Part shown: piece by piece, positions 1-64,000 of the stretch
How the letters are laid out: the number at the start of each line of letters is the position of its first letter
Numbering within the stretch: position 1 is the first letter of the stretch
NCBI RefSeq assembly: GCF_048403405.1
Contig: NZ_CP183129.1
From: Escherichia coli
GTDB lineage: Bacteria; Pseudomonadota; Gammaproteobacteria; Enterobacterales; Enterobacteriaceae
Reading direction: 5' to 3' (one strand)
DNA length: 64,000 nucleotides
Translations under genes and position numbers: made by a program
The notes under the pieces: generated by a model
What the model was told of the DNA's origin: nothing
Databases searched by the model: none
Seen by the model: the letters and a program-made list of their open reading frames with translations, nothing else

Positions 1-2
1 AT

Positions 3-551
3 CCGGTCAGCGATAACGCGGCGCTGACTGGGTTAAGTAAGCTTTTCCGGCACATTCAACCCGCCGTGAACGATCCTCAGGATCTGCGCGCAAAACTGGA
101 AATGCTGTGGGCGTCTTACTATGGCGGCGTAGCGATAACCCATGCGGGCACGCATCTCGTTCATGCGCTCTCCTACCCGTTAGGTGGCAAATATCATCTG
201 CCGCATGGCGTCGCGAATGCCATCTTGCTGGCGCCGTGCATGGCGTTTGTTCGCCCCTGGGCGGTCGAGAAATTTGCCCGGGTCTGGGATTGCATTCCCG
301 ATGCGGAAACCGCCCTGAGCGCGGAAGAAAAATCTCATGCCCTGGTGGCCTGGCTACAGGCATTAGTCAATCAACTCAAGCTACCCAACAATCTCGCGGA
401 TCTCGGCGTACCGCCAGAGGATATTGCCTCTCTTAGCGAGGCGGCACTGAACGTGAAGCGCCTTATGAACAATGCGCCGTGCCAGCTTGATCTACAGGAC
501 GTACAGGCCATTTACCAAACACTGTTTCCGCAACATCAATTTAAGGAATAA
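3..551 (+). CDS. Iron-containing (group III) alcohol dehydrogenase family protein, C-terminal ~182 aa; 5' end lies beyond the left window edge
   Basis: Frame is open from nt 3 with no stop before the track's GTG at 66. Contains HALSYPLGGKYHLPHGVANAILL, the His-rich metal-binding segment typical of Fe-ADHs (FucO/YiaY/EutG-like). Stop lies 3 nt before the next ATG. Confidence 0.8.
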   Translation, partial: PVSDNAALTGLSKLFRHIQPAVNDPQDLRAKLEMLWASYYGGVAITHAGTHLVHALSYPLGGKYHLPHGVANAILLAPCMAFVRPWAVEKFARVWDCIPDAETALSAEEKSHALVAWLQALVNQLKLPNNLADLGVPPEDIASLSEAALNVKRLMNNAPCQLDLQDVQAIYQTLFPQHQFKE

Positions 552-554
552 ATC

Positions 555-1442
555 ATGCCGAAAACCATTGAAGGTGTATTAACCGCCATCGTCACCCCGT
601 TTACCGCGACCGGCAGTCTGAATATCCCGGCGTTAAAAGTGCAGGTGAATCGTCAACTGGAAGCGGGTAACGCGATTTTTTGCGGCGGCACCAACGGCGA
701 GTTTTTTGTGTTGAATGAACAGGAGAAGCTCAGCGTTACGCAAACCTGCGTGGATGAAGTGGCTGGTCGTGCGCCGGTCGTGGCACACATTGGCGAGATC
801 TCGACGCGCGAAACGATTCGTCTGGGTCAGCAGATTGAAAAACTTGGCGTAGATGCTGTGTCGGTCATTACCCCTTACTTCGTACCGCTGAAACAGGAAG
901 AGTTGATTGCGCATTACAGCGCAATTGCCGACGCGCTGAGCATTCCGATGTTTCTCTATAACATCCCGGCCCGCACTGGCAATACGATCCAGCCGGAAAC
1001 CGCGCGTGCTCTGGCGTCGCATCCCAATATCATTGGGATTAAAGACAGCGCCGGAAGCGACGAAAGCCTGAAGGGTTTTCTCGATGCTGTGCGCAACATT
1101 GACGGCTTTAATGTACTCAACGGCCCGGATTCGCTGATCCATAAAGGGTTTGTCGAGGGGTGTTCAGCCTGTATCTCTGGGCTCGCCAACGTCGCACCGC
1201 GGGAAATCAATGCTATCTGGTCTCGCGTCCATGCCGGTGATATTGAAGGGTCTTATGAAGCACAGGAGAGTGTAACGGGCCTGCGTACCGACCTTTATAA
1301 AGTAGCGTTCTCCCCGGCTGCGGTGAAAAAAGCGTTGCAGCTTATGGGGCATGATGTTGGTGATAGCCGCTACGCGGTTAATTTCACGCCTGAACAGATC
1401 AGCGAGATTCAACAAATTATTCGTCATTATAACATTAATTAA
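555..1442 (+). CDS. DapA/NanA-family class I (Schiff-base) pyruvate aldolase/lyase
   Basis: 295 aa. Motifs GGTNGEF, VITPYF, YNIPARTGN and IGIKDSAG (putative Schiff-base Lys) align with the DHDPS/N-acetylneuraminate lyase family. AAGGA RBS precedes the start, which follows the ADH stop closely. Confidence 0.85.
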   Translation: MPKTIEGVLTAIVTPFTATGSLNIPALKVQVNRQLEAGNAIFCGGTNGEFFVLNEQEKLSVTQTCVDEVAGRAPVVAHIGEISTRETIRLGQQIEKLGVDAVSVITPYFVPLKQEELIAHYSAIADALSIPMFLYNIPARTGNTIQPETARALASHPNIIGIKDSAGSDESLKGFLDAVRNIDGFNVLNGPDSLIHKGFVEGCSACISGLANVAPREINAIWSRVHAGDIEGSYEAQESVTGLRTDLYKVAFSPAAVKKALQLMGHDVGDSRYAVNFTPEQISEIQQIIRHYNIN

Positions 1443-1501
1443 ATTAACTCTATTATCCAGCCCGCGATAAAGTTTAGATAAAGAGAATAAAGGATTACTC
1501 C

Positions 1502-2260
1502 ATGTTTTTGTGGTTTATGCAGCCAGATATCTGGCTCACTTTAATTACCCTCACCTTTCTGGAAATTATTCTTGGGGTGGATAATATTATTTTTCTTTCA
1601 CTGGTGGTGGCAAAACTTCCGTTATCACAACAAAATATGGCGCGTAAACTGGGTTTAAGCTGCGCGATGATTATGCGGATATTATTGCTGATATCCATTG
1701 CGTGGCTTTCACATATTACCCAGCCGCTTTTTACCGTGCTGACGCTGGAGATTTCGTTCCGCACGTTGATTCTGCTCGGGGGCGGGCTGTTCCTGATTTA
1801 TAAAGCGATACAGGAGATACGCGAAGAGCTGTCGCCCGCGCAGGAAGACGAACATGGCAGCGGATCGCGGCAACTGTCGTTGTGCGGTGCCATCGTACAG
1901 ATAATGCTGCTCGATATCGTGTTTAGCCTGGATTCGGTGATCACCGCCGTCGGCCTTTCTCAGCATATATTTATCATGATTGCCGCCGTAATGATTGCCG
2001 TCGGTGTCATGATGTTTGCGGCGAAAACAATTGGTGATTTCGTTAACGCCACGCCGTCAATAAAAATACTGGCGTTAACCTTTTTATTATTTGTCGGTGT
2101 ATTGCTGGTTGCCGATAGTCTCAACATTCATATTGCCAAAGAGTATCTCTACTTCGCGATATTTTTCTCATTAAGTGTTGAGACACTCAATATTATCCGT
2201 GAAAGAAGAAATAAAAAAGTTTCGACATTGATCGAAACGCATGAATCGCACTCGCATTAA
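1502..2260 (+). CDS. TerC-family integral membrane protein (YgdQ-like)
   Basis: 252 aa and multi-TM. LEIILGVDNIIFLSLVVAKLP and IVQIMLLDIVFSLDSVITAVG are the duplicated TerC-family signature and closely resemble E. coli YgdQ as I recall it. AAGGA RBS. Confidence 0.8.
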   Translation: MFLWFMQPDIWLTLITLTFLEIILGVDNIIFLSLVVAKLPLSQQNMARKLGLSCAMIMRILLLISIAWLSHITQPLFTVLTLEISFRTLILLGGGLFLIYKAIQEIREELSPAQEDEHGSGSRQLSLCGAIVQIMLLDIVFSLDSVITAVGLSQHIFIMIAAVMIAVGVMMFAAKTIGDFVNATPSIKILALTFLLFVGVLLVADSLNIHIAKEYLYFAIFFSLSVETLNIIRERRNKKVSTLIETHESHSH

Positions 2261-2295
2261 TAAATCTATTACCGACTTTAAGATGGAGTCTAACT

Positions 2296-3465
2296 ATGTC
2301 TGTAGCCCTTATTCGTGACGGCGTCATCCGTCCATCCGAAAACGATTCGCATGTGCTTACCGCCATGCTGCCCTCGTCCTGCCCACAAAACCACGCGGCG
2401 AATATTCTGCCTTTGCCGGATGGCGCGTTAATGTGCGTCTGGTTTGCGGGAACGCAGGAAGGTATTGCCGATATTTCTGTCTGGGGATCGCGATTGCCCG
2501 CTGGCGGGATGCAGTGGAGCGATGCGGTCAAACTTTCCCACGATGACACGCGTTCAGAGCAAAACCCAGTGCTGTTTCTCGCGCCGGATAACGTGCTGTG
2601 GCTGCTATGGACCGCACAAATATCCGGGAATCAGGACACCGCCATCGTCCGCTACCGTAAGTCAGACGACCTCGGACAAACCTGGGGCGAGATTGCCACG
2701 CTGCTCGATAAACCCGGCACGTTCATTCGCCAGCCGATCACGGTGCTTGATAACGGCAACTGGCTGCTGCCCGTCTTTTATTGCCGTACCCAACCCGGTG
2801 AAAAATGGGTCGGCAATGATGATATCAGCGCAGTGAAAATTTCCGCTGACGGTGGTCACTCCTGGCGCGATGTCGTGGTGCCGCAAAGTCTCGGCTGCGT
2901 TCATATGAATATCACAATGCTGCACGACAGTACGTTGGTTGCTCTCTTTCGAAGCCGTTGGGCAGACAACATCTATATCAGCCATTCAGTGGACAACGGC
3001 GAGAGTTGGTCGGTGCCGCAAGCTACCGAATTGCCCAACAACAATTCGTCTATTCAGGTAACGACGCTTGCCAGCGGCGAACTGGCGCTGGTGTACAACG
3101 CGATGAGTGCGGCAGGCGCAGTAGAACGTCGCGCGTCGCTTTATGACGAAATCGACGATGGCGACGACAGCCGCAAAGAACCGACAGCCGTCGGACGCTC
3201 CGCTTTCTGGGGGGCCCCACGCGCGCCGATGACGGTAGCGATTTCTGCCGATGGTGGGAAAAGCTGGCCGTGGCGGCGCAATCTCGATGAAGGCGACGGC
3301 TACTGCATGACCAACAATTCCCTGGAAAAGCTAAATCGTGAGTTCTCCTACCCCAGCATCAAACAAAGCCCGGACGGTACGCTACATATCGCTTACACCT
3401 GGTGGCGTCAGGCCATCAAGTACGTGCGCATCTCCCCCGAGTGGGTTAAGGGGCAGGCATCATGA
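2296..3465 (+). CDS. BNR/Asp-box repeat sialidase-fold protein (exo-alpha-sialidase family), no signal peptide
   Basis: 389 aa. Four Asp-boxes (S-x-D-x-G-x-[ST]-W): SDDLGQTW nt 2662-2685, SADGGHSW 2842-2865, SVDNGESW 2986-3009, SADGGKSW 3244-3267. N-terminal V-I-R-P resembles the sialidase RIP motif. The N-terminus is hydrophilic, with no leader or lipobox. Confidence 0.8.
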   Translation: MSVALIRDGVIRPSENDSHVLTAMLPSSCPQNHAANILPLPDGALMCVWFAGTQEGIADISVWGSRLPAGGMQWSDAVKLSHDDTRSEQNPVLFLAPDNVLWLLWTAQISGNQDTAIVRYRKSDDLGQTWGEIATLLDKPGTFIRQPITVLDNGNWLLPVFYCRTQPGEKWVGNDDISAVKISADGGHSWRDVVVPQSLGCVHMNITMLHDSTLVALFRSRWADNIYISHSVDNGESWSVPQATELPNNNSSIQVTTLASGELALVYNAMSAAGAVERRASLYDEIDDGDDSRKEPTAVGRSAFWGAPRAPMTVAISADGGKSWPWRRNLDEGDGYCMTNNSLEKLNREFSYPSIKQSPDGTLHIAYTWWRQAIKYVRISPEWVKGQAS

Positions 3466-3932
3466 TTATCGGTAATCTCAACCATTTGTCGCTGGCGGGG
3501 CTTCCCGCCTGGGTGAGAAATATTCTGCTGTGCCCGGAGTGTTCGTTATCGGCGTTATCCGCCAGAGAGGACGGTCGCTGGCAACCTGAAGGATGTCGGT
3601 GGTTCTGCACGCTGGGAACTTCAGACACGCAACCCGCCGAACTCCGCCATACGGAGTATCACCATCTGTGGGCCGATATCCAGGTGGTGATTACTGGTTG
3701 TGAGGGCATTAATGCGGGAACGCGGCCCATCGCTCGCGAAAACGATGAAGAACGTAAGCCCGATCTGTTTATCGCCCCATCCCCTGAAAACAGTGTCGCC
3801 ATCACTCTACACCCCGGTGATTTCGCCGTCTTTATGCCTGAGGAACCTCACCAGGCGCTGTGCGCGATTGGCGCGGCTACGTCAGTACGCAAAGCGGTCT
3901 TTAAGGTACCGCGCGACATGCTGGAAGCCTAA
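3462..3932 (+). CDS. YhcH/YjgK/YiaL (DUF386) family protein
   Basis: 156 aa. GDFAVFMPEEPHQA and HTEYHHLWADIQVVI parallel GMFAVFMPGEPHKP and ELHEQYIDIQLLL of E. coli YhcH (recalled). Its ATG overlaps the upstream stop (ATGA), implying translational coupling. Confidence 0.8.
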   Translation: MIIGNLNHLSLAGLPAWVRNILLCPECSLSALSAREDGRWQPEGCRWFCTLGTSDTQPAELRHTEYHHLWADIQVVITGCEGINAGTRPIARENDEERKPDLFIAPSPENSVAITLHPGDFAVFMPEEPHQALCAIGAATSVRKAVFKVPRDMLEA

Positions 3933-3945
3933 AAGGAGAGAAAAA

Positions 3946-5226
3946 ATGACAATGGAAATGATCCTGGCATTAGGAATACTGGTCCTGATGATCGTGCTGA
4001 TCATGTCGGACAAAATGCCATTTGGCGCACCGCCACTGCTTGCGTGTTTATTGCTGGTTGTCTCGGGACTTTCGACCGTTCAACAGGCTTTTGCCGGATT
4101 CGTCAATCCAAGCGTGGTGATGATTGCAGGGTTTATGGTGGTCATGGCAGCGCTACAAAAAACCCGGCTTATCAGCAACGTTAAATCTGCGATGATAAGC
4201 CTGGTCAATAAAGGCAGTTACCGCAGCTACGGGCTGTTGTTAGTCATTGTTATGCTGGGTGCCAGTCTTGCAGGCACCGGCGCGACCGGTTATTACGTGC
4301 TGATTCTGTCGCTGGTATCCACCATTCCGTACAGTAAAAAGCTACCAACATCGAAATTAATGATGCCCCTGGGATTTGCCACCAACCACCCGCTTCTTCC
4401 TATCAATCTCGCGCTTCTCTTTGGCGTTACGGCGACCGTACTCGAAACCGCGGGTTTTCATCAGGAGATTTCGATGGGGCGCTTTGCGCTGGTGAATCTC
4501 ATCATGTCAGCGGCGTTCCTCGCATGGAGTCTTATTGCCTACCGTTTTCTTCCGGATCATCCCATTGCGGATGCTTCCGAGGATGCGCTGGCGGCACGCG
4601 AGGAAACGTTTAACGCCCTTCCTGCCTGGAAAGAATATTGCACTATTGCCGCATTCGCTGTCAGCGTTATCGGCATGATGCTAATGAACATTCTGGGAAA
4701 TATCGCCTTCGTTATTCCGGGTCTTGCGGGTGCGTTTGTTCTGATGATCGATGTACTGGACTTTAAAGAAGTTCGCGATCATATGGGAGCGCCGGTCATT
4801 TTAATGATGGCGGGGGTGATCGGTGTAGCTGATGCACTGGCGGGCACCGGCTTTACGGCGATGGTTGGCGATGCCGTTGCAGGTGTGCTCGGTTCTGGCG
4901 TCTCACCGTTTGTATTTATTGTCGCCTTTGCTTTGCTTACCAGTACCTGCGCCACCTTCACGGGTTCGAATATGGGGTCTGTTTATATTTTTGCCCCCAT
5001 CGCCATTGCCGCCTGTACCAGCCTTGGGCTTAACCCGACCGCTGCAGCGATTGCGGTGGTGATTTCAGGCTGGAACGGCGGCTATATGCCTATTGACGGA
5101 ATGCCAGCCATGATCCTCGGAATGGGGAAATACAAACTTCCCGAATTCTGGGTGTTCTCTGTACCAATGTATCTCATCCGCATTCTGGCGCTTTGTGCAG
5201 GCGCTGTTTTTATCTTCCCAATGTAA
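3946..5226 (+). CDS. Ion-transporter superfamily anion permease (ArsB/NhaD / citrate-transporter-like), 426 aa
   Basis: Highly hydrophobic multi-TM protein. I chose the start at ATG 3946, behind a strong AAAGGAGAG RBS. The track's 3700 start overlaps the YhcH-like gene out of frame and encodes a basic, non-membrane leader. Confidence 0.75.
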   Translation: MTMEMILALGILVLMIVLIMSDKMPFGAPPLLACLLLVVSGLSTVQQAFAGFVNPSVVMIAGFMVVMAALQKTRLISNVKSAMISLVNKGSYRSYGLLLVIVMLGASLAGTGATGYYVLILSLVSTIPYSKKLPTSKLMMPLGFATNHPLLPINLALLFGVTATVLETAGFHQEISMGRFALVNLIMSAAFLAWSLIAYRFLPDHPIADASEDALAAREETFNALPAWKEYCTIAAFAVSVIGMMLMNILGNIAFVIPGLAGAFVLMIDVLDFKEVRDHMGAPVILMMAGVIGVADALAGTGFTAMVGDAVAGVLGSGVSPFVFIVAFALLTSTCATFTGSNMGSVYIFAPIAIAACTSLGLNPTAAAIAVVISGWNGGYMPIDGMPAMILGMGKYKLPEFWVFSVPMYLIRILALCAGAVFIFPM

Positions 5227-5240
5227 TCTCAGACAAAAAA

Positions 5241-5269
5241 AGCGGCAGAGAAGATCCCTGCCGCTTTTT
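5241..5269. terminator. Bidirectional rho-independent terminator between the accessory operon and nagE
   Basis: Hairpin AGCGGCAG-N9-CTGCCGCT, flanked by an A-run upstream and a T-run downstream. Confidence 0.75.
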
Positions 5270-5275
5270 ATTGTT

Positions 5276-5303
5276 GGATGCGACGCTGCCGTGTCGCATC
5301 AGG
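5276..5303. repeat. REP-like palindromic unit
   Basis: GGATGCGACGCTGCCGTGTCGCATCAGG. It has the inverted repeat GATGCGAC/GTCGCATC and resembles E. coli REP consensus variants. Confidence 0.6.
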
Positions 5304-5314
5304 TATAAAGCAGA

Positions 5315-7261
5315 TTACTTTTTGATTTCATACAGCGGCGTTTGACCCGCCACGACATGGCCCTGAGCTTTAATGATCAAGCCGCTGAAATCGTCGATAT
5401 TGCTGCAAACCACCGGGCTAATCATCGAGCGGGCGTTAGCGTTCAGGTAATCCAGATCCATTTCCAGAATCGGTTGTCCTGCGCTTACCTGCGCGCCCTC
5501 TTCCACCAGACGTTTAAAACCTTTACCTTCCAGCGCTACGGTGTCGATACCCATATGGACGACGATCTCCGCGCCTTTTTCGGTTTCCAGGCAGAACGCG
5601 TGGTTGGTATTGAAGATTTTCACGATTGTCCCTGCGGCTGGTGATACGACGATTTTATCTGTCGGTTTCACCGCCACACCGTCACCCACCGCTTTGCTGG
5701 CGAATGCTTCGTCAGGAACCTGATCCAGTGCCACAACATCACCGGTAATCGGCGATACCAGCTCCGCGACAGACACCGCGTTTGGTATAGCCTGCGGTTT
5801 TGCTACAGGCGCGGCAGTTGCAGGCGCAGTTTCAGCTGACGTAGCGGCTACCGGACCACGGGCAACAACTTTCTTCATTGCATCGCCAATGGATTCCGCT
5901 TTCGCGCCAACAATCACCTGAATAGTCTGTTTGTTCAGTTTCACTACCCCAGAAGCACCCAGCCGTTTACACATCGCATCGTTGACGCGAGCCGAGTCAA
6001 CCACGGTCAGGCGCAGACGAGTAATACAGGCGTCAATTGCTTTCAGGTTGTCAGTGCCGCCAACCGCAGCAATATAGTTGGTCGCCAGTTGATTGAGGCC
6101 TTCTTCAGTGTTGCTGTTGGCTTCTTCAGTAACGATCTCATCTTCTTTATCTTCACGACCCGGCGTTTTCAGGTTGAACATGCGGATAACCAAACTGAAC
6201 ACCACGAAGTAGATAGCGAAGAAGACAACACCCATCACCAGCAGCATCCAGACGTTCTGGCTGGCGGCCGGCAGGTTATACATCAACGCGTAGTCGATAG
6301 CCCCCGCAGAGAAGGAGAAGCCCGCGTGGATACCCAGCAGCGTTGCCACAAACAGGCTGATACCGGTCAGCAGTGCGTGCAGGAGGTACAGCAGCGGCGC
6401 AAGGAACATGAACAGGAATTCCAGCGGCTCAGTCACACCGGTCAGGAACGCAGTAACAGCAACAGAAAGCAGCATACCGCCAACCATCGGACGACGCTCT
6501 TTCGGTGCTGCAAAGTACATCGCCAGCGCCGCACCCGGCAGACCGAACATCATGATCGGGAAGAAGCCGGACATGAACATCCCCGCGGTGCCGTCACCGG
6601 CATAGAAGCGGTTGATGTCACCGTGGAAAACCGTACCCGCCGCGTTGGTGAATTCACCAATCTGGAACCAGGCGATGGTGTTCAGTACCTGATGCAGACC
6701 GGTTGGGATCAGCAGACGGTTGATGAAACCAAAGATACCGGAACCCAGCGCGCCCGCAGAAACGATCCACTCGCCGCCTGCATGGATAGCGTGCTGTACC
6801 GGCGGCCAGACGTAACCAAAAATGGCCGCCAGCACCAGGCAGAAGAAGCCGGTGGCAATCGGCACAAAGCGTTTGCCGCCGAAGAAACTCAGGAAGTCCG
6901 GCAGTTTAATATCGGACCAACGGTTATAAGCTGCGCCACCAACCAGACCGGTAATGATACCCGCCAGTACACCCATGTTAATTTCCGGGTTGATGGTCAC
7001 CATCGCTTTGGTTAACACAAAGTAACCTACCGCACCCGCCAGCGCCGCCGCACCTGCGCTGTCTTTCGACCAGCTGGATGCCACACCGATGGCGAAGATT
7101 AATGCGAGGTTATCAAAAATCGCACCGCCCGCCTGGGCAATAAACGCAACGTTAAGTAAATCTGGCTGACCGAATCGCAGCAACAGCGCCGCCACCGGCA
7201 GCACCGCGATAGGGAGCTGTAACGCCCTACCGAGTCGCTGGAAAAAACCTAAAATATTCAT
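5315..7261 (-). CDS. nagE: PTS N-acetylglucosamine-specific EIICBA component
   Basis: 648 aa. Full-length recognisable NagE sequence (MNILGFFQRLGRALQLPIAVLP...), divergent from nagB. Confidence 0.97.
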   Translation of the reverse strand: MNILGFFQRLGRALQLPIAVLPVAALLLRFGQPDLLNVAFIAQAGGAIFDNLALIFAIGVASSWSKDSAGAAALAGAVGYFVLTKAMVTINPEINMGVLAGIITGLVGGAAYNRWSDIKLPDFLSFFGGKRFVPIATGFFCLVLAAIFGYVWPPVQHAIHAGGEWIVSAGALGSGIFGFINRLLIPTGLHQVLNTIAWFQIGEFTNAAGTVFHGDINRFYAGDGTAGMFMSGFFPIMMFGLPGAALAMYFAAPKERRPMVGGMLLSVAVTAFLTGVTEPLEFLFMFLAPLLYLLHALLTGISLFVATLLGIHAGFSFSAGAIDYALMYNLPAASQNVWMLLVMGVVFFAIYFVVFSLVIRMFNLKTPGREDKEDEIVTEEANSNTEEGLNQLATNYIAAVGGTDNLKAIDACITRLRLTVVDSARVNDAMCKRLGASGVVKLNKQTIQVIVGAKAESIGDAMKKVVARGPVAATSAETAPATAAPVAKPQAIPNAVSVAELVSPITGDVVALDQVPDEAFASKAVGDGVAVKPTDKIVVSPAAGTIVKIFNTNHAFCLETEKGAEIVVHMGIDTVALEGKGFKRLVEEGAQVSAGQPILEMDLDYLNANARSMISPVVCSNIDDFSGLIIKAQGHVVAGQTPLYEIKK

Positions 7262-7384
7262 CTTATTCCCCCTACGAGAACCCTATTTGGCTCGTTTAAA
7301 GCCGTATTTTTATTTTGCTGCAAATTGTACTGCCGATGTTCTGTAATCAGATTGTTAGATCATCTGCTACAGAGTGTGTGAAAA

Positions 7385-7407
7385 TTTAATTCGTATCGCA
7401 AATTAAA
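7385..7407. promoter_or_regulatory. NagC operator (nagB-proximal box) in the nagE-nagB divergent control region
   Basis: Perfect inverted repeat TTTAATT-N9-AATTAAA. This matches my recollection of the NagC box in this intergenic region. Confidence 0.6.
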
Positions 7408-7418
7408 CGCGTGTCTTT

Positions 7419-7434
7419 TGTGAGTTTTGTCACC
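7419..7434. promoter_or_regulatory. CRP (cAMP receptor protein) binding site
   Basis: TGTGAGTTTTGTCACC compared with consensus TGTGA-N6-TCACA. It lies between the two NagC boxes, as is known for nagE-B. Confidence 0.65.
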
Positions 7435-7478
7435 AAATATCGTTATCATCACTCCCTTTTACTGGCTAAACCAGAAAA

Positions 7479-7500
7479 CTTATTTTATCATTCAAAAAAT
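7479..7500. promoter_or_regulatory. Probable second NagC operator
   Basis: CTTATTTTATCATTCAAAAAAT is an imperfect AT-rich dyad about 95 bp from the first box, consistent with NagC loop formation. Confidence 0.45.
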
Positions 7501-7593
7501 CAGGTCGGATTGACGCCTGTCTGCGCAAATCCAGGTTACGCTTAAAGATGCCTAATCCGCCAACGGCTTACATTTTACTTATTGAGGTGAATA

Positions 7594-9602
<2,009 letters not shown>

Positions 9603-9610
9603 GAGAAAGT

Positions 9611-10831
9611 ATGACACCAGGCGGACAAGCTCAGATAGGTAATGTTGATCTCGTAAAACAGCTTAACAGCGCGGCGGTTTATCGCTTGATTGACCAGTAC
9701 GGGCCAATCTCGCGGATTCAGATTGCCGAGCAAAGCCAGCTTGCCCCCGCCAGCGTAACCAAAATTACGCGTCAGCTTATCGAACGCGGGCTGATTAAAG
9801 AAGTTGATCAGCAGGCCTCCACCGGGGGCCGCCGCGCTATCTCTATCGTCACCGAAACCCGCAATTTCCACGCAATCGGCGTACGGCTTGGTCGTCACGA
9901 CGCCACCATCACTCTGTTTGATCTCAGTAGCAAAGTGCTGGCAGAAGAACATTACCCGCTGCCGGAACGTACCCAGCAGACGCTGGAACATGCCCTGCTG
10001 AATGCCATTGCTCAGTTTATTGATAGCTACCAGCGCAAACTGCGCGAGCTGATCGCCATTTCCGTGATCCTGCCAGGACTTGTTGACCCGGACAGCGGCA
10101 AAATTCATTACATGCCGCATATTCAGGTAGAAAACTGGGGGCTGGTAGAAGCTCTGGAAGAACGTTTTAAAGTGACCTGTTTCGTCGGTCACGATATCCG
10201 TAGTCTGGCGCTGGCGGAGCACTACTTCGGTGCAAGTCAGGATTGCGAAGACTCCATTCTGGTGCGTGTACATCGCGGAACCGGGGCCGGGATTATCTCT
10301 AACGGGCGCATTTTTATTGGCCGCAACGGTAACGTCGGTGAAATTGGCCATATTCAGGTCGAACCGCTGGGTGAACGCTGCCACTGCGGCAACTTTGGCT
10401 GCCTGGAAACTATCGCCGCCAACGCTGCCATTGAACAACGGGTGTTGAATCTGTTAAAGCAGGGCTACCAGAGCCGTGTGCCACTGGACGACTGCACCAT
10501 CAAAACTATCTGCAAAGCCGCGAACAAAGGCGATAGCCTGGCGTCGGAAGTGATTGAGTATGTCGGTCGTCATCTGGGCAAAACCATCGCCATTGCTATC
10601 AACTTATTTAATCCGCAAAAAATTGTTATTGCCGGTGAGATCACCGAAGCCGATAAAGTGCTGCTCCCTGCTATTGAAAGCTGCATTAATACCCAGGCGC
10701 TGAAGGCGTTTCGTACTAATCTGCCGGTGGTACGTTCTGAGCTGGATCACCGCTCGGCAATCGGCGCTTTTGCGCTGGTAAAACGCGCCATGCTCAACGG
10801 TATTTTGCTCCAGCATTTGCTGGAAAATTAA
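9611..10831 (+). CDS. nagC: N-acetylglucosamine repressor (ROK family)
   Basis: 406 aa with an N-terminal HTH, a ROK domain and the CHCGNFGCLE zinc motif. Confidence 0.97.
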   Translation: MTPGGQAQIGNVDLVKQLNSAAVYRLIDQYGPISRIQIAEQSQLAPASVTKITRQLIERGLIKEVDQQASTGGRRAISIVTETRNFHAIGVRLGRHDATITLFDLSSKVLAEEHYPLPERTQQTLEHALLNAIAQFIDSYQRKLRELIAISVILPGLVDPDSGKIHYMPHIQVENWGLVEALEERFKVTCFVGHDIRSLALAEHYFGASQDCEDSILVRVHRGTGAGIISNGRIFIGRNGNVGEIGHIQVEPLGERCHCGNFGCLETIAANAAIEQRVLNLLKQGYQSRVPLDDCTIKTICKAANKGDSLASEVIEYVGRHLGKTIAIAINLFNPQKIVIAGEITEADKVLLPAIESCINTQALKAFRTNLPVVRSELDHRSAIGAFALVKRAMLNGILLQHLLEN

Positions 10832-10878
10832 TGTGCTTTTATAGTGGCGCTTATTGTTGTCAATATTCTGGGTAGTCC

Positions 10879-11631
10879 ATGACCATTAAAAATGTAATTT
10901 GCGATATCGACGGCGTGCTGATGCACGATAACGTCGCCGTACCGGGTGCAGCGGAATTTTTGCACGGGATTATGGATAAAGGCCTGCCGCTGGTGTTGCT
11001 GACCAACTATCCTTCGCAGACCGGGCAAGATCTGGCGAACCGCTTTGCCACTGCCGGTGTCGATGTACCGGATAGCGTGTTTTATACCTCCGCGATGGCA
11101 ACCGCCGATTTCCTGCGTCGCCAGGAAGGCAAGAAAGCATATGTGGTGGGCGAAGGCGCACTGATTCATGAACTGTACAAAGCCGGTTTCACTATTACCG
11201 ATGTGAACCCTGATTTTGTGATTGTTGGCGAAACGCGTTCCTACAACTGGGACATGATGCATAAAGCAGCCTATTTCGTCGCTAACGGTGCACGCTTTAT
11301 CGCCACCAACCCGGACACCCACGGGCGCGGTTTTTATCCCGCGTGTGGCGCGTTGTGTGCAGGCATCGAAAAAATCTCCGGGCGTAAACCGTTCTATGTT
11401 GGTAAACCGAGTCCGTGGATCATCCGCGCAGCATTAAACAAAATGCAGGCGCATTCGGAAGAAACAGTGATTGTCGGCGATAACCTGCGTACCGATATTC
11501 TGGCGGGCTTCCAGGCCGGTCTGGAGACGATTCTGGTACTCTCTGGCGTTTCGTCGCTCGACGATATCGACAGTATGCCATTCCGCCCCAGCTGGATTTA
11601 CCCATCGGTCGCTGAAATCGACGTTATCTGA
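10879..11631 (+). CDS. nagD: HAD-family ribonucleotide monophosphatase
   Basis: 250 aa with the DIDGVL HAD motif. It is the last gene of nagBACD. Confidence 0.95.
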   Translation: MTIKNVICDIDGVLMHDNVAVPGAAEFLHGIMDKGLPLVLLTNYPSQTGQDLANRFATAGVDVPDSVFYTSAMATADFLRRQEGKKAYVVGEGALIHELYKAGFTITDVNPDFVIVGETRSYNWDMMHKAAYFVANGARFIATNPDTHGRGFYPACGALCAGIEKISGRKPFYVGKPSPWIIRAALNKMQAHSEETVIVGDNLRTDILAGFQAGLETILVLSGVSSLDDIDSMPFRPSWIYPSVAEIDVI

Positions 11632-11638
11632 ATAGCAA

Positions 11639-11668
11639 CCACGCCTCAGGGCGTGGTTTCTTATTTTT
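11639..11668 (+). terminator. nagD rho-independent terminator
   Basis: CCACGCC-TCAG-GGCGTGG followed by TTTCTTATTTTT. Confidence 0.7.
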
Positions 11669-11887
11669 ACCCATCATTAAAATTCACCCATTCAATAAAA
11701 CCCGCCAAAAATTATCGATTCATCAATAAATACACCTCCACACCCTACCCTTTTTCATTAATCAGCAATCACCATTACGTTTTTTATTTACCCCCTGCCA
11801 AATCGCTTGCGTACAGTGCTGCTTTGCGGCATTTTTTTAAACAAGCAAACACAACAAGCAACAAATACCAGGTTAACGGAGAAGGTT

Positions 11888-13552
11888 ATGTGTTCAATTT
11901 TTGGCGTATTCGATATCAAAACAGACGCAGTTGAGCTGCGTAAGAAAGCACTCGAACTGTCACGCCTGATGCGTCATCGTGGCCCGGACTGGTCCGGTAT
12001 TTATGCCAGCGATAACGCCATTCTCGCCCACGAACGTCTGTCAATTGTTGACGTTAACGCGGGGGCGCAACCTCTCTACAACCAACAAAAAACTCATGTG
12101 CTGGCGGTAAACGGTGAAATCTACAACCACCAGGCACTGCGCGCCGAATATGGCGATCGTTATCAGTTCCAGACCGGATCTGACTGCGAAGTGATCCTCG
12201 CGCTGTATCAGGAAAAAGGGCCGGAATTTCTCGACGACTTGCAGGGCATGTTTGCCTTTGCCCTGTACGACAGCGAAAAAGATGCATATCTGATTGGTCG
12301 CGACCATCTGGGGATCATCCCACTGTATATGGGCTATGACGAACACGGTCAGCTGTATGTGGCCTCAGAAATGAAAGCCCTGGTGCCAGTTTGCCGCACG
12401 ATTAAAGAGTTCCCGGCGGGGAGCTATTTGTGGAGCCAGGACGGCGAAATCCGTTCTTATTATCACCGCGACTGGTTCGACTTTGATGCAGTGAAAGATA
12501 ACGTGACCGACAAAAACGAGCTGCGTCAGGCACTGGAAGATTCCGTTAAAAGCCATCTGATGTCTGACGTTCCTTACGGTGTGCTGCTATCTGGTGGCCT
12601 GGATTCCTCAATCATTTCCGCGATCACCAAGAAATACGCCGCCCGTCGCGTGGAAGATCAGGAACGCTCTGAAGCCTGGTGGCCGCAATTACACTCCTTT
12701 GCTGTAGGTCTGCCGGGTTCACCGGATCTGAAAGCAGCCCAGGAAGTGGCAAACCATCTGGGCACGGTGCATCACGAAATTCACTTCACTGTACAGGAAG
12801 GTCTGGACGCCATCCGCGACGTGATTTACCACATCGAAACCTATGATGTGACCACTATTCGCGCTTCAACACCGATGTATTTAATGTCGCGGAAGATCAA
12901 GGCGATGGGCATTAAAATGGTGCTGTCCGGTGAAGGTTCTGATGAAGTGTTTGGCGGTTATCTTTACTTCCACAAAGCACCGAATGCCAAAGAACTGCAT
13001 GAAGAGACGGTGCGTAAACTGCTGGCCCTGCATATGTATGACTGCGCGCGTGCCAACAAAGCGATGTCAGCCTGGGGCGTGGAAGCACGCGTTCCGTTCC
13101 TCGACAAAAAATTCCTCGACGTGGCGATGCGCATTAACCCACAGGATAAAATGTGCGGTAACGGCAAAATGGAAAAACACATCCTGCGTGAATGTTTTGA
13201 GTCGTACTTGCCCGCAAGTGTGGCCTGGCGGCAGAAAGAGCAGTTCTCCGATGGCGTCGGTTACAGTTGGATCGACACCCTGAAAGAAGTAGCGGCACAG
13301 CAGGTTTCTGATCAACAGCTGGAAACTGCCCGCTTCCGCTTCCCGTACAACACGCCGACGTCCAAAGAAGCGTATCTGTACCGCGAGATCTTTGAAGAAC
13401 TGTTCCCGCTTCCGAGCGCCGCTGAGTGCGTGCCGGGCGGCCCTTCCGTCGCGTGTTCTTCCGCTAAAGCGATCGAGTGGGATGAGGCGTTCAAGAAAAT
13501 GGACGATCCGTCTGGTCGTGCGGTTGGTGTTCACCAGTCGGCGTATAAGTAA
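11888..13552 (+). CDS. asnB: Asparagine synthetase B (glutamine-hydrolysing)
   Basis: 554 aa from MCSIFGVFD (N-terminal Cys nucleophile after Met), behind a GGAGAAGG RBS. The track's 11807 start adds 27 unsupported residues. Confidence 0.96.
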   Translation: MCSIFGVFDIKTDAVELRKKALELSRLMRHRGPDWSGIYASDNAILAHERLSIVDVNAGAQPLYNQQKTHVLAVNGEIYNHQALRAEYGDRYQFQTGSDCEVILALYQEKGPEFLDDLQGMFAFALYDSEKDAYLIGRDHLGIIPLYMGYDEHGQLYVASEMKALVPVCRTIKEFPAGSYLWSQDGEIRSYYHRDWFDFDAVKDNVTDKNELRQALEDSVKSHLMSDVPYGVLLSGGLDSSIISAITKKYAARRVEDQERSEAWWPQLHSFAVGLPGSPDLKAAQEVANHLGTVHHEIHFTVQEGLDAIRDVIYHIETYDVTTIRASTPMYLMSRKIKAMGIKMVLSGEGSDEVFGGYLYFHKAPNAKELHEETVRKLLALHMYDCARANKAMSAWGVEARVPFLDKKFLDVAMRINPQDKMCGNGKMEKHILRECFESYLPASVAWRQKEQFSDGVGYSWIDTLKEVAAQQVSDQQLETARFRFPYNTPTSKEAYLYREIFEELFPLPSAAECVPGGPSVACSSAKAIEWDEAFKKMDDPSGRAVGVHQSAYK

Positions 13553-13565
13553 GAAATGCGGTACT

Positions 13566-13591
13566 GCCCCGGAGAAATCCGGGGCTGTTTT
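13566..13591 (+). terminator. asnB rho-independent terminator
   Basis: GCCCCGG-AGAAAT-CCGGGGC followed by TGTTTT. Confidence 0.7.
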
Positions 13592-13863
13592 AGTTATTGA
13601 GCTGCTTGTTGATTCTGATATGCAGTAAGGAAATGTTCCGGGTTTGCCACATCACTGTTTGACAACTCATCACTGTAGGCCAGTACTTCATAGATTAATT
13701 TCCCACCACTATTGTTGAATTCCGAATTTCATCCTGTATGACAAAAGAATGGCTGTAGGGTGGGGAAAAAACACAAAGTAAACAATAATTGACGAATATA
13801 GCGCCACGCTGTTCGCAACCTAACCAAACAGTCACTTTCGAGCAATTTTCCTTGAAAAAGAGG

Positions 13864-13892
13864 TTGACGCTGCAAGGCTCTATACGCATAAT
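13864..13892 (+). promoter_or_regulatory. Sigma-70 promoter of the metT tRNA operon
   Basis: TTGACG (-35), a 17-bp spacer, CATAAT (-10), then a GC-rich discriminator GCGCCCCGC typical of stringently controlled stable-RNA promoters. An A/T-rich UP-like tract lies upstream. Confidence 0.55.
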
Positions 13893-13931
13893 GCGCCCCG
13901 CAACGCCGATAAGGTATCGCGAAAAAAAGAT

Positions 13932-14008
13932 GGCTACGTAGCTCAGTTGGTTAGAGCACATCACTCATAATGATGGGGTCACAGGTTCGAATCCCGTCGT
14001 AGCCACCA
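13932..14008 (+). tRNA. metT: tRNA-Met (CAU), elongator
   Basis: 77 nt ending in CCA, with anticodon loop CTCATAA. Identical to the copy at 14324-14400. Confidence 0.95.
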
Positions 14009-14016
14009 TCTTTTTT

Positions 14017-14101
14017 GCGGGAGTGGCGAAATTGGTAGACGCACCAGATTTAGGTTCTGGCGCCGCAAGGTGTGCGAGTTCAAGTCTCGCCTCCCGCACC
14101 A
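14017..14101 (+). tRNA. leuW: tRNA-Leu (UAG)
   Basis: 85 nt class II tRNA with a long variable arm, anticodon TAG and a CCA end. Confidence 0.93.
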
Positions 14102-14124
14102 TTCACCAGAAAGCGTTGTACGGA

Positions 14125-14199
14125 TGGGGTATCGCCAAGCGGTAAGGCACCGGTTTTTGATACCGGCATTCCCTGGTTCGAATCCAGGTACCCCAGCCA
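14125..14199 (+). tRNA. glnU: tRNA-Gln (UUG)
   Basis: 75 nt, TGGGGTATCGCCAAGCGGTAAGGCA..., with anticodon stem CCGGT/ACCGG and loop TTTTGAT (UUG). Confidence 0.93.
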
Positions 14200-14233
14200 T
14201 CTTCTTCGAGTAAGCGGTTCACCGCCCGGTTAT

Positions 14234-14308
14234 TGGGGTATCGCCAAGCGGTAAGGCACCGGTTTTTGATACCGGCATTCCCTGGTTCGAATCCAGGTAC
14301 CCCAGCCA
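14234..14308 (+). tRNA. glnW: tRNA-Gln (UUG)
   Basis: Identical 75-nt copy of glnU. Confidence 0.93.
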
Positions 14309-14323
14309 TCGAAGAAACAATCT

Positions 14324-14400
14324 GGCTACGTAGCTCAGTTGGTTAGAGCACATCACTCATAATGATGGGGTCACAGGTTCGAATCCCGTCGTAGCCACCA
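14324..14400 (+). tRNA. metU: tRNA-Met (CAU), elongator
   Basis: Identical 77-nt copy of metT. Confidence 0.95.
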
Positions 14401-14448
14401 AATTCTGAATGTGTCGAATATGTTCGGCAAATTCAAAAACCAATTTGT

Positions 14449-14523
14449 TGGGGTATCGCCAAGCGGTAAGGCACCGGATTCTGATTCCGGCATTCCGAGG
14501 TTCGAATCCTCGTACCCCAGCCA
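14449..14523 (+). tRNA. glnV: tRNA-Gln (CUG)
   Basis: 75 nt with anticodon loop TTCTGAT (CUG). The T-arm differs from glnU/W. Confidence 0.93.
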
Positions 14524-14560
14524 ATTTATTCAAGACGCTTACCTTGTAAGTGCACCCAGT

Positions 14561-14635
14561 TGGGGTATCGCCAAGCGGTAAGGCACCGGATTCTGATTCC
14601 GGCATTCCGAGGTTCGAATCCTCGTACCCCAGCCA
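14561..14635 (+). tRNA. glnX: tRNA-Gln (CUG)
   Basis: Identical 75-nt copy of glnV. Confidence 0.93.
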
Positions 14636-14644
14636 CATTAAAAA

Positions 14645-14672
14645 AGCTCGCTTCGGCGAGCTTTTTGCTTTT
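14645..14672 (+). terminator. tRNA operon rho-independent terminator
   Basis: AGCTCGC-TTCG-GCGAGCT followed by TTTTGCTTTT. Confidence 0.8.
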
Positions 14673-14757
14673 ATGAAATCCGAAAAAATCACCCATACAT
14701 AGTGGTCGTTAATGACCAGTGATACATTGCCTGCCTTCATAACAAAAGGATCTTGCA

Positions 14758-15342
14758 ATGAATTATCAGCTATTCTCACCATTCTTTACCAAAGTCATCA
14801 TGCTGCTTATCGCATTGCTTTGCATTGTTCTTGCCTCATTTGGTATTTCTGCCCCATTTTGTTACATCGTTTTTATCGGCATCATTTTCCCCGTTGCTAT
14901 ATCAATGCGCATACACCGTCTCAATGAAACAGGAACAGCACTCACACTAACCGAAAGCTCACACTGGATCGTTTACATCCATGGTTTTCCAGCTGAGGAA
15001 CAACGTGAAGTTTTGAAAAACCCCTGTTTCTGGTCAACAGAAAGAGTGAAACAGTTTTTCCTTCGCGGTCTTGCTGGCAAGGTTATTCTTCAACTCGCCT
15101 GCCTTGCACTTCTGGTCAATGAATATTTCCGCTCAACACCAGGTTCCGGGCAAGACTTACTCGCAGCAGGCGTGCTGTTTTTTATTTTGTTTTCGATAAG
15201 CAAAAATTTCTGGACGATGTATCTTCTCGCCACAGATAAATGGCAGTGCGAATCCCTGACCACCACCAGCGGTAGCCTTTGGTATCAGGGATTTCTGTGT
15301 AAAGGAAACAGAAGAGTTACGCTGTTTTCGCGGCTGGTGTAA
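14758..15342 (+). CDS. Hypothetical four-TM membrane protein (194 aa); no family recognised
   Basis: AAGGA RBS 7 nt upstream of the ATG. Two N-terminal and two central hydrophobic helices, with a ~50-aa soluble loop and a Cys/Trp-containing C-terminal tail. AT-richer than its neighbours. Ends 6 nt from the convergent ubiF stop. Confidence 0.55.
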   Translation: MNYQLFSPFFTKVIMLLIALLCIVLASFGISAPFCYIVFIGIIFPVAISMRIHRLNETGTALTLTESSHWIVYIHGFPAEEQREVLKNPCFWSTERVKQFFLRGLAGKVILQLACLALLVNEYFRSTPGSGQDLLAAGVLFFILFSISKNFWTMYLLATDKWQCESLTTTSGSLWYQGFLCKGNRRVTLFSRLV

Positions 15343-15348
15343 CAGCTA

Positions 15349-16524
15349 CTACAACCCTAACGCATATTTCAGCGCCTGACGTTTCAACATGCCAGCACGC
15401 TCCGCCGCCATCAAACCAAGATTACGCACAAAACGCAGTGGTGGCAGATTATTGCTGAATCCGGCATAGAACAGATCCATACCGCTCTGCATAATGAAGT
15501 TATCCGCCATGCGCCGCATCTGGTAACGCTTGAGGATCGGATAACTGGCCCACGCTTCGCCATAGCTGCGAGCGTTGACCAGAACGTCAATCAGGGCATC
15601 GACATCACGATAACCAAGATTCACCCCCTGCCCCGCCAGCGGATGGATGGTATGCGCGGCATCGCCCACCAGCGCAAGCCCCGGCTGCACATACTGCAAC
15701 GCATGGCGGCGCGTCAGCGGAAAAGCGCCAGCGGCAAGCGGTGTTACATACCCAAGACGCGACGGGAAATGCTTCGCGATTTCCGCCTGTAACTGCGCCA
15801 TATTCATATTCTGCAACTGGCGAATGCGTGCCGGAGAGTCATACCACACCAGCGATGCCCAGTTATCAAACAACGGCAGAAACGCACGAGGTCCATCCGG
15901 GGTAAATTGCTGCCAGGTGCTGTCGCCGGGATCGTTCTCACACTGTACGCTAATTAACATACACGACTGTGCATACTGCCAGGCATGAACGCCAATTCCC
16001 GCCATCTGCCGCACCTGGGAATTTGCGCCGTCGGCACCAATCACCAGCTTCGCGCGGATCGTTTCACCGCCCTTCAGTTCCAGCTCCTGAAGATCATTAT
16101 GGCGATGCAGCGCAATCAGCGAGCCTGGCACACGTAACGTTACTTTCGGATGCGCTTCCAGCGCCTGCCACAGCGCCTGTTGCAGAACAGTGTTTTCCAC
16201 CATGTAGCCAAGCACAGGCAGCTTTAATTCGGCTGCATCAAACACCACATGCGCCGTTTCCCACTCCCAAGTTTCCAGTCTGCGGTAAGGATGGCAACGC
16301 ATAGCCTGTACCGCGTCCCAGACGCCTAAACCTTTAAGCAATGATACCGAAGCCGCACTGATCGCCGAGATCCGCACGTCCGGCTGGCTATCAACAACAA
16401 ACGTCGCAGATTGGGCATGTTCGATAACCGTTACCGAAAATCCGTGCTGAGCCAGTCCCAGCGCCAGTGCGCCGCCGACCATTCCTCCGCCGACAATGGC
16501 AATTTCCGTTGGTTGATTTGTCAT
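15349..16524 (-). CDS. ubiF: 2-octaprenyl-3-methyl-6-methoxy-1,4-benzoquinol hydroxylase (ubiquinone biosynthesis)
   Basis: 391 aa from MTNQPTEIAIVGGGMVGG (FAD GxGxxG). The track ORF starts 2 codons earlier. Confidence 0.93.
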   Translation of the reverse strand: MTNQPTEIAIVGGGMVGGALALGLAQHGFSVTVIEHAQSATFVVDSQPDVRISAISAASVSLLKGLGVWDAVQAMRCHPYRRLETWEWETAHVVFDAAELKLPVLGYMVENTVLQQALWQALEAHPKVTLRVPGSLIALHRHNDLQELELKGGETIRAKLVIGADGANSQVRQMAGIGVHAWQYAQSCMLISVQCENDPGDSTWQQFTPDGPRAFLPLFDNWASLVWYDSPARIRQLQNMNMAQLQAEIAKHFPSRLGYVTPLAAGAFPLTRRHALQYVQPGLALVGDAAHTIHPLAGQGVNLGYRDVDALIDVLVNARSYGEAWASYPILKRYQMRRMADNFIMQSGMDLFYAGFSNNLPPLRFVRNLGLMAAERAGMLKRQALKYALGL

Positions 16525-16669
16525 GGTCAATCATCCTGTTAGCAATATGCTTTAAGTTTACAGGATTTTTACCCCTAAGGGCTGATAACGCTCATACTGG
16601 TCACAACGGCAGCAAAGCATTACACTATGCGCCCTGCATTCCTGGCTACTATTTCGCAAGAGCAAGTCG

Positions 16670-18094
16670 ATGACCAAAAAACTCCATATTAAAACCTGGG
16701 GCTGTCAGATGAACGAGTACGATTCATCGAAGATGGCCGATCTGCTGGATGCCACCCACGGCTATCAACTGACCGACGTGGCGGAAGAAGCGGATGTGCT
16801 GCTGCTGAACACCTGCTCAATCCGCGAGAAGGCTCAGGAAAAAGTCTTCCATCAGTTGGGTCGCTGGAAACTGTTAAAAGAGAAGAATCCAGACCTGATT
16901 ATCGGCGTCGGCGGCTGCGTGGCATCGCAAGAAGGTGAGCACATTCGCCAGCGCGCCCACTATGTCGATATTATTTTTGGGCCGCAAACGCTGCACCGTC
17001 TGCCGGAGATGATCAACTCCGTGCGCGGCGACCGCAGCCCGGTTGTAGATATCAGCTTCCCGGAAATCGAGAAGTTTGACCGTCTGCCGGAACCGCGTGC
17101 CGAAGGGCCGACCGCGTTTGTCTCCATCATGGAAGGCTGCAATAAATATTGCACCTACTGCGTAGTGCCTTACACCCGTGGTGAAGAGGTAAGCCGTCCG
17201 TCCGACGATATTCTGTTTGAGATCGCCCAGCTTGCGGCTCAGGGCGTGCGTGAAGTCAACCTGCTCGGTCAGAACGTGAACGCCTGGCGTGGTGAAAACT
17301 ACGACGGCACCACCGGATCGTTTGCCGATCTGCTGCGTCTGGTTGCGGCGATCGACGGGATCGATCGTATTCGCTTTACCACCAGCCATCCGATCGAATT
17401 CACCGACGATATCATCGAAGTGTACCGCGACACGCCGGAGCTGGTGAGCTTCCTGCATCTGCCGGTACAGAGCGGTTCCGATCGCATTCTGAACCTGATG
17501 GGACGTACCCATACAGCGCTGGAGTACAAAGCGATCATCCGTAAGCTGCGTGCGGCGCGTCCGGATATTCAGATCAGTTCTGACTTCATCGTTGGCTTCC
17601 CTGGCGAAACCACCGAAGACTTCGAGAAAACGATGAAGCTGATTGCCGACGTCAATTTCGACATGAGCTACAGCTTTATCTTCTCCGCTCGTCCAGGTAC
17701 ACCAGCCGCCGATATGGTTGATGATGTTCCGGAAGAAGAGAAGAAGCAGCGTCTGTATATTCTGCAAGAGCGCATTAACCAGCAAGCGATGGCATGGAGC
17801 CGCCGGATGCTCGGCACCACCCAGCGTATTCTGGTAGAAGGTACATCGCGTAAGAGCATCATGGAGCTTTCCGGGCGTACCGAAAATAACCGCGTGGTCA
17901 ACTTCGAGGGCACACCGGATATGATCGGTAAATTCGTCGATGTAGAAATTACCGACGTCTACCCGAACTCTCTGCGCGGTAAAGTGGTGCGTACTGAAGA
18001 TGAAATGGGTCTGCGCGTGGCAGAAACACCAGAATCGGTGATTGCCCGTACCCGCAAAGAAAACGACCTTGGCGTGGGTTATTATCAGCCGTAA
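16670..18094 (+). CDS. miaB: tRNA-i6A37 methylthiotransferase (radical SAM)
   Basis: 474 aa with the CxxxCxxC radical-SAM motif (CNKYCTYC) and a TRAM C-terminus. Confidence 0.97.
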
Positions 18095-18099
18095 TTCTC

Positions 18100-18130
18100 A
18101 GGCCCGCCGTTCCGGTGGGCCTTGTTTTTT
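18100..18130 (+). terminator. miaB rho-independent terminator or attenuator
   Basis: 10-bp stem AGGCCCGCCG/CGGTGGGCCT (one G-U pair) followed by TGTTTTTT. Confidence 0.7.
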
Positions 18131-18246
18131 CTCTCTTTATCCCCATCTTTATTGCAATGCTTGCGCCTTTTTCCTGTGGCGTGAATAATTTCCTTATAGG
18201 CCGGTGAATGTTCAGCTTCCGGCGGCATACAGATAAGAGGAACGGT

Positions 18247-19287
18247 TTGAACATAGACACTCGCGAAATCACCCTGGAGCCAGCAGACAATGCGCGTCTG
18301 TTGAGCCTGTGCGGCCCGTTTGATGACAACATCAAACAACTCGAACGCCGTCTCGGCATCGAGATCAATCGCCGCGATAACCACTTTAAACTGACCGGCC
18401 GTCCGATTTGCGTCACCGCTGCGGCAGACATTCTGCGTAGCCTGTATGTCGATACCGCCCCGATGCGCGGTCAGATTCAGGATATCGAACCGGAACAGAT
18501 CCACCTTGCGATTAAAGAAGCGCGAGTACTGGAGCAAAGCGCGGAGAGCGTGCCGGAGTACGGCAAAGCGGTCAATATCAAAACCAAACGCGGCGTAATT
18601 AAGCCGCGCACACCAAACCAGGCGCAGTACATCGCCAATATTCTCGACCATGACATCACCTTCGGCGTTGGCCCGGCGGGTACGGGTAAAACCTACCTGG
18701 CAGTGGCTGCGGCAGTTGATGCCCTGGAGCGTCAGGAAATTCGCCGTATTCTGCTGACTCGTCCGGCGGTAGAAGCCGGTGAGAAACTGGGCTTCCTGCC
18801 TGGCGATTTAAGCCAGAAAGTAGATCCGTATCTGCGCCCGCTGTACGACGCGCTGTTTGAAATGCTGGGCTTTGAGAAAGTCGAGAAACTGATTGAGCGC
18901 AACGTTATTGAAGTCGCGCCGCTGGCCTATATGCGTGGTCGTACGCTGAATGACGCCTTTATCATTCTCGATGAGAGCCAGAACACCACCATCGAACAGA
19001 TGAAGATGTTCCTGACCCGTATCGGTTTTAACTCAAAAGCGGTTATCACCGGCGACGTCACACAGATCGACCTGCCGCGTAATACTAAATCAGGCTTACG
19101 TCACGCCATCGAAGTGCTGGCCGATGTTGAAGAGATCAGCTTTAACTTCTTCCACAGCGAAGACGTGGTTCGTCACCCGGTGGTGGCGCGTATCGTTAAC
19201 GCTTATGAAGCCTGGGAAGAAGCAGAACAAAAACGTAAAGCGGCGCTGGCAGCAGAACGCAAGCGCGAAGAACAGGAACAAAAATGA
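18247..19287 (+). CDS. ybeZ: PhoH-like ATPase
   Basis: Walker [10 protein letters not shown] use the TTG start that gives the 346-aa form ([15 protein letters not shown]...). The ATG at 18208 (359 aa) cannot be excluded. Confidence 0.9.
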
Positions 19288-19751
19288 GTCAGGTGATCCT
19301 CGATTTACAACTGGCATGTGAAGATAATTCCGGGTTACCGGAAGAGAGCCAGTTTCAAACATGGCTGAATGCGGTGATCCCGCAGTTTCAGGAAGAGTCG
19401 GAAGTGACTATTCGCGTGGTCGATACCGCCGAAAGCCACAGTCTGAATCTGACCTATCGCGGTAAGGATAAGCCGACCAACGTGCTCTCCTTCCCGTTTG
19501 AAGTGCCGCCTGGCATGGAAATGTCGCTACTGGGCGATCTGGTTATCTGCCGTCAGGTGGTTGAGAAGGAAGCTCAGGAGCAAGGCAAACCACTGGAGGC
19601 GCACTGGGCGCATATGGTGGTGCACGGCAGTCTGCATTTGTTAGGTTACGATCACATCGAAGATGACGAAGCAGAAGAAATGGAAGCCATCGAAACAGAG
19701 ATTATGCTTGCTCTGGGCTATGAGGATCCGTACATTGCCGAGAAAGAATAA
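19284..19751 (+). CDS. ybeY: Endoribonuclease YbeY (16S rRNA 3' maturation)
   Basis: 155 aa with the [11 protein letters not shown] zinc motif. ATGA overlap with ybeZ. Confidence 0.96.
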
Positions 19752-19840
19752 TTTGCCAGGCATTTGACTGGCAGACGTCCCCGCCGTTGGTGATTAACGA
19801 CGGCGTTTTGATTAACTAACATGAGAACCCATACGACGCC

Positions 19841-20719
19841 ATGAGCGACGACAATTCACACAGTAGTGACACGATAAGCAACAAGAAGGGATTTTTCTCC
19901 CTGTTACTCAGCCAACTTTTCCACGGTGAACCGAAAAACCGTGACGAACTGCTGGCGCTGATCCGTGATTCCGGGCAGAACGACCTTATCGACGAAGATA
20001 CGCGCGATATGCTCGAAGGGGTGATGGACATCGCAGACCAACGCGTCCGCGACATCATGATCCCCCGCTCCCAGATGATTACCCTGAAACGCAACCAGAC
20101 GCTGGACGAATGCCTTGATGTCATCATCGAGTCCGCCCACTCACGTTTCCCGGTGATTAGCGAAGACAAAGATCACATTGAAGGGATTCTGATGGCGAAA
20201 GACTTGCTGCCGTTTATGCGCAGCGATGCTGAAGCCTTCAGCATGGACAAAGTGTTACGTCAGGCGGTTGTCGTTCCTGAAAGTAAGCGCGTAGACCGGA
20301 TGCTGAAAGAGTTTCGCTCTCAGCGTTACCACATGGCGATCGTCATTGACGAATTCGGTGGGGTTTCCGGTCTGGTGACCATTGAAGACATCCTGGAACT
20401 GATTGTTGGTGAGATTGAAGACGAGTATGACGAAGAAGATGATATCGACTTCCGTCAGCTGAGTCGTCATACCTGGACCGTGCGCGCACTGGCTTCCATC
20501 GAAGATTTCAACGAAGCGTTCGGCACCCACTTTAGCGATGAAGAGGTTGACACTATCGGTGGTCTGGTGATGCAGGCATTTGGGCATCTTCCGGCGCGTG
20601 GCGAAACCATCGACATCGACGGTTACCAGTTCAAAGTGGCGATGGCCGACAGTCGGCGTATTATTCAGGTTCATGTCAAAATCCCGGATGACTCACCCCA
20701 GCCGAAGCTGGATGAATAA
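19841..20719 (+). CDS. corC: CBS-pair/CorC-HlyC domain Mg/Co efflux-associated protein
   Basis: 292 aa with recognisable YbeX/CorC sequence. Confidence 0.95.
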
Positions 20720-20743
20720 AACCGAAACTGGATAGATAACTAC

Positions 20744-22282
20744 ATGGCTTTTGCCTCATTAATTGAACGCCAGCGCATTCGCCTGCTGCTGGCGTTATTA
20801 TTCGGTGCCTGCGGAACGCTGGCCTTCTCTCCTTACGACGTCTGGTCTGCGGCGATTATTTCGCTGATGGGGCTTCAGGCGCTGACCTTTAACCGCCGTC
20901 CACTCCAGTCTGCCGCTATTGGCTTTTGCTGGGGATTTGGCCTCTTTGGCAGCGGTATTAACTGGGTCTATGTCAGCATCGCGACTTTTGGCGGAATGCC
21001 TGGCCCGGTTAACATCTTCCTGGTGGTACTGCTGGCGGCGTATTTGTCGCTGTATACCGGATTATTTGCTGGCGTGCTGTCGCGTCTGTGGCCGAAAACC
21101 ACCTGGCTGCGCGTGGCGATTGCCGCCCCTGCTCTCTGGCAAGTGACCGAGTTTCTGCGCGGTTGGGTGCTGACTGGTTTCCCGTGGTTACAGTTCGGCT
21201 ATAGCCAGATTGATGGCCCGTTAAAAGGGCTGGCACCGATAATGGGCGTGGAAGCCATTAACTTCCTGCTAATGATGGTTAGCGGCCTGCTGGCACTGGC
21301 GTTGGTCAAACGCAACTGGCGTCCGATGGTGGTGGCCGTCGTGCTGTTCGCCCTTCCCTTCCCGCTGCGTTACATCCAGTGGTTTACCCCGCAACCGGAG
21401 AAAACCATTCAGGTTTCGATGGTTCAGGGCGATATTCCGCAATCGCTGAAGTGGGACGAAAGCCAGCTTCTTAATACGCTGAAAATTTATTACAACGCGA
21501 CGGCACCGCTGATGGGCAAATCGTCGCTGATTATCTGGCCGGAGTCGGCGATAACCGATCTGGAAATTAATCAGCAACCGTTCCTCAAAGCACTGGACGG
21601 TGAGTTGCGCGATAAAGGTAGCTCGCTGGTCACCGGGATTGTCGACGCGCGTCTCAATAAGCAGAACCGCTACGATACCTACAACACCATCATCACGCTG
21701 GGGAAAGGTGCGCCGTACAGCTACGAATCAGCCGATCGCTATAACAAAAACCATCTGGTGCCGTTTGGCGAGTTTGTCCCGCTGGAGTCGATTCTGCGTC
21801 CGTTAGCGCCGTTCTTTGATCTGCCGATGTCGTCGTTCAGCCGTGGGCCATATATCCAGCCGCTGCTGTCGGTAAACGGTATTGAGCTTACTGCGGCTAT
21901 TTGCTACGAGATCATTCTTGGCGAGCAAGTGCGTGATAACTTCCGCCCGGATACCGACTACCTGCTGACTATCTCCAACGATGCGTGGTTTGGTAAATCT
22001 ATTGGTCCATGGCAACACTTCCAGATGGCGCGAATGCGTGCGCTGGAGTTGGCGCGCCCGCTACTGCGCAGCACCAATAACGGCATTACGGCGGTGATTG
22101 GCCCGCAGGGTGAGATTCAGGCGATGATCCCGCAATTCACCCGCGAAGTATTAACCACTAACGTGACGCCGACTACCGGACTCACACCGTACGCACGTAC
22201 CGGCAACTGGCCGCTGTGGGTACTGACGGCATTGTTTGGTTTTGCTGCTGTGCTGATGAGCCTGCGTCAACGACGTAAATAA
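20744..22282 (+). CDS. lnt: Apolipoprotein N-acyltransferase
   Basis: 512 aa with a multi-TM N-terminus and a C-N hydrolase domain (ICYE catalytic Cys). Confidence 0.96.
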
Positions 22283-22328
22283 TCCCTTCTTATCGTGCCG
22301 GAATACATCCCGTATTTCGGCACGCTCA

Positions 22329-22356
22329 CCGGATGCGGCATCAGTGCGTTATCCGG
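22329..22356. repeat. REP-like element in the lnt-gltI spacer
   Basis: CCGGATGCGGCATCAGTGCGTTATCCGG matches the REP core. It is preceded by the palindrome CGTGCCGGAATAC...GTATTTCGGCACG at 22294-22324. Confidence 0.6.
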
Positions 22357-22678
22357 ATAACAAAATTCCCCTATCCAACTTTGGCACATCTATTGCTTTG
22401 TTATACAAGGCAAAGCTTGAACCAGCATCAGTACAACCCGGTTGCACCACAGCAATCCACGGGTAGCACCAAAAGAGTGCATTTTAAGAATTTTGCTTCG
22501 GAATGGTGCGGCGCATCTCGCAAAAACAAACAATAAAACAGCAATATCTTTACATTTAACCAAACTAAATGTTACCTAACAGGCACAACACTGCACAATA
22601 AAGTTGCAGACGATAACAACACAAACACTCACAACAGGTATCCATGCGTTCTTAACGCAGAAGATAAAGGAGTTGGAT

Positions 22679-23587
22679 ATGCAATTACGTAAACCTGCCA
22701 CAGCAATCCTCGCCCTGGCGCTTTCCGCAGGACTGGCACAGGCAGATGACGCCGCCCCGGCAGCGGGCAGTACGCTGGACAAAATCGCCAAAAACGGTGT
22801 GATTGTCGTCGGTCACCGTGAATCTTCAGTACCTTTCTCTTATTACGACAATCAGCAAAAAGTGGTGGGTTACTCGCAGGATTACTCCAACGCCATTGTT
22901 GAAGCAGTGAAAAAGAAACTCAACAAACCGGACTTGCAGGTGAAACTGATTCCGATCACCTCACAAAACCGTATTCCACTGCTGCAAAACGGCACTTTCG
23001 ATTTTGAATGTGGTTCCACCACCAATAACGTCGAACGCCAAAAACAGGCGGCTTTCTCTGACACTATTTTCGTGGTCGGTACGCGCCTGCTGACCAAAAA
23101 GGGCGGCGATATCAAAGATTTTGCCGACCTGAAAGACAAAGCCGTAGTCGTCACTTCCGGCACTACCTCTGAAGTTTTGCTCAACAAACTGAATGAAGAG
23201 CAAAAAATGAATATGCGCATCATCAGCGCCAAAGATCACGGTGACTCTTTCCGCACCCTGGAAAGCGGTCGTGCCGTTGCCTTTATGATGGATGATGCCC
23301 TGCTGGCCGGTGAACGTGCGAAAGCGAAGAAACCAGACAACTGGGAAATCGTCGGCAAGCCGCAGTCTCAGGAAGCCTACGGTTGTATGTTGCGTAAAGA
23401 TGATCCGCAGTTCAAAAAGCTGATGGATGACACCATCGCTCAGGTGCAGACCTCCGGTGAAGCGGAAAAATGGTTTGATAAATGGTTCAAAAATCCAATT
23501 CCGCCGAAAAACCTGAACATGAATTTCGAACTGTCAGACGAAATGAAAGCACTGTTCAAAGAACCGAATGACAAAGCACTGAACTAA
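22679..23587 (+). CDS. gltI: Glutamate/aspartate ABC transporter periplasmic binding protein
   Basis: 302 aa from MQLRKPATAILALALSAGLAQA (signal peptide), behind a GGAG RBS. The track's 22604 start is an unsupported extension. Confidence 0.95.
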   Translation: MQLRKPATAILALALSAGLAQADDAAPAAGSTLDKIAKNGVIVVGHRESSVPFSYYDNQQKVVGYSQDYSNAIVEAVKKKLNKPDLQVKLIPITSQNRIPLLQNGTFDFECGSTTNNVERQKQAAFSDTIFVVGTRLLTKKGGDIKDFADLKDKAVVVTSGTTSEVLLNKLNEEQKMNMRIISAKDHGDSFRTLESGRAVAFMMDDALLAGERAKAKKPDNWEIVGKPQSQEAYGCMLRKDDPQFKKLMDDTIAQVQTSGEAEKWFDKWFKNPIPPKNLNMNFELSDEMKALFKEPNDKALN

Positions 23588-23743
23588 TTACAAGAACCAG
23601 GGGCGGAAATTCCAGCCCTCTCGATTGTTACGTAGCACGGACAGACTATACGCCTGATGGTCGTTCCCCATCGGGCCTGAAAACCGCAATACGCTGGGTA
23701 ACAATCTTCGAGGGTAGCAGTTAACGCTGCTACCCTCTTTTTT
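23581..23743 (+). ncRNA. sroC: SroC sRNA (processed from the gltI 3' end and gltI-gltJ spacer; GcvB sponge)
   Basis: Located by position and by the intrinsic terminator at its 3' end. The 5' end is approximate, back-calculated from the ~163-nt size I recall for K-12. Confidence 0.55.
23710..23743 (+). terminator. Intra-operon terminator or attenuator between gltI and gltJ
   Basis: GAGGGTAGCAG-TTAAC-GCTGCTACCCTC followed by TTTTTT. Confidence 0.8.
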
Positions 23744-23756
23744 CTGGAGTAGATTT

Positions 23757-24497
23757 ATGTCTATAGACTGGAACTGGGGTATTTTTTTACAACAAGCCCC
23801 GTTCGGCAACACCACCTATCTTGGTTGGATCTGGAGTGGTTTTCAGGTGACGATCGCTTTGTCGATCTGCGCCTGGATTATCGCTTTCCTCGTCGGTTCA
23901 TTTTTCGGCATTTTACGTACCGTTCCAAACCGTTTTCTCTCCGGTCTGGGTACGTTGTATGTCGAACTGTTCCGCAACGTGCCGTTGATTGTGCAATTCT
24001 TTACCTGGTATCTGGTGATCCCGGAGCTGCTGCCGGAGAAAATCGGCATGTGGTTTAAGGCCGAGCTGGATCCCAATATTCAGTTTTTCCTTTCATCCAT
24101 GCTCTGCCTGGGGCTGTTTACCGCCGCCCGTGTTTGCGAACAGGTACGCGCCGCGATCCAGTCGCTGCCGCGAGGGCAAAAAAATGCCGCGCTGGCGATG
24201 GGCCTGACGCTACCGCAGGCTTATCGATACGTACTGTTGCCTAATGCTTATCGCGTTATCGTCCCGCCGATGACCTCCGAGATGATGAACCTGGTGAAAA
24301 ACTCTGCCATCGCCTCGACTATTGGTCTGGTGGATATGGCGGCGCAGGCGGGTAAATTGCTTGATTACTCAGCCCACGCCTGGGAGTCGTTTACCGCCAT
24401 CACGCTGGCGTATGTATTGATTAACGCTTTTATCATGCTGGTGATGACGCTGGTTGAACGTAAAGTTCGCCTGCCTGGCAACATGGGGGGCAAATAA
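23757..24497 (+). CDS. gltJ: Glutamate/aspartate ABC transporter permease
   Basis: 246 aa multi-TM protein. Its stop overlaps the gltK start. Confidence 0.95.
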
Positions 24498-25171
24498 TGT
24501 ACGAGTTTGACTGGAGTTCCATTGTCCCTTCCCTGCCATATCTGCTCGACGGGCTGGTGATCACGCTGAAAATCACCGTCACAGCAGTCGTGATTGGTAT
24601 TTTGTGGGGCACCATGCTGGCGGTGATGCGCTTGTCCAGCTTTGCGCCCGTAGCGTGGTTTGCCAAAGCCTACGTTAACGTATTCCGCTCGATTCCTTTA
24701 GTTATGGTTTTGCTGTGGTTTTACCTGATCGTGCCGGGTTTTCTGCAAAACGTACTGGGATTATCACCAAAAAATGACATCCGTTTAATTTCGGCGATGG
24801 TGGCGTTTTCGATGTTTGAAGCAGCCTACTATTCAGAGATTATCCGTGCCGGTATTCAAAGTATTTCCCGTGGTCAGTCGAGCGCCGCGCTGGCGTTGGG
24901 GATGACTCACTGGCAGTCGATGAAACTGATTATTCTGCCGCAGGCTTTCCGCGCGATGGTGCCGCTGCTGCTCACTCAGGGCATCGTACTGTTCCAGGAT
25001 ACCTCACTGGTGTATGTGTTATCTCTGGCCGATTTCTTCCGTACCGCTTCAACCATTGGTGAGCGTGATGGTACGCAGGTCGAGATGATCCTGTTTGCCG
25101 GATTTGTTTATTTCGTTATTAGCCTTAGCGCGTCGTTGTTGGTCAGCTACTTGAAAAGAAGGACAGCTTAA
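24497..25171 (+). CDS. gltK: Glutamate/aspartate ABC transporter permease
   Basis: 224 aa multi-TM protein. Its stop overlaps the gltL start. Confidence 0.95.
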
Positions 25172-25896
25172 TGATTACCCTGAAAAATGTTTCAAAATGG
25201 TATGGTCACTTTCAGGTGCTGACCGACTGCTCAACCGAAGTGAAAAAAGGCGAAGTGGTGGTGGTTTGCGGCCCGTCTGGTTCCGGCAAATCAACGCTGA
25301 TTAAAACCGTCAACGGCCTCGAACCGGTGCAGCAAGGTGAAATTACCGTCGATGGCATCGTGGTTAACGATAAGAAAACCGATCTGGCAAAGCTGCGTTC
25401 CCGCGTCGGGATGGTGTTCCAGCATTTCGAGTTGTTCCCCCATTTGTCGATTATTGAAAACCTGACCCTGGCGCAGGTGAAAGTGCTTAAACGCGATAAA
25501 GCACCCGCTCGTGAAAAAGCATTGAAATTGCTGGAGCGCGTCGGGCTTTCCGCTCATGCCAATAAGTTTCCGGCGCAGCTTTCCGGCGGTCAGCAGCAGC
25601 GTGTGGCGATCGCTCGCGCATTGTGCATGGATCCTATCGCGATGCTGTTCGACGAACCGACATCGGCGCTGGATCCGGAGATGATCAACGAAGTGCTGGA
25701 CGTGATGGTGGAACTGGCGAACGAAGGAATGACCATGATGGTGGTGACCCACGAAATGGGCTTTGCCCGTAAAGTGGCGAATCGGGTGATCTTTATGGAC
25801 GAGGGTAAAATTGTCGAAGACTCGCCGAAAGACGCTTTCTTCGATGATCCGAAATCGGACCGCGCAAAAGACTTCCTCGCGAAAATCCTGCATTAA
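25171..25896 (+). CDS. gltL: Glutamate/aspartate ABC transporter ATP-binding protein
   Basis: 241 aa with Walker [10 protein letters not shown] and signature LSGGQQQR. Confidence 0.96.
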
Positions 25897-26013
25897 TCAC
25901 TCTGGCGCGCATACCCAAGTGCGCGCCATCTCACGCTTTATCGTTTCACTCCTCGTATCTGTTACATCCTGGCGTTACCCTTGTCGCAAAGAAGCACACA
26001 ACAAGGAGCAACA

Positions 26014-26949
26014 ATGGCACTGCCAATTCTGTTAGATTGCGACCCAGGTCATGACGACGCTATCGCAATAGTTCTTGCCCTCGCCTCACCAGAGCTTGAT
26101 GTCAAAGCAATTACGTCTTCCGCCGGAAACCAGACTCCAGAAAAAACCTTACGCAATGTTCTGCGTATGCTGACCTTGCTTAATCGCACCGATATTCCGG
26201 TAGCAGGCGGCGCGGTAAAACCGTTAATGCGTGAGTTGATTATCGCGGACAATGTGCACGGCGAAAGCGGTCTCGACGGCCCGGCATTACCGGAACCGAC
26301 GTTCGCACCGCAAAACTGTACGGCGGTGGAGCTGATGGCGAAAACGCTGCGTGAAAGTGCGGAACCTGTCACGATTGTGTCTACCGGACCGCAAACTAAC
26401 GTTGCCTTGCTGCTCAATAGCCATCCGGAACTGCATAGCAAAATTGCCCGTATCGTGATTATGGGCGGCGCAATGGGGCTTGGTAACTGGACGCCAGCCG
26501 CCGAGTTTAATATTTATGTTGACCCGGAAGCGGCAGAAATTGTTTTCCAGTCAGGGATCCCGGTGGTGATGGCCGGTCTGGATGTTACTCACAAAGCACA
26601 AATTCACGTTGAGGACACCGAGCGTTTCCGCGCGATTGGCAACCCTGTTTCAACCATTGTTGCCGAACTGCTGGATTTCTTCCTCGAATATCATAAAGAC
26701 GAAAAATGGGGCTTTGTCGGCGCACCGCTGCATGACCCATGCACCATCGCCTGGCTGTTAAACCCGGAGTTGTTTACCACTGTTGAGCGCTGGGTTGGCG
26801 TGGAAACACAAGGGAAATATACCCAGGGTATGACGGTTGTTGATTATTATTATCTGACCGGCAATAAACCGAATGCTACTGTAATGGTCGATGTTGATCG
26901 TCAGGGCCTTGTTGATTTACTGGCTGATCGTCTGAAATTTTACGCTTAA
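26014..26949 (+). CDS. rihA: Pyrimidine-specific ribonucleoside hydrolase
   Basis: 311 aa from [16 protein letters not shown] (nucleoside hydrolase DxDxxxDD motif), behind an AGGAG RBS. The track's start is 11 codons too long. Confidence 0.95.
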
Positions 26950-26955
26950 TCACTC

Positions 26956-26980
26956 GCCGGATGACATCACGCCATCCGGC
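26956..26980. other. Single hairpin filling the 44-bp rihA/ybeL convergent spacer
   Basis: GCCGGATG-N9-CATCCGGC (REP-core-like arms), with no clear U-tract on either strand. Confidence 0.4.
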
Positions 26981-26993
26981 ACCACTCATTTCA

Positions 26994-27476
26994 TTAAGGC
27001 TCGAACGGGCGTCTCTGGAACTGGTCATGACCACATTTCGGGCATAGCGTCAGCACTTCCGGTGTGTAGATCGGGAGATGGAAATGACATTTCTCGCAGA
27101 CCAGATTACCCAGCCCTACCACTTCTCCGCTGTGATAAACCCCGTGATGATTGAGGTCCTGGAAAACTTCGCGCCATTCAAGCTGCGTTTTATCGGTGAT
27201 GTCTGCCAGCTCCTGCCACAAGCTTTCTTTAATCACCCGCATAAAGACGCTGTCAGACTCTTCTTTCAGGCTCTCTTCATAGCTCATGGCGAACTCTTCC
27301 AGGTCACGTCTGACAGCTCGCGTCAGCTCATCGACTTCGGTTCGCGTTAACTCCCCTGTTTTTATTACGCGCTCGCGCGCCTGTTCCACCAGTGCGTCGA
27401 TATCACGTTCGCCATTGCGCAGGCGTTCGCTCAGTGACGCGACCAGTTCACGGTAATATTGAGCAACCTTGTTCAT
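26994..27476 (-). CDS. ybeL: DUF1451 zinc-ribbon protein
   Basis: 160 aa with C-terminal CEKC...CPKCGH cysteine pairs. Recognisable YbeL. Confidence 0.93.
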   Translation of the reverse strand: MNKVAQYYRELVASLSERLRNGERDIDALVEQARERVIKTGELTRTEVDELTRAVRRDLEEFAMSYEESLKEESDSVFMRVIKESLWQELADITDKTQLEWREVFQDLNHHGVYHSGEVVGLGNLVCEKCHFHLPIYTPEVLTLCPKCGHDQFQRRPFEP

Positions 27477-27710
27477 CGTTTCATCTCCCGGGTCGTTAAC
27501 TGACTATAATAATAGACGTTCTTTGTTCCTTGCTTTGCTAATACGCCCACAAACTCTGTAAATTAATGTATGAATAATCCGGGCATCATTTCAACGTCGA
27601 ATGCGCGAAAGGCTGTTTTGACGCGGACGTTTGGGCTATGCTATGCGGATCTGAAAAACCACCTCAACGCTACATTTGTAGCCGTATTGAAAACAGGACC
27701 ACTGGCTGCC

Positions 27711-30293
27711 ATGCAAGAGCAATACCGCCCGGAAGAGATAGAATCCAAAGTACAGCTTCATTGGGATGAGAAGCGCACATTTGAAGTAACCGAAGACGAG
27801 AGCAAAGAGAAGTATTACTGCCTGTCTATGCTTCCCTATCCTTCTGGTCGACTACACATGGGCCACGTACGTAACTACACCATTGGTGACGTGATCGCCC
27901 GCTACCAGCGTATGCTGGGCAAAAACGTCCTGCAGCCGATCGGCTGGGACGCGTTTGGTCTGCCTGCGGAAGGCGCGGCGGTGAAAAACAACACCGCACC
28001 GGCACCGTGGACGTACGACAACATCGCGTACATGAAAAACCAGCTCAAAATGCTGGGCTTTGGTTATGACTGGAGCCGCGAGCTGGCAACCTGTACACCG
28101 GAATACTACCGTTGGGAACAGAAATTCTTCACCGAGCTGTATAAAAAAGGCCTGGTATATAAGAAGACTTCTGCAGTCAACTGGTGCCCGAACGACCAGA
28201 CCGTACTGGCGAACGAACAAGTTATCGACGGCTGCTGCTGGCGCTGCGATACCAAAGTTGAGCGTAAAGAGATCCCGCAATGGTTTATCAAAATCACCGC
28301 TTACGCTGACGAGCTGCTTAACGATCTGGATAAACTGGATCACTGGCCAGACACCGTTAAAACCATGCAGCGTAACTGGATCGGTCGTTCCGAAGGCGTG
28401 GAAATCACCTTCAACGTTAACGACTATGACAACACGCTGACCGTTTACACTACCCGCCCGGACACCTTTATGGGTTGTACCTACCTGGCGGTAGCGGCAG
28501 GTCATCCGCTGGCGCAGAAAGCGGCGGAAAATAATCCTGAACTGGCGGCCTTTATTGACGAATGCCGTAACACCAAAGTTGCCGAAGCTGAAATGGCAAC
28601 GATGGAGAAAAAAGGCGTCGATACTGGCTTTAAAGCGGTTCACCCATTAACGGGCGAAGAAATTCCCGTTTGGGCAGCAAACTTCGTATTGATGGAGTAC
28701 GGCACGGGCGCAGTTATGGCGGTTCCGGGTCACGACCAGCGCGACTACGAGTTTGCCTCTAAATACGGCCTGAATATCAAACCGGTTATCCTGGCAGCTG
28801 ACGGCTCTGAGCCAGATCTTTCTCAGCAAGCCCTGACTGAAAAAGGCGTTCTGTTCAACTCTGGCGAGTTCAACGGTCTTGACCATGAAGCGGCCTTCAA
28901 CGCTATCGCCGATAAACTGACTGCGATGGGCGTTGGCGAGCGTAAAGTGAACTACCGCCTGCGCGACTGGGGTGTTTCCCGTCAACGTTACTGGGGCGCG
29001 CCGATTCCGATGGTGACGCTGGAAGACGGTACCGTAATGCCGACCCCGGACGACCAGCTGCCGGTGATCCTGCCGGAAGATGTGGTGATGGACGGTATTA
29101 CCAGCCCGATTAAAGCAGATCCGGAGTGGGCAAAAACTACCGTTAACGGTATGCCAGCGCTGCGTGAAACCGACACTTTCGACACCTTTATGGAGTCCTC
29201 CTGGTACTATGCGCGCTACACTTGCCCGGAGTACAAAGAAGGTATGCTGGATTCCAAAGCGGCTAACTACTGGCTGCCGGTGGATATCTACATTGGTGGT
29301 ATCGAACACGCCATTATGCACCTGCTCTACTTCCGCTTCTTCCACAAACTGATGCGTGATGCAGGCATGGTGAACTCTGACGAACCAGCGAAACAGTTAC
29401 TGTGTCAGGGTATGGTGCTGGCAGATGCCTTCTACTATGTTGGCGAAAACGGCGAACGTAACTGGGTTTCCCCGGTTGATGCTATCGTTGAACGTGACGA
29501 GAAAGGCCGTATCGTGAAAGCGAAAGATGCGGCAGGCCATGAACTGGTTTATACCGGCATGAGCAAAATGTCCAAGTCGAAGAACAACGGTATCGACCCG
29601 CAGGTGATGGTTGAACGTTACGGCGCGGACACCGTTCGTCTGTTTATGATGTTTGCTTCTCCGGCTGATATGACTCTCGAATGGCAGGAATCCGGCGTGG
29701 AAGGGGCTAACCGCTTCCTGAAACGTGTCTGGAAACTGGTTTACGAGCACACAGCGAAAGGTGATGTTGCGGCACTGAACGTTGATGCGCTGACTGAAGA
29801 TCAGAAAGCGCTGCGTCGCGATGTGCATAAAACGATCGCTAAAGTGACCGATGATATCGGCCGTCGTCAGACCTTCAACACCGCAATTGCGGCGATTATG
29901 GAGCTGATGAACAAACTGGCGAAAGCACCGACCGATGGCGAGCAGGACCGCGCCCTGATGCAGGAAGCGCTGCTGGCGGTAGTCCGTATGCTTAACCCGT
30001 TCACCCCGCACATCTGCTTCACGCTGTGGCAGGAACTGAAAGGCGAAGGCGATATCGACAACGCACCGTGGCCGGTTGCTGACGAAAAAGCGATGGTGGA
30101 AGACTCCACGCTGGTCGTGGTGCAGGTTAACGGTAAAGTCCGTGCAAAAATCACCGTTCCGGTGGACGCAACGGAAGAACAGGTTCGCGAACGTGCTGGC
30201 CAGGAACATCTGGTAGCAAAATATCTTGATGGCGTTACTGTACGTAAAGTGATTTACGTACCAGGTAAACTCCTCAATCTGGTCGTTGGCTAA
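27711..30293 (+). CDS. leuS: Leucyl-tRNA synthetase
   Basis: 860 aa from [15 protein letters not shown], with HMGH and KMSKS motifs. The track's 27570 start adds 47 unsupported residues. Confidence 0.97.
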
Positions 30294-30307
30294 GCGCGGG
30301 AGGAAGC

Positions 30308-30889
30308 GTGCGATATCTGGCAACATTGTTGTTATCTCTGGCGGTGTTAATCACCGCCGGGTGTGGCTGGCATCTGCGTGATACCACGCAGGTTCCTTCC
30401 ACTATGAAGGTCATGATCCTGGACTCAGGCGATCCGAACGGGCCATTAAGCCGTGCGGTGCGTAACCAGTTACGTCTGAATGGTGTCGAGTTGCTTGATA
30501 AAGAAACCACGCGTAAGGACGTTCCATCCCTGCGTTTGGGTAAAGTGAGCATCGCGAAAGATACCGCATCGGTATTCCGTAACGGTCAAACAGCAGAGTA
30601 TCAGATGATCATGACGGTCAATGCGACCGTGTTGATCCCCGGCCGTGACATCTACCCGATTAGCGCCAAAGTCTTCCGTTCGTTCTTCGATAACCCGCAA
30701 ATGGCGTTAGCGAAAGATAACGAACAAGACATGATCGTAAAAGAGATGTACGACCGTGCTGCCGAACAGCTGATTCGTAAGCTGCCAAGCATCCGTGCTG
30801 CGGATATTCGTTCCGACGAAGAACAGACGTCGACCACAACGGATACTCCGGCAACGCCTGCACGCGTCTCTACCACGCTGGGTAACTGA
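30308..30889 (+). CDS. lptE: LPS assembly lipoprotein
   Basis: 193 aa with a GTG start and the lipobox LITAGC. Confidence 0.95.
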
Positions 30890-31920
30890 TGATTCGGTTG
30901 TACCCGGAACAACTCCGCGCGCAGCTCAATGAAGGGCTGCGCGCGGCGTATCTTTTACTTGGTAACGATCCTCTGTTATTGCAGGAAAGCCAGGACGCTA
31001 TTCGTCAGGTAGCTGCGGTACAAGGATTCGAAGAACACCACACTTTTTCCATTGATCCCAACACTGACTGGAATGCGATCTTTTCGTTATGCCAGGCCAT
31101 GAGTCTGTTTGCCAGTCGACAAACGCTATTGCTGTTGTTATCAGAAAACGGACCGAATGCGGCGATTAATGAACAACTTCTCACACTCACCGGACTTCTG
31201 CATGACGACCTGCTGTTGATCGTCCGCGGCAATAAATTAAGCAAAGCGCAAGAAAATGCCGCCTGGTTTACTGCTCTTGCGAATCGCAGCGTGCAGGTGA
31301 CCTGTCAGACACCGGAGCAGGCTCAGCTTCCCCGTTGGGTTGCTGCGCGTGCAAAACAGCTCAACTTAGAACTGGATGACGCGGCGAATCAGGTGCTCTG
31401 CTACTGTTATGAAGGTAACCTGCTGGCGCTGGCTCAGGCACTGGAGCGTTTATCGCTACTCTGGCCAGACGGCAAACTGACATTACCTCGCGTTGAACAG
31501 GCGGTGAATGATGCCGCGCATTTCACCCCTTTTCATTGGGTTGATGCTTTGTTGATGGGAAAAAGTAAGCGCGCGTTGCATATTCTTCAGCAACTGCGTC
31601 TGGAAGGCAGCGAACCGGTTATTTTGTTGCGCACATTACAACGTGAACTGTTGTTACTGGTTAACCTGAAACGCCAGTCTGCCCATACGCCACTGCGTGC
31701 GTTGTTTGATAAGCATCGGGTATGGCAGAACCGCCGGGGCATGATGGGCGAGGCGTTAAATCGCTTAAGCCAGCCGCAGTTACGTCAGGCCGTGCAACTC
31801 CTGACACGAACGGAACTCACCCTCAAACAAGATTACGGTCAGTCAGTGTGGGCAGAGCTGGAAGGGTTATCTCTTCTGTTGTGCCATAAACCCCTGGCGG
31901 ACGTATTTATCGACGGTTGA
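30889..31920 (+). CDS. holA: DNA polymerase III delta subunit
   Basis: 343 aa. The start overlaps the lptE stop. Confidence 0.95.
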
Positions 31921-31921
31921 T

Positions 31922-32563
31922 ATGAAATCTTTACAGGCTCTGTTTGGTGGCACCTTTGATCCGGTGCACTATGGTCATCTTAAACCCGTGGAAACGCTGG
32001 CGAATTTGATTGGTCTGACGCGGGTCACAATCATCCCTAATAATGTTCCTCCGCATCGTCCCCAGCCGGAAGCGAACAGCGTACAGCGTAAACACATGCT
32101 TGAACTGGCGATTGCCGACAAGCCATTATTTACTCTTGATGAACGCGAGCTAAAGCGCAATGCCCCCTCTTACACTGCGCAAACACTGAAAGAGTGGCGG
32201 CAGGAACAAGGGCCGGACGTGCCGCTGGCGTTTATTATAGGTCAGGATTCACTGCTGACCTTTCCGACCTGGTACGAATACGAAACGATACTCGACAATG
32301 CACATTTGATCGTCTGTCGGCGTCCAGGTTACCCACTTGAAATGGCGCAACCGCAATACCAGCAATGGCTGGAAGATCATTTGACACATAACCCGGAAGA
32401 TCTTCACCTTCAGCCTGCCGGTAAAATTTATCTGGCTGAAACGCCGTGGTTTAACATCTCGGCGACCATTATCCGCGAACGTTTGCAAAACGGTGAATCG
32501 TGTGAGGATTTATTGCCGGAACCGGTACTGACTTACATTAACCAACAAGGCTTGTATCGCTGA
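31922..32563 (+). CDS. nadD: Nicotinate-mononucleotide adenylyltransferase
   Basis: 213 aa with the [11 protein letters not shown] motif. Confidence 0.96.
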
Positions 32564-32586
32564 TACCTGTCGTTACGGAGGGCATG

Positions 32587-33198
32587 ATGCGACTGTGGTT
32601 AATTCGTCATGGTGAAACGCAAGCGAATATCGATGGTCTGTACAGCGGTCATGCTCCCACACCCCTGACTGCGCGCGGTATTGAGCAAGCGCAAAATCTG
32701 CATACGCTGCTACATGGTGTTTCCTTTGACCTGGTTTTATGCAGTGAACTGGAACGTGCACAGCATACCGCGCGACGGGTTCTCAGTGATCGCCAGCTTC
32801 CCGTGCAAATCATCCCTGAACTCAACGAAATGTTTTTTGGCGACTGGGAGATGCGACATCATCGCGACCTCATGCAAGAAGATGCCGAAAACTATAGCGC
32901 GTGGTGCAATGACTGGCAGCATGCTATCCCCACGAACGGTGAAGGATTTCAGGCATTTTCACAACGAGTGGAACGGTTTATCGCAAGGCTTAGTGAATTT
33001 CAGCACTATCAGAATATTTTAGTCGTCAGCCATCAGGGTGTACTGAGTCTGTTAATCGCCCGTTTAATTGGTATGCCTGCCGAAGCTATGTGGCATTTTC
33101 GCGTTGACCAGGGGTGTTGGAGCGCCATTGATATCAACCAAAAATTCGCGACGCTACGCGTCCTCAATAGCCGTGCCATCGGGGTCGAGAATGCATGA
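32587..33198 (+). CDS. cobC: Adenosylcobalamin/alpha-ribazole phosphatase (histidine phosphatase family)
   Basis: 203 aa from MRLWLIRHGET (RHG motif). The track ORF begins one Met earlier. Confidence 0.93.
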   Translation: MRLWLIRHGETQANIDGLYSGHAPTPLTARGIEQAQNLHTLLHGVSFDLVLCSELERAQHTARRVLSDRQLPVQIIPELNEMFFGDWEMRHHRDLMQEDAENYSAWCNDWQHAIPTNGEGFQAFSQRVERFIARLSEFQHYQNILVVSHQGVLSLLIARLIGMPAEAMWHFRVDQGCWSAIDINQKFATLRVLNSRAIGVENA

Positions 33199-33439
33199 CT
33201 TTTCTGTTTTTTTACGGGTAAGCCGCAACGACCATTGACAGCCCCGGGCAGGCTGATATTCTCCGCAGCCAGACTTTTTTCGCCAGACACGACTTTGTAG
33301 AAATTGTTTTACAAAAATGGCGATGCAATCTGCGGCGCGGGGTGGGATGATAGCCCACTTTCGAAAGCCGATTCGGCGACAATTGTCCCGAAATCGCCTC
33401 TGGTTCAGGTATACTGACAGACCATTTTTATCTATTTGA

Positions 33440-33775
<336 letters not shown>

Positions 33776-33778
33776 TGC

Positions 33779-34246
33779 GTGAAGCTGCAACTTGTCGCCG
33801 TGGGAACGAAAATGCCGGACTGGGTACAAACTGGTTTTACCGAGTACCTGCGTCGTTTTCCGAAAGATATGCCCTTCGAGCTGATTGAAATTCCGGCCGG
33901 AAAACGCGGCAAGAATGCGGACATCAAGCGCATACTCGACAAAGAGGGTGAGCAGATGTTGGCGGCCGCAGGCAAAAACCGCATTGTCACCCTCGATATT
34001 CCAGGCAAGCCCTGGGATACGCCGCAGTTAGCCGCTGAGCTGGAACGCTGGAAGCTGGATGGTCGCGACGTCAGTCTACTGATTGGCGGGCCTGAAGGGT
34101 TGTCGCCTGCCTGTAAAGCGGCGGCGGAGCAGAGCTGGTCGCTGTCGGCGCTTACCCTCCCCCATCCGTTGGTTCGCGTGCTGGTCGCAGAGAGTCTGTA
34201 CCGGGCGTGGAGCATCACCACCAACCATCCTTATCACCGTGAGTGA
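33779..34246 (+). CDS. rlmH: 23S rRNA m3-pseudouridine1915 methyltransferase
   Basis: 155 aa with a GTG start. SPOUT-family YbeA. Confidence 0.94.
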
Positions 34247-34276
34247 TAAGGGAGCTTTGAGTAGAAAACGCAGCGG

Positions 34277-36178
34277 ATGAAACTACAGAACTCTTTTCGC
34301 GACTATACGGCAGAGTCCGCGCTGTTTGTGCGCCGGGCGCTGGTCGCCTTTTTGGGGATTTTGCTGCTGACCGGCGTGCTTATCGCCAACCTGTATAATC
34401 TGCAAATTGTTCGCTTTACCGACTACCAGACCCGCTCTAATGAAAACCGCATTAAGCTGGTGCCTATCGCGCCCAGCCGCGGCATTATCTACGACCGTAA
34501 CGGTATCCCTCTGGCCCTCAACCGCACTATCTACCAGATAGAAATGATGCCGGAGAAAGTCGATAACGTGCAGCAAACGCTGGACGCTTTGCGCAGCGTG
34601 GTTGATCTGACCGATGACGATATTGCTGCATTCCGAAAAGAGCGCGCACGTTCACACCGTTTCACCTCCATTCCGGTGAAAACTAACCTGACCGAAGTAC
34701 AAGTAGCTCGCTTTGCCGTCAATCAGTACCGTTTTCCGGGTGTTGAAGTTAAAGGCTATAAACGTCGTTACTATCCTTACGGTTCGGCGTTGACCCACGT
34801 CATCGGCTATGTGTCGAAAATCAACGATAAAGACGTCGAACGCCTGAATAATGACGGCAAACTGGCCAACTATGCGGCAACGCATGATATCGGTAAGCTG
34901 GGCATTGAGCGTTACTATGAAGACGTGCTGCACGGTCAGACCGGTTATGAAGAGGTTGAAGTTAACAACCGTGGGCGTGTTATCCGCCAGTTAAAAGAAG
35001 TCCCACCGCAAGCCGGACACGATATTTACCTGACGCTGGATCTCAAACTCCAGCAATATATTGAAACGCTGCTGGCGGGTAGCCGCGCAGCGGTGGTAGT
35101 CACCGATCCGCGTACAGGTGGGGTGCTGGCGCTGGTTTCCACGCCTAGTTATGACCCAAACCTGTTTGTTGACGGTATCTCCAGCAAAGATTATTCCGCC
35201 TTGCTGAACGACCCGAATACACCGCTGGTGAACCGCGCTACACAGGGGGTTTATCCTCCCGCGTCTACAGTTAAACCCTATGTGGCGGTTTCGGCATTGA
35301 GCGCCGGAGTGATCACGCGCAATACGACGCTGTTTGACCCAGGCTGGTGGCAACTGCCAGGTTCGGAAAAACGTTATCGTGACTGGAAAAAATGGGGCCA
35401 CGGGCGTCTGAATGTCACAAGATCGCTGGAAGAATCTGCGGATACCTTCTTCTATCAGGTGGCCTACGATATGGGAATCGATCGCCTCTCCGAATGGATG
35501 GGTAAATTCGGTTATGGTCATTACACCGGTATCGACCTGGCGGAAGAACGTTCCGGCAACATGCCTACCCGCGAATGGAAACAGAAACGCTTTAAAAAAC
35601 CGTGGTATCAGGGTGACACCATTCCGGTTGGTATCGGTCAGGGTTACTGGACAGCGACCCCAATCCAGATGAGTAAGGCACTGATGATCCTGATTAATGA
35701 CGGTATCGTGAAGGTTCCGCATTTGCTGATGAGCACCGCCGAAGACGGCAAACAGGTGCCATGGGTACAACCGCATGAACCGCCCGTCGGCGATATTCAT
35801 TCCGGTTACTGGGAGCTGGCGAAAGACGGTATGTACGGTGTTGCTAACCGCCCTAACGGTACGGCGCATAAATACTTTGCCAGCGCACCGTACAAAATTG
35901 CGGCGAAATCCGGTACCGCTCAGGTCTTCGGTCTGAAAGCGAACGAAACCTATAATGCGCACAAAATTGCCGAGCGTTTACGTGACCACAAACTGATGAC
36001 CGCCTTTGCGCCATACAACAATCCGCAAGTCGCTGTCGCCATGATTCTGGAGAACGGCGGTGCGGGTCCGGCGGTTGGTACGCTGATGCGCCAGATCCTC
36101 GACCACATTATGCTGGGTGATAACAACACCGATCTGCCTGCGGAAAATCCAGCGGTTGCCGCAGCGGAGGACCATTAA
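34277..36178 (+). CDS. mrdA: Penicillin-binding protein 2 (elongasome transpeptidase)
   Basis: 633 aa with the STVK active-site motif. Confidence 0.97.
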
Positions 36179-36180
36179 TC

Positions 36181-37293
36181 ATGACGGATAATCCGAATAA
36201 AAAAACATTCTGGGATAAAGTCCATCTCGATCCCACAATGCTGCTGATCTTACTGGCATTGCTGGTTTACAGCGCCCTGGTTATCTGGAGCGCCAGCGGT
36301 CAGGATATTGGCATGATGGAGCGTAAAATCGGCCAAATCGCGATGGGTCTGGTCATCATGGTGGTGATGGCGCAAATTCCTCCACGCGTTTATGAAGGCT
36401 GGGCCCCCTATCTCTATATCATCTGTATTATTTTGCTGGTGGCGGTAGATGCTTTCGGTGCCATCTCTAAAGGCGCTCAACGCTGGCTGGACCTCGGTAT
36501 TGTTCGTTTTCAGCCGTCGGAAATTGCCAAAATAGCCGTACCACTGATGGTTGCGCGCTTTATCAACCGCGACGTTTGCCCGCCATCGTTGAAGAACACA
36601 GGCATCGCGCTAGTGCTGATATTTATGCCCACGCTGCTGGTGGCTGCACAGCCTGACCTGGGGACATCAATCCTCGTTGCGCTTTCCGGTCTGTTTGTAC
36701 TGTTCCTCTCTGGCCTTAGCTGGCGTCTGATTGGCGTCGCAGTAGTGCTGGTAGCGGCGTTCATTCCGATTCTGTGGTTCTTCCTGATGCATGATTACCA
36801 GCGCCAGCGCGTAATGATGCTCCTGGACCCGGAATCAGACCCACTCGGCGCGGGCTATCACATTATTCAGTCTAAAATTGCTATTGGCTCCGGCGGATTA
36901 CGCGGCAAAGGCTGGCTGCATGGCACTCAGTCACAACTTGAATTTCTCCCCGAACGCCATACCGACTTTATCTTCGCGGTACTGGCGGAAGAGCTGGGAT
37001 TAGTGGGCATTTTGATTCTGCTCGCTCTCTACATTCTGCTGATCATGCGCGGGCTGTGGATAGCCGCCAGAGCGCAAACCACCTTTGGTCGCGTCATGGC
37101 TGGCGGCTTAATGCTGATATTATTCGTTTATGTCTTCGTAAATATTGGTATGGTAAGCGGTATTCTGCCGGTTGTAGGGGTTCCGCTCCCACTGGTCAGT
37201 TATGGAGGATCGGCGCTAATTGTGCTGATGGCTGGGTTCGGGATTGTAATGTCAATCCACACCCACAGGAAAATGTTGTCGAAAAGCGTGTAA
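36181..37293 (+). CDS. mrdB: SEDS glycosyltransferase RodA
   Basis: 370 aa multi-TM protein, immediately after mrdA. Confidence 0.97.
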
Positions 37294-37303
37294 GAGGTGC
37301 GCA

Positions 37304-38392
37304 ATGCGTAAGCAGTGGCTCGGGATCTGCATCGCGGCAGGAATGCTCGCGGCATGTACAAGCGATGATGGTCAGCAACAGACGGTAAGTGTACCGCAGC
37401 CTGCGGTATGTAACGGCCCCATAGTTGAAATTAGCGGGGCGGACCCGCGTTTCGAACCACTGAACGCGACGGCAAATCAGGATTACCAGCGCGACGGTAA
37501 AAGCTACAAAATCGTGCAGGATCCGTCTCGATTTAGCCAGGCGGGACTGGCGGCAATCTATGATGCCGAACCCGGCAGTAACCTGACGGCCTCTGGCGAA
37601 GCATTCGATCCGACACAGCTGACAGCGGCCCATCCAACGCTTCCGATCCCCAGCTACGCCAGAATCACTAACCTGGCTAACGGGCGAATGATCGTGGTGC
37701 GCATTAATGATCGCGGTCCTTACGGCAACGACCGCGTTATTTCGCTTTCTCGCGCGGCAGCTGACCGTCTTAACACGTCAAACAACACCAAAGTTCGTAT
37801 CGATCCGATTATTGTCGCCCAGGATGGTTCGCTTTCTGGTCCTGGTATGGCCTGTACCACAGTTGCCAAACAGACTTACGCCCTGCCTGCACCTCCCGAT
37901 TTAAGCGGCGGCGCGGGAACAAATTCAGTGTCTGGCCCGCAGGGTGACATTCTTCCGGTCAGTAATTCGACGCTAAAAAGCGAAGATCCGACCGGCGCGC
38001 CGGTAACCAGCAGCGGTTTCCTCGGCGCACCAACGACCTTAGCGCCTGGTGTTCTGGAAGGCAGCGAACCAACACCTGCACCACAGCCCGTTGTTACAGC
38101 TCCGGCGACAACGCCTGCAACCACGCCTGCAATGGTGACACCGCAAGCCACCTCGCAAAGCGCCAGCGGCAACTTTATGGTGCAAGTCGGAGCCGTTAGC
38201 GATCAGGCTCGTGCGCAACAGTACCAACAGCAACTGGGACAGAAGTTCGGCGTCCCCGGTCGCGTAACTCAAAATGGCGCAGTCTGGCGGATCCAGCTTG
38301 GCCCATTCGCCAGCAAAGCCGAAGCCAGTACCTTGCAGCAACGTTTGCAAACCGAAGCCCAATTACAGTCATTTATTACCACCGCGCAGTAG
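37304..38392 (+). CDS. rlpA: Rare lipoprotein A (DPBB and SPOR domains)
   Basis: 362 aa with the lipobox MLAAC, a Pro/Thr-rich linker and a C-terminal SPOR domain. Confidence 0.95.
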   Translation: MRKQWLGICIAAGMLAACTSDDGQQQTVSVPQPAVCNGPIVEISGADPRFEPLNATANQDYQRDGKSYKIVQDPSRFSQAGLAAIYDAEPGSNLTASGEAFDPTQLTAAHPTLPIPSYARITNLANGRMIVVRINDRGPYGNDRVISLSRAAADRLNTSNNTKVRIDPIIVAQDGSLSGPGMACTTVAKQTYALPAPPDLSGGAGTNSVSGPQGDILPVSNSTLKSEDPTGAPVTSSGFLGAPTTLAPGVLEGSEPTPAPQPVVTAPATTPATTPAMVTPQATSQSASGNFMVQVGAVSDQARAQQYQQQLGQKFGVPGRVTQNGAVWRIQLGPFASKAEASTLQQRLQTEAQLQSFITTAQ

Positions 38393-38531
38393 CGTAAAGC
38401 AGGCATCTGATGTGTCAATTTCTGTAAATGACGTTAACAAAGTCACGCGGAAAGTCAGATGCCTGCCGGTAGTGCATTTGCTATAGTAGGGCACTTTTTT
38501 TAATTCCATCACGGATGTCGTAGTTCAGACC

Positions 38532-39743
38532 ATGAATACCATTTTTTCCGCTCGTATCATGAAGCGCCTGGCGCTCACCACGGCTCTTTGCACAGCCTTT
38601 ATCTCTGCTGCACATGCCGATGACCTGAATATTAAAACTATGATCCCGGGTGTACCGCAGATCGATGCGGAGTCCTACATCCTGATTGACTATAACTCCG
38701 GCAAAGTGCTCGCCGAACAGAACGCAGATGTCCGCCGCGATCCTGCCAGCCTGACCAAAATGATGACCAGTTACGTTATCGGCCAGGCAATGAAAGCCGG
38801 TAAATTTAAAGAAACTGATTTAGTCACCATCGGTAACGACGCATGGGCTACCGGTAACCCGGTGTTTAAAGGTTCTTCGCTGATGTTCCTCAAACCGGGC
38901 ATGCAGGTTCCGGTTTCTCAGCTGATCCGCGGTATTAACCTGCAATCGGGTAACGATGCTTGTGTCGCCATGGCCGATTTTGCCGCTGGTAGCCAGGACG
39001 CTTTTGTTGGCTTGATGAACAGCTACGTTAACGCACTGGGACTGAAAAATACCCACTTCCAGACGGTACATGGTCTGGATGCTGATGGTCAGTACAGCTC
39101 CGCGCGAGATATGGCGCTGATCGGCCAGGCGTTGATCCGTGACGTACCGAATGAATACTCGATCTATAAAGAAAAAGAATTTACGTTTAACGGTATTCGC
39201 CAGCTGAACCGTAACGGTCTGTTATGGGATAACAGCCTGAATGTCGACGGCATCAAAACCGGACACACTGACAAAGCAGGTTACAACCTTGTTGCTTCTG
39301 CGACTGAAGGCCAGATGCGCTTGATCTCTGCGGTGATGGGCGGACGTACTTTTAAAGGCCGTGAAGCCGAAAGTAAAAAACTGCTGACCTGGGGCTTCCG
39401 TTTCTTCGAAACCGTTAACCCACTGAAAGTAGGTAAAGAGTTCGCCTCTGAACCGGTTTGGTTTGGTGATTCTGATCGCGCTTCGTTAGGTGTTGATAAA
39501 GACGTGTATCTGACCATTCCGCGTGGCCGCATGAAAGATCTGAAAGCCAGCTATGTGCTGAACAGCAGTGAATTGCATGCGCCGCTGCAAAAGAATCAGG
39601 TCGTCGGTACTATCAACTTCCAGCTTGATGGCAAAACGATCGAACAACGCCCGCTGGTTGTGCTGCAAGAAATCCCGGAAGGCAACTTCTTCGGCAAAAT
39701 CATTGATTACATTAAATTAATGTTCCATCACTGGTTTGGTTAA
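38532..39743 (+). CDS. dacA: D-alanyl-D-alanine carboxypeptidase PBP5
   Basis: 403 aa with a signal peptide and the SLTK, SGN and KTG motifs. Confidence 0.97.
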
Positions 39744-39800
39744 AAATCGAACACTTGAAAGTGTAATTTCCGTCCCCATATACTAAGCATCAGTAAAAAA

Positions 39801-39829
39801 CTCCCGCCTTCTGGCGGGAGTTGCTATTT
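39801..39829 (+). terminator. dacA rho-independent terminator
   Basis: CTCCCGCC-TTCT-GGCGGGAG followed by TTGCTATTT. Confidence 0.7.
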
Positions 39830-39852
39830 AATTACGTTACGCCGGAGCTGAC

Positions 39853-40116
39853 ATGAAAACCAAACTTAACGAACTGCTTGAATTCCCTACTCCTTTTACT
39901 TACAAAGTTATGGGGCAGGCGTTACCTGAGCTGGTTGATCAGGTGGTTGAAGTGGTACAGCGCCATGCGCCAGGTGACTACACCCCAACGGTAAAACCAA
40001 GCAGCAAAGGCAACTACCACTCGGTATCTATCACTATCAACGCTACTCATATCGAGCAGGTTGAAACACTGTATGAAGAACTGGGCAAAATCGATATTGT
40101 CCGCATGGTTCTGTAA
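39853..40116 (+). CDS. ybeD: UPF0250 protein YbeD
   Basis: 87 aa with a recognisable sequence. Confidence 0.93.
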
Positions 40117-40216
40117 CTCGCTTCTCCGTTACCCGGCTCCTGGTCGGGTAACTCCCCTCTCCTCGCTGTGATATACTTTTCCCCCACTTTTACTCATTCT
40201 CCACGGAGATGCCGTT

Positions 40217-40858
40217 TTGTATCAGGATAAAATTCTTGTCCGCCAGCTCGGTCTTCAGCCTTACGAGCCAATCTCCCAGGCTATGCATGAATTCACCGAT
40301 ACCCGCGATGAAAGTACCCTTGATGAAATCTGGCTGGTCGAGCACTATCCGGTATTTACCCAAGGGCAGGCAGGAAAAGCGGAGCACATTTTAATGCCGG
40401 GTGATATTCCGGTGATTCAGAGCGATCGCGGTGGGCAGGTGACTTATCACGGGCCGGGGCAACAGGTGATGTATGTGTTGCTTAACCTGAAACGCCGTAA
40501 ACTCGGTGTGCGTGAACTGGTGACCTTGCTTGAGCAAACAGTGGTGAATACCCTGGCTGAACTGGGTATAGAAGCGCATCCTCGGGCTGACGCGCCTGGT
40601 GTCTATGTCGGGGAAAAGAAAATTTGCTCACTGGGTTTACGTATTCGACGCGGTTGTTCATTCCACGGTCTGGCATTAAACGTCAATATGGATCTTTCAC
40701 CATTTTTACGTATTAATCCTTGTGGGTATGCCGGAATGGAAATGGCTAAAATATCACAATGGAAACCCGAAGCGACGACTAATAATATTGCACCGCGTTT
40801 ACTGGAAAATATTTTAGCGCTACTAAACAATCCTGACTTCGAATATATTACCGCTTAA
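40217..40858 (+). CDS. lipB: Octanoyl-ACP:protein octanoyltransferase
   Basis: 213 aa with a TTG start. Recognisable LipB (catalytic Cys in KICSLG). Confidence 0.94.
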
Positions 40859-41117
40859 TTGCATACATCAATGGCCCAATTTACACTGGGTCATTACTCA
40901 TAATACCTGCTAATGCTTTACATCTCCTTCGCGTTTGTATATTTTCTTTATCACTTGCAGAAATGCGATGCTACGCCTTGCTCCGTAACTCACCCCATTG
41001 ATTAACTTATTGAAATAGTTGATTATGGTGAGCAAAAGCGTTCCGTTCCAATTAGACATAAGATTATTGTAATTTTTTTTAATATTATTTTTCCATGAAT
41101 AAAATTGGAGTAAGTGC

Positions 41118-42071
41118 GTGGATAGTAATAATCAAATTGAAACCTGTTTAAGCAGAAAGTCGTCAGAAGATAAACCACAAATATTTACAACCTTACGAAA
41201 TATTGATCTTAACCTTCTGACTATTTTTGAAGCTGTATATGTACATAAAGGGATCGTTAATGCAGCGAAAGTGCTTAATCTGACACCCTCGGCAATCAGT
41301 CAGTCTATTCAGAAACTGCGCGTTATATTCCCTGACCCATTGTTTATTCGCAAAGGCCAGGGTGTCACTCCTACCGCATTTGCGATGCATCTACATGAGT
41401 ATATCAGTCAGGGCCTTGAGTCCATTCTTGGCGCGCTGGATATCGAAGGAAGCTATGATAAGCAACGAACGATAACCATTGCGACCACCCCCTCGGTCGG
41501 AGCCCTGGTCCTTCCTGTCATCTATCGGGCGATTAAATCTCACTATCCGCAGCTTTTACTGCGCAACCCCCCCATCAGCGACGCGGAAAACCAACTCAGT
41601 CAGTTTCAAACCGATCTCATCATCGATAACATGTTTTGCACCAATCGTACGGTGCAACATCATGTTCTGTTCACCGACAATATGGTGTTAATTTGCCGCG
41701 AGGGAAATCCACTACTCTCTTTAGAAGATGACAGGGAGACTATCGACAACGCTGCGCATATACTCCTGTTACCGGAAGGGCAAAATTTCAGCGGTCTGCG
41801 GCAGAGAGTTCAAGAGATGTTTCCGGACCGGCAAATCAGTTTCACCAGCTACAACATTTTGACAATCGCTGCACTGGTTGCCAACAGTGACATGTTAGCG
41901 ATTATTCCCAGCCGTTTTTATAACCTGTTTAGCCGTTGCTGGCCGCTGGAAAAACTGCCTTTTCCGTCCTTAAATGAGGAGCAAATAGATTTCTCTATCC
42001 ACTACAACAAATTCAGCCTGCGTGATCCCATCCTGCACGGGGTAATAGATGTTATCCGTAATGCATTTTGA
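41118..42071 (+). CDS. ybeF: LysR-family transcriptional regulator
   Basis: 317 aa with a GTG start and the LysR HTH NLTPSAISQSIQKLR. Confidence 0.9.
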   Translation: MDSNNQIETCLSRKSSEDKPQIFTTLRNIDLNLLTIFEAVYVHKGIVNAAKVLNLTPSAISQSIQKLRVIFPDPLFIRKGQGVTPTAFAMHLHEYISQGLESILGALDIEGSYDKQRTITIATTPSVGALVLPVIYRAIKSHYPQLLLRNPPISDAENQLSQFQTDLIIDNMFCTNRTVQHHVLFTDNMVLICREGNPLLSLEDDRETIDNAAHILLLPEGQNFSGLRQRVQEMFPDRQISFTSYNILTIAALVANSDMLAIIPSRFYNLFSRCWPLEKLPFPSLNEEQIDFSIHYNKFSLRDPILHGVIDVIRNAF

Positions 42072-42279
42072 AAAAGTATTGTTACAGCCAGATCACAGCG
42101 AAGAACGAAAAAATGGCACAATCCAACAACAATTTTACATTTTCGCGACCGCTTTGGCTGCTTTCAGGTCCGTTTCAATGATATACTGCCAGTCGTTAAT
42201 TCAAAAATAGTTGATAATTACAACAATCTATTGAATTGAAACGCTTTCCTTCGTAATTCGCAACTGGAACACGCACGCT

Positions 42280-43245
42280 ATGAGTAAACCCATTGTGATG
42301 GAACGCGGTGTTAAATACCGCGATGCCGATAAGATGGCCCTTATCCCGGTTAAAAACGTGGCAACAGAGCGCGAAGCCCTGCTGCGCAAGCCGGAATGGA
42401 TGAAAATCAAGCTTCCAGCGGACTCTACACGTATCCAGGGCATCAAAGCCGCAATGCGCAAAAATGGCCTGCATTCTGTCTGCGAGGAAGCCTCCTGCCC
42501 TAACCTGGCGGAATGCTTCAACCACGGCACAGCAACGTTTATGATCCTCGGCGCTATTTGTACCCGCCGTTGTCCGTTCTGTGACGTTGCCCACGGTCGC
42601 CCGGTAGCTCCGGATGCCAATGAACCAGTGAAACTGGCGCAGACCATTGCCGATATGGCGCTGCGTTATGTGGTTATCACCTCCGTTGACCGTGATGACC
42701 TGCGCGATGGCGGTGCCCAACACTTTGCGGATTGCATTACTGCCATTCGGGAAAAAAGCCCGCAAATCAAAATTGAAACTCTGGTGCCGGATTTCCGCGG
42801 TCGTATGGATCGTGCTCTGGATATTCTGACCGCCACACCACCAGATGTATTCAACCATAACCTGGAAAACGTACCGCGTATTTACCGTCAGGTACGGCCT
42901 GGTGCGGATTACAACTGGTCGCTGAAGCTGCTGGAACGCTTTAAAGAAGCGCATCCGGAAATCCCGACCAAGTCTGGTCTGATGGTGGGTCTGGGTGAAA
43001 CCAATGAAGAAATTATTGAGGTAATGCGCGACCTGCGCCGTCATGGTGTGACGATGCTAACGCTGGGGCAATATTTGCAGCCAAGCCGCCATCACCTGCC
43101 GGTTCAACGTTACGTTAGCCCGGATGAGTTCGACGAAATGAAAGCCGAAGCGCTGGCGATGGGCTTTACCCATGCTGCATGCGGTCCGTTTGTCCGCTCG
43201 TCTTACCACGCCGATTTGCAGGCGAAAGGGATGGAAGTTAAGTAA
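42280..43245 (+). CDS. lipA: Lipoyl synthase (radical SAM)
   Basis: 321 aa with the CEEASCPN and CTRRCPFC cluster motifs. Confidence 0.97.
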
Positions 43246-43275
43246 TCCTGTAATAATTACTTACATCTATCTGAT

Positions 43276-43307
43276 AAAAAACCCGCTTTTTGAAGCGGGT
43301 TTTTTTG
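43276..43307. terminator. Bidirectional terminator between lipA and tatE
   Basis: AACCCGCTT-TTTG-AAGCGGGTT, flanked by an A-run and a T-run. Confidence 0.8.
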
Positions 43308-43346
43308 TATCGAACAAGATATTGAGGGAGCGTCCTGCTCGCCACG

Positions 43347-43550
43347 TCACTCTTTATGAGAGAGCTTTTCAGCCTGAAGATCAACGTCTGCGCCTTTTTT
43401 CGCCGCAGCATCGTCATCATTCATCGCCTTCTTGAACCCTTTAATGGCCGCTCCAAGGTCTCCGCCCAGCGTACGTAACTTCTTAGTCCCAAACAGCAGA
43501 ACGACCAGCGCCGCAACTACCAGCAGTTTGGTAATACTAATCTCACCCAT
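43347..43550 (-). CDS. tatE: Sec-independent (Tat) translocase subunit
   Basis: 67 aa, [26 protein letters not shown]. Confidence 0.95.
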
Positions 43551-43678
43551 AGATACCTTCTTGACATATAACCGGCAACAGAACGCGCCTTAAAAACCAG
43601 AGAATATTAACGGTCATTCGACGCGCGCACACAATAGCAATCTGTAACAAGGTGAATCAAGCGCCGAGTAAAAAAACA

Positions 43679-44467
43679 TCATAATAATTGCGGCGGCGCA
43701 AAGCGACGGTTGTTTAAAACGGGAAGTTGCGCGCGCACCTGACGCACACGTTCGGGCGTCACTTCCGCCATAATGAGTGCAGGCATTTCTGACGCTGCCG
43801 CAATGGTGACGCCAAAGGGATCTATAATCCGGCTTTGCCCGATATTTTTGTTCCCGCACTCCCCCGCCGCCACCATATAACAGGTGGTATCCAGCGCACG
43901 AGCGGCAAGCAACGTTGACCAGTGATGCTCTTTGAGCGGCCCACGAACCCAGGCGGCAGGAAGTACCAGGATTTCAGCTCCCTGTAATGCCTGTGCCAGC
44001 GCCAGCTCTGGAAAGCGTAAGTCATAACAGGTCATCAGACCGACCTTCATCCCTTCCACCTCCAGTAACGGAGCTATTTCATTACCAGCATCAACATGGC
44101 GTGATTCCTGAATGGCAAATGCATCATAGAGATGCAGTTTGGCATAACGGGCGACGATGTTTCCTGCCTGTAGCGCCACCAGCATATTCCATGCGCGCCC
44201 CGGCGTTGAAGGAACATGAATCGTCAGAATTGTCGTCATCATGTTACGTTTACTTTCTCGCCGTAAACGTCCGAGGAATTCGCCTTCCAGCAGCTGTGCT
44301 GATTTAACCGATAGATCTGCATCATGATCATCGCGCGCCAGCAATGCTTCCGGCAGGACAAACAGCGATACGTCGTTTTCCGCCGCCTGCGCCATCAACG
44401 AGGCACAAATCTCAGCGTTCTTTTCCCACACAGATGTAACAGCAAACTGTCCTGCGGCAACCAGCAT
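43679..44467 (-). CDS. ybeM: C-N hydrolase (nitrilase superfamily, Nit1-like amidase), intact
   Basis: 262 aa from the ATG behind a GGAGG RBS (a GTG two codons upstream is possible). Glu-Lys-Cys triad context: [24 protein letters not shown]. The frame is uninterrupted. Confidence 0.88.
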
Positions 44468-44562
44468 TGCCACCTCCTCCTGTCAGAGTCGTAAAATTCG
44501 CCAACGGCGATTATTCGGCGTTACACTTATCACTCATACAAATCAAATAGCAGGATTTTGCA

Positions 44563-44946
44563 GTGTTACAACTTCTTTTAGCAGTTTTTATTGGCGGTGG
44601 TACGGGAAGCGTGGCGAGATGGCTGTTAAGTATGCGATTTAACCCGCTGCATCAAGCGATTCCGTTGGGGACGCTGGCTGCAAACCTGATTGGGGCATTC
44701 ATCATAGGAATGGGATTCGCCTGGTTTAGCAGGATGACGAACATTGATCCAGTGTGGAAAGTATTAATCACCACCGGATTTTGTGGCGGTCTAACAACCT
44801 TCTCAACATTTTCGGCAGAAGTGGTGTTTTTGTTACAAGAGGGCCGCTTTGGCTGGGCGTTACTGAACGTTTTCGTCAACCTTTTGGGGTCTTTTGCCAT
44901 GACCGCACTGGCTTTCTGGCTGTTTTCCGCCTCAACCGCACACTAA
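44563..44946 (+). CDS. crcB: Fluoride ion channel
   Basis: 127 aa with a GTG start and four TM segments. Recognisable CrcB/FluC. Confidence 0.94.
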
Positions 44947-44951
44947 AGACC

Positions 44952-44980
44952 AAAAAAAACCCGCTGATTAAGCGGGTTTT
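44952..44980. terminator. Bidirectional terminator between crcB and cspE
   Basis: A-run, then CCCGCT-GATTA-AGCGGG, then TTTT. Confidence 0.8.
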
Positions 44981-44999
44981 GAATTCTTGCTGACGTATC

Positions 45000-45209
45000 T
45001 TACAGAGCGATTACGTTTGCAGCAGAAGGGCCTTTGGCACCGTTAGTGATTTCGAACTCTACGCGCTGACCTTCAGCAAGAGTTTTAAAACCATTAGTCT
45101 GGATTGCAGAGAAGTGTACGAACACGTCTTTGCTGCCGTCTTCCGGAGTAATGAAACCGAATCCTTTGGACTCATTAAACCACTTAACGTTACCTTTAAT
45201 CTTAGACAT
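45000..45209 (-). CDS. cspE: Cold-shock-domain protein E
   Basis: 69 aa, [22 protein letters not shown]. The track's 97-aa ORF is an upstream extension. Confidence 0.97.
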
Positions 45210-45383
45210 CAAAATTACCTTTACATGAAAAATAGACACAAATGCTGTGTCGGTTACCAGTACACCAATTGTGGTACGCTTTGTCCAGTGCAACTTTACT
45301 AAAAAGTGATAAAAGTCGCGTTATTTTTGATGTTACTTATTTTAGTTATTGATTTTAAAGAAGTTACTAAAACTTCATTTGTC

Positions 45384-45944
45384 TCAAAACTGAAAGCGCA
45401 TCCAGGCAAAGTACACATTGCCATTGTTGTAGGTACCCGGAATGTAGGTCATCTGAAAAGTCACTGGGCCATAACCCACGGAGGCCAATGGCAGTAGAAC
45501 CGGGAGAGGGATGTAATTCCAGTTATCGCGTGCCGTTACGCCAGCGGTGAATCCCAGACCTAAATGAAAATTTTCATCCGCCAGCGGTCGCCAGGTACTT
45601 TCCCATCCGTATCCGGCAATCGGTTCCCATTTGTTCCACGAGTCCTTAAATGCCATGGCATACAGGCCATGCCAGTTTCCTTTTTCATCCCAACGCGACT
45701 GACCAAAACCGCCACCCCACGGTCGCTCGTTATAGCGATCGGTTTTTTCTTTGTCGTAAGCGAAACGTGCATGCCAGGTGATGGCAGGAATATATAAATC
45801 ATAATGTTCAGGCTGTTGCCAGGTTTGTGCAATATTTTCTCTAAACGTTGTCATCCACTCATCTGCGTTAGCAAAAACTTTACCAACGCTGATTAACTGA
45901 ATAAAAACAAAGGAAAAGATAGCGACATATTGACTCACGTTCAT
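45384..45944 (-). CDS. pagP: Outer-membrane lipid A palmitoyltransferase
   Basis: 186 aa from [16 protein letters not shown] (signal peptide). Beta-barrel with a C-terminal F. Confidence 0.94.
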
Positions 45945-46429
45945 TTGTGACCATAAAACATTTATCAAAAATCTACTACTAGCATAGCAAAGCTACAATT
46001 AACATAACCTTAATAGCCCCAACATGAAGAATAATCTGAATAGCTGCTCTATTTATTTCCGCTTGTTCAAGATAAATATTTCCGCGCATCGATTAAAGAT
46101 GATTCGTCGTTTTCTGCGATGGGAATAGTCAAAAAAGAAAAACCAAGTATTTTTTGATGACAAAATGCAACCAAGGAAAAATTTCTTTATTTTTTAATTG
46201 GATACAAAAATCACCTTAACGAAGAATATAATATATATCGTCAACCCATGCTCATGGCAGATTATTTTCTGAGCACGCAACCGCAGCTAACACCATTGCT
46301 ATTAACAAATTTGCATCAATCCGCCATCAATTTACACACATTATTATGTGGTAATTGCCAAACGCTAAATATGCGTTTTGTTATCTATGTATAAAAACAG
46401 CAACTTCAATGTCTTAATGGCAGTTTTTC

Positions 46430-46443
46430 TTGATTTTAATCAG
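46430..46443. promoter_or_regulatory. FNR-like binding site upstream of dcuC
   Basis: TTGATTTTAATCAG compared with consensus TTGAT-N4-ATCAA (9 of 10 positions). It lies ~90 bp upstream of the dcuC ATG. dcuC is known to be anaerobically induced. Confidence 0.45.
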
Positions 46444-46532
46444 CATTCACCGCCAATTTATTGGGCATATTTTTTCCTTAAGTTTTAGGAATTTTTTATT
46501 ATTTACTTTGGGGCCTGGAGACAGGAAAAATT

Positions 46533-47918
46533 ATGCTGACATTCATTGAACTCCTTATTGGGGTTGTGGTTATTGTGGGTGTAGCTCGCTACATCATTAA
46601 AGGGTATTCCGCCACTGGCGTGTTATTTGTCGGTGGCCTGTTATTGCTGATTATCAGTGCCATTATGGGGCACAAAGTGTTACCGTCCAGCCAGGCTTCA
46701 ACAGGCTACAGCGCCACGGATATCGTTGAATACGTTAAAATATTGCTAATGAGCCGCGGCGGCGACCTCGGCATGATGATTATGATGCTGTGTGGCTTTG
46801 CCGCTTACATGACCCATATCGGCGCGAATGATATGGTGGTCAAGCTGGCGTCAAAACCATTGCAGTATATTAACTCCCCTTACCTGCTGATGATTGCCGC
46901 CTATTTTGTCGCCTGTCTGATGTCTCTGGCCGTCTCTTCCGCGACCGGTCTGGGTGTTTTGCTGATGGCAACCCTGTTTCCGGTGATGGTAAACGTTGGT
47001 ATCAGCCGTGGTGCAGCTGCTGCTATTTGTGCCTCCCCGGCGGCGATTATTCTCGCACCGACTTCAGGGGATGTGGTGCTGGCGGCGCAGGCTTCCGAAA
47101 TGTCGCTGATTGACTTCGCCTTCAAAACGACGCTGCCTATCTCAATTGCTGCAATTATCGGCATGGCGATCGCCCACTTCTTCTGGCAACGTTATCTGGA
47201 TAAAAAAGAGCACATCTCTCATGAAATGTTAGATGTCAGTGAAATCACCACCACTGCTCCTGCGTTTTATGCCATTTTGCCGTTCACGCCGATCATCGGA
47301 GTGCTGATTTTTGACGGCAAATGGGGTCCGCAATTACACATCATCACTATTCTGGTGATTTGTATGCTGATTGCCTCCATTCTGGAGTTCATCCGCAGCT
47401 TTAATACCCAGAAAGTTTTCTCTGGTCTGGAAGTGGCTTATCGCGGGATGGCAGATGCGTTTGCTAACGTGGTGATGCTGCTGGTTGCCGCTGGGGTATT
47501 CGCTCAGGGGCTTAGCACCATCGGCTTTATTCAAAGTCTGATTTCTATCGCCACCTCGTTTGGTTCGGCGAGTATCATCCTGATGCTGGTATTAGTGATC
47601 CTGACAATGCTGGCGGCAGTCACGACCGGTTCAGGCAATGCGCCGTTTTATGCGTTTGTTGAGATGATCCCGAAACTGGCGCACTCTTCCGGCATTAACC
47701 CGGCGTATTTGACTATCCCAATGCTGCAGGCGTCAAACCTCGGTCGTACCCTGTCACCCGTTTCTGGCGTAGTCGTTGCGGTTGCCGGGATGGCGAAAAT
47801 CTCACCATTTGAAGTCGTAAAACGCACCTCGGTGCCGGTGCTTGTTGGTTTGGTGATTGTTATCGTTGCTACAGAGCTGATGGTGCCAGGAACGGCAGCC
47901 GCGGTCACAGGCAAGTAA
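46533..47918 (+). CDS. dcuC: Anaerobic C4-dicarboxylate transporter
   Basis: 461 aa multi-TM protein. Recognisable DcuC. Confidence 0.95.
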   Translation: MLTFIELLIGVVVIVGVARYIIKGYSATGVLFVGGLLLLIISAIMGHKVLPSSQASTGYSATDIVEYVKILLMSRGGDLGMMIMMLCGFAAYMTHIGANDMVVKLASKPLQYINSPYLLMIAAYFVACLMSLAVSSATGLGVLLMATLFPVMVNVGISRGAAAAICASPAAIILAPTSGDVVLAAQASEMSLIDFAFKTTLPISIAAIIGMAIAHFFWQRYLDKKEHISHEMLDVSEITTTAPAFYAILPFTPIIGVLIFDGKWGPQLHIITILVICMLIASILEFIRSFNTQKVFSGLEVAYRGMADAFANVVMLLVAAGVFAQGLSTIGFIQSLISIATSFGSASIILMLVLVILTMLAAVTTGSGNAPFYAFVEMIPKLAHSSGINPAYLTIPMLQASNLGRTLSPVSGVVVAVAGMAKISPFEVVKRTSVPVLVGLVIVIVATELMVPGTAAAVTGK

Positions 47919-47926
47919 ATAGTCAT

Positions 47927-47953
47927 GCCGGAGGCAAGTTTCCTCCGGCTTTA
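47927..47953. terminator. Terminator between dcuC and dpiA
   Basis: GCCGGAGG-CAAGTTT-CCTCCGGC followed by TTTA. Confidence 0.65.
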
Positions 47954-47958
47954 TCATG

Positions 47959-48639
47959 TCACCCACTGTGGTATATGCGTTGCGGTCTGCCAACTTTGCC
48001 GTGAACAATTTCAGCAATAATCAGATGGCGGCTGGCGCAATATTCAAGATAACGTCTGGCAGTGGTGCGGCTGATAGTCAGTGCCTGCGCCACCGTTTCT
48101 GCCGTATGTTGCACACCAGGCTCTTTAAACAGTTTTCGCACTGCGTTTAGCGTCAAGGGGTCAATGCCGGTCGGCAGTTCGTCTTTGGGTTCACCGCGAG
48201 CATAGGCATTAAACATCTCATCAATTTGCTTCTGGCTGGCGCTATCAATACTTTCCAGCATATGTTTACGCTGGCGGAAACGGGTTAGCGTTTGCCCCAG
48301 ACGTTCATAGGCAATTGGCTTAATGAGATAATCAAATACACCACAACGTACGGCTTCAGACACCGTTTCCATATCACTGGCTGCAGTGGTAAACACCACG
48401 TCGCCGGGATAATGCGCCTGCACCAGTTCATGCAGTAAATTAATCCCTCTACCGTCAGGAAGATAGTTATCGAGCAAGATTAGCCCCGGCTTAAAACGCT
48501 CGATCATCATTCGGGCCTGCGCCAGGTTTCCCGCCAGTAATATCTGACTGAATCCGGGAATGTGACGAATATATTCCGCATGCATCTCTGCCAGCGGCGT
48601 TTCGTCCTCAACGATCAATAGGGTTAATGGAGCTGTCAT
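47959..48639 (-). CDS. dpiA: Citrate-responsive two-component response regulator
   Basis: 226 aa with a receiver domain and a CitB-type HTH. The start overlaps the dpiB 3' end by 32 nt. Confidence 0.95.
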   Translation of the reverse strand: MTAPLTLLIVEDETPLAEMHAEYIRHIPGFSQILLAGNLAQARMMIERFKPGLILLDNYLPDGRGINLLHELVQAHYPGDVVFTTAASDMETVSEAVRCGVFDYLIKPIAYERLGQTLTRFRQRKHMLESIDSASQKQIDEMFNAYARGEPKDELPTGIDPLTLNAVRKLFKEPGVQHTAETVAQALTISRTTARRYLEYCASRHLIIAEIVHGKVGRPQRIYHSG

Positions 48640-50266
48640 TAGGTTTCACTTTCGGAATATAGATTGAAAATAAGGTACCGCAGGGATCATTATCTTCGAG
48701 AGTGATAACACCACCGCAGCGCGTTACGTAGCTGGCAATCAAGTACAACCCAATGCCATGTTCACCGGGCTCGTCAGCACGCGTACTGACACCCTGCTCA
48801 AATATTTTGTCTCGTAGAGACTCTGGAACGCCGCAGCCCTGATCGGCGACTTCAATCACCACATCATCGCCTTCATCGCTGAGGAATAATTCAACGATCT
48901 TGTTTCCTTCATCGCTACGTAGGCTGGCTTCGAAGGCGTTATCAAGTAAATTGCCAACAATGGCTGCAAACTCGGTGCTGTCCAGTCCTGGCGGCAGTTG
49001 CGAAAGCTGACTTCCGGGGACGATGACCATTTTTAGCCCCAGTTCGCGGGCGCGCTGCACTTTACCAAAAAGCAGCCCCGCCACCTGGCGATCGGCAAAC
49101 GCCTCGCGCAGGCTATCAATAAGCTGTTGCTGGGCCTGAGACTCCCCCTGCACCATCGCCAACACGCGATCATACTCTTTCATCTGCAACAGACCATTGA
49201 GCGTCGACATCCAATTGAGATGCTCGTGTCGCAATGTGCGCAGGCTCTCGACGTATTGTTTAATTTGCGTCAGTTGCGCATTGAGGGTGGATATTTCGTC
49301 TTTACTACGAAAGCTGATAATGGCCCCCAGCAAATCATCACCAGAACGAATAGCTTCCCGGTTGGCAATAACGCTCAGACCGTTAAAGTTCGCCACCACA
49401 TCCTGTCGTTTTTCATCAATCTGTTCGGTAAAGAAATCGGCGGGCCTGACCACTTCAGCAATGGGTTTACCCAACCATTGCCGTCCGGGGGAGCTCAGCC
49501 CCAGCATCTTTCTTGCGTTACGATTGATGGCGGTAATGTAACCGTGCGGATCCACCGCAATGAGCCCTTCATAAACCGAACTAAACAGCGCCTCTTGCTG
49601 ACGGACCACGCGTGCGATTTGCTTTGGCTCCATGCCCATCATCTGCCGACGGATATGCGCGGCCAGGAACCACGACAGCAACATCAGAATCCCTAACAGC
49701 ACGACAAACACGCCAGCCATCGGTAATAAAAACTCAGCCCGCCAGCTATCGATTTTACTCACCAGGTAGCCAATCGACACCACGCCGATGACTTTTCCAT
49801 CGTCATCAAAGATTGGCGTTTTGGCACGCATCGCCATGCCAATTGACCCTTTCCCGGTGATGAAGTAGCTCTCCCCTTTCTCCAGCGCGCCCGGTTTGGT
49901 GAACTGCATAGGATAACCAATTTTCTCCGGATTAGGATGGTAAAGACGAATCGAGTGCCGATCGCCAATCACCACATAATCGAAATCAGTATCTCTTTGT
50001 AATTTGTCAGCGATGGTCGCCAGCCTCTTGTAGTCACGCGTTTTCACTGCGCTGATGATACTGTCATTAGAAGCAATAATTTTTGCCTGATTCATTGCCA
50101 TGTCGCGCACATGAAGCGTTAAATAGTCCTCAAAACTGGCCGTAAAATATTGCGCCAGGGCTGCAATGACAAATATTGAGAACACCAGAATCAGCAAAAA
50201 GATACGCAGCGGAAATGCCAGTCTTTGGAAAAATGCAAACTGTTTATTCTCGTTAAGCTGCAACAT
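48608..50266 (-). CDS. dpiB: Citrate sensor histidine kinase
   Basis: 552 aa from MLQLNENKQFAFFQ, with two TM segments, PAS domains and the H-box LRHEHLNW. The track's start is 20 codons too long. Confidence 0.94.
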   Translation of the reverse strand: MLQLNENKQFAFFQRLAFPLRIFLLILVFSIFVIAALAQYFTASFEDYLTLHVRDMAMNQAKIIASNDSIISAVKTRDYKRLATIADKLQRDTDFDYVVIGDRHSIRLYHPNPEKIGYPMQFTKPGALEKGESYFITGKGSIGMAMRAKTPIFDDDGKVIGVVSIGYLVSKIDSWRAEFLLPMAGVFVVLLGILMLLSWFLAAHIRRQMMGMEPKQIARVVRQQEALFSSVYEGLIAVDPHGYITAINRNARKMLGLSSPGRQWLGKPIAEVVRPADFFTEQIDEKRQDVVANFNGLSVIANREAIRSGDDLLGAIISFRSKDEISTLNAQLTQIKQYVESLRTLRHEHLNWMSTLNGLLQMKEYDRVLAMVQGESQAQQQLIDSLREAFADRQVAGLLFGKVQRARELGLKMVIVPGSQLSQLPPGLDSTEFAAIVGNLLDNAFEASLRSDEGNKIVELFLSDEGDDVVIEVADQGCGVPESLRDKIFEQGVSTRADEPGEHGIGLYLIASYVTRCGGVITLEDNDPCGTLFSIYIPKVKPNDSSINPIDR

Positions 50267-50644
50267 TGTTTTCCTTGCGGGTTGTCCCGAGCCTCTTTGA
50301 CGAATGTAATTAAAATGTTGAATCAAAATACATAGATATTAAATATAATCGTGGCAAATTTTATTCATTAAATCAATTAAATCACTTAAACCTGCGGGTC
50401 ACTTCGTAATTACATTAATTAAAAAACTTAAAACCATTAAATAAATAAAAAACCACTAACTCTATGTGAAATAAATCAAAATTTCACGCTGCAATACTCC
50501 TTAGGATGTATAGCGAAAGGAGAAAAAGATATACCTCGATCGCCCCCTTTCTCCCAAGTGAAAATAAAAGGTTATCAGTTTGCAACATCGAACAACATTT
50601 GTTGCAAATCGATAACAACATGCACCTTCAGGATACTATTTATT

Positions 50645-51703
50645 ATGTTCGGCAATGATATTTTCACCCGTGTAAAACGTTCAGAAAATAAAAAAATGGC
50701 GGAAATCGCCCAATTCCTGCATGAAAATGATTTGAGCGTTGACACCACAGTCGAAGTATTTATTACCGTAACCCGCGATGAAAAGCTTATCGCGTGCGGT
50801 GGAATTGCCGGAAATATTATTAAATGCGTTGCTATCAGTGAATCCGTTCGCGGTGAAGGACTGGCGCTGACATTAGCCACCGAGCTAATTAACCTCGCCT
50901 ATGAGCGGCACAGCACGCATCTGTTTATTTATACCAAAACCGAATACGAGGCGCTGTTCCGCCAGTGCGGTTTTTCCACGCTGACCAGTGTACCCGGCGT
51001 GATGGTGCTGATGGAAAACAGCGCCACGCGACTGAAACGCTATGCCGAATCGCTGAAAAAATTTCGTCATCCAGGGAACAAGATTGGCTGCATTGTGATG
51101 AACGCCAATCCCTTTACGAATGGTCACCGTTATCTGATTCAACAAGCTGCGGCACAGTGCGACTGGTTGCATCTGTTTTTAGTTAAAGAAGATTCTTCAC
51201 GCTTTCCCTATGAAGACCGGCTGGATCTGGTGTTAAAAGGCACCGCCGATATTCCACGCCTGACTGTGCATCGCGGCTCCGAATACATCATCTCCCGCGC
51301 TACGTTCCCTTGCTACTTCATTAAAGAACAGAGCGTCATTAACCATTGTTACACCGAAATTGATCTGAAGATTTTCCGTCAGTACCTCGCTCCCGCGCTG
51401 GGTGTAACTCACCGCTTTGTCGGTACTGAACCCTTTTGTCGCGTTACCGCCCAGTACAACCAGGATATGCGCTACTGGCTGGAAACGCCGACTATCTCCG
51501 CACCGCCCATCGAACTGGTTGAAATTGAGCGGCTGCGTTACCAGGAGATGCCGATATCCGCTTCCCGGGTACGTCAACTGCTGGCGAAAAACGATCTCAC
51601 GGCTATCGCGCCGCTGGTCCCTGCAGTCACGCTGCATTATTTGCAGAACCTGCTTGAGCACTCCCGCCAGGACGCGGCAGCTCGTCAAAAGACCCCCGCA
51701 TGA
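50645..51703 (+). CDS. citC: [Citrate (pro-3S)-lyase] ligase
   Basis: 352 aa from MFGNDIFTRVKRSENKK. The track's start is 29 codons too long. Confidence 0.94.
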   Translation: MFGNDIFTRVKRSENKKMAEIAQFLHENDLSVDTTVEVFITVTRDEKLIACGGIAGNIIKCVAISESVRGEGLALTLATELINLAYERHSTHLFIYTKTEYEALFRQCGFSTLTSVPGVMVLMENSATRLKRYAESLKKFRHPGNKIGCIVMNANPFTNGHRYLIQQAAAQCDWLHLFLVKEDSSRFPYEDRLDLVLKGTADIPRLTVHRGSEYIISRATFPCYFIKEQSVINHCYTEIDLKIFRQYLAPALGVTHRFVGTEPFCRVTAQYNQDMRYWLETPTISAPPIELVEIERLRYQEMPISASRVRQLLAKNDLTAIAPLVPAVTLHYLQNLLEHSRQDAAARQKTPA

Positions 51704-51717
51704 GAAACAGGTGAAAA

Positions 51718-52014
51718 ATGAAAATAAACCAGCCCGCCGTTGCAGGCACCCTTGAGTCTGGGGATGTGATGATACGCATCGCCCCACTCGATACGCAGGA
51801 TATCGACCTGCAAATCAACAGCAGCGTTGAGAAACAGTTTGGCGATGCAATTCGCACCACCATTCTGGACGTTCTCGCCCGCTACAACGTGCGCGGCGTA
51901 CAGCTGAATGTCGATGATAAAGGCGCACTGGACTGCATTTTACGTGCACGACTGGAAGCCCTGCTGGCACGCGCCAGCGGTATCCCGGCTCTGCCATGGG
52001 AGGATTGCCAATGA
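51718..52014 (+). CDS. citD: Citrate lyase acyl carrier protein (gamma subunit)
   Basis: 98 aa with the ESGD prosthetic-group serine context. Confidence 0.95.
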
Positions 52015-52919
52015 TTTCCGCTTCGCTGCAACAACGTAAAACTCGCACCCGCCGCAGCATGTTGTTTGTGCCTGGTGCCAATGCCGCGATGGTCAGCAAC
52101 TCCTTCATCTACCCGGCTGATGCCCTGATGTTTGACCTCGAAGACTCCGTGGCATTACGTGAAAAAGACACCGCCCGCCGCATGGTTTACCACGCGCTGC
52201 AACATCCGCTGTATCGCGATATTGAAACCATTGTGCGTGTCAACGCGCTGGATTCCGAATGGGGTGTCAACGACCTGGAAGCCGTCGTTCGCGGTGGTGC
52301 GGACGTTGTGCGTCTGCCGAAAACCGATACCGCTCAGGATGTTCTGGATATCGAAAAAGAGATCCTGCGTATCGAAAAAGCCTGTGGTCGTGAACCCGGC
52401 AGCACCGGCTTGCTGGCGGCGATTGAATCTCCGCTGGGCATTACCCGCGCAGTGGAAATCGCTCACGCTTCCGAGCGTTTGATCGGTATCGCCCTCGGTG
52501 CAGAAGACTATGTGCGCAACCTGCGTACAGAACGCTCCCCGGAAGGAACTGAACTGCTGTTCGCACGCTGCTCCATTTTGCAGGCCGCGCGCTCTGCGGG
52601 TATTCAGGCGTTCGATACCGTCTATTCCGACGCTAACAACGAAGCCGGATTCCTGCAAGAAGCCGCCCACATCAAACAGCTGGGCTTTGACGGCAAATCG
52701 CTGATCAACCCGCGTCAGATTGATCTGCTGCACAACCTCTACGCACCGACCCAGAAAGAAGTGGATCACGCCCGCCGCGTCGTAGAAGCCGCTGAAGCCG
52801 CCGCTCGCGAAGGCCTCGGCGTGGTTTCCCTGAATGGCAAGATGGTGGACGGTCCGGTTATCGATCGCGCCCGTCTGGTGCTCTCCCGCGCAGAACTTTC
52901 CGGCATCCGCGAAGAATAA
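52011..52919 (+). CDS. citE: Citrate lyase beta subunit (citryl-ACP lyase)
   Basis: 302 aa from [14 protein letters not shown] overlap with citD. Confidence 0.95.
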
Positions 52920-52929
52920 GGCAATCAAA

Positions 52930-54462
52930 ATGACGCAGAAAATTGAACAATCTCAACGACAAGAACGGGTAGCGGCCTGGAATCGTCGCGCTGAATGCGA
53001 TCTTGCCACTTTCCAAAACTCACCAAAGCAAACCTACCAGGCTGAAAAAGCGCGCGATCGCAAACTGTGCGCCAACCTGGAAGAAGCGATTCGTCGCTCG
53101 GGTTTACAGGACGGCATGACGGTTTCCTTCCATCACGCTTTCCGTGGCGGTGACCTGACCGTCAATATGGTGATGGACGTCATCGCGAAGATGGGCTTTA
53201 AAAACCTGACTCTGGCCTCCAGCTCCCTGAGTGATTGCCATGCGCCGCTGGTAGAACACATTCGCCAGGGCGTGGTTACCCGCATTTATACCTCTGGCCT
53301 GCGCGGTCCACTGGCGGAAGAAATCTCCCGTGGTCTGCTGGCGGAACCGGTGCAAATCCACTCTCACGGCGGACGTGTGCATCTGGTACAGAGCGGCGAA
53401 CTGAATATAGACGTGGCTTTCCTCGGCGTCCCGTCCTGTGATGAATTCGGTAATGCCAACGGCTACACCGGTAAAGCCTGCTGCGGCTCCCTCGGCTATG
53501 CAATGGTTGATGCCGACAACGCGAAACAGGTTGTGATGCTCACTGAAGAACTGCTGCCTTATCCGCATAATCCGGCAAGCATTGAGCAAGATCAGGTTGA
53601 TCTGATCGTCAAAGTTGATCGCGTTGGCGATGCCGCGAAAATCGGCGCTGGCGCGACCCGTATGACCACTAACCCGCGCGAACTGCTTATTGCCCGTAGC
53701 GCTGCGGATGTGATTGTCAACTCTGGCTACTTCAAAGAAGGTTTCTCCATGCAGACCGGCACCGGCGGCGCATCGCTGGCGGTAACCCGTTTCCTGGAAG
53801 ACAAAATGCGTAGCCGCGATATTCGCGCCGACTTCGCCCTTGGCGGTATTACCGCGACGATGGTTGACCTGCACGAAAAAGGTCTGATCCGCAAACTGCT
53901 GGATGTGCAGAGCTTTGACAGCCACGCTGCGCAATCGCTGGCCCGTAACCCCAATCACATCGAAATCAGCGCCAACCAGTACGCTAACTGGGGGTCGAAA
54001 GGTGCATCGGTTGATCGTCTCGACGTGGTGGTACTAAGCGCGCTGGAAATTGACACCCAGTTCAACGTTAACGTGCTGACCGGCTCTGACGGCGTACTGC
54101 GTGGTGCTTCCGGTGGTCACTGCGATACCGCGATTGCCTCTGCGCTTTCCATCATCGTCGCGCCGCTGGTACGCGGTCGTATTCCGACTCTGGTGGATAA
54201 CGTGCTGACCTGCATCACCCCGGGCTCCAGTGTCGATATTCTGGTCACAGACCACGGTATCGCAGTTAACCCGGCACGTCCGGAACTGGCAGAACGTCTG
54301 CAGGAAGCGGGCATTAAAGTGGTTTCCATTGAGTGGCTGCGTGAACGTGCGCGTCTGCTGACCGGTGAACCACAGCCGATTGAATTCACCGACCGCGTCG
54401 TTGCCGTTGTGCGTTACCGCGATGGCTCGGTGATCGATGTTGTGCATCAGGTGAAGGAATAA
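52930..54462 (+). CDS. citF: Citrate lyase alpha subunit (citrate-ACP transferase)
   Basis: 510 aa from MTQKIEQSQRQE. The track's start lies inside citE. Confidence 0.95.
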   Translation: MTQKIEQSQRQERVAAWNRRAECDLATFQNSPKQTYQAEKARDRKLCANLEEAIRRSGLQDGMTVSFHHAFRGGDLTVNMVMDVIAKMGFKNLTLASSSLSDCHAPLVEHIRQGVVTRIYTSGLRGPLAEEISRGLLAEPVQIHSHGGRVHLVQSGELNIDVAFLGVPSCDEFGNANGYTGKACCGSLGYAMVDADNAKQVVMLTEELLPYPHNPASIEQDQVDLIVKVDRVGDAAKIGAGATRMTTNPRELLIARSAADVIVNSGYFKEGFSMQTGTGGASLAVTRFLEDKMRSRDIRADFALGGITATMVDLHEKGLIRKLLDVQSFDSHAAQSLARNPNHIEISANQYANWGSKGASVDRLDVVVLSALEIDTQFNVNVLTGSDGVLRGASGGHCDTAIASALSIIVAPLVRGRIPTLVDNVLTCITPGSSVDILVTDHGIAVNPARPELAERLQEAGIKVVSIEWLRERARLLTGEPQPIEFTDRVVAVVRYRDGSVIDVVHQVKE

Positions 54463-54465
54463 GCC

Positions 54466-55870
<1,405 letters not shown>

Positions 55871-55919
55871 TTATTTAAGCACTTGATAAAATTGGAATAT
55901 TAATTGTCGGAGAACCCGT

Positions 55920-57383
55920 ATGTCTTTAGCAAAAGATAATATATGGAAATTATTGGCGCCCCTGGTGGTGATGGGTGTCATGTTTCTTATCCCTGTACCT
56001 GACGGTATGCCGCCGCAGGCGTGGCATTACTTTGCAGTGTTTGTGGCAATGATTGTCGGCATGATCCTCGAGCCAATTCCGGCAACGGCGATCAGTTTTA
56101 TTGCGGTTACTATTTGCGTTATTGGCAGTAATTACCTGCTCTTTGATGCCAAAGAATTAGCTGACCCAGCGTTTAATGCGCAAAAACAGGCGCTGAAATG
56201 GGGTCTGGCTGGTTTTTCCAGCACCACGGTATGGCTGGTATTTGGCGCATTTATTTTTGCATTAGGGTATGAAGTTTCCGGGTTAGGTCGTCGCATTGCC
56301 CTTTTCCTGGTGAAATTCATGGGCAAACGCACGCTGACGTTGGGTTATGCGATTGTCATTATCGACATTCTGCTGGCACCGTTTACACCGTCCAACACCG
56401 CGCGTACCGGGGGTACGGTTTTTCCGGTCATTAAAAACCTGCCGCCGCTGTTTAAATCATTCCCGAACGATCCGTCCGCGCGTCGTATTGGCGGCTATTT
56501 GATGTGGATGATGGTCATTAGTACCAGTCTGAGTTCGTCCATGTTTGTCACCGGTGCGGCACCAAACGTACTGGGTCTGGAGTTCGTCAGCAAAATTGCC
56601 GGTATCCAGATTAGCTGGTTGCAGTGGTTCCTCTGCTTCCTGCCGGTTGGGGTTATCTTGCTTATCATTGCGCCGTGGCTTTCCTACGTGCTGTACAAAC
56701 CGGAAATCACACACAGTGAAGAAGTGGCAACCTGGGCGGGTGATGAACTAAAAACCATGGGTGCGCTGACACGCAGAGAGTGGACGCTGATTGGTCTTGT
56801 ATTGCTCAGCTTAGGTTTGTGGGTATTTGGCAGTGAAGTCATTAATGCTACTGCGGTAGGTCTGCTGGCAGTTTCGCTAATGCTGGCCCTGCACGTTGTG
56901 CCGTGGAAAGACATTACCCGCTATAACAGCGCATGGAACACACTGGTCAACCTGGCAACTCTGGTTGTGATGGCTAATGGCCTGACTCGTTCTGGTTTTA
57001 TTGACTGGTTCGCCGGTACCATGAGTACGCACCTGGAAGGATTCTCACCAAACGCAACGGTGATTGTACTGGTTCTGGTGTTCTACTTTGCACACTACCT
57101 GTTTGCTAGCCTGTCTGCGCACACCGCAACCATGCTGCCGGTTATTCTGGCCGTCGGTAAAGGTATTCCGGGCGTACCAATGGAACAACTGTGTATCCTG
57201 CTGGTGCTGTCTATCGGTATCATGGGCTGTCTGACGCCGTATGCAACCGGTCCTGGGGTGATTATTTACGGCTGTGGCTATGTGAAATCAAAAGATTACT
57301 GGCGACTTGGTGCAATCTTCGGGGTGATTTACATCTCTATGCTGCTGTTGGTTGGCTGGCCGATTCTCGCCATGTGGAACTAA
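55920..57383 (+). CDS. citT: Citrate:succinate antiporter (DASS family)
   Basis: 487 aa multi-TM protein. Recognisable CitT. Confidence 0.95.
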   Translation: MSLAKDNIWKLLAPLVVMGVMFLIPVPDGMPPQAWHYFAVFVAMIVGMILEPIPATAISFIAVTICVIGSNYLLFDAKELADPAFNAQKQALKWGLAGFSSTTVWLVFGAFIFALGYEVSGLGRRIALFLVKFMGKRTLTLGYAIVIIDILLAPFTPSNTARTGGTVFPVIKNLPPLFKSFPNDPSARRIGGYLMWMMVISTSLSSSMFVTGAAPNVLGLEFVSKIAGIQISWLQWFLCFLPVGVILLIIAPWLSYVLYKPEITHSEEVATWAGDELKTMGALTRREWTLIGLVLLSLGLWVFGSEVINATAVGLLAVSLMLALHVVPWKDITRYNSAWNTLVNLATLVVMANGLTRSGFIDWFAGTMSTHLEGFSPNATVIVLVLVFYFAHYLFASLSAHTATMLPVILAVGKGIPGVPMEQLCILLVLSIGIMGCLTPYATGPGVIIYGCGYVKSKDYWRLGAIFGVIYISMLLLVGWPILAMWN

Positions 57384-57414
57384 TACGTTCGCCAAACGCT
57401 GAATAAATCATCAC

Positions 57415-57448
57415 GCCCGCCAGGTAAGCCCACCTGGCGGGCTTTTTT
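57415..57448 (+). terminator. citT rho-independent terminator
   Basis: GCCCGCCAGGT-AAGCCC-ACCTGGCGGGC followed by TTTTTT. Confidence 0.85.
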
Positions 57449-57496
57449 ATGATTTAATAGATAGTATTCAGTGTATGTATGAGTTCCACACCCATT

Positions 57497-58303
57497 ATGA
57501 AAGCATTCTGGCGTAACGCCGCGTTGCTCGCGGTTTCTCTGCTTCCCTTCTCTTCTGCCAACGCCGTAGCGTTGCAGGCAAAACAGTATGGCGATTTTGA
57601 TCGCTATGTCCTGGCCCTCTCATGGCAAACCGGATTTTGCCAGAGTCAACACGATCGAAATCGTAACGAACGAGATGAATGTCGCCTGCAAACCGAAACG
57701 ACCAACAAAGCTGATTTTCTGACCGTACATGGTCTGTGGCCAGGATTGCCTAAATCGGTTGCTGCCCGTGGTGTTGATGAACGCCGCTGGATGCGCTTCG
57801 GTTGCGCTACTCGCCCAATCCCGAATCTGCCAGAAGCACGCGCCAGCCGGATGTGTTCATCGCCGGAAACTGGGTTATCACTGGAAACGGCAGCTAAACT
57901 AAGTGAAGTCATGCCAGGAGCTGGCGGACGTTCCTGCCTGGAACGCTACGAATATGCCAAACACGGTGCCTGCTTTGGTTTTGATCCGGACGCATACTTC
58001 GGTACGATGGTACGCCTGAATCAAGAAATTAAAGAGAGCGAAGCCGGAAAATTCCTTGCGGATAATTACGGTAAAACAGTGAGCCGCCGTGACTTTGACG
58101 CCGCCTTTGCCAAAAGCTGGGGAAAAGAGAACGTGAAAGCAGTTAAGCTAACGTGCCAGGGTAACCCTGCGTATTTGACTGAAATTCAGATCTCGATCAA
58201 AGCTGACGCCATCAACGCTCCGCTTTCTGCCAACTCATTCTTGCCACAACCACACCCAGGCAACTGTGGCAAAACCTTTGTGATTGATAAAGCAGGTTAT
58301 TAA
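57497..58303 (+). CDS. rna: Periplasmic RNase I (T2 family)
   Basis: 268 aa from MKAFWRNAALLAVSLLPFSSANA (signal peptide), with the HGLWP catalytic motif. Confidence 0.95.
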   Translation: MKAFWRNAALLAVSLLPFSSANAVALQAKQYGDFDRYVLALSWQTGFCQSQHDRNRNERDECRLQTETTNKADFLTVHGLWPGLPKSVAARGVDERRWMRFGCATRPIPNLPEARASRMCSSPETGLSLETAAKLSEVMPGAGGRSCLERYEYAKHGACFGFDPDAYFGTMVRLNQEIKESEAGKFLADNYGKTVSRRDFDAAFAKSWGKENVKAVKLTCQGNPAYLTEIQISIKADAINAPLSANSFLPQPHPGNCGKTFVIDKAGY

Positions 58304-58450
58304 TCCTCTGATTTACAAAACACGCTAATTCGTCTTCCATAAACCATGACGATTAAGATTTATACATAATGCGCTACATTGAGGAATTCCCTGAATGTGA
58401 CGCAAATCACTTCAAAGAGTGAGCAACAGTCAGTATCATCATGTGAGTTA

Positions 58451-58485
58451 AACCCTCGCCGCCTGACGGTGAGGGTTTTCTTTTG
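58451..58485 (+). terminator. Strong intrinsic terminator ~150 nt downstream of the rna stop
   Basis: 10-bp stem AACCCTCGCC/GGTGAGGGTT (one G-U pair) with a 7-nt loop, then TTCTTTT. Confidence 0.65.
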
Positions 58486-58532
58486 GGTATGTTTATCTGC
58501 GACACTCGCAGTACCGACGACATGGAGTAAAA

Positions 58533-58943
58533 ATGTCCAGACCAACTATCATCATTAACGACCTGGATGCCGAACGCATCGATATTCTGCTGGAGCAACC
58601 CGCCTATGCTGGTTTGCCAATCGCCGACGCGTTAAACGCAGAGTTGGATCGCGCCCAAATGTGTTCGCCAGAAGAGATGCCACACGACGTGGTGACAATG
58701 AACAGCCGGGTTAAATTCCGCAATCTTAGCGATGGCGAAGTGCGTGTGCGCACGCTGGTGTATCCGGCAAAAATGACCGACAGCAATACTCAGCTTTCCG
58801 TTATGGCTCCGGTAGGTGCTGCACTGCTGGGGCTGCGCGTTGGCGATTCCATTCACTGGGAACTTCCGGGCGGCGTTGCAACTCACCTTGAAGTGCTGGA
58901 ACTCGAATACCAGCCAGAAGCTGCTGGCGACTACCTGCTTTAA
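58533..58943 (+). CDS. rnk: Regulator of nucleoside diphosphate kinase (GreA/GreB-like)
   Basis: 136 aa. Recognisable Rnk. Confidence 0.94.
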
Positions 58944-58976
58944 TCCCATCTGCACAAGCGATAACTCGCTTTGCCC

Positions 58977-59000
58977 AGAGGATGCACTCGCATCCTCTTT
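58977..59000 (+). terminator. rnk terminator hairpin
   Basis: AGAGGATGC-ACTC-GCATCCTCT followed by TT. Confidence 0.5.
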
Positions 59001-59085
59001 CCGCTCAAATATCAACCAGATTTATCATTTTGCTCTTAAGCGCAGCATTCTAATCTGAACTGGTTATTCATCTGCGGAACCTCAT

Positions 59086-59175
59086 ATGAGCGAAGCTCTC
59101 GGTATCACTGCATTTTATATATTCATAGCAGCAATTATTGTTGCTGCAGTGCTATACCTTGAACAACGCTGGTAG
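59086..59175 (+). CDS. Possible 29-aa hydrophobic small protein (MSEALGITAFYIFIAAIIVAAVLYLEQRW)
   Basis: A single predicted TM helix, a composition typical of small membrane proteins. There is only a weak GGAA Shine-Dalgarno-like element upstream, and I do not recognise the sequence. Confidence 0.25.
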   Translation: MSEALGITAFYIFIAAIIVAAVLYLEQRW

Positions 59176-59298
59176 CGCCTGGTTTTATTTATTTTCCAGC
59201 TCAATAGCAAATTCAGATCAAATCAGCCTCGCAAATCATAGATTCATAACCAATAATGTGCTGTTATGTATACATGCAAAAACAAGGAGAGAATGCTT

Positions 59299-59727
59299 AT
59301 GTACAAAACAATCATCATGCCAGTGGATGTTTTCGAAATGGAATTGAGCGACAAAGCGGTTCGCCACGCTGAATTCCTCGCCCAGGATGACGGAGTTATT
59401 CATCTACTTCACGTACTACCGGGGTCAGCCAGCCTGAGCCTGCACCGTTTTGCCGCTGATGTGCGTCGTTTTGAAGAGCATCTGCAACATGAAGCAGAAG
59501 AACGTCTGCAAACGATGGTCAGCCACTTCACCATCGATCCTTCCCGCATTAAGCAACATGTCCGTTTTGGTAGCGTGCGGGATGAAGTCAATGAGTTGGC
59601 AGAAGAACTGGGGGCTGATGTTGTAGTTATCGGTTCTCGCAACCCATCGATTTCGACCCATCTGTTAGGTTCTAACGCCTCGAGCGTGATCCGCCACGCC
59701 AATCTGCCGGTGCTGGTTGTGCGTTAA
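59299..59727 (+). CDS. uspG: Universal stress protein G
   Basis: 142 aa from [14 protein letters not shown], behind an AAGGAGAG RBS. The track's start is 11 codons too long. Confidence 0.94.
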
Positions 59728-59742
59728 TTGCCAGAATAAATA

Positions 59743-59777
59743 TCCCGCCCTGCCCGGAGCCATCCCGGCGGGGCTTT
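59743..59777 (+). terminator. uspG terminator
   Basis: CCCGCC...GGCGGG stem followed by GCTTTTT. Confidence 0.5.
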
Positions 59778-59786
59778 TTATTGCCA

Positions 59787-59817
59787 TAAAAAAGCCGCCA
59801 GGTTTGACCCCGGCGGC
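59787..59817 (-). terminator. ahpF rho-independent terminator
   Basis: On the minus strand: GCCGCC-N12-GGCGGC followed by TTTTTT. Confidence 0.6.
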
Positions 59818-59847
59818 TAAGCAATTGCAGGTGAATCTTACTTCTTC

Positions 59848-61413
59848 TTATGCTGTTTTGGTGCGAATCAGGTAGTCAAAAGCACTCAGAGAGGCTTTGG
59901 CACCTTCGCCAGTGGCGATGATGATCTGCTTGTACGGAACCGTTGTACAGTCACCCGCTGCGAACACGCCTTTCACGTTGGTTTCGCATTTCGCATCAAT
60001 GATAATCTCACCCATGCGGTTACGTTCGACTGCGCCTTCCAGCCAGTTGGTGTTCGGCAGCAGACCAATCTGGACGAAAATACCGGCCAGTTCGATGTTG
60101 TGAATATCGCCGCTGACACGATCGCGATATTCCAGACCAACGACTTTGCTGCCGTCGCCTTTCACTTCCGTGGTTTGCGCATTCAGAATAATTTCGACGT
60201 TTTTCAGGCTGCGCAGTTTGTCCTGCAGAACCTGGTCGGCTTTCATTTCTGGCGCAAATTCCAGCAGCGTTACGTGCTCAACGATACCCGCCAGGTCGAT
60301 TGCCGCTTCCACGCCGGAGTTACCGCCGCCGATAACCGCTACGCGTTTGCCTTTAAACAGCGGGCCGTCGCAGTGCGGGCAGTAGGTCACGCCTTTGGTG
60401 CGATACTGATCTTCGCCCGGAACGTTCATGTTGCGCCATTTTGCACCGGTCGCCACGATAATGCTGCGTGCTTTCAGTACCGCGCCAGAAGCTGTTTCAA
60501 TCTGATGCAGGCCGCCTTCAACCGCTGCCGGGATCAGTTTGCTGGCGCTCTGGCTGTCGATCACATCAACGTCGTATTCATCAACGTGAACTTTCAGCGC
60601 ACCTGCCAGTTTCTGGCCTTCGGTCTTCGGTACAGAAATGTAGTTTTCGATATCAACGGTATCGAGGATCTGACCACCAAAACGTTCGCCCATCAGACCG
60701 GTACGGATGCCTTTACGTGCGGAGTAAATTGCTGCCGCTGCGCCCGCCGGGCCGGAACCGACGATTAATACGTCATAAGCATCACGCTTGTTCAGCTCTT
60801 CTGCCGCACGTTTTTCCGCGCCAGTATCAATTTTGGCGACGATTTCAGTCAACGTCATGCGACCCTGACCAAACTCTTTCCCGTTTACGAACACTGCCGG
60901 AACGCCCATCACGTTGCGATCGGTGATTTCGTTCTGGAAGGTGCCGCCGTCAATTGCAGTGTGCTTGATGCGCGGGTTCAGTACGCTCATCAGGTTCAGC
61001 GCCTGCACCACATCCGGGCAGTTGTGGCAAGAGAGCGAGTAATAGGTTTCGAATTCAAAATCACCGTCAATATGGCGAATCTGCTCCAGCAGAGACTGCG
61101 CTTCTTTCGACGGATGACCACCTGTCCACAGCAACGCCAGTACCAGCGAGGTAAACTCGTGGCCCAGCGGGGAGCCTGCAAAACGTGGCCCCTGGTTGGA
61201 ACCTGGGTTGGTGATCAGGAAAGACGGCTTACGCACTGGCAAGCTGTTATCTTCTTTAAAGGTGACTTTGTCTGACAGTTCTGCGATTTCAGCCAACAGT
61301 TCCTTGATTTCTGCCGATTTAGCGCTGTCATCCAGCGTGGCAATTAACTCAACAGGCTTGGTCAATTTCTCAAGGTAAGCCTTGAGTTGAGTTTTCATAT
61401 TTGTGTCGAGCAT
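59848..61413 (-). CDS. ahpF: Alkyl hydroperoxide reductase subunit F
   Basis: 521 aa from [16 protein letters not shown], with the CHNC and CPHCDG redox centres. Confidence 0.96.
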
Positions 61414-61493
61414 GTTTATCTCCTGGGCTTTAAACATCATCATGCAAGCGGCCTCTGCGGCTACCTGGATGCAGCTTGCATCATGGTGCGGGG

Positions 61494-61519
61494 AAGAAAA
61501 TCGGGTGCCGTAGCACCCG
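61494..61519 (-). terminator. Partial terminator or attenuator between ahpC and ahpF
   Basis: On the minus strand: CGGGTGC-TACG-GCACCCG followed by ATTTTCTT. Confidence 0.45.
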
Positions 61520-61583
61520 AAGAATTAGGTGAATTTCCGAAGTATTTCGCGCCGGAGTTGGTAGCGCGAAAGACGAAGGAAAT

Positions 61584-62147
61584 TTAGATTTTACCAACCA
61601 GGTCCAGAGACGGAGCCAGAGTTGCTTCACCTTCTTTCCATTTAGCCGGGCAAACTTCACCTGGGTGAGAAGCTACGTACTGTGCTGCTTTGATTTTACG
61701 CAGCAGGTCAGACGCGTCACGGCCAATGCCTTCAGCGGTAACTTCGATTGCCTGGATGATACCCTGCGGGTCAACAACGAAGGTCGCACGGTCAGCCAGA
61801 CCTTCATCTTCACGCATGTTGTCGAAGTTACGGGTCAGGGCGCCAGTCGGGTCGCCGATCATCGCATATTTGATTTTAGCGATGGTTTCAGAGCTGCTGT
61901 GCCATGCTTTGTGGGTGAAGTGAGTATCGGTAGATACTGCGTATACGTCTACGCCCAGTTTCTGCAGTTCTTCGTAGTGGTCAGCAACGTCACCCAGTTC
62001 GGTCGGGCATACGAAAGTAAAGTCAGCCGGGTAGAAAAAGAAGACGCTCCAGCGGCCTTCGGTATCTTTTTCGGTGATTTCGATGAATTCGCCGTTTTTG
62101 AATGCCTGGTTTTTAAAAGGTTTAATTTTGGTGTTAATCAAGGACAT
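61584..62147 (-). CDS. ahpC: Alkyl hydroperoxide reductase subunit C (peroxiredoxin)
   Basis: 187 aa with the FTFVCPTE peroxidatic Cys motif. Confidence 0.97.
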
Positions 62148-62440
62148 CTATACTTCCTCCGTGTTTTCGATGAGATGTAAGGTAACCAATTTTTGCCGAT
62201 TCGGCTAATGCGTTTCCATTATCAAATCGATAAGTTTTACCTTACAACCTTCGTAAGACAACTTTGTGAACTTTGCACCGCCAGCGGCGATAAAAAGTAA
62301 AATGGCCCCCTTTCCAGGTGACCGTGTAATCTGAACTACCCTTTGGTATCTTCAGCGCCTGCCTGCAGGCTGAGGTGTTGCCCTTACAAATGCAACAACG
62401 ACATGGATTACAACACCCTCATAAACAAAGGGCAATCACC

Positions 62441-62482
62441 TGATCTAAGCTCTTACCTATGACAGTGATAGGTTATGCCTTT
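62441..62482. promoter_or_regulatory. Candidate OxyR binding region in the ahpC-dsbG divergent spacer
   Basis: ATCTAAGCTCTTACCTAT-GACAGTG-ATAGGTTATGCC shows a CTAT-N7-ATAG core resembling the OxyR ATAG-N10-CTAT tetrad motif. The assignment is approximate. Confidence 0.35.
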
Positions 62483-62518
62483 TACCCGACTTTTGCACTG
62501 ACTGAAAAGGACAAATTA

Positions 62519-63265
62519 ATGTTAAAAAAGATACTTTTACTGGCTCTGCTTCCTGCAATCGCCTTCGCAGAGGAACTTCCTGATCCAGTAAAAGCGATTG
62601 AAAAACAGGGTATTACGATCATCAAAACATTCGATGCTCCCGGAGGAATGAAAGGTTATCTCGGAAAGTATCAGGATATGGGCGTCACCATCTACCTAAC
62701 TCCAGATGGTAAGCACGCTATCTCCGGTTACATGTACAACGAGAAAGGTGAAAACCTGAGTAACACACTTATCGAAAAAGAAATTTACGCACCAGCCGGA
62801 CGCGAAATGTGGCAACGGATGGAACAATCCCACTGGCTCCTCGACGGTAAAAAAGACGCGCCGGTCATTGTCTACGTCTTCGCCGATCCGTTCTGCCCAT
62901 ATTGTAAACAGTTCTGGCAGCAGGCTCGCCCGTGGGTTGATTCTGGCAAAGTGCAATTAAGAACATTGTTGGTTGGCGTTATCAAGCCAGAAAGCCCGGC
63001 GACAGCAGCGGCAATTCTTGCCTCCAAAGATCCCGCAAAAACCTGGCAAGAATATGAAGCCTCTGGTGGCAAGCTTAAGCTAAACGTGCCTGCAAACGTA
63101 AGTACAGAGCAAATGAAAGTGTTAAGCGACAACGAAAAACTCATGGACAATCTGGGGGCAAATGTCACACCAGCTATCTACTACATGAGTAAGGAAAATA
63201 CGCTGCAACAGGCCGTGGGGTTGCCCGATCAGAAAACGCTTAATATCATTATGGGGAATAAATAA
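62519..63265 (+). CDS. dsbG: Periplasmic thiol:disulfide isomerase
   Basis: 248 aa from [17 protein letters not shown] (signal peptide), with the CPYC active site. The track's start is 20 codons too long. Confidence 0.94.
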
Positions 63266-63472
63266 AAGATAATTCATGGATGGTTGAAATATATCCCTGT
63301 TTTTCAACCATCCTAAAAAAGCATGAATTGCTCGCTCTGCCCTAAGTGGCTGTGCTATTTTAGAAAAACTTAACTCTGAGTTAAGCAAAAAAACATAATA
63401 CAAATAAATACAACAGCAACATTATTGAACAAATGAATGATTTATAGAAGAGATAATATAACGGAGTATGTT

Positions 63473-64000
63473 ATGGCGAATCTTTATGACCTAAAAAAAT
63501 TTGATCTGAATTTACTGGTCATATTTGAGTGCATTTATCAACACCTCAGCATTAGCAAAGCAGCAGAATCATTATATATAACGCCATCTGCCGTTAGTCA
63601 GTCGTTACAACGTTTACGTGCGCAATTTAATGACCCGTTATTCATTCGCTCAGGGAAAGGTATCGCGCCGACTACGACAGGGTTAAATCTGCATCATCAT
63701 CTTGAGAAAAATCTCAGAGGCATTGAACAAACGATCAATATTGTTAATAAGTCTGAGCTAAAGAAAAATTTTATTATCTACGGCCCTCAGCTTATTTCTT
63801 GTACTAATAACAACATGCTAATCCGCTGTCTTAGACAAGATACTTCAATCGATATAGAATGCCATGACATACTGCTTTCAGCTGAAAATGCCGAAGAACT
63901 GTTGGTTCAACGCAAAACTGACCTGGCAATTACACTACAACCAGTAATTAGCCGCTCTGTCATCTGCATGCCGTTACATACTATTCGCAATTCTCTTATA
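63473..64000 (+). CDS. ybdO: LysR-family transcriptional regulator, N-terminal 176 aa (3' end beyond the window)
   Basis: Open frame from ATG 63473 to the window edge. It is absent from the ORF track because no stop is reached. MANLYDLKKFDLNLLVIFECIYQHLSISKAAESLYITPSAVSQSLQRLR is a LysR HTH and matches my recollection of YbdO. Confidence 0.8.
   Translation, partial: MANLYDLKKFDLNLLVIFECIYQHLSISKAAESLYITPSAVSQSLQRLRAQFNDPLFIRSGKGIAPTTTGLNLHHHLEKNLRGIEQTINIVNKSELKKNFIIYGPQLISCTNNNMLIRCLRQDTSIDIECHDILLSAENAEELLVQRKTDLAITLQPVISRSVICMPLHTIRNSLI

What the first reader, a model, noticed from the sequence alone, without database searches (positions are those of the whole stretch)
1..5270. Accessory six-gene operon beside nagE: Fe-ADH, NanA-like aldolase, TerC, leaderless sialidase-fold protein, YhcH-like protein and IT-family permease
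All six genes are co-directional with minimal spacers: 3 nt, 59 nt, 35 nt, an ATGA overlap and 13 nt. The operon ends in one bidirectional terminator. In K-12, as I recall, nagE is followed directly by glnS, so this block is accessory. The combination parallels the logic of sialic-acid catabolism: glycoside cleavage (sialidase fold), anomer or ring handling (YhcH-like), C-C cleavage to pyruvate (NanA-like), and disposal of the aldehyde product (ADH). However, no component is the canonical nan gene, and the usual kinase, epimerase and NanR genes are absent from the visible part. I infer an uncharacterised pathway for a nonulosonic or 2-keto-3-deoxy sugar acid glycoside that is imported intact and cleaved in the cytoplasm. 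The promoter, any regulator and further genes lie left of the window.
Basis: partly seen in the sequence, partly recalled or inferred. Interest (0 to 1): 0.8.

Follow-up and report, generated by a model that had tools for sequence, protein, structure and literature searches.

The report
Accessory island for acid-sugar catabolism
The six genes are the visible arm of a nine-gene accessory island, present in about a fifth of E. coli genomes and in many plant-associated bacteria, that probably imports a rare seven-carbon pectin acid sugar and converts it to pyruvate and a glycolytic intermediate; none of this has been tested experimentally.

Summary
Six co-directional genes lie at 1-5226: Fe-ADH (3' part), DHDPS-family aldolase, TerC, leaderless BNR_2 sialidase-fold protein, YhcH/DUF386 and SLC13/CitMHS permease. 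The spacers are as stated and a strong bidirectional terminator precedes nagE.

Leftward, in identical genomes, the ADH is the first gene. A divergent arm encodes a D-threonate kinase (DtnK), a D-threonate-4-phosphate dehydrogenase (PdxA2) and a DeoR regulator. The nine-gene island sits between glnS and nagE in 1047 of 5426 complete E. coli genomes, all-or-none.

The sialidase-fold gene keeps the same partners (aldolase, ADH, DtnK, PdxA2) in Proteobacteria, Firmicutes and Actinobacteria, mostly plant or soil taxa. A palindromic operator is shared by both arms.

Best reading (inference, untested): a seven-carbon 2-keto-3-deoxy dicarboxylic sugar, most likely Dha from pectin rhamnogalacturonan-II, is cleaved to pyruvate and D-threuronate. 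This is reduced to D-threonate, phosphorylated, and decarboxylated to DHAP.

The nonulosonic (C9) reading and "ADH as disposal" do not. The reaction of the sialidase-fold protein is unknown. The cluster is recorded as uncharacterised in the literature I could search.

The parts
1..551 (+). 3' 60% of an iron-containing alcohol dehydrogenase gene. It is the first gene of the operon; its first 607 nt lie left of the window. Proposed role: D-threuronate (4-oxo-2,3-dihydroxybutanoate) reductase making D-threonate.
   Evidence: Pfam ADH_Fe_C 123 bits. The full gene is 1158 nt in 100%-identical genome L002. It is below every NCBIfam equivalog cut-off. It lies next to the DHDPS gene in nearly all related loci. 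The proposed role is inference.
555..1442 (+). DHDPS/NAL-superfamily class I (Schiff-base) pyruvate aldolase. Proposed role: cleavage of a C7 2-keto-3-deoxy-aldaric acid to pyruvate plus a C4 aldehyde-acid.
   Evidence: Pfam DHDPS 209 bits. It scores 191 bits against dapA (cut-off 206) and 114-148 against nanA models, so it passes neither. Lys163 and Tyr135 are conserved. Arg140 aligns with DapA Arg138; it is R or K in all 46 cluster orthologues and Leu in NanA.
1502..2260 (+). TerC-family inner-membrane protein, a paralogue of enterobacterial YgdQ. Role unknown. It occupies the slot held by an SSS-family symporter in most other versions of the cluster.
   Evidence: Pfam TerC 157 bits. It is 62-64% identical to YgdQ-type TerC proteins. 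GC is 0.444 against 0.50-0.57 for its neighbours. It is present only in the E. coli/Klebsiella/Salmonella salamae variant, and independently in Marinobacterium L047.
2296..3465 (+). Leaderless six-bladed beta-propeller protein of sialidase (GH33-like) fold. It is the signature gene of the cluster. Reaction unknown; proposed to process a ketoside or other ring form of the acid sugar.
3462..3932 (+). YhcH/YjgK/YiaL (DUF386) protein, translationally coupled to the sialidase-fold gene by an ATGA overlap. Proposed role: anomerase or ring-opening helper, as for NanQ.
   Evidence: Pfam DUF386 93 bits. It passes the TIGR00022 subfamily cut-off (97 > 45.5) but not the NanQ equivalog (91.5 < 160). It is present in 23 of 80 loci and absent from Bacillus salacetis L089, so it is dispensable.
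3946..5226 (+). SLC13/CitMHS-type (ion-transporter superfamily) permease. Proposed importer of the di- or tricarboxylate substrate.
   Evidence: Pfam CitMHS 87 bits and Na_sulph_symp 48 bits. It is below the DASS TIGR00785 cut-off. Orthologues 76-78% identical sit in the same cluster in Firmicutes, where the enzymes are only 25-45% identical.
5234..5269 (.). Bidirectional intrinsic terminator shared by the operon and the convergent nagE gene.
   Evidence: The sequence was read directly. The fold is -22 kcal/mol, z -6.57, and 0 of 200 shuffles fold as well.

Best explanation
The six genes are one arm of a nine-gene accessory catabolic island, a single DeoR-controlled regulon.

Proposed pathway (inference throughout, except steps 5 and 6):
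1. [quoted passage not shown]
2. The cytoplasmic sialidase-fold protein and the YhcH-like protein convert it to the free, open-chain form.
3. The DapA-like aldolase splits C3-C4 to give pyruvate and D-threuronate.
4. The Fe-ADH reduces the aldehyde to D-threonate.
5. DtnK phosphorylates D-threonate.
6. PdxA2 oxidatively decarboxylates the product to DHAP and CO2.

The net conversion is Dha to pyruvate + DHAP + CO2. It is redox-neutral and costs one ATP.

What is shown: the gene content, the conservation of the gene set, the shared operator, and the family and equivalog assignments. Steps 5 and 6 are biochemistry established elsewhere. Steps 1 to 4 and the identity of the substrate are inferred.

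Layered confidence:
- One regulon that feeds an aldolase product into the D-threonate branch: about 0.7.
- Substrate is Dha or a Dha glycoside: about 0.4.
For: (a) Island structure. DeoR, PdxA2 and DtnK lie divergent from ADH-DHDPS-TerC-BNR-YhcH-SLC13 between glnS and nagE.

(b) Lower pathway.
- DtnK scores 532 bits against a cut-off of 450.
- PdxA2 scores 681 bits against a cut-off of 583. Both are NCBIfam equivalog models for the D-threonate enzymes.
- PdxA2 is about 82% identical to PDB 6E85, 'D-threonate 4-phosphate dehydrogenase'.
- These two activities are sufficient to convert D-threonate to DHAP in E. coli (PMC10079672).

(c) Conserved partnership. Among 80 loci found with the sialidase-fold protein:
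- 63 carry PdxA2. DtnK was detected as its own ORF in 44; in another 20 the PdxA2 ORF is long enough to be a DtnK-PdxA2 fusion.
- 54 carry DHDPS and 54 carry the ADH.
- The loci span Gamma-, Beta- and Alphaproteobacteria, Bacilli, Negativicutes and Actinobacteria.
- In Paenibacillus and Priestia the order is DHDPS-ADH-DtnK-PdxA2-transporter-BNR, the order of the proposed steps.
- The minimal versions in Bacillus salacetis and Anaeromicropila are permease + BNR + DHDPS + ADH + DtnK + PdxA2.

(d) One regulon. The palindrome TGATT-N6-AATCA occurs next to each divergent start. It is kept in the gammaproteobacterial loci that have the divergent DeoR arm. It also lies upstream of the transporter-BNR module in Pantoea loci that lack the lower module nearby.

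(e) C7 diacid logic.
- Pyruvate (C3) plus a C4 acid gives C7.
- The aldolase is closest to DapA. It keeps a basic residue at DapA Arg138 in 46 of 46 orthologues. From memory of the DHDPS literature, that Arg binds the carboxylate of the C4 aldehyde-acid aspartate semialdehyde.

(f) Stereochemistry, my derivation. In D-lyxo Dha, C5 and C6 become C3 and C2 of the C4 product, which is D-threo. This matches the D-threonate specificity of the lower enzymes.

(g) Transporters in the cluster include SLC13/CitMHS, TctABC and a D-galactonate/ACS-type MFS, which are types that carry di- and tricarboxylates or acid sugars.

(h) Hosts are overwhelmingly plant or soil bacteria: Pectobacterium, Erwinia, Pantoea, Bradyrhizobium, Burkholderia, plant-pathogenic Pseudomonas, Paenibacillus, Gilliamella.

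Against: - There is no experiment of any kind on the six-gene arm.
- The reaction of the core sialidase-fold protein is not explained by a free-Dha pathway. If it cleaves a ketoside, the aglycone is unknown and is never encoded in the cluster.
- Its active site departs from GH33: no acidic residue at the Glu position, and NHA where RIP is expected.
- The commonest transporter in the cluster (40 of 80 loci) is an SSS-family symporter. That family usually carries monocarboxylates or neutral solutes.
- A conserved SDR (51 of 80 loci) has no assigned step. It is absent from E. coli.
- Dha is a very minor sugar, one residue per RG-II. This makes a dedicated, widespread eight-gene cluster somewhat surprising.
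- E. coli DtnK is only 40% identical to the characterised Salmonella enzyme (PMC12928451). Its specificity therefore rests on an HMM cut-off.
- The role of DapA Arg138 and the Dha stereochemistry argument are my own reasoning, not tool results.
Confidence: 0.42

Rival explanations
1. There are two unrelated functions side by side. The left arm is a stand-alone D-threonate utilisation unit, as in Salmonella. The six-gene operon degrades some other 2-keto-3-deoxy sugar acid, and its ADH merely detoxifies or reduces the aldehyde product.
For: The two arms are separate transcription units in Enterobacterales. Ten of 80 loci have the sialidase-fold gene without DHDPS, ADH, DtnK, PdxA2 or DeoR within 10 kb; six of these keep the transporter and SDR. 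By my recollection of Zhang et al. 2016, DtnK/PdxA2 function alone with a transporter in Salmonella.
Against: In Firmicutes and Negativicutes all the genes form one co-directional run. In other taxa DtnK and PdxA2 are interleaved with DHDPS, ADH and BNR. The same operator palindrome flanks both arms and also the detached upper module in Pantoea. No D-threonate transporter separate from the cluster permease is present in the minimal clusters.
Confidence: 0.2
2. The substrate is another compound that yields a C4 sugar or acid. One example is a C7 mono-acid (3-deoxy-heptulosonate such as DAH) cleaved to pyruvate plus a tetrose, which is then oxidised. Another is a still unknown plant or microbial acid sugar.
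For: The widespread SDR (51 of 80 loci) could be a tetrose or lactol dehydrogenase. The SSS-family transporter fits a monocarboxylate. The kinases in distant clusters are far from E. coli DtnK, 45-180 bits, so their specificity could differ.
Against: The E. coli, Klebsiella, Anaeromicropila and Bacillus salacetis versions lack the SDR yet keep everything else. A tetrose route leaves the universally conserved Fe-ADH without a role. The basic residue at the DapA Arg138 position argues for an acidic aldehyde partner. DAH would give the erythro, not the threo, product.
Confidence: 0.15
3. One reading: a pathway for a sialic, nonulosonic (C9) or Kdo (C8) glycoside, imported intact, cleaved by a cytoplasmic sialidase, then split by a NanA-like lyase.
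For: The fold is GH33-like, with closest structures bacterial sialidases, cytosolic Neu2 and a KDNase. A YhcH homologue and a NAL-superfamily aldolase are present. Kdo released from RG-II by Bacteroides has no confirmed consumer pathway in gut microbes (bioRxiv 10.64898/2026.03.13.711244).
Against: C9 or C8 substrates give ManNAc, mannose or D-arabinose. No kinase, epimerase or pentose enzyme is present, and DtnK/PdxA2 would be unexplained. NanA and NanQ equivalog cut-offs are missed. The aldolase is DapA-like at the aldehyde-binding Arg. The sialidase Tyr-Glu pair is incomplete. The host range is plant and soil, not mucosal.
Confidence: 0.1
4. The cluster serves recycling of the toxic antimetabolite 4-hydroxy-L-threonine or pyridoxal-phosphate salvage, as proposed for DUF1537/PdxA2 pairs.
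For: PMC12928451 discusses the pair in this island in those terms, citing Thiaville et al. 2016. PdxA2 also passes the TIGR00557 pdxA cut-off.
Against: [quoted passage not shown] The PLP reading does not explain a permease, an aldolase, an ADH and a sialidase-fold protein in one regulon. E. coli has its own pdxA.
Confidence: 0.03

Closest known systems
D-threonate catabolic pathway, DtnK + PdxA2 (Zhang et al. 2016 PNAS, cited; used functionally in PMC10079672)
   Same: The left arm of the island encodes both enzymes above the NCBIfam equivalog cut-offs, plus a DeoR regulator. The end products would be DHAP and CO2.
   Different: Here the pair is embedded in a larger conserved cluster with an aldolase, an Fe-ADH, a sialidase-fold protein and a permease. 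D-threonate would be an internal intermediate and not the imported nutrient. That upstream part is not described in the literature I could search.
Sialic acid (nan) catabolism: sialidase, NanQ (YhcH) anomerase, NanA lyase, NanT/SiaT transporters
   Same: It has the same protein folds and the same logic for the upper half: a ring-form 2-keto-3-deoxy acid, ring opening, then a Schiff-base pyruvate lyase. The transporter repertoire is partly parallel (SSS, and ABC with a family-5 binding protein).
   Different: No gene reaches the nan equivalog thresholds. There is no NanK, NanE or NanR. The aldehyde product is reduced and sent through a C4 acid-sugar branch. The sialidase-fold protein is cytoplasmic and has no acidic residue at the Glu position. 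The hosts are plant or soil bacteria.
BT_1020 of the Bacteroides thetaiotaomicron RG-II locus (PDB 5mqs; by my recollection its N-terminal part is the GH143 Dha-hydrolase of Ndeh et al. 2017)
Dihydrodipicolinate synthase DapA
   Same: It is the closest family by HMM score (191 bits). The Schiff-base Lys, the catalytic Tyr and the Arg138-equivalent are conserved. DapA joins pyruvate to a C4 aldehyde-acid to make a C7 dicarboxylate, which is the reverse of the proposed Dha cleavage.
   Different: The protein is below the dapA equivalog cut-off (191 < 206). GTTGE is replaced by GTNGE. Its genomic context is catabolic, and these genomes carry a separate dapA.
Kdo hydrolase KdoH1/KdoH2 of Francisella and Helicobacter (recalled from memory; a lead only)
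   Same: It pairs a leaderless sialidase-like protein acting on a 2-keto-3-deoxy acid with a small membrane protein.
   Different: It remodels LPS and is not catabolic. TerC is unrelated to KdoH1 and is absent from most versions of this cluster. No comparison was run.

Membership tests
GH33 exo-alpha-sialidase | Six-bladed beta-propeller catalytic domain with Asp-box (BNR) repeats | tested here: met
GH33 exo-alpha-sialidase | Nucleophilic Tyr paired with a conserved Glu | tested here: not met
   Tyr352 (SYPS) aligns with the sialidase Tyr. The family has H or Q there and never D or E.
GH33 exo-alpha-sialidase | Arginine triad, including the Arg of the N-terminal (F/Y)RIP motif | tested here: inconclusive
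   R219 and R309 align with the second and third Arg. No alignment covers the N-terminal motif. By eye the invariant NHAAN (His33) stands where RIP is expected.
GH33 exo-alpha-sialidase | Hydrolysis of sialic acid ketosides | not testable with these tools
   This needs an enzyme assay.
nan sialic-acid catabolic system | N-acetylneuraminate lyase NanA | tested here: not met
   TIGR00683 114 bits (cut-off 382). NF003164 148 bits (cut-off 281).
nan sialic-acid catabolic system | NanK kinase, NanE epimerase, NanR regulator | tested here: not met
   None is among the nine island genes. The regulator is of the DeoR family.
nan sialic-acid catabolic system | NanQ (YhcH) N-acetylneuraminate anomerase | tested here: not met
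   NF040884 91.5 bits (cut-off 160). Only the broad TIGR00022 subfamily is passed.
D-threonate catabolic pathway (DtnK/PdxA2) | DUF1537 kinase matching the D-threonate kinase equivalog model | tested here: met
   NF047819 532.5 bits (cut-off 450). The gene lies left of the window (L002 9989-11224).
D-threonate catabolic pathway (DtnK/PdxA2) | PdxA-family dehydrogenase matching the D-threonate 4-phosphate dehydrogenase equivalog | tested here: met
   NF002891 681 bits (cut-off 583). About 82% identical to PDB 6E85 of that name.
D-threonate catabolic pathway (DtnK/PdxA2) | Measured kinase and dehydrogenase activity on D-threonate and its 4-phosphate | not testable with these tools
   Activity is established for homologues only (PMC10079672; Zhang et al. 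2016 as cited).
DHDPS/NAL class I aldolase superfamily | Pfam DHDPS domain with Schiff-base Lys and catalytic Tyr | tested here: met
   PF00701 209 bits. K163 and Y135 are invariant in alignment A3, which includes the real K-12 DapA.
DapA (4-hydroxy-tetrahydrodipicolinate synthase) | Score above the dapA equivalog cut-off | tested here: not met
   TIGR00674 191.1 bits against a cut-off of 206.15.
DASS / SLC13 divalent anion:sodium symporters | Match to the DASS family model | tested here: inconclusive
   TIGR00785 56.7 bits, below the 198.6 cut-off. Pfam Na_sulph_symp (48 > 27) and CitMHS (87 > 31.9) are both passed. No PDB sequence relative was found.
TerC family | Pfam TerC domain | tested here: met
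   PF03741 157 bits. 62-64% identical to YgdQ-type proteins. Below the YkoY and YjbE subfamily cut-offs.

The most novel reading that the evidence does not exclude
This is the first catabolic pathway for Dha, the rhamnogalacturonan-II-specific seven-carbon diacid sugar.
- It would give D-threonate and the DtnK/PdxA2 enzymes their missing physiological source.
- It would use a cytoplasmic GH33-fold enzyme with a rewired active site (His in place of the Glu, and possibly of the first Arg) for a reaction not yet known in that fold.
- It would let B2/ExPEC E. coli and Klebsiella cross-feed on pectin fragments released by gut Bacteroides.
- Its dedicated permease would have been swapped between Firmicutes and Enterobacterales by horizontal transfer.
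Probability: 0.35. Interest if true: 0.75.

Novelty: new variant of a known kind. Interest (0 to 1): 0.55.

Why it matters
- No route for Dha breakdown appears in the literature I could search. A 2026 preprint states that pathways for several RG-II-derived sugars in gut microbes are unconfirmed.
- If the proposal is right, it closes one of the last gaps in pectin monosaccharide catabolism.
- It would also explain why a dedicated D-threonate branch exists in nature.
- It would assign a function to a conserved cluster found in several bacterial phyla.
- It would give a concrete, testable metabolic trait to a genomic region (GR6, nagE..glnS) shared by all the ExPEC and AIEC strains compared in PMC12928451 and absent from K-12.
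- The sialidase-fold protein, with its altered catalytic residues, is a candidate for new chemistry in a well-studied fold.
- If the proposal is wrong, the cluster is still a well-delimited orphan pathway with a known lower half.

Tried and rejected
- A single-sequence AF2 run on the sialidase-fold protein failed (pLDDT 37). It was repeated with a 27-sequence alignment.
It was repeated with 12 sequences.
- Two key papers are not held and could not be read: Thiaville et al. 2016 and Zhang et al. 2016.
- A PDB sequence search with the single sialidase-fold protein gave nothing useful.
- The SSS transporter is not close to any solved sialic-acid symporter. The SLC13 permease has no PDB relative. 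Neither narrows the substrate.
- NCBIfam gives no specific assignment for the conserved SDR.
- The sigma-70 scan found no promoter in the divergent intergenic region.
- Neighbour genes beyond the core set gave no second glycosidase or aglycone pathway. The one exception is a GH78 rhamnosidase on the opposite strand in Bacillus swezeyi, which I treat as probably coincidental.
- Kdo, sialic acids, KDN and hexarates were rejected as substrates. Their aldolase products (C5, C6 or C3) cannot enter a D-threonate branch with the enzymes present.
- A lactonase role for the propeller paired with the SDR was rejected. E. coli, Klebsiella and two Firmicutes keep the propeller without the SDR.

Full report
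**Observation**

The window opens inside an iron-containing alcohol dehydrogenase gene, which ends at 551. Five further genes follow on the same strand:
- a DHDPS-family gene (555-1442);
- TerC (1502-2260);
- a BNR_2 sialidase-family gene (2296-3465);
- a YhcH/DUF386 gene (3462-3932);
- a CitMHS/SLC13-type permease (3946-5226).

All six have strong Pfam matches. At 5234-5269 a GC stem flanked by an A-run and a U-run folds at -22 kcal/mol (z = -6.6) and faces the convergent nagE gene. The sialidase-family protein has no signal peptide.

**Extension to the left**

The region is 100% identical to several human E. coli isolates and 98.5-98.9% identical to E2348/69 and 536. In these genomes the ADH is the first gene of the operon. 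A 169-bp intergenic region separates it from a divergent arm encoding a DUF1537 kinase, a PdxA-family dehydrogenase and a DeoR regulator. The nine genes lie between glnS and nagE, with no mobility genes.

The island is all-or-none. It is complete in 1047 of 5426 complete genomes. In the rest only 74-82 nt of flank remains, including K-12 derivatives. A 2026 genome paper lists it as region GR6 (nagE..glnS). That paper found it in all seven comparison strains (six ExPEC and the AIEC strain LF82) and classed its genes as uncharacterised (PMC12928451).

**What the unseen genes are**

- The kinase passes the NCBIfam equivalog model for D-threonate kinase (532 bits, cut-off 450).
- The dehydrogenase passes the model for D-threonate 4-phosphate dehydrogenase (681 bits, cut-off 583). 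It is about 82% identical to PDB 6E85, which carries that name.
[quoted passage not shown] Together with a D-threonate permease they allow laboratory E. coli to grow on D-threonate (PMC10079672).

By contrast, none of the six operon genes reaches a specific equivalog. The aldolase misses both dapA (191 against 206) and nanA. The YhcH protein misses NanQ. The ADH misses all named reductases. The sialidase-family protein matches no NCBIfam model.

**Is the gene set a unit?**

I scanned one genome per species with an alignment of the sialidase-family protein and kept 80 loci. Searching their six-frame ORFs with the nine E. coli proteins gave these counts:
- PdxA2 in 63 loci. DtnK was detected as its own ORF in 44. 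In another 20 the PdxA2 ORF is 1.7-3.4 kb long, enough for a DtnK-PdxA2 fusion.
- The DHDPS gene in 54, and the ADH in 54.
- DeoR in 47.

The loci come from Enterobacterales, Pasteurellaceae, Burkholderiales, Rhizobiales, Pseudomonas, Bacillus, Paenibacillus, Veillonellaceae and actinomycetes. Most are plant or soil organisms: Pectobacterium, Erwinia, Pantoea, Rahnella, Bradyrhizobium, Burkholderia, Pseudomonas cichorii and P. capsici, and the bee-gut pectin degrader Gilliamella.

In Paenibacillus and Priestia everything is one run: DHDPS-ADH-DtnK-PdxA2-transporter-BNR-(YhcH)-SDR.

In the E. coli intergenic region a palindrome, TGATTGAATTCAATCA, and a near copy sit next to the two divergent starts. 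TGATT-N6-AATCA is found at the same place in the gammaproteobacterial loci that have the divergent DeoR arm. It also lies upstream of the transporter-BNR module in two Pantoea genomes where the lower genes are elsewhere. I take this as good evidence for one regulon.

**Variants**

Most versions carry two genes that E. coli lacks:
- an SSS-family symporter just before the sialidase-family gene (40 loci);
- a short-chain dehydrogenase just after it (51 loci).

E. coli, the Klebsiella oxytoca group and Salmonella enterica subsp. salamae instead have TerC and the SLC13 permease in those two slots. Yersinia has the SSS/SDR form.

The SLC13 permease is 76-78% identical to permeases of Anaeromicropila herbilytica and Bacillus salacetis. 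Those permeases sit in the same kind of cluster, although the enzymes there are only 25-45% identical to the E. coli ones. Two conclusions follow:
- The permease is dedicated to this pathway and has moved between phyla.
- The B. salacetis cluster defines a minimal system: permease, sialidase-fold protein, aldolase, ADH, DtnK and PdxA2. The SDR, TerC and YhcH are therefore accessories.

TerC is a low-GC (0.44) paralogue of the housekeeping YgdQ protein. I cannot assign it a role.

**The sialidase-fold protein**

With a 27-sequence alignment AlphaFold gives a confident six-bladed propeller (pLDDT 94.4). The closest solved structures are all GH33-type:

A family profile aligns R219, R309 and Y352 with two of the three sialidase arginines and the nucleophilic tyrosine. 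The glutamate that partners the tyrosine is replaced by His203, or by Cys201 in a second alignment. No acidic residue is conserved there. The N-terminal RIP motif appears to be NHA, but no alignment covers it.

The protein therefore has the fold and part of the carboxylate-binding site of a sialidase, but fails one defining catalytic feature. I do not file it as a sialidase, and its reaction is open.

**Mechanism proposed (inference)**

- A Schiff-base pyruvate aldolase yields pyruvate plus an aldehyde.
- The only downstream enzymes are an aldehyde/alcohol oxidoreductase and a two-step route that takes the C4 acid D-threonate to DHAP.
- The simplest substrate is therefore a C7 2-keto-3-deoxy dicarboxylic acid. 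Its aldehyde product is D-threuronate, and reduction of that gives D-threonate.
- Working through the Fischer projections, C5 and C6 of D-lyxo Dha become C3 and C2 of a D-threo acid. This matches the specificity of the lower enzymes.

Three independent observations fit:
- (i) The aldolase is most like DapA, which joins pyruvate to a C4 aldehyde-acid. It keeps Arg or Lys at the position of DapA Arg138 in all 46 orthologues, where NanA has Leu. This was checked against the real K-12 DapA. The carboxylate-binding role of Arg138 is from my memory of the DHDPS literature.
- (ii) The transporters recruited to the cluster include SLC13/CitMHS, TctABC and an acid-sugar MFS.
- (iii) The hosts live on plant material.

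The pathway would be redox-neutral and would yield pyruvate, DHAP and CO2.

**Weak points**

- The core sialidase-fold protein has no necessary job if free Dha is imported.
- It may cleave a small Dha ketoside, for example Dha linked to galacturonate, or may open another ring form. No aglycone pathway is ever in the cluster.
- The commonest transporter is of the SSS type, and the common SDR is unexplained.
- Dha is scarce.
- The E. coli kinase is only 40% identical to the characterised Salmonella enzyme.

I put about 0.7 on 'one regulon that feeds an aldolase product into the D-threonate branch' and about 0.4 on Dha.

**Rivals**

- Two unrelated adjacent modules, 0.2. This is weakened by the single operons in Firmicutes and by the shared operator.
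- Another C4-yielding substrate, such as a heptulosonate, 0.15. This is weakened by the SDR-less variants and by the conserved ADH.
Its products could not use DtnK/PdxA2.
- 4-hydroxythreonine or vitamin B6 salvage, 0.03.

**Known or new**

- The lower half is a known pathway.
- The cluster as a whole has been noticed but not explained (PMC12928451, citing Thiaville et al. 2016, which I could not read).
- Full-text searches for heptulosaric acid together with catabolism, aldolase or threonate, and for DtnK, found no description of a Dha pathway or of an upstream source of D-threonate.
- I rate it a new variant of a known kind, an acid-sugar catabolic cluster built from known families, with a specific and cheap experimental test.

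Noticed in passing
L002 11254-11269 and 11360-11375 (left of the window, 100%-identical genome): Two copies of a 16-nt palindrome, TGATTATATTCAATCA and TGATTGAATTCAATCA, each next to one of the divergent start codons. This is a likely DeoR operator. TGATT-N6-AATCA is conserved at the same place in 24 related gammaproteobacterial loci.
   Followed up: partly
window 3946-5226; loci L088 and L089: The SLC13 permease is 76-78% identical to permeases in homologous clusters of Lachnospiraceae and Bacillus. The neighbouring enzymes are only 25-45% identical. The transporter gene alone appears to have moved between phyla.
   Followed up: partly
window 1502-2260: The TerC gene has GC 0.444 against 0.50-0.57 for the rest of the island. 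It is a 62-64% identical paralogue of the housekeeping YgdQ. A TerC gene also sits inside the unrelated Marinobacterium version of the cluster (L047 12647-13339). Its function in the pathway is unexplained.
   Followed up: partly
window 3700-3945: An in-frame GTG at 3700 extends the permease ORF to 508 aa over the yhcH gene. Some records annotate this long form (APEC O1, protein P0271). The 426-aa form starting at 3946 is the RefSeq call and matches the homologues.
   Followed up: partly
window 5278-5304: An imperfect palindrome, GATGCGACGCTGCCGTGTCGCATCAGG, lies between the terminator and the nagE stop codon. It looks like a REP element. It may explain why 1537 genomes gave short matches in the first megablast.
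   Followed up: no
window 14758-15342: A 194-aa annotated hypothetical protein with no Pfam match lies between the tRNA cluster and ubiF. It is absent from E2348/69. This strain also has seven tRNA genes there (a fourth tRNA-Gln) against six in E2348/69.
   Followed up: partly
L040, L042, L044-L046, L051, L052, L054, L055, L059, L064, L065, L069, L071, L074, L080, L081: In Burkholderia-group and actinomycete loci the PdxA2 match lies in a 2.3-3.4 kb ORF. This is consistent with DtnK-PdxA2 fusion proteins. In high-GC DNA, long stop-free ORFs could also produce it.
   Followed up: no
L005 9983-11170; L090 8319-9517: The sialidase-fold gene is split into two ORFs in Atlantibacter subterraneus. 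No gene is called in the corresponding gap in Salmonella enterica subsp. salamae. These may be pseudogenes, suggesting the pathway is decaying in some lineages.
   Followed up: no
L027 11353-13053 (Bacillus swezeyi): A GH78 alpha-L-rhamnosidase and an AraC regulator lie next to a detached transporter-BNR-SDR module. Rhamnose caps the Kdo side chain of RG-II, so this could hint at a Kdo-related use of the upper module. It could also be coincidence.
   Followed up: no
L083 and L090: In Klebsiella michiganensis and Salmonella salamae the same nine-gene unit (TerC/SLC13 variant) sits near marRAB and not between glnS and nagE. The whole unit has therefore been inserted at different chromosomal sites.
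   Followed up: no

Follow-up and report, generated by a model that had tools for sequence, protein, structure and literature searches.

A gene pair opening an accessory island in Escherichia coli

The window (64,000 nt of an Escherichia coli genome) begins inside a gene for a group III iron-containing alcohol dehydrogenase (Fe-ADH, hereafter ADH), which is followed by a gene for a class I aldolase paralogue of the DHDPS/NanA superfamily (Table 1). The pair stands at the start of an accessory island of nine genes, located between glnS and nagE and arranged deoR-pdxA2-dtnK <> ADH-aldolase-terC-BNR-yhcH-SLC13; dtnK, pdxA2 and the gene for a DeoR regulator lie just upstream of the window and are divergent from the ADH-aldolase operon. 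The island is present in 1047 of 5426 complete E. coli genomes (19%), among them those of EPEC E2348/69 and APEC BEN2908, and is absent from K-12. It has been listed, with no function given, among regions common to invasive and extraintestinal strains (PMC12928451).

Table 1 Features of the island within the window, and the flanking nagE gene.
Feature	Position	Strand	Remarks
Group III iron-containing ADH, 3′ part	3–551	+	549 nt (182 codons plus stop); translation free of stops
Shine-Dalgarno-like AAGGAA of the aldolase	543–548	+	Read directly; within the last ADH codons
DHDPS/NanA-superfamily class I (Schiff-base) aldolase paralogue	555–1442	+	295 aa; Pfam PF00701
TerC-family integral membrane protein	1502–2260	+	Pfam TerC, 157 bits
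Sialidase-fold six-bladed BNR propeller protein	2296–3465	+	Pfam BNR_2, 216 bits
YhcH/YjgK/YiaL (NanQ-like) protein	3462–3932	+	TIGR00022; 4-nt overlap with the BNR gene
SLC13/DASS-CitMHS-type anion permease	3946–5226	+	RefSeq annotation; CitMHS 87 bits, Na_sulph_symp 48 bits
nagE	5315–7261	minus	Adjoins the last island gene (SLC13-type permease)

The missing N-terminus of the ADH was recovered from an identical genome, where the full gene (positions 11394–12551 of locus L001; annotated start 606 nt before window position 1) encodes a protein of 385 aa matching Pfam Fe-ADH and ADH_Fe_C. As the ADH is the first gene of its operon, membership in an unrelated upstream operon, a concern raised in the first-pass annotation, is excluded. 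By Pfam, the protein is a generic group III Fe-ADH. Its best NCBIfam matches were ErcA, FucO and 4-hydroxybutyrate dehydrogenase, at ~215 bits and all far below the cut-offs; both models of the lactaldehyde reductase FucO were missed (TIGR02638, 217.7 bits, cut-off 523; PRK10624, 206 bits, cut-off 537). The nearest solved structures are those of a methanol dehydrogenase and a lactaldehyde reductase. We propose that the ADH acts as an NADH-dependent reductase of the aldehyde that the aldolase would release.

Exactly 3 nt, read from the sequence, separate the ADH stop codon (TAA, 549–551) from the aldolase start codon (ATG, 555–557), and the purine-rich ribosome-binding site of the aldolase falls within the coding end of the ADH, both as noted initially. 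Almost every orthologous locus has a purine-rich box ahead of the aldolase ATG. The 3-nt spacing is a feature of Escherichia and Citrobacter, other loci mostly having a gap of 10–21 nt with a Shine-Dalgarno sequence of its own. Thus, of the translational coupling read from this junction, co-transcription is conserved and strict coupling is only suggested. A natural ADH-aldolase fusion was absent from the loci for which the spacing was computed. Consensus scans of the whole island for promoters and terminators gave counts equal to the shuffled expectation and nothing between ADH and aldolase, and were uninformative.

The aldolase forms a clade separate from DapA and NanA

The aldolase scored 208.6 bits against Pfam PF00701 (gathering score 22.1), with the Schiff-base lysine and the neighbouring tyrosine present, and is 25–29% identical to E. 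coli DapA, NanA and YagE (NanA 25%, YagE 27%). Its best single HMM match was dapA (TIGR00674), at 191.1 bits still under the equivalog cut-off of 206.15; the NanA models (PRK04147, 147.8 bits, cut-off 281; TIGR00683, 114 bits, cut-off 382) and the KdgD models (125 and 87 bits) were likewise missed. In a PDB search DHDPS structures ranked first, with YagE as a detectable relative. Phylogenetic placement assigned the aldolase to a clade of its own, outside DapA, NanA and YagE. Being below the NCBIfam cut-offs of both families and in a separate clade, the enzyme is neither DapA nor NanA, in agreement with the initial reading. Relatives of at most 42% identity (Paenibacillus, Clostridia; annotated as DapA) fall outside the clade and were not counted as orthologues.

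The key residues of the enzyme are Lys163 (Schiff base), Tyr135, Arg140, Thr46-Asn47 and Phe109, and Lys163, Tyr135 and Arg140 are invariant within the clade. Arg140 lies in the motif LYNIPARTGN (residues 134–143). The first-pass annotation had taken this arginine to be DapA-like and unusual for NanA-type enzymes; indeed, in an alignment with E. coli DapA, NanA and YagE it occupies the column of DapA Arg138, where NanA and YagE show Leu. In DapA, Arg138 binds the carboxylate of aspartate semialdehyde, a C4 aldehyde-acid, and by this parallel Arg140 would suit a carboxylated C4 aldehyde as the aldolase product. DHDPS-family proteins from elsewhere in the family likewise carry the arginine and the Thr-Asn/Phe signature, so neither feature, not being confined to this clade, is specific evidence. 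Equivalents of DapA Lys161, Tyr133, Thr44 and Arg138 are kept from the catalytic set, Tyr107 and Thr45 are replaced by Phe109 and Asn47, and His53/His56 of the lysine site are not kept. E. coli K-12 carries dapA (b2478) yet lacks the island, and the island aldolase, accessory (19% of genomes) and part of a catabolic cluster, is not the enzyme of the lysine/diaminopimelate pathway.

The pair is clustered with D-threonate genes across Proteobacteria

D-Threonate catabolism by DtnK, a DUF1537 kinase, and PdxA2 was reportedly described by Zhang et al. (PNAS, 2016) for Salmonella STM0162/STM0163. Both island enzymes passed the respective equivalog cut-offs: DtnK scored 532.5 bits against NF047819 (cut-off 450; 529 bits in Pantoea) and PdxA2 681 bits against NF002891 (cut-off 583; 676 bits in Pantoea). 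The S. meliloti homologues missed them, the kinase with 126 bits and the PdxA protein with 303 bits and a match to the generic PdxA model only. For the E. coli island DtnK, an identity of no more than 40% with the characterised enzyme of Salmonella has been reported (PMC12928451).

Conservation was assessed in 166 loci, comprising 80 Enterobacterales species and 6 plasmid loci (86 in total) and 80 metagenome loci. Within the set of 86, the ADH was found in 85 loci, PdxA2 in 81, DtnK in 77 and the DeoR regulator in 75; the metagenome loci contained the ADH in 68, DtnK in 56 and PdxA2 in 54 cases, most of the 12 that lacked the ADH being short contigs. The ADH gene lies directly upstream of the aldolase gene in 85 of the 86 genome and plasmid loci and in all non-Enterobacterales metagenome loci that have an ADH. 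This adjacency is far beyond chance and is kept across proteobacterial classes, supporting the view taken at the outset that the two genes form a functional unit.

All four genes (ADH, aldolase, dtnK and pdxA2) are clustered in Enterobacterales, Comamonas, an Acetobacteraceae-like metagenome contig, Rhizobiaceae and Rhodobacterales. On a Comamonas-like contig, dtnK-pdxA2-ADH-aldolase-deoR form one co-directional operon beside a TctC binding protein, with no further enzyme; the Acetobacteraceae-like contig combines TctABC with dtnK-pdxA2-ADH-aldolase; and in Rhizobiaceae, Roseateles and Rhodobacterales plasmids the four genes occur in shuffled order. A Roseomonas plasmid locus has the pair with neither DtnK nor PdxA2 within 10 kb. 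Most transporters beside these genes belong to types for anions or polycarboxylates (SLC13/CitMHS, TctABC, ACS-family MFS). ORF clustering over the 166 loci returned no additional enzyme family common across lineages; specifically, neither a β-L-arabinofuranosidase nor a pectin enzyme nor any other recurring enzyme emerged that would fit the idea of rhamnogalacturonan-II side chain D. Some loci carry further genes: a D-2-hydroxyacid dehydrogenase gene right after the aldolase in ~35 enterobacterial and in the Acetobacteraceae-like loci, and an SMP-30/gluconolactonase gene immediately ahead of the ADH gene in loci of the Roseomonas type. Hosts comprise plant-associated bacteria (Pantoea, Erwinia, Kosakonia, Agrobacterium, Sinorhizobium), marine isolates (Alloyangia, Roseicitreum) and gut bacteria. 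For the S. meliloti copy (SMb2014x), a literature search for functional studies gave transcriptome lists only, in which the transporter is named Dpp-like.

In essentially all enterobacterial loci, the dtnK-ADH intergenic region contains a conserved 16-bp palindrome, TGATTATATTCAATCA, with a density of 3.5 per kb within this region as compared to 0.003 per kb outside. A second copy is located 18 nt ahead of the ADH start in E. coli. The palindrome is the predicted shared operator of the divergent operons in Enterobacterales.

A proposed route from a C7 sugar acid to DHAP

Given that D-threonate kinase and dehydrogenase genes adjoin the pair and travel with it, we propose that a C4 aldehyde-acid would be converted to D-threonate as a carbon source. 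The pair probably belongs to one pathway with DtnK and PdxA2, connected through a C4 acid. The more specific scheme, to which we give an even chance, casts the pair as the front end of a four-enzyme route from a C7 2-keto-3-deoxy dicarboxylic sugar acid via D-threonate to DHAP. The substrate would enter the cell, in E. coli via the SLC13-type permease, the proposed uptake system. The aldolase would form a Schiff base via Lys163 and cleave the C3–C4 bond to yield pyruvate and 2,3-dihydroxy-4-oxobutanoate (D-threuronate), Arg140 holding the distal carboxylate in the way DapA Arg138 holds that of aspartate semialdehyde. The ADH would then reduce the aldehyde with NADH to D-threonate, DtnK would phosphorylate D-threonate at C4, and PdxA2 would oxidise and decarboxylate the product to DHAP and CO2, regenerating NADH. 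The net conversion of substrate and ATP to pyruvate, DHAP and CO2 would be redox neutral.

The best candidate substrate would be 3-deoxy-D-lyxo-heptulosaric acid (Dha), a sugar found in the pectin rhamnogalacturonan-II and in the walls of prasinophyte algae. Dha is favoured because its configuration at C5 and C6 yields D-threonate specifically: in our derivation, checked against the known cleavage of Kdo to D-arabinose, the D-lyxo arrangement (C5 left, C6 right) gives D-threuronate and from it D-threonate. Even so, we name Dha itself as the substrate only tentatively, with less than even confidence. Equally tentative is the broader proposal that the island could be the missing pathway of Dha catabolism and the natural source of D-threonate, which would explain the existence of dedicated D-threonate enzymes; included in it is the idea that a DapA-derived aldolase may have been recruited because its arginine already bound a C4 aldehyde-acid. 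To our knowledge, the natural origin of D-threonate is unexplained despite a dedicated bacterial kinase and dehydrogenase. In the literature searched, no paper describing Dha catabolism was found, and a 2026 preprint on rhamnogalacturonan-II describes no Dha route.

Several findings count against the model of Dha and D-threonate, namely the 40% identity of DtnK, the rhizobial enzymes below the cut-offs, and the Roseomonas pair lacking DtnK and PdxA2. Moreover, breakdown of free Dha needs neither the 2-hydroxyacid dehydrogenase nor the lactonase of the variant loci, so either the substrates differ there or the model is incomplete. Two other candidates were rejected. Kdo as the substrate would give D-arabinose, a C5 compound with no link to a C4 kinase, and the threonate derived from ascorbate is L-threonate.

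Accessory genes of the island

The BNR protein shows, by eye, no N-terminal signal sequence and on that basis looks cytoplasmic. Its AlphaFold2 model (pLDDT 84, pTM 0.88) is a six-bladed β-propeller, whose best fold matches are GH33 sialidases (TM 0.64–0.70, probability 1.00); a sequence search against the PDB returned nothing at E ≤ 0.01. In a profile alignment with S. pneumoniae NanB, the 'RIP' arginine R245 corresponds to His33, the acid/base aspartate D270 to Glu55 and the catalytic glutamate E541 to His203, with the second arginine R557 kept as Arg219; the invariant Arg309 and Tyr352 are candidates for the third arginine and the tyrosine of sialidases. Judged from this alignment, the protein lacks the canonical GH33 catalytic set, having His at two canonical catalytic positions. 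It occurs alongside small-solute transporters, and this combination of a cytoplasmic-looking protein, two His substitutions and such transporters agrees poorly with plain hydrolysis of Dha glycosides. The protein may be an accessory 'feeder' enzyme, with a glycoside of the ulosonic acid, or that acid in dehydrated form, as possible substrate.

For the YhcH-like protein, which passed TIGR00022 (97.3 bits, cut-off 45.5), missed the NanQ equivalog NF040884 (91.5 bits, cut-off 160) and is 33% identical to E. coli NanQ (E = 3e-21), we propose a role as a ring-opening or anomerase helper for the aldolase substrate. The terC gene is confined to the island version of Escherichia, the Klebsiella oxytoca group and Kluyvera (9 of 86 loci) and is disrupted by IS1 in strain BEN2908. 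Searching the island against Rfam gave no match, and the 59-nt spacer before terC contains no riboswitch of the yybP-ykoY type.

Alternative readings of the locus

The product first suggested for the aldolase was glycolaldehyde or lactaldehyde, following the logic of YagE/YjhH plus FucO. A 2-keto-3-deoxy pentonate or 6-deoxyhexonate would be split into pyruvate and one of these aldehydes, the ADH would detoxify the latter like FucO, and DtnK and PdxA2 would act in damage control, salvaging 4-hydroxy-L-threonine or tetronates that stem from glycolaldehyde. The ADH scores about as well against lactaldehyde reductase (218 bits) as against anything else and has FucO structures among its nearest, and YagE is related to the aldolase; 4-hydroxy-L-threonine was also reportedly linked to glycolaldehyde by Thiaville in 2016. 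Further in favour of detoxification, the DUF1537 kinase STM0162 was reported to phosphorylate toxic 4-hydroxy-L-threonine (PMC10971088). We nevertheless consider this reading unlikely, as the D-threonate kinase and dehydrogenase accompany the pair, which speaks for a C4 aldehyde-acid used as a carbon source over a C2 or C3 aldehyde that is simply detoxified, and their placement in the same operon (Comamonas) or under a shared operator (Enterobacterales) is more in keeping with a main-line pathway than with repair. The 166 loci contained no YagF/YjhG-type dehydratase, no sugar dehydrogenase and nothing else that could supply a keto-deoxy pentonate; YagE and NanA lack the arginine that is invariant in the aldolase clade; and the recruited transporters favour polycarboxylates. 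The link to D-threonate would still be explained if a C7 mono-acid (a 3-deoxy-heptulosonate) were cleaved to D-threose, whose cyclic hemiacetal the ADH would oxidise to D-threono-lactone; opening of the lactone would provide D-threonate for DtnK and PdxA2, a scheme to which the SMP-30/gluconolactonase gene of Roseomonas-type loci lends some weight. However, most lineages lack a lactonase, Fe-type group III ADHs are known as aldehyde and primary-alcohol enzymes and not as sugar-1-dehydrogenases, the redox balance of the pathway would be lost, and Arg140 and the polycarboxylate-type transporters would go unexplained. We also know of no natural 3-deoxy-lyxo- or xylo-heptulosonate, and regard the tetrose scheme as quite unlikely.

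That the DHDPS-family protein is no aldolase at all, being instead a dehydratase/decarboxylase or deaminase akin to KdgD, KDA dehydratase or pyrroline-hydroxy-carboxylate deaminase, or a DapA-like condensing enzyme, appears improbable. The superfamily does include such enzymes, the KdgD and dapA models gave 125, 87 and 191 bits, and Phe at the position of DapA Tyr107 alters the canonical proton relay; in that case the product on which the ADH acts might be a semialdehyde, for example 2,5-dioxopentanoate. Yet every one of these scores is under its family cut-off, none of the chemistries supplies DtnK and PdxA2 with a C4 acid, the lysine-site His53/His56 of DapA are not kept, and E. coli already has a dapA gene. 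Least credible to us is a Nan-like system for a C9 or C8 ulosonic acid (Neu5Ac, KDN, Kdo) in which the ADH and D-threonate genes are accidental neighbours. It would account for the joint presence of a sialidase-fold protein, a NanQ-like protein, a NanA-superfamily lyase and a transporter next to nag genes, but ~40% of loci lack the BNR and YhcH genes, whereas almost all loci have ADH, DtnK and PdxA2, the scores fall far short of the NanA cut-offs, arabinose or mannose handling is lacking, and the position beside nag is specific to Escherichia, K-12 having nothing at that site. NanK and NanE are neither annotated in the island nor recurrent in the 166 loci; with no such means of handling ManNAc, the original argument for an aldolase coupled to an aldehyde reductase, with a substrate other than Neu5Ac, holds, and judging by gene content Neu5Ac is unlikely.

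Possible significance and relation to known systems

If the Dha pathway is correct, one conserved gene set would explain both the breakdown of Dha and the origin of D-threonate, and would give functions to two widespread proteins that automatic annotation leaves without a specific name, the 'dihydrodipicolinate synthase family protein' and the 'iron-containing alcohol dehydrogenase'. A biosynthetic DapA would have been retooled for catabolism with its aldehyde-acid-binding arginine retained, and plant-associated Enterobacterales, rhizobia, Comamonas and about one-fifth of sequenced E. coli would live on a fragment of pectin set free by Bacteroides and other primary degraders. As an accessory trait of 19% of complete E. 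coli genomes, the island may bear on gut cross-feeding on dietary pectin. Should the Dha model be wrong, the genes would still represent a robustly conserved pathway, not an artefact.

Relative to D-threonate catabolism by DtnK and PdxA2, the proposed end of the island route (D-threonate to 4-phospho-D-threonate to DHAP and CO2) would be identical, and the island likewise encodes enzymes passing both equivalog cut-offs and a DeoR-type regulator. It differs in permanently joining an aldolase and an Fe-ADH, which D-threonate itself does not require, implying that the cell would itself form D-threonate from some larger compound. The layout of sialidase-fold protein, YhcH-family protein, Schiff-base pyruvate lyase and transporter matches that of the Nan system (NanH, NanT, NanQ/YhcH, NanA), except that the aldehyde would meet a reductase, a kinase and a decarboxylating dehydrogenase in place of NanK and NanE. 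DapA, the best-scoring characterised family, shares with the aldolase the Schiff-base lysine and the equivalents of Tyr133 and the C4 aldehyde-acid-binding Arg138, and is set apart by the missed cut-off, the exchanges of Tyr107 to Phe and Thr45 to Asn, the lost His53/His56, the separate clade and the catabolic context.

In the glucarate/galactarate route, a keto-deoxy aldarate is cleaved by the aldolase GarL to pyruvate and an aldehyde-acid, which the tartronate-semialdehyde reductase GarR converts to a hydroxy-acid for phosphorylation by the kinase GarK. The island would follow the same logic, the Gar route being one carbon shorter; its enzymes, however, come from unrelated families (class II aldolase, β-hydroxyacid dehydrogenase, glycerate kinase), and it has a C3 product and no decarboxylating step. 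YagE/YjhH plus FucO resemble the island in that a DHDPS-family aldolase gives pyruvate and an aldehyde reducible by an Fe-ADH, whereas YagE lacks the arginine and works with a dehydratase not present in the island. FucO is not genetically linked to YagE, in contrast to the ADH and aldolase genes, which are adjacent in nearly every locus. Among families close to the ADH, 4-hydroxybutyrate dehydrogenase likewise interconverts a C4 aldehyde-acid and the hydroxy-acid.

An accessory island joins the dehydrogenase-aldolase pair to D-threonate genes

The window is E. coli chromosomal sequence, matching several human isolates at 100% identity and EPEC E2348/69 at 98.6%; its first 5.2 kb are part of a nine-gene accessory island between glnS and nagE, where K-12 has only a ~200-bp spacer. 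The island is present in 1047 of 5426 complete genomes, in single copy and on the chromosome. A 2026 genome paper (PMC12928451) includes it as 'GR 6' without assigning a function, and reports Sinorhizobium meliloti homologues of its sialidase-like, DapA-like and alcohol dehydrogenase (ADH) genes.

An identical genome (L001) supplied the sequence upstream of the window and with it the missing ADH N-terminus. The complete protein has 385 aa and is encoded by the first gene of its own operon; the ADH is therefore not part of an unrelated upstream operon. It is followed by genes for the aldolase, a TerC-family membrane protein, a sialidase-fold (BNR) protein, a YhcH/NanQ-family protein and an SLC13-type permease. 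Divergent from this operon, across a 169-bp intergenic region, lie dtnK, pdxA2 and a gene for a DeoR-family regulator. Both catabolic proteins pass their NCBIfam equivalog thresholds, DtnK as D-threonate kinase (532 versus 450 bits) and PdxA2 as D-threonate-4-phosphate dehydrogenase (681 versus 583 bits). The first-pass annotation had described the ADH-aldolase pair accurately in every detail, including the 3-nt gap and a ribosome-binding site for the aldolase within the ADH coding end. A 3-nt gap is shared by Escherichia and one Citrobacter locus; other loci mostly have 10-21 nt. The YhcH-family gene start overlaps the BNR gene stop by 4 nt (3462-3465), a tighter junction than that of the pair.

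Coordinates of the pair and of the upstream palindromes
Feature	Position	Strand	Remarks
Iron-type alcohol dehydrogenase, last 182 codons	3-551	+	Stop TAA 549-551, then ATC
Putative ribosome-binding site AAGGAA	543-548	+	Read from the sequence
Aldolase ORF, 295 codons	ATG 555 to 1442	+	DHDPS/NanA superfamily, Pfam PF00701, 208 bits
Palindrome copies	L001 11254-11269 and 11360-11375		Outside the window, about 640-750 nt upstream of position 1

A 16-bp palindrome occurs twice in the dtnK-ADH intergenic region, at a distance of 106 bp: TGATTATATTCAATCA near dtnK, identical in essentially every enterobacterial locus, and TGATTGAATTCAATCA, 18 nt before the ADH start. The pattern TGATT-N6-AATCA occurs at 3.5 per kb inside this region versus 0.003 per kb outside (about 1000-fold enrichment), with no match in the 64-kb window. 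The palindrome is a candidate, and probably the, operator for the DeoR-family protein and argues for a single regulon.

The aldolase belongs to a clade separate from DapA, NanA and YagE

The aldolase missed every curated cut-off: dapA (191 versus 206 bits), KdgD (125 versus 278), archaeal KDG aldolase (115 versus 390) and NanA (148 versus 281 and 114 versus 382). Its identity to E. coli DapA, NanA and YagE is 29%, 25% and 27%, respectively. When 1.8 billion representative proteins were scanned, scores started at 394 bits (60% identity), dropped fast to 283, 250 and 225, and ran into a continuum at 35-40% identity. A neighbour-joining tree of 133 sequences placed all context-verified aldolases in one 16-leaf clade excluding DapA, NanA and YagE. 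Within this clade, Lys163 (the predicted Schiff-base lysine), Tyr135, Arg140 and Thr46-Asn47 are invariant, the position of DapA Tyr107 is Phe, and the histidines of the DapA lysine site are absent. Arg140, within LYNIPARTGN (residues 134-143), indeed occupies the DapA-like position that had been noted for it; NanA and YagE have Leu in this column. The DapA counterpart of this Arg holds aspartate semialdehyde, a four-carbon aldehyde-acid, by the carboxylate; by analogy, Arg140 may likewise bind a carboxylate.

The gene set is conserved across lineages

Comparative genomics is the main evidence in this analysis. Loci fetched with an orthologue alignment (80 from one-genome-per-species collections, 80 from metagenomes and several annotated plasmid loci) were searched with the island proteins. 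In 85 of 86 genome and plasmid loci, the gene immediately before that of the aldolase encodes the ADH. The pair is a real and conserved functional unit. Among the 80 metagenome loci, an ADH was seen in 68, the remaining 12 being mostly short contigs. Beside the pair, the 86 loci encode PdxA2 (81), DtnK (77) and DeoR (75).

On a Comamonas-like contig, dtnK-pdxA2-ADH-aldolase-deoR forms one co-directional operon; a TctC binding protein adjoins it, and further enzymes are absent. An Acetobacteraceae-like contig combines TctABC, a GntR regulator and dtnK-pdxA2-ADH-aldolase with a 2-hydroxyacid dehydrogenase. In Rhizobiaceae, Roseateles, Alloyangia and Roseicitreum, genes for the kinase, PdxA, ADH, aldolase and BNR protein surround a Dpp-type ABC transporter in shuffled orders; the rhizobial kinase and PdxA have diverged so far that their HMM scores do not identify them as D-threonate enzymes. 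Clustering of all ORFs from 166 loci revealed no further family common to the lineages.

Downstream of the invariant pair, three interchangeable 'feeder' modules alternate (loci L007-L086 and L091-L170): TerC-BNR-YhcH-SLC13 (9 loci, E. coli included), SSS symporter-BNR-YhcH-SDR (~38 loci), and a D-2-hydroxyacid dehydrogenase with an ACS-family MFS transporter (~35 loci). Four loci (L038, L051, L052 and L078) carry two modules at once. In one Klebsiella pneumoniae protein (P0096, 494 aa), a full-length aldolase orthologue is linked to the NAD-binding, C-terminal half of the 2-hydroxyacid dehydrogenase; the protein looks like a deletion chimera rather than a designed fusion.

On a Roseomonas mucosa plasmid (L005 6696-12196) and in locus L170, a TctC binding protein, SMP-30/gluconolactonase, ADH, aldolase and 2-hydroxyacid dehydrogenase occur together; DtnK and PdxA2 are absent within 10 kb in this version, and both are present on a related metagenome contig (L161). 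In one genome only, a GH78 alpha-L-rhamnosidase, a second, different DHDPS-family protein and a DctP/SiaP-type TRAP transporter adjoin the cluster (Alloyangia pacifica plasmid, L171 12755-20097). They may form an accompanying system for a rhamnosyl-ulosonic acid, e.g. from the Rha-Kdo side chain of rhamnogalacturonan-II (RG-II).

A proposed route from a seven-carbon acid to D-threonate

According to Zhang et al. 2016, as cited in PMC10971088, D-threonate breakdown needs only DtnK and PdxA2. The aldolase and reductase always found beside them are unneeded for D-threonate itself, which argues that D-threonate is made intracellularly. In the proposed route, the Schiff-base aldolase would yield pyruvate (C3) and an aldehyde, which ADH would reduce to the C4 hydroxy-acid D-threonate. 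Reached by reduction, this product would require the aldehyde to be 2,3-dihydroxy-4-oxobutanoate, and pyruvate plus this C4 aldehyde-acid would in turn require a seven-carbon 2-keto-3-deoxy dicarboxylic acid as substrate. To our knowledge, the sole natural one is 3-deoxy-D-lyxo-heptulosaric acid (Dha), which is found in RG-II and prasinophyte walls. Fischer projections, checked on the cleavage of Kdo to D-arabinose, indicated that C5 and C6 of Dha give D-threuronate, the reduced form of which is D-threonate and not L-threonate or an erythronate. ADH, which keeps a FucO-like VTD motif (by eye), would consume NADH and PdxA2 would regenerate it, leaving the scheme redox neutral.

That ADH, aldolase, DtnK and PdxA2 form one pathway is somewhat probable; Dha as the substrate is a tentative assignment. 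The pair had earlier been proposed to release an aldehyde of the glycolaldehyde or lactaldehyde type; the most likely product is judged instead to be a C4 aldehyde-acid that feeds D-threonate breakdown. The earlier view that the substrate differs from Neu5Ac is supported. The presence of 4-hydroxybutyrate dehydrogenase among the nearest ADH families is consistent with the Dha scheme without being specific to it, as are the conservation of Arg140, the polycarboxylate-type transporters (SLC13/CitMHS, TctABC, ACS-MFS), the resemblance of the YhcH protein to NanA's ring-opening helper, and the plant-associated, marine-isolate or gut hosts. The arrangement resembles a Nan-like or Gar-like sugar-acid operon, here joined to a D-threonate module.

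Other components fit less well. With free Dha as the substrate, neither the 2-hydroxyacid dehydrogenase module nor the lactonase of Roseomonas would have a function, and the scheme does not account for TerC or SDR. The BNR protein (window 2296-3465) is confidently predicted to adopt a sialidase fold, with Glu55 at the GH33 acid/base Asp position; however, invariant His residues replace both the first catalytic Arg of the RIP motif (His33) and the catalytic Glu (His203), no signal peptide was seen by eye, and the protein is partnered with transporters for small solutes. This casts doubt on simple glycoside hydrolysis, and the protein may not be a conventional glycosidase.

Full-text literature searches on Dha/heptulosaric acid with aldolase or threonate, on Kdo aldolase/catabolism and on DUF1537/PdxA2 brought up no account of this pathway; the two founding papers on DUF1537, the DtnK family, may still mention the neighbourhood. 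A 2026 RG-II preprint regards the routes that other gut microbes have for several of the released RG-II sugars as unconfirmed, and gives none for Dha.

Within E. coli, the island abuts nagE (window 5315-7261), followed by nagBACD and, in identical genomes, asnB and a Met-Leu-Gln-Gln-Met-Gln tRNA cluster. In the avian pathogenic strain BEN2908 (NZ_LR740776.1 702404-706370), its TerC-family gene is interrupted by IS1A.

Follow-up and report, generated by a model that had tools for sequence, protein, structure and literature searches.

The exo-alpha-sialidases of family GH33, such as M. viridifaciens NedA (1EUR/1EUS), Salmonella NanH (2SIL) and human cytosolic Neu2, are the closest structural matches of the E. 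coli sialidase-fold protein examined here, with identities to it of only 13-19%. The best sequence-profile match among solved structures is a GH181 enzyme, Amuc_1547 of Akkermansia muciniphila (8AXI, 8HLS), which like our protein combines the sialidase fold with a rewired catalytic set and just two canonical arginines. A sialidase-like propeller is also found in family GH143, in the N-terminal domain of BT_1020 from Bacteroides thetaiotaomicron (5MQS, whose PDB title is 'Sialidase BT_1020'), a hydrolase that frees DHA (3-deoxy-D-lyxo-hept-2-ulosaric acid) from side chain D of the pectin domain rhamnogalacturonan-II (RG-II), and its substrate class would match the one that we propose below. On the catabolic side, the nan system of E. 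coli (NanT, NanA and NanQ/YhcH) shares with our locus the logic of a transporter, a YhcH-family protein and a DHDPS-family aldolase serving the use of a 2-keto-3-deoxy sugar acid. A second catabolic module, formed by DtnK and PdxA2 and acting on D-threonate, was reportedly described by Zhang et al. in 2016 (PNAS 113:E4161).

Fold and active site of the protein

The window, by which we mean the whole stretch of 64,000 nucleotides of E. coli DNA that was analysed, carries on its plus strand, at 2296-3465, a BNR_2-type gene coding for a sialidase-fold protein of 389 amino acids, which RefSeq labels 'sialidase family protein' and which two papers mention without giving a function. A GGAG at 2285-2288 stands 7 nucleotides 5' of its ATG, and its stop codon overlaps the start of the following gene (ATGA, 3462-3465). 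Because an in-frame stop lies at 2242-2244 and the first start codon after it in the open reading frame listing is that at 2296, an N-terminal extension bearing a signal peptide is impossible, and inspection of the N-terminus itself (MSVALIRDGVIRPSENDSH...) revealed neither a hydrophobic core nor a lipobox. The protein is thus predicted to be cytoplasmic, as the preliminary description had stated when it reported no export signal and no in-frame start upstream that might supply one.

The four Asp-boxes (S-x-D-x-G-x-T/S-W) that the same description had placed at residues 123, 183, 231 and 317 are exact in the translation (S123-W130, S183-W190, S231-W238 and S317-W324), and a degenerate fifth one ends at W74. 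Together with the BNR_2 signature and with GH33 sialidases as top structural matches, they bear out the six-bladed beta-propeller that had been suggested and place the protein in the sialidase superfamily (Pfam BNR_2); residues 21-24, a strand in the structure model, probably close the propeller. When the single sequence was searched against solved structures no useful match was obtained (E 0.12), and the family profile gave Amuc_1547 as best match (E 2.6e-15, or 7.9e-17 for a variant).

Residue equivalences were taken from hmmsearch profile alignments with Salmonella NanH, the M. viridifaciens sialidase and Amuc_1547 and from conserved spacings, rather than from a superposition of coordinates. 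An hhalign comparison of the family profile with Salmonella NanH slipped in register by whole blades and was not used for this purpose, and a profile of the N-terminus alone, covering the RIP region, produced partial alignments only. Conservation was followed in sets of 32 orthologues (76-99% identity), 57 sequences (60-99%) and 24 distant homologues (33-57%). The V-I-R-P motif at residues 10-13, earlier read as carrying a RIP-like first arginine, is indeed present, but its R12 is variable, being Arg in 22/32, 16/57 and 9/24 homologues of the three sets, so that this assignment is not upheld. The RIP position is occupied instead by His33 (codon 2392-2394, plus strand), which is histidine in every homologue of the three sets (32/32, 57/57 and 24/24): N32-H33-A34 aligns with Y-R68-I of the M. 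viridifaciens sialidase, H33 falling on R68 by ungapped extension of the profile alignment, and the spacing from H33 to G43 equals that from R37 to G47 in the verified sequence of Salmonella NanH. Where GH33 enzymes have the first arginine of the triad, in the (F/Y)RIP of blade 1, the family therefore has an invariant histidine. A second substitution affects the glutamate that activates the nucleophilic tyrosine in GH33, as His203 (codon 2902-2904, plus strand) is aligned with E260 of the M. viridifaciens sialidase, E231 of Salmonella NanH and the glutamate of the VEA motif in Amuc_1547, and this position holds His in all close homologues and His or Gln in the distant ones.

Three other canonical residues are retained. 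Arg219 (codon 2950-2952, plus strand; Arg in 23/24 distant homologues), aligned with R276 of the M. viridifaciens sialidase, R246 of Salmonella NanH and the matching arginine of Amuc_1547, is the equivalent of the second triad arginine, and Arg309 (codon 3220-3222, plus strand; 22/24), aligned with R342 of the M. viridifaciens sialidase and the matching arginine of Amuc_1547 and followed after 8 residues by the start of the fourth Asp-box, is that of the third. Tyr352 (codon 3349-3351, plus strand; Tyr in 22/24 distant homologues), within the FSYPS segment at residues 350-354, aligns with Gln350 of Amuc_1547, and the 16 residues separating it from T368 equal the 16 between Y370 and E386 in the verified sequence of the M. 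viridifaciens sialidase; alignment and spacing, in place of coordinates, thus agree with the nucleophile position that the preliminary description had assigned to it. The authors of the Amuc_1547 study placed Gln350 at the tyrosine position and equated Gln367 with the first triad arginine, and two residues from the position aligned with that Gln367 our protein has Arg371 (codon 3406-3408, plus strand; Arg in 23/24), a near-invariant residue that might replace the lost first arginine. Arg221, two residues after Arg219, is conserved to the same degree (23/24), and Thr368 stands where GH33 has a glutamate buttressing the first arginine. In the blade-1 loop, which covers the region of the acid/base aspartate, E55 is invariant in all sets, as is H33, and D59 is mostly conserved, with the canonical aspartate aligned beside E55 in the case of NanI and beside D59 in that of the M. 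viridifaciens sialidase. The residue set of GH181 (His349, Gln350 and Gln367 with a retained Glu218) was not found.

With histidines (His33 and His203) in place of the RIP arginine and of the glutamate that pairs with the tyrosine, the protein is identified by the alignments as belonging to the sialidase superfamily in a divergent form and not as a canonical GH33 sialidase. The possibly functional active site of the preliminary description is consequently not a canonical one: a reading as a classic sialidase fails at the first arginine, with R219, R309 and Y352 kept.

The glnS-nagE island and its conservation

The gene belongs to a conserved accessory island of nine genes inserted between glnS and nagE, the latter (5315-7261, minus strand) being a core gene that marks the right-hand boundary. 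The island was found in 1047 of 5426 complete E. coli genomes (19%), in all but one of which the sialidase-fold gene is intact, and its carriers include the B2 lineages ST131 and EPEC E2348/69; the literature adds CFT073, RS218, IHE3034, LF82 and APEC strains. The earlier view of a chromosomal gene in an E. coli backbone is hence imprecise, the gene itself being accessory. Nor is the gene the lone resident oddity it had been taken for, being one of nine conserved island genes and already annotated in RefSeq. The other genes of the operon, from which most of the clues to function come, were absent from the preliminary description.

To the left, the window opens within a gene for an Fe-containing alcohol dehydrogenase (Fe-ADH; 1-551, plus strand, 3' part; Pfam ADH_Fe_C, E 1.4e-32; 385 aa in full) that starts about 600 bp outside it and is complete in E2348/69 (locus L001, 8394-9551). 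This enzyme scores far below every NCBIfam equivalog cutoff, its best hits being ErcA, lactaldehyde reductase and 4-hydroxybutyrate dehydrogenase (214-224 bits against 500-550). Beyond it, again as seen in E2348/69 (L001, 5247-8224), follow DtnK, a PdxA2-type dehydrogenase and a DeoR-family regulator, and then glnS. DtnK passes the D-threonate kinase equivalog NF047819 (533.5 bits, cutoff 450) and PdxA2 the D-threonate 4-phosphate dehydrogenase equivalog NF002891 (680.3 bits, cutoff 583), so that exactly the two enzymes of the D-threonate module are present at curated equivalog scores, with the DeoR-family regulator adjacent. What sets the island apart from that module is the operon attached upstream, through which D-threonate would be formed within the cell out of a larger sugar acid.

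Next to the Fe-ADH, at 555-1442 on the plus strand, lies a class I pyruvate aldolase of the DHDPS/NanA family (Pfam DHDPS, E 1.1e-61) with the motifs GTNGE, Y136-N-I-P-A-R141-T-G and G-I-K163-D-S. It falls below the cutoffs of both dapA (191 against 206) and nanA (TIGR00683, 114 against 382), and is closer to DapA than to NanA. It is 33% identical to E. coli DapA, with R141 on R138 and K163 on K161. In DapA, R138 binds the carboxylate of aspartate semialdehyde, a C4 aldehyde-acid, and this DapA-type arginine is retained here; of 68 cluster-linked copies, 65 have PARTG and one more has PVRTG. A TerC-family integral membrane protein (1502-2260, plus strand; Pfam TerC, E 4.3e-46) separates the aldolase from the sialidase-fold gene; it occurs in 11 of 80 loci, none of which lacks the SLC13 permease, and is confined to the operon type of Escherichia, Klebsiella and Kluyvera. 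Downstream, a YhcH/YjgK/YiaL (DUF386) protein (3462-3932, plus strand; Pfam DUF386, E 2.2e-26), a paralogue of the N-acetylneuraminate anomerase NanQ, passes the broad YhcH family model TIGR00022 (97.3 bits, cutoff 45.5) and misses the NanQ equivalog NF040884 (91.5, cutoff 160). The last island gene (3946-5226, plus strand, with the RefSeq start, from L001 12946) codes for an SLC13/DASS-family permease of the divalent-anion:sodium symporter type (CitMHS, E 1.7e-24; Na_sulph_symp, E 1.1e-12), which scores below the DASS cutoff of TIGR00785 and for which no relative of solved structure was found by sequence. The island thus holds paralogues, and not orthologues, of the NanA lyase and the NanQ anomerase; in contrast to the nan system its downstream half consists of Fe-ADH, DtnK and PdxA2 in place of NanK and NanE, and the sialidase-fold protein is an addition.

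This gene set extends well beyond E. coli. Among 80 genomes of other species the YhcH-type gene lies directly 3' of the sialidase-fold gene in 67, and Fe-ADH (63/80), the DHDPS-family aldolase, DtnK and PdxA2 accompany it in 62-63. The same set forms one operon in the Firmicutes Priestia and Pelosinus and recurs on a metagenome contig whose sialidase-fold homologue is 46% identical to ours. Most carriers are plant-associated or pectinolytic bacteria (Pectobacterium, Dickeya, Erwinia, Pantoea and Kosakonia). The transporter varies with the taxon, being SLC13 in E. coli and an SSF symporter, an MFS permease, a TRAP DctPQM or an ABC system elsewhere; DASS and TRAP are families known for carboxylates and dicarboxylates, and the SSF, MFS and ABC variants occur too. 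The SSF symporter was considered as a SiaT-like sialic-acid carrier and dropped, its solved relatives being only choline, urea and iodide carriers. In several Pantoea loci the sialidase-fold gene is accompanied by no more than a symporter, an SDR and a LysR regulator, without the aldolase and D-threonate genes nearby, and many clusters outside E. coli include an extra SDR or 2-hydroxyacid dehydrogenase that has no place in the scheme proposed below. No RG-II or pectin glycosidase genes lie beside the cluster in the Pectobacterium, Pantoea, Erwinia and Priestia loci inspected, where the flanks contain regulators, unrelated transporters and oxidoreductases only.

A proposed route for a seven-carbon sugar acid and alternative readings

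Taking the gene context and the residue substitutions together, we tentatively propose, as a reading that we rate a little short of an even chance, that the sialidase-fold protein stands at the head of a conserved pathway of the nan type whose substrate is an acidic 2-keto-3-deoxy sugar, most probably DHA or small DHA glycosides. The substrate, the order of the steps and the chemistry of this protein are what we infer. The substrate would be imported by a carboxylate transporter (SLC13/DASS in E. coli; SSF, TRAP, MFS or ABC elsewhere) and the ulosaric acid bound by Arg219, Arg221 and Arg309 of the sialidase-fold protein, perhaps with Arg371 too, after which Tyr352 with His203 and Glu55/His33 would release the free acid or otherwise process it in the cytoplasm. 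The YhcH-type protein would then serve as an anomerase or ring-opener speeding the interconversion of the anomers and the open-chain form, the DapA-like class I aldolase would split the acid into pyruvate and a C4 aldehydo-acid (D-threuronate), the Fe-ADH would reduce the latter to D-threonate, and DtnK would phosphorylate it for conversion by the PdxA2-type dehydrogenase to DHAP and CO2, the whole gene set being controlled by the DeoR-family regulator.

The case for DHA is one of carbon count and configuration. As pyruvate (C3) and a C4 acid must come from a C7 2-keto-3-deoxy dicarboxylate, and as the D-lyxo configuration of DHA leads, by derivation from Fischer projections, to D-threuronate and on reduction to D-threonate, DHA would supply exactly the acid for which DtnK and PdxA2 are specific by family assignment; the DapA-type arginine of the aldolase and the DASS carrier point in turn to a second carboxylate on the substrate. 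A non-sialic ulosonic acid in place of Neu5Ac, which the preliminary description had allowed for, fits this gene context. We rejected 3-deoxy-heptulosonate (DAH) as substrate, since it would give a neutral tetrose and, through the Fe-ADH, a polyol, leaving no substrate for an acid-sugar kinase, and likewise a lyase route for Araf-DHA, whose product would not give D-threonate. A bolder form of the proposal, which we think rather unlikely, is that the protein founds a new cytoplasmic GH family that cleaves DHA ketosides by a Tyr/His pair in place of Tyr/Glu and a rewired set of arginines (Arg219, Arg309 and Arg371), and that it allows B2 E. coli (uropathogenic strains, ST131 and EPEC E2348/69) and plant-rotting Enterobacterales to live on RG-II fragments freed by acid, heat or Bacteroides. 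Literature searches on DHA catabolism, on threuronate and on this combination of genes found nothing relevant, and no paper on the proposed pathway. A 2026 preprint states that, for several products which B. thetaiotaomicron secretes while growing on RG-II (D-Kdo and two methylated sugars), the pathways in other gut microbes are still to be confirmed.

The scheme is weakest at the step given to the sialidase-fold protein, because a glycosidase seems needless if free DHA is imported, as the DASS carrier suggests. The same acid-sugar pathway might run without a glycosidase, the protein, for example, opening a lactone of the dicarboxylic sugar, hydrating a 2,3-unsaturated form or performing a lyase-type elimination on an imported monosaccharide derivative, with His33, His203, Glu55 and Tyr352 as acid/base residues and the arginines neutralising carboxylates; this alternative we hold to be unlikely, if still worth weighing. 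It is improbable, in our judgement, that the pathway serves Kdo, whether derived from LPS or from side chain C of RG-II, or some other ulosonic acid in place of DHA, with the protein acting as a Kdo hydrolase in the cytoplasm. Enteric and plant-associated bacteria have far more Kdo than DHA in their surroundings, B. thetaiotaomicron secretes Kdo, and Kdo hydrolases are sialidase-like, one being listed in BT1013; aldol cleavage of Kdo, however, would yield D-arabinose, for which Fe-ADH, D-threonate kinase and the PdxA2-type dehydrogenase are not needed, and the second carboxylate indicated by the carrier and the aldolase arginine disagrees with it as well.

Slighter still is the chance that the protein is a non-catalytic BNR propeller, whether a binding or scaffolding protein or a decaying remnant. 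About 20 of its polar residues are kept from Enterobacterales to Firmicutes, and strand topology would place H33, E55, D59, Q89, N90, R145, H203, R219, R221, N248, R309, Y352 and R371 on the active-site face; the near-universal intactness of the gene in its E. coli carriers (1046/1047), its translational coupling within an enzyme operon through the ATGA overlap and its linkage to the same enzymes across phyla likewise speak against such a role. Finally, a true exo-alpha-sialidase acting in the cytoplasm on imported sialosides of Neu5Ac or KDN is highly improbable, for although the names 'sialidase family protein' and 'exo-alpha-sialidase' in RefSeq and other sources, the top structural matches to GH33 including cytosolic Neu2 and the example of Amuc_1547, a sialidase working with a non-canonical residue set, favour it, the RIP arginine and the catalytic glutamate are both substituted, the aldolase and the YhcH-type protein miss the NanA and NanQ equivalogs, the island has neither NanE nor NanK, a C4 acid, and not ManNAc, stands at the end of the pathway, the carriers are mostly plant-associated, and E. 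coli, including the lineages with this gene, is to our knowledge regarded as sialidase-negative.

Roughly a fifth of the complete E. coli genomes, those of medically important B2 lineages included, carry an intact island without an assigned function. If the proposed DHA pathway is true, the purpose of this island would be explained and D-threonate, for which we know of no described natural source, would turn out to arise inside the cell. The pathway would further show which bacteria consume an RG-II sugar acid, a compound for which we found no account of what becomes of it in the gut or in decaying plant tissue. The automatic label 'exo-alpha-sialidase' would then call for caution, as it could mislead work on sialic-acid foraging in E. 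coli, and the sialidase superfamily would gain a new catalytic variant, with His in place of the first Arg and His in place of Glu.

Residues of the sialidase-fold protein

The gene under study was found in the ORF listing as 2296-3465 (plus strand, 389 residues), with a GGAG 7 nt 5' of its ATG and a stop codon that shares the ATGA at 3462-3465 with the start codon of the following gene. Pfam BNR_2 matched residues 43-365 (E = 8.7e-64), and the Asp-boxes (residues 123, 183, 231 and 317) and the FSYPS segment (350-354) lie exactly where the preliminary description had placed them. Its reading of the protein as cytoplasmic was also correct, the N-terminus showing no signal-peptide features, and no upstream start encodes a signal peptide: the in-frame stop at 2242-2244 is followed by 2296 as the first start codon. 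Residues 21-24 are a strand in the predicted model, and we infer that this strand would complete blade 6. In two distant homologues at 32-33% identity (P0217 and P0196 in alignment A2 of the homologues) the N-terminus is extended relative to that of the E. coli protein. The extension of P0217 is hydrophobic and resembles a signal peptide, so exported members may exist in the wider family, in contrast to the cytoplasmic clade of the Enterobacterales.

Residue equivalences, which come from alignments and not from superposition, were obtained by aligning a profile built from 24 diverse homologues (33-57% identity) to all PDB chains and to Salmonella NanH (2SIL) and Micromonospora viridifaciens sialidase (1EUR), both reference sequences being identical to the deposited PDB chains. 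The profile alignment placed His203 at E260 of M. viridifaciens (E231 of Salmonella), Arg219 at R276 (R246) and Arg309 at R342, with Arg309 standing 8 residues ahead of an Asp-box as in both known enzymes. Ungapped extension of the M. viridifaciens alignment brought His33 to R68 of the RIP motif, and the spacing to the following glycine matches NanH (H33 to G43 vs R37 to G47). Tyr352 takes the place of Y370 (Y342), as it aligns to the Tyr-equivalent position of Amuc_1547 and lies 16 residues from the next strand, equal to Y370-E386 in M. viridifaciens; by spacing, Thr368 occupies the position of E386, the buttress of Arg1. The loop with Glu55 and Asp59 would be the counterpart of the sialidase acid/base Asp, which alignments put beside Glu55 (NanI) or beside Asp59 (M. 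viridifaciens).

This map is supported by the fit of the conservation pattern: H33 and E55 do not vary in any of the three homologue alignments, R219, R221 and R371 are each kept in 23 of the 24 distant homologues and R309 and Y352 in 22, and the position of H203 holds H or Q. At R12 of 'VIRP', formerly taken for a RIP-like arginine, only 16 of 57 homologues (60-99% identity) carry Arg; the RIP position is that of His33. The active site therefore differs from that of canonical sialidases, with Arg219, Arg309 and Tyr352 present and the RIP arginine and catalytic Glu replaced by His33 and His203. Arg371 is two positions away from the residue that pairs with Gln367 of Amuc_1547 in the alignment; the authors of the work on Amuc_1547 (PMC12018670) equated Gln367 with the triad's first arginine, and for this reason Arg371 may complete a re-wired triad. 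Judging by strand topology, many conserved arginines (R86, R145, R219, R221, R309, R348 and R371) are expected on the active-site face, which suggests a substrate carrying more than one carboxylate.

Gene order and distribution of the island

In strain E2348/69 the accessory genes between glnS and nagE comprise, on the minus strand, a DeoR regulator, a PdxA2-type 'D-threonate 4-phosphate dehydrogenase' and the 'D-threonate kinase' DtnK and, on the divergent plus strand, genes for an Fe-ADH, a DHDPS-family protein, TerC, the sialidase-fold protein, a YhcH-family protein and an SLC13 permease; the window starts inside the Fe-ADH gene. The sialidase-fold gene occurs in 1047 of 5426 complete E. 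coli genomes, ST131 and E2348/69 among them, always on the chromosome, with at least 95% identity and essentially always intact. A 2026 paper (PMC12928451) reported the region (GR6, nagE..glnS) as common to B2 ExPEC and AIEC strains, giving no function, and refers to a similar cluster noted earlier in Sinorhizobium meliloti.

Among 80 genomes of other species, the YhcH gene lies 3' of the sialidase-fold gene in 67, Fe-ADH, DHDPS, DtnK and PdxA2 genes were found in 62-63 and the DeoR regulator in 60. TerC and SLC13 are restricted to 11 loci (Escherichia, Klebsiella, Kluyvera and close relatives); outside these an SSF symporter gene lies directly upstream and an SDR gene downstream. The enzyme set extends to Priestia and Pelosinus and to a metagenome contig (homologue 46% identical), where a TRAP DctPQM transporter and a sigma-54 activator accompany it, and another distant homologue adjoins an SBP_bac_5 ABC system. 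Plant-associated or pectinolytic bacteria make up most of the carriers (Pectobacterium, Dickeya, Erwinia, Pantoea, Kosakonia, Phytobacter).

TerC (1502-2260) and the SLC13/DASS permease (3946-5226) always occur together (11/11 loci), raising the question of whether they work together; in other genera the TerC position is taken by one SSF symporter. For the permease, the mechanical ORF list gives a GTG start at 3700 (3700-5226, 508 aa) overlapping the YhcH gene end, and RefSeq an ATG equivalent to 3946 (426 aa), a better fit to operon spacing. The SDR gene, absent from the E. coli island, is present in most non-Escherichia clusters, either immediately 3' of the YhcH gene or as a neighbour of the sialidase-fold gene (for example, loci L075 11856-12569, L083 11827-12573 and L086 7109-7855). 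Pantoea rodasii (L049, 6256-11853) and similar Pantoea loci (L050-L057) carry a reduced cluster of LysR regulator, SSF symporter, sialidase-fold gene and SDR, adjoined by a divergent isocitrate/isopropylmalate-dehydrogenase-family gene (Pfam Iso_dh; the family includes tartrate dehydrogenases), with aldolase and D-threonate genes absent nearby; this may be an alternative downstream route.

Elsewhere in the window, a tRNA cluster downstream of asnB (13932-14635) has seven genes (Met, Leu, Gln, Gln, Met, Gln, Gln) and that of E2348/69 six, the extra one being a second tRNA-Gln(CTG). Between this cluster and ubiF lies a 194-aa ORF (14758-15342, plus strand) with hydrophobic stretches and no Pfam match, a 'hypothetical protein' in strain GN02461; E2348/69 has no annotated CDS there and its ubiF is ~670 bp closer.

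Partner enzymes and a candidate pathway

DtnK passes the D-threonate kinase equivalog (533.5 bits, cutoff 450) and PdxA2 that of D-threonate 4-phosphate dehydrogenase (680.3 bits, cutoff 583). The DHDPS-family protein has class I aldolase machinery (GTNGE, Tyr136, Lys163) and scores below the dapA (191 vs 206) and nanA (114 vs 382) equivalogs. Its nearest solved relatives are DapA enzymes, and its Arg141 aligns with DapA Arg138, which binds the carboxylate of the four-carbon aldehyde-acid substrate; the PARTG motif is found in 65 of 68 cluster-linked copies and PVRTG in one more. The Fe-ADH resembles aldehyde reductases (lactaldehyde reductase, 4-hydroxybutyrate dehydrogenase), below all equivalog cutoffs, and the YhcH protein is paralogous to NanQ, the sialate anomerase.

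If the aldolase yields pyruvate and the reductase product feeds D-threonate kinase, the pathway would require a seven-carbon 2-keto-3-deoxy dicarboxylic acid. In 3-deoxy-D-lyxo-hept-2-ulosaric acid (DHA), Fischer projections show C4 and C5 on the left and C6 on the right; splitting the C3-C4 bond would give pyruvate and D-threuronate, and reduction of the aldehyde would give D-threonate, exactly the annotated substrate of the downstream module. From this end point and stereochemistry we propose that the island may be a nan-like DHA pathway, in which the sialidase-fold protein, the least secure step, would be a cytoplasmic ketosidase or related processing enzyme in which Tyr352 and His203 would do the work of the usual Tyr/Glu pair.

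DHA, a rare sugar acid, is known chiefly from rhamnogalacturonan-II (RG-II), a pectin domain in whose side chain D it is beta-linked to galacturonate and bears beta-L-Araf on its O5; side chain D is freed by heat alone, and in Bacteroides thetaiotaomicron DHA is released by the sialidase-like GH143 domain of BT_1020. For several products of RG-II that B. thetaiotaomicron secretes, namely D-Kdo and two methylated sugars, a 2026 preprint describes the pathways in other gut microbes as unconfirmed, and our literature searches found no paper on DHA catabolism.

Alternative readings and family placement

The DASS carrier suggests import of a small dicarboxylate, for which no glycosidase would be needed, and the main rival is therefore that the sialidase-fold protein transforms a monosaccharide derivative by a reaction other than that of a glycosidase. 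At the inspected loci the cluster has no genes for RG-II glycosidases beside it. Some Pantoea loci with only symporter, sialidase-fold gene and SDR count against the DHA scheme, which also gives no explanation for the SDR and 2-hydroxyacid dehydrogenase of many cluster versions. A true Neu5Ac sialidase is less likely, since the arginine of the RIP motif and the catalytic Glu, both defining for GH33, are replaced. Less likely too are a Kdo pathway for the island and a non-catalytic propeller.

By fold, BNR_2 and Asp-boxes the protein belongs to the sialidase superfamily. It does not have the catalytic set of GH181, and its likeness to GH143 seems only distant. It is best labelled a superfamily member within a pathway undescribed in the searchable literature; the labels 'exo-alpha-sialidase' and 'sialidase family protein' in databases should not be taken to show that E. 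coli has a sialidase. Rather than overturning the textbook with such an enzyme, the result is a sharply framed hypothesis, open to direct test, on an unassigned island in clinically important lineages and on what becomes of a rare dietary sugar acid.

What the first reader, a model, noticed from the sequence alone, without database searches (positions are those of the whole stretch)
3946..5226. The cluster's transporter is an IT-superfamily permease, not a known sialic-acid transporter class
Known bacterial sialic-acid importers are of the MFS (NanT), TRAP (SiaPQM), ABC (SatABCD) or SSS (SiaT) types. The only dedicated transporter here is a 426-aa ArsB/NhaD/citrate-transporter-like anion permease, expressed last in the operon behind a strong RBS. 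If the operon does handle an acidic sugar, this would be a different transporter family for that role. Alternatively, it indicates a carboxylate substrate unrelated to sialic acids.
Basis: inference. Interest (0 to 1): 0.5.

Follow-up and report, generated by a model that had tools for sequence, protein, structure and literature searches.

The report
Acid-sugar permease of an uncharacterised E. coli island
The gene is a real, divergent dicarboxylate-transporter-like permease that always travels with a sialidase-like enzyme, an aldolase and a D-threonate-degrading pair, so it probably imports a plant-pectin acid sugar (best guess: Dha), not sialic acid; no experiment has tested this yet.

Summary
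Window 3946-5226 (+) encodes a 426-aa permease behind AAGGAG, last gene of an operon that ends in a strong terminator. It matches Pfam CitMHS and Na_sulph_symp, and its (low-confidence) model resembles DASS/SLC13 elevator transporters.

The window is E. coli. The operon is half of an accessory island between glnS and nagE, present in 1046-1537 of 5426 complete genomes and listed as uncharacterised in 2026. The other half, outside the window, encodes D-threonate kinase, PdxA2 and a DeoR regulator.

In 55 species-level loci from Enterobacterales, Firmicutes and Actinomycetota, the permease sits with the sialidase-fold protein and PdxA2 in 55/55, and with all five core enzymes in 52/55. Its ~28% paralogues never do. 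The same pathway elsewhere uses an SSS or an Opp-type ABC importer instead.

This is not a Neu5Ac operon. By my own stereochemical working, a C7 dicarboxylic ulosonic acid, Dha from pectin RG-II, would yield pyruvate plus D-threonate and use every core enzyme. That substrate is inferred, not shown.

However, the TRAP SiaQM membrane subunit shares this fold.

The parts
3946..5226 (+). 426-aa DASS/SLC13-like (Pfam CitMHS + Na_sulph_symp) secondary permease. This is the finding, and the predicted uptake step of the pathway.
   Evidence: Conserved candidate hairpin-tip motifs are GFATNHP (residues 143-149, invariant) and TGS[N/T]MGS (339-345).
3933..3938 (+). Shine-Dalgarno AAGGAG, 7 nt before the ATG
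   Evidence: sequence read directly
3462..3932 (+). YhcH/YjgK/YiaL (DUF386) protein. It is NanQ-like but not a NanQ orthologue. Its start overlaps the BNR stop by 4 nt.
   Evidence: NF040884 91.5 bits against a cutoff of 160. Present in 38/55 loci.
2296..3465 (+). Cytoplasmic GH33-like sialidase-fold (BNR_2) protein with four Asp-boxes. Predicted ketosidase for a ulosonic or ulosaric acid glycoside.
1502..2260 (+). TerC-family integral membrane protein of unknown role. It accompanies the permease only in Enterobacterales.
   Evidence: PF03741, 157 bits; 16/55 loci; no riboswitch found
555..1442 (+). DHDPS/NAL-family class I aldolase. It is not a DapA or NanA orthologue. Predicted to cleave the 3-deoxy-2-ulosaric acid into pyruvate and a C4 aldehydo-acid.
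   Evidence: TIGR00683 nanA 114 bits against 382; dapA 191 against 206
1..551 (+). 3' part of an iron-containing alcohol dehydrogenase gene that starts upstream of the window. Predicted reductase for the C4 aldehydo-acid, giving D-threonate.
   Evidence: full gene at L001:11394-12551
5234..5272 (.). Bidirectional intrinsic terminator (A-run, GCGGCAG...CTGCCGC, T-run) that ends both the operon and the convergent nagE
   Evidence: z -6.4 against shuffles

Best explanation
The ORF encodes a divergent DASS/SLC13-like, elevator-type secondary permease. It is the uptake step of a horizontally mobile catabolic module. The module's other members are a cytoplasmic GH33-like ketosidase, an optional NanQ-like DUF386 protein, an NAL/DHDPS-family lyase, an Fe-ADH, a DUF1537 D-threonate kinase and PdxA2.

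Proposed route (inferred):
1. The permease imports an acidic ulosonic-type sugar. [quoted passage not shown]
2. The sialidase-fold enzyme frees the monosaccharide.
3. The lyase cleaves C3-C4 to give pyruvate and D-threuronate.
4. Fe-ADH reduces D-threuronate to D-threonate.
5. DtnK phosphorylates D-threonate.
6. PdxA2 oxidatively decarboxylates the product to DHAP and CO2.

What is shown: the gene, its family and fold, and its near-obligate linkage to these enzymes across phyla. What is inferred: import as the direction of transport, the order of steps and the identity of the substrate. I put about 0.75 on 'importer of this pathway's acid-sugar substrate' and about 0.35-0.4 on Dha specifically.
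For: Linkage to the pathway:
- In 55 orthologue loci (56-98% identity) from Enterobacterales, Bacilli, Clostridia and Actinomycetota, BNR and PdxA2 are present in 55/55, the aldolase in 53, Fe-ADH in 52 and the kinase in 52. All five are present in 52/55. In Firmicutes they form one sigma54-regulated operon whose only transporter is this permease.
- The 27-29% paralogues carry none of these genes (0/10). They sit with LysR and a fumarase/tartrate-dehydratase-type enzyme, which is a dicarboxylate context.
- The same enzyme set elsewhere uses an SSS transporter (K. aerogenes, Kosakonia, Yersinia, Pantoea, Ralstonia) or an SBP_bac_5 ABC importer (S. meliloti pSymB). The SSS is never found together with this permease (0/55). 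This is non-orthologous displacement of an uptake step.

Chemistry:
- DtnK scores 533 bits (cutoff 450) and PdxA2 scores 680 bits (cutoff 583), so both pass their equivalog cutoffs. Ralstonia fuses the two into one protein.
- DUF1537 kinases act on C4 acid sugars (PMC10971088).
- By my Fischer-projection working, which rests on my own knowledge, aldol cleavage of D-lyxo Dha followed by aldehyde reduction gives exactly D-threonate.

Fold:
- The permease model's best structural matches are NaCT, NaS1, NaDC3, VcINDY and LaINDY (E ~1e-7, TM 0.55-0.65).

Ecology:
- Plasmid-borne BNR homologues are mostly in Rhizobium, Sinorhizobium, Pantoea, Ralstonia and Agrobacterium.
- Permease orthologues occur in Pectobacterium, Brenneria, the plant-fibre degrader Anaeromicropila herbilytica and gut Enterococcus.
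Against: - There is no experimental datum for any gene in the island. It is listed as uncharacterised in PMC12928451.
- The permease model has low confidence (pLDDT 62), and the region holding the first hairpin motif is below 50.
- The island kinase is only about 40% identical to the characterised DtnK (PMC12928451), and the Firmicute kinases fall below the DtnK cutoff (163.8 against 450). The C4 acid could therefore be another tetronate.
- If free Dha were the substrate, no glycosidase would be needed. Yet the BNR protein is universal, so the transported species may be a glycoside of unknown structure and perhaps too large for this fold.
- No pectin-degrading genes flank the island in Pectobacterium or Brenneria.
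- The SSS and SBP_bac_5 alternatives are not typical dicarboxylate carriers.
- The roles of the TerC protein and the optional SDR are unexplained.
Confidence: 0.55

Rival explanations
1. The permease imports some other acidic ulosonic-type sugar or glycoside, not Dha. Examples are a different 3-deoxy-heptulosaric or heptulosonic isomer, a bacterial or algal glycan component, or a plant metabolite. Breakdown would still pass through a C4 acid sugar handled by the DUF1537 kinase and PdxA2.
For: All the linkage evidence applies equally. The Firmicute kinases are below the DtnK cutoff and the E. coli kinase is about 40% identical to the characterised DtnK, so the tetronate could differ. The universal BNR protein implies a glycoside. 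The S. meliloti version uses an Opp-type SBP_bac_5 importer and adds two Amidohydro_2 genes.
Against: I know of no other natural substrate that uses every core enzyme as economically. The plant-associated distribution and the dicarboxylate-type sister subfamily fit Dha.
Confidence: 0.22
2. One reading: the permease is a new-class importer for sialic acid (Neu5Ac or an anhydro or modified form) in a nan-like operon.
For: The BNR protein has a GH33 sialidase fold. The operon has an NAL-family aldolase and a NanQ-like DUF386 protein. It lies next to nagE and nagBACD in E. coli.
Against: The aldolase scores 114 bits against the 382 nanA cutoff, and YhcH scores 91.5 against the 160 NanQ cutoff. There is no nanK, nanE or nanT. 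The D-threonate kinase and PdxA2 are obligatory partners and have no role in ManNAc metabolism. The nag genes are core genome and are not linked to the island in other species. The island is abundant in rhizobia, Ralstonia and soil Bacillaceae.
Confidence: 0.06
3. One reading: the permease is an ordinary di- or tricarboxylate (tartrate, malate or citrate) transporter or antiporter, functionally unrelated to the sugar-acid enzymes.
For: Pfam CitMHS and DASS models match. JGI names homologues 'di/tricarboxylate transporter'. The nearest paralogues sit beside fumarase/tartrate-dehydratase-type genes.
Against: The permease co-occurs with the pathway in 55/55 loci across phyla and is the only transporter in the Firmicute operons. 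It is mutually exclusive with the SSS alternative (0/55). It is at most 31% identical to any full-length relative outside its clade, and TIGR00785 is far below cutoff.
Confidence: 0.07
4. The permease imports free D-threonate or another tetronate, feeding DtnK and PdxA2 directly. The upstream substrate of the BNR protein and the aldolase would then enter by another route. Alternatively, it is a precursor/product antiporter or an exporter.
For: DtnK and PdxA2 are the best-annotated steps. Some DASS members are antiporters (LaINDY and AtDiT are among the fold matches).
Against: The Firmicute and SSS-variant operons each contain only one transporter. If that transporter carried D-threonate, the BNR protein, aldolase and ADH would have no supply. 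Tetronates are monocarboxylates, usually carried by GntP or TRAP systems (my own knowledge).
Confidence: 0.08

Closest known systems
DASS / SLC13 family (TC 2.A.47): VcINDY, LaINDY, NaCT, NaDC3, NaS1, plant DiT
   Same: Pfam PF00939 is matched above its gathering score. These are the best structural matches (Foldseek E ~1e-7, TM 0.55-0.65). Size (~430 aa) and helix count are similar to VcINDY. Two conserved polar loop motifs (GFATNHP and TGS[N/T]MGS) are spaced about 196 residues apart, like the two SNT hairpin tips. The sister subfamily has a dicarboxylate context.
   Different: TIGR00785 scores 56.7 bits against a cutoff of 198.6. No PDB sequence is matched even with a profile at E<=10. The motifs are not canonical SNT. 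The whole family has only 1813 representatives at E<=1e-3 among 1.84 billion. The predicted substrate is a C7 sugar diacid or its glycoside, not a C4-C6 di/tricarboxylate or sulfate.
Sialic-acid TRAP transporter SiaPQM (membrane subunit SiaQM, DctM family)
   Same: It has the same elevator-type IT-superfamily fold. SiaQM chains are recovered as remote matches (7qha E 4e-4, 8thi E 3e-3), and the permease's paralogues hit Pfam DctM. It likewise carries a carboxylated ulosonic sugar for a lyase-based pathway.
   Different: No DctP or DctQ partner is encoded here, and the permease itself does not reach DctM in Pfam. TM-scores are only about 0.42. The substrate is not Neu5Ac.
[quoted passage not shown] 2021, PMC8461474)
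   Same: The evolutionary pattern is the same: one acid-sugar pathway served by several unrelated transporter types. Here these are DASS-like, SSS and SBP_bac_5 ABC. For sialic acid they are MFS, SSS, ABC (including SBP_bac_5) and TRAP.
   Different: The permease belongs to none of the ST Pfam families. The alternative SSS here is not close to SiaT, since its best solved relatives are choline and glucose SSS proteins at E ~1e-9. The pathway is not nan.
D-glucarate/galactarate pathway (GudP/GarP permease, GarL aldolase, GarR reductase, GarK kinase) - analogy from my own knowledge
   Same: The logic is the same, one carbon shorter: import of a sugar diacid, aldol cleavage to pyruvate plus an aldehydo-acid (tartronate semialdehyde), reduction to a hydroxy-acid (glycerate), then phosphorylation.
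   Different: The protein families differ (MFS permease, class II aldolase, beta-hydroxyacid dehydrogenase, glycerate kinase). The fragment is C3, not C4. There is no glycosidase and no PdxA2-type decarboxylating step.
D-threonate catabolism by DtnK + PdxA2 (Zhang et al. 2016, as summarised in PMC10971088 and PMC9997740)
   Same: The island's kinase and dehydrogenase pass the NCBIfam equivalog cutoffs for exactly these enzymes.
   Different: In this island they are embedded in a larger module that would generate D-threonate internally from a bigger sugar acid, and the transporter is of a different type.

Membership tests
IT superfamily (Pfam clan of CitMHS, Na_sulph_symp, DctM, ArsB and others) | Significant match to at least one member-family HMM over most of the protein's length | tested here: met
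   PF03600 scores 87 bits over residues 16-342, and PF00939 scores 48.4 bits over residues 6-416. Both are above their gathering scores.
DASS / SLC13 (TC 2.A.47) | Score at or above the TIGR00785 'dass' subfamily cutoff | tested here: not met
   56.7 bits against a cutoff of 198.6
DASS / SLC13 (TC 2.A.47) | DASS-type elevator fold (scaffold and transport domains with two re-entrant hairpins) | tested here: inconclusive
   The top 28 Foldseek PDB matches are all DASS proteins (E 2e-7 to 4e-5, TM 0.5-0.65). However, the model has pLDDT 62 and residues 90-153 are below 50. The hhalign test for internal repeats is not significant (E 0.076).
DASS / SLC13 (TC 2.A.47) | Two Ser-Asn-Thr (SNT) motifs at the hairpin tips that bind Na+ and carboxylate | tested here: inconclusive
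   The candidate motifs are A-T-N (145-147, invariant) and S-N/T-M (341-343). No residue-level alignment to a solved DASS protein could be obtained.
DASS / SLC13 (TC 2.A.47) | Transport of di/tricarboxylates or sulfate, Na+-coupled or by exchange | not testable with these tools
   Needs uptake assays
CitMHS (TC 2.A.11, metal-citrate symporters) | Orthology to CitM/CitH and a citrate-utilisation context | tested here: not met
   Only the broad Pfam PF03600 model matches. No NCBIfam citrate-transporter model was hit. No citrate genes occur in any of the 55 loci, and the context is always the BNR/aldolase/threonate module.
ArsB / NhaD | Match to an ArsB or NhaD model, or an ars or Na+/H+ context | tested here: not met
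   No ArsB or NhaD family was reported at E<=0.01 in Pfam or NCBIfam. There are no ars genes nearby.
Known sialic-acid transporters ST1-ST8 (NanT/NanX/NanZ/NanG MFS, SiaT SSS, SatABCD/SatEFG/SatXYZ ABC, SiaPQM TRAP) | Membership of the MFS_1, MFS_2, SSF, SBP_bac_1/5 ABC or DctPQM Pfam families | tested here: not met
   None of these families is matched. The classification is taken from PMC8461474.
Known sialic-acid transporters ST1-ST8 | Genetic linkage to a nan cluster (nanA with nanK/nanE, or nanOx/nanY) | tested here: not met
   The aldolase and YhcH are below the NanA and NanQ equivalog cutoffs. No nanK, nanE or nanY homologue occurs in the island in any lineage examined.
TRAP transporter M subunit (DctM) | DctM HMM match plus adjacent DctQ and DctP genes | tested here: not met
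   The permease has no DctM match. No DctP or DctQ is found in the operon. There is only remote fold similarity to SiaQM.
GH33 sialidase (for the neighbouring BNR protein, which frames the substrate class) | Six-bladed beta-propeller with Asp-boxes, superposable on GH33 enzymes | tested here: met
GH33 sialidase (neighbouring BNR protein) | Catalytic Arg triad, Tyr/Glu nucleophile pair, Asp acid/base and the FRIP motif, in the right geometry | tested here: inconclusive
   Invariant R145, R219, R221, R309, R371, E88, Y352 and D59 are available. No FRIP motif is evident.

The most novel reading that the evidence does not exclude
The island is the so far undescribed catabolic pathway for Dha, the rare C7 ulosaric acid of pectin RG-II, or for its ketosides. 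The permease would then be the first stand-alone DASS-type transporter for a sialic-acid-like (ulosonic) sugar. This would also identify a natural source of D-threonate for the DtnK/PdxA2 pathway. It would give B2/ExPEC E. coli, the K. oxytoca group, enterococci and plant-associated bacteria a private nutrient released by primary pectin degraders such as Bacteroides.
Probability: 0.35. Interest if true: 0.75.

Novelty: new variant of a known kind. Interest (0 to 1): 0.6.

Why it matters
- Transport: if correct, the substrate range of DASS-like elevator transporters extends from small di/tricarboxylates to sugar diacids.
- Evolution: it adds a further example of unrelated transporter families being recruited to one acid-sugar pathway, as happened for sialic acid.
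- Pectin metabolism: it would assign a function to a roughly 9-gene island carried by about a fifth to a quarter of complete E. coli genomes (ExPEC, AIEC and EPEC lineages), which a 2026 genome paper still lists as uncharacterised. The fate of RG-II's unusual acid sugars in the gut is largely unknown. A 2026 preprint states that pathways for released Kdo in other gut microbes are unconfirmed, and I found no paper on Dha catabolism.
- Testability: every step of the prediction can be tested with standard coupled enzyme assays and growth experiments.

Tried and rejected
- Sequence search of the permease, alone and as a profile, against PDB sequences found nothing even at E<=10. No residue-level mapping onto VcINDY was therefore possible.
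- The first AF2 model of the permease, from an 11-sequence MSA at 76-100% identity, was poor (pLDDT 62). The remaining structure job went to the BNR protein, so no deeper permease model was made.
- The internal-repeat test of the N- and C-halves by hhalign was not significant (E 0.076).
- The pattern scan for terminators and promoters found no more than shuffled sequence does. The real terminator was found by reading and folding the intergenic gap.
- Rfam found no RNA family in 1-8000, so there is no Mn riboswitch ahead of TerC.
- I looked for pectin-degradation genes beside the island in Pectobacterium and Brenneria. None were present, only unrelated genes and an extra SDR.
- I tested whether the alternative SSS transporter is SiaT-like. 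It is not.
- Literature searches for Dha or Kdo catabolism, for D-threonate kinase with sialidase, and for S. meliloti SMb2014x genes found no functional study of this module.
- The two founding DUF1537 papers and Ndeh et al. 2017 are not held in the library, so I cite them only through secondary sources.
- I rejected the idea that the adjacent nagE and nagBACD genes link the island to amino-sugar or sialic-acid metabolism. The island is an insertion between the core genes glnS and nagE, and it sits elsewhere in other genera.
Full report

Yes. Window 3946-5226 (+) is an ATG-initiated ORF of 426 codons. AAGGAG lies 7 nt upstream, and the ORF starts 14 nt after the stop of the preceding yhcH-like gene. 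It is the last gene of a co-directional, tightly packed series:
- the 3' end of an Fe-ADH gene (window ..551),
- a DHDPS-family aldolase (555-1442),
- a TerC-family protein (1502-2260),
- a BNR/sialidase-family protein (2296-3465, overlapping the next start by 4 nt),
- a YhcH/DUF386 protein (3462-3932),
- the permease.

A strong bidirectional intrinsic terminator (about 5234-5272; -44 kcal/mol, z = -6.4) separates it from the convergent nagE.

The protein matches Pfam CitMHS (87 bits) and Na_sulph_symp (48 bits), both above their gathering scores. RefSeq names it 'SLC13 family permease'.

TIGR00785 (DASS) scores only 56.7 against a cutoff of 198.6.

**2. Where does it come from, and what surrounds it?**

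The window is E. coli, 100% identical to several human isolates and 98.9% to EPEC E2348/69. The 5.3-kb stretch is found in 1537 of 5426 complete genomes, and in 1046 of them at 80% coverage or more. It is always chromosomal.

The annotated E2348/69 locus shows an accessory island inserted between the core genes glnS and nagE. Its other half lies just outside the window on the opposite strand: a DeoR regulator, 'D-threonate 4-phosphate dehydrogenase' (PdxA2) and 'D-threonate kinase' (DtnK). Both enzymes pass their NCBIfam equivalog cutoffs (680 against 583, and 533 against 450).

A 2026 comparative-genomics paper lists the island as 'GR 6 nagE..glnS'. It reports the island as shared by APEC, UPEC, NMEC and AIEC strains and places it among 'uncharacterized features' (PMC12928451).

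**3. Is the permease really part of this pathway?**

A scan of one genome per species returned 67 orthologues at 56-98% identity. They come from Enterobacterales (K. oxytoca group, Kluyvera, Pseudocitrobacter, Pectobacterium, Brenneria), Bacillaceae, Paenibacillus, Enterococcus, Streptococcus, Trichococcus, Lachnospiraceae, Oscillospiraceae and Actinomycetota.

Among the 55 loci with at least 18 kb held:

| Neighbour | Loci with it |
|---|---|
| BNR protein | 55/55 |
| PdxA2 | 55/55 |
| Aldolase | 53/55 |
| Fe-ADH | 52/55 |
| DUF1537 kinase | 52/55 |
| All five | 52/55 |

In Firmicutes the genes form a single sigma54/PrpR-regulated operon in which this permease is the only transporter.

The ten paralogue loci at 27-29% identity contain none of these genes. 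Instead they carry a LysR regulator and a two-subunit class-I fumarase/tartrate-dehydratase-type enzyme.

An unbiased HMMER search of 1.84 billion representatives found only 1813 relatives at E<=1e-3 and 52 at E<=1e-30. Full-length relatives fall from 56% to 46%, 40% and 31% identity, then level off near 25%. The permease therefore belongs to a small, sharply bounded orthologous group whose function is tied to this module.

**4. The pathway swaps its transporter.**

Close BNR homologues (76-82% identity) occur in K. aerogenes, Kosakonia, Y. enterocolitica and Pantoea, and a 59% homologue occurs in Ralstonia. They lie in the same island, but with an SSS-family (PF00474) transporter and without the SLC13-like permease. 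Conversely, no permease locus contains the SSS (0/55).

S. meliloti pSymB has the aldolase, BNR protein, Fe-ADH and DUF1537 kinase together with an Opp/Dpp-type ABC importer (SBP_bac_5). In Ralstonia the kinase and PdxA are fused into one 766-aa protein.

Three unrelated uptake systems for one enzyme set is classic non-orthologous displacement. It argues that the permease is the importer of the pathway's first substrate. The pattern mirrors sialic-acid transport, which arose at least eight times from MFS, SSS, ABC and TRAP stock (PMC8461474).

**5. What kind of transporter is it?**

No solved structure is detectable by sequence, even with a profile at E<=10.

An AlphaFold model from a shallow alignment is of low confidence (pLDDT 62). 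Even so, its best PDB matches are uniformly DASS/SLC13 elevator transporters: NaCT, NaS1, NaDC3, VcINDY, LaINDY and AtDiT (E about 1e-7, TM 0.55-0.65). Pho90 follows, then the sialic-acid TRAP membrane subunit SiaQM (E 4e-4), then the AbgT proteins.

Two conserved polar motifs lie about 196 residues apart: GFATNHP (invariant) and TGS[N/T]MGS. That spacing is where the two hairpin-tip SNT motifs of DASS proteins would be expected, but I could not align them residue by residue. An internal-repeat test was not significant.

I therefore call the protein DASS-like and do not file it as a DASS member.

**6. What does the pathway degrade?**

It is not Neu5Ac, for four reasons:
- The aldolase is roughly equidistant from DapA, YagE and NanA, and scores 114 against the 382 nanA cutoff.
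- The DUF386 protein scores 91.5 against the 160 NanQ cutoff.
- No nanK, nanE or nanT is present in the island.
- The neighbouring nag genes are core genome. In K. aerogenes the island sits by marRAB.

The obligatory kinase and PdxA2 pair acts on C4 acid sugars (PMC10971088, PMC9997740).

The following step is my own inference from textbook stereochemistry. A class I aldolase cleaving a 3-deoxy-2-ulosonic acid between C3 and C4 gives pyruvate plus the C4-to-Cn aldehyde. To obtain a C4 acid that needs only an alcohol-dehydrogenase-type reduction, the substrate must be a C7 acid with a second carboxylate at C7, that is, a 3-deoxy-2-heptulosaric acid.

For the natural D-lyxo isomer, Dha, the fragment is D-threuronate, and its reduction gives D-threonate. 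That is exactly the substrate of DtnK and PdxA2, which convert it to DHAP and CO2. Every core enzyme is then used once, and a dicarboxylate-type permease is a natural carrier.

The BNR family is concentrated in plant-associated bacteria: Rhizobium 128, Sinorhizobium 78, Pantoea 27, Ralstonia 21 and Agrobacterium 17 plasmid records. The permease occurs in pectinolytic Pectobacterium and Brenneria, and in gut and soil Firmicutes.

I found no paper describing Dha catabolism. A 2026 preprint states that pathways for released Kdo and other RG-II products in other gut microbes are unconfirmed.

**7. Weak points.**

- Nothing here is experimental.
- The E. coli kinase is only about 40% identical to the characterised DtnK, and the Firmicute kinases are below the DtnK cutoff. 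The tetronate may therefore differ.
- The BNR protein is closer to GH33 sialidases than to BT_1020.
- Because the BNR protein is universal, the imported species is probably a ketoside, not free Dha. Its structure and size are unknown.
- No pectin genes flank the island in Pectobacterium or Brenneria.
- The TerC protein (Enterobacterales only, 16/55 loci), the optional SDR and the two Amidohydro_2 genes in S. meliloti are unexplained.
- The direction and coupling of transport (symport or exchange) are unknown.

**8. Verdict.**

The gene is the dedicated transporter of an uncharacterised, widely transferred acid-sugar catabolic module. It is a divergent DASS-like permease, a type not previously linked to ulosonic sugars.

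I estimate about 0.75 that it imports this pathway's acidic sugar substrate, and about 0.35-0.4 that the substrate is Dha or a Dha ketoside. I give 0.06 to Neu5Ac and 0.07 to a plain di/tricarboxylate.

I rate the novelty as a new variant of a known kind, and the interest as 0.6. The hypothesis is specific, cheap to test and touches an open question, the fate of RG-II's rare acid sugars. The transporter fold itself is familiar, and all functional claims are inferred.

Noticed in passing
window 5234-5303: A bidirectional intrinsic terminator (AAAAAAAGCGGCAG...CTGCCGCTTTTTATT) lies between the convergent permease and nagE genes. A REP-like hairpin follows it (GGATGCGACGCTGCCGTGTCGCATC, 5276-5303).
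   Followed up: partly
window 1502-2260: A TerC-family membrane protein gene is embedded in the sugar-acid operon, but only in Enterobacterales (16/55 loci). It occupies the slot where the SSS transporter sits in the K. aerogenes-type island. No yybP-ykoY (Mn) riboswitch or other Rfam family lies upstream. Its role is unexplained.
   Followed up: partly
L089:5115-7415 (Ralstonia solanacearum megaplasmid): A 766-aa natural fusion of a DUF1537 kinase (SBD_N + NBD_C) with PdxA. This Rosetta-stone link ties the two steps together. It is annotated only as 'hypothetical protein'.
   Followed up: yes
window 3700-5226: Some records (APEC O1, P0001) annotate a 508-aa form starting at GTG 3700, which overlaps yhcH by 233 nt. 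The 426-aa ATG start with an RBS is far more common (over 1400 member sequences) and is probably correct.
   Followed up: partly
window 2296-3465, residues 277-307: The sialidase-fold protein carries a low-confidence acidic insertion (…LYDEIDDGDDSRKEP…). It is present in proteobacterial orthologues and absent from Firmicute ones.
   Followed up: no
L075-L084 (gut Firmicutes, Paracoccus, Comamonas): The permease's nearest paralogues (27-29% identity) are consistently flanked by a divergent LysR regulator and two-subunit class-I fumarase/tartrate-dehydratase-like genes. This suggests an uncharacterised hydroxy-dicarboxylate uptake system.
   Followed up: partly
L088 (S. meliloti pSymB 150-171 kb): The rhizobial version of the module uses an SBP_bac_5 ABC importer and a GntR regulator, and adds two Amidohydro_2 (lactonase/decarboxylase-type) genes. 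The PLSDB record has no annotation for this stretch.
   Followed up: partly
L046:12816-13505 (Pectobacterium); L085:11634-12311 (K. aerogenes): An SDR oxidoreductase is an optional last gene of the island. It occurs with either transporter type and is absent from E. coli.
   Followed up: partly
protein P0075 (metaclust, 444 aa): This database entry combines PF03600 (permease, 100% identical over 86% of the query) with PF03741 (TerC). It is probably an assembly or gene-calling chimera, not a real fusion.
   Followed up: no
L048, L069 (Terribacillus) and L065 (Arachnia propionica): These are the only three orthologue loci that lack part of the core. They keep the permease, BNR and PdxA2, but the kinase and ADH (and in Terribacillus the aldolase) were not detected within 10 kb. 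The genes may lie elsewhere or be replaced.
   Followed up: no
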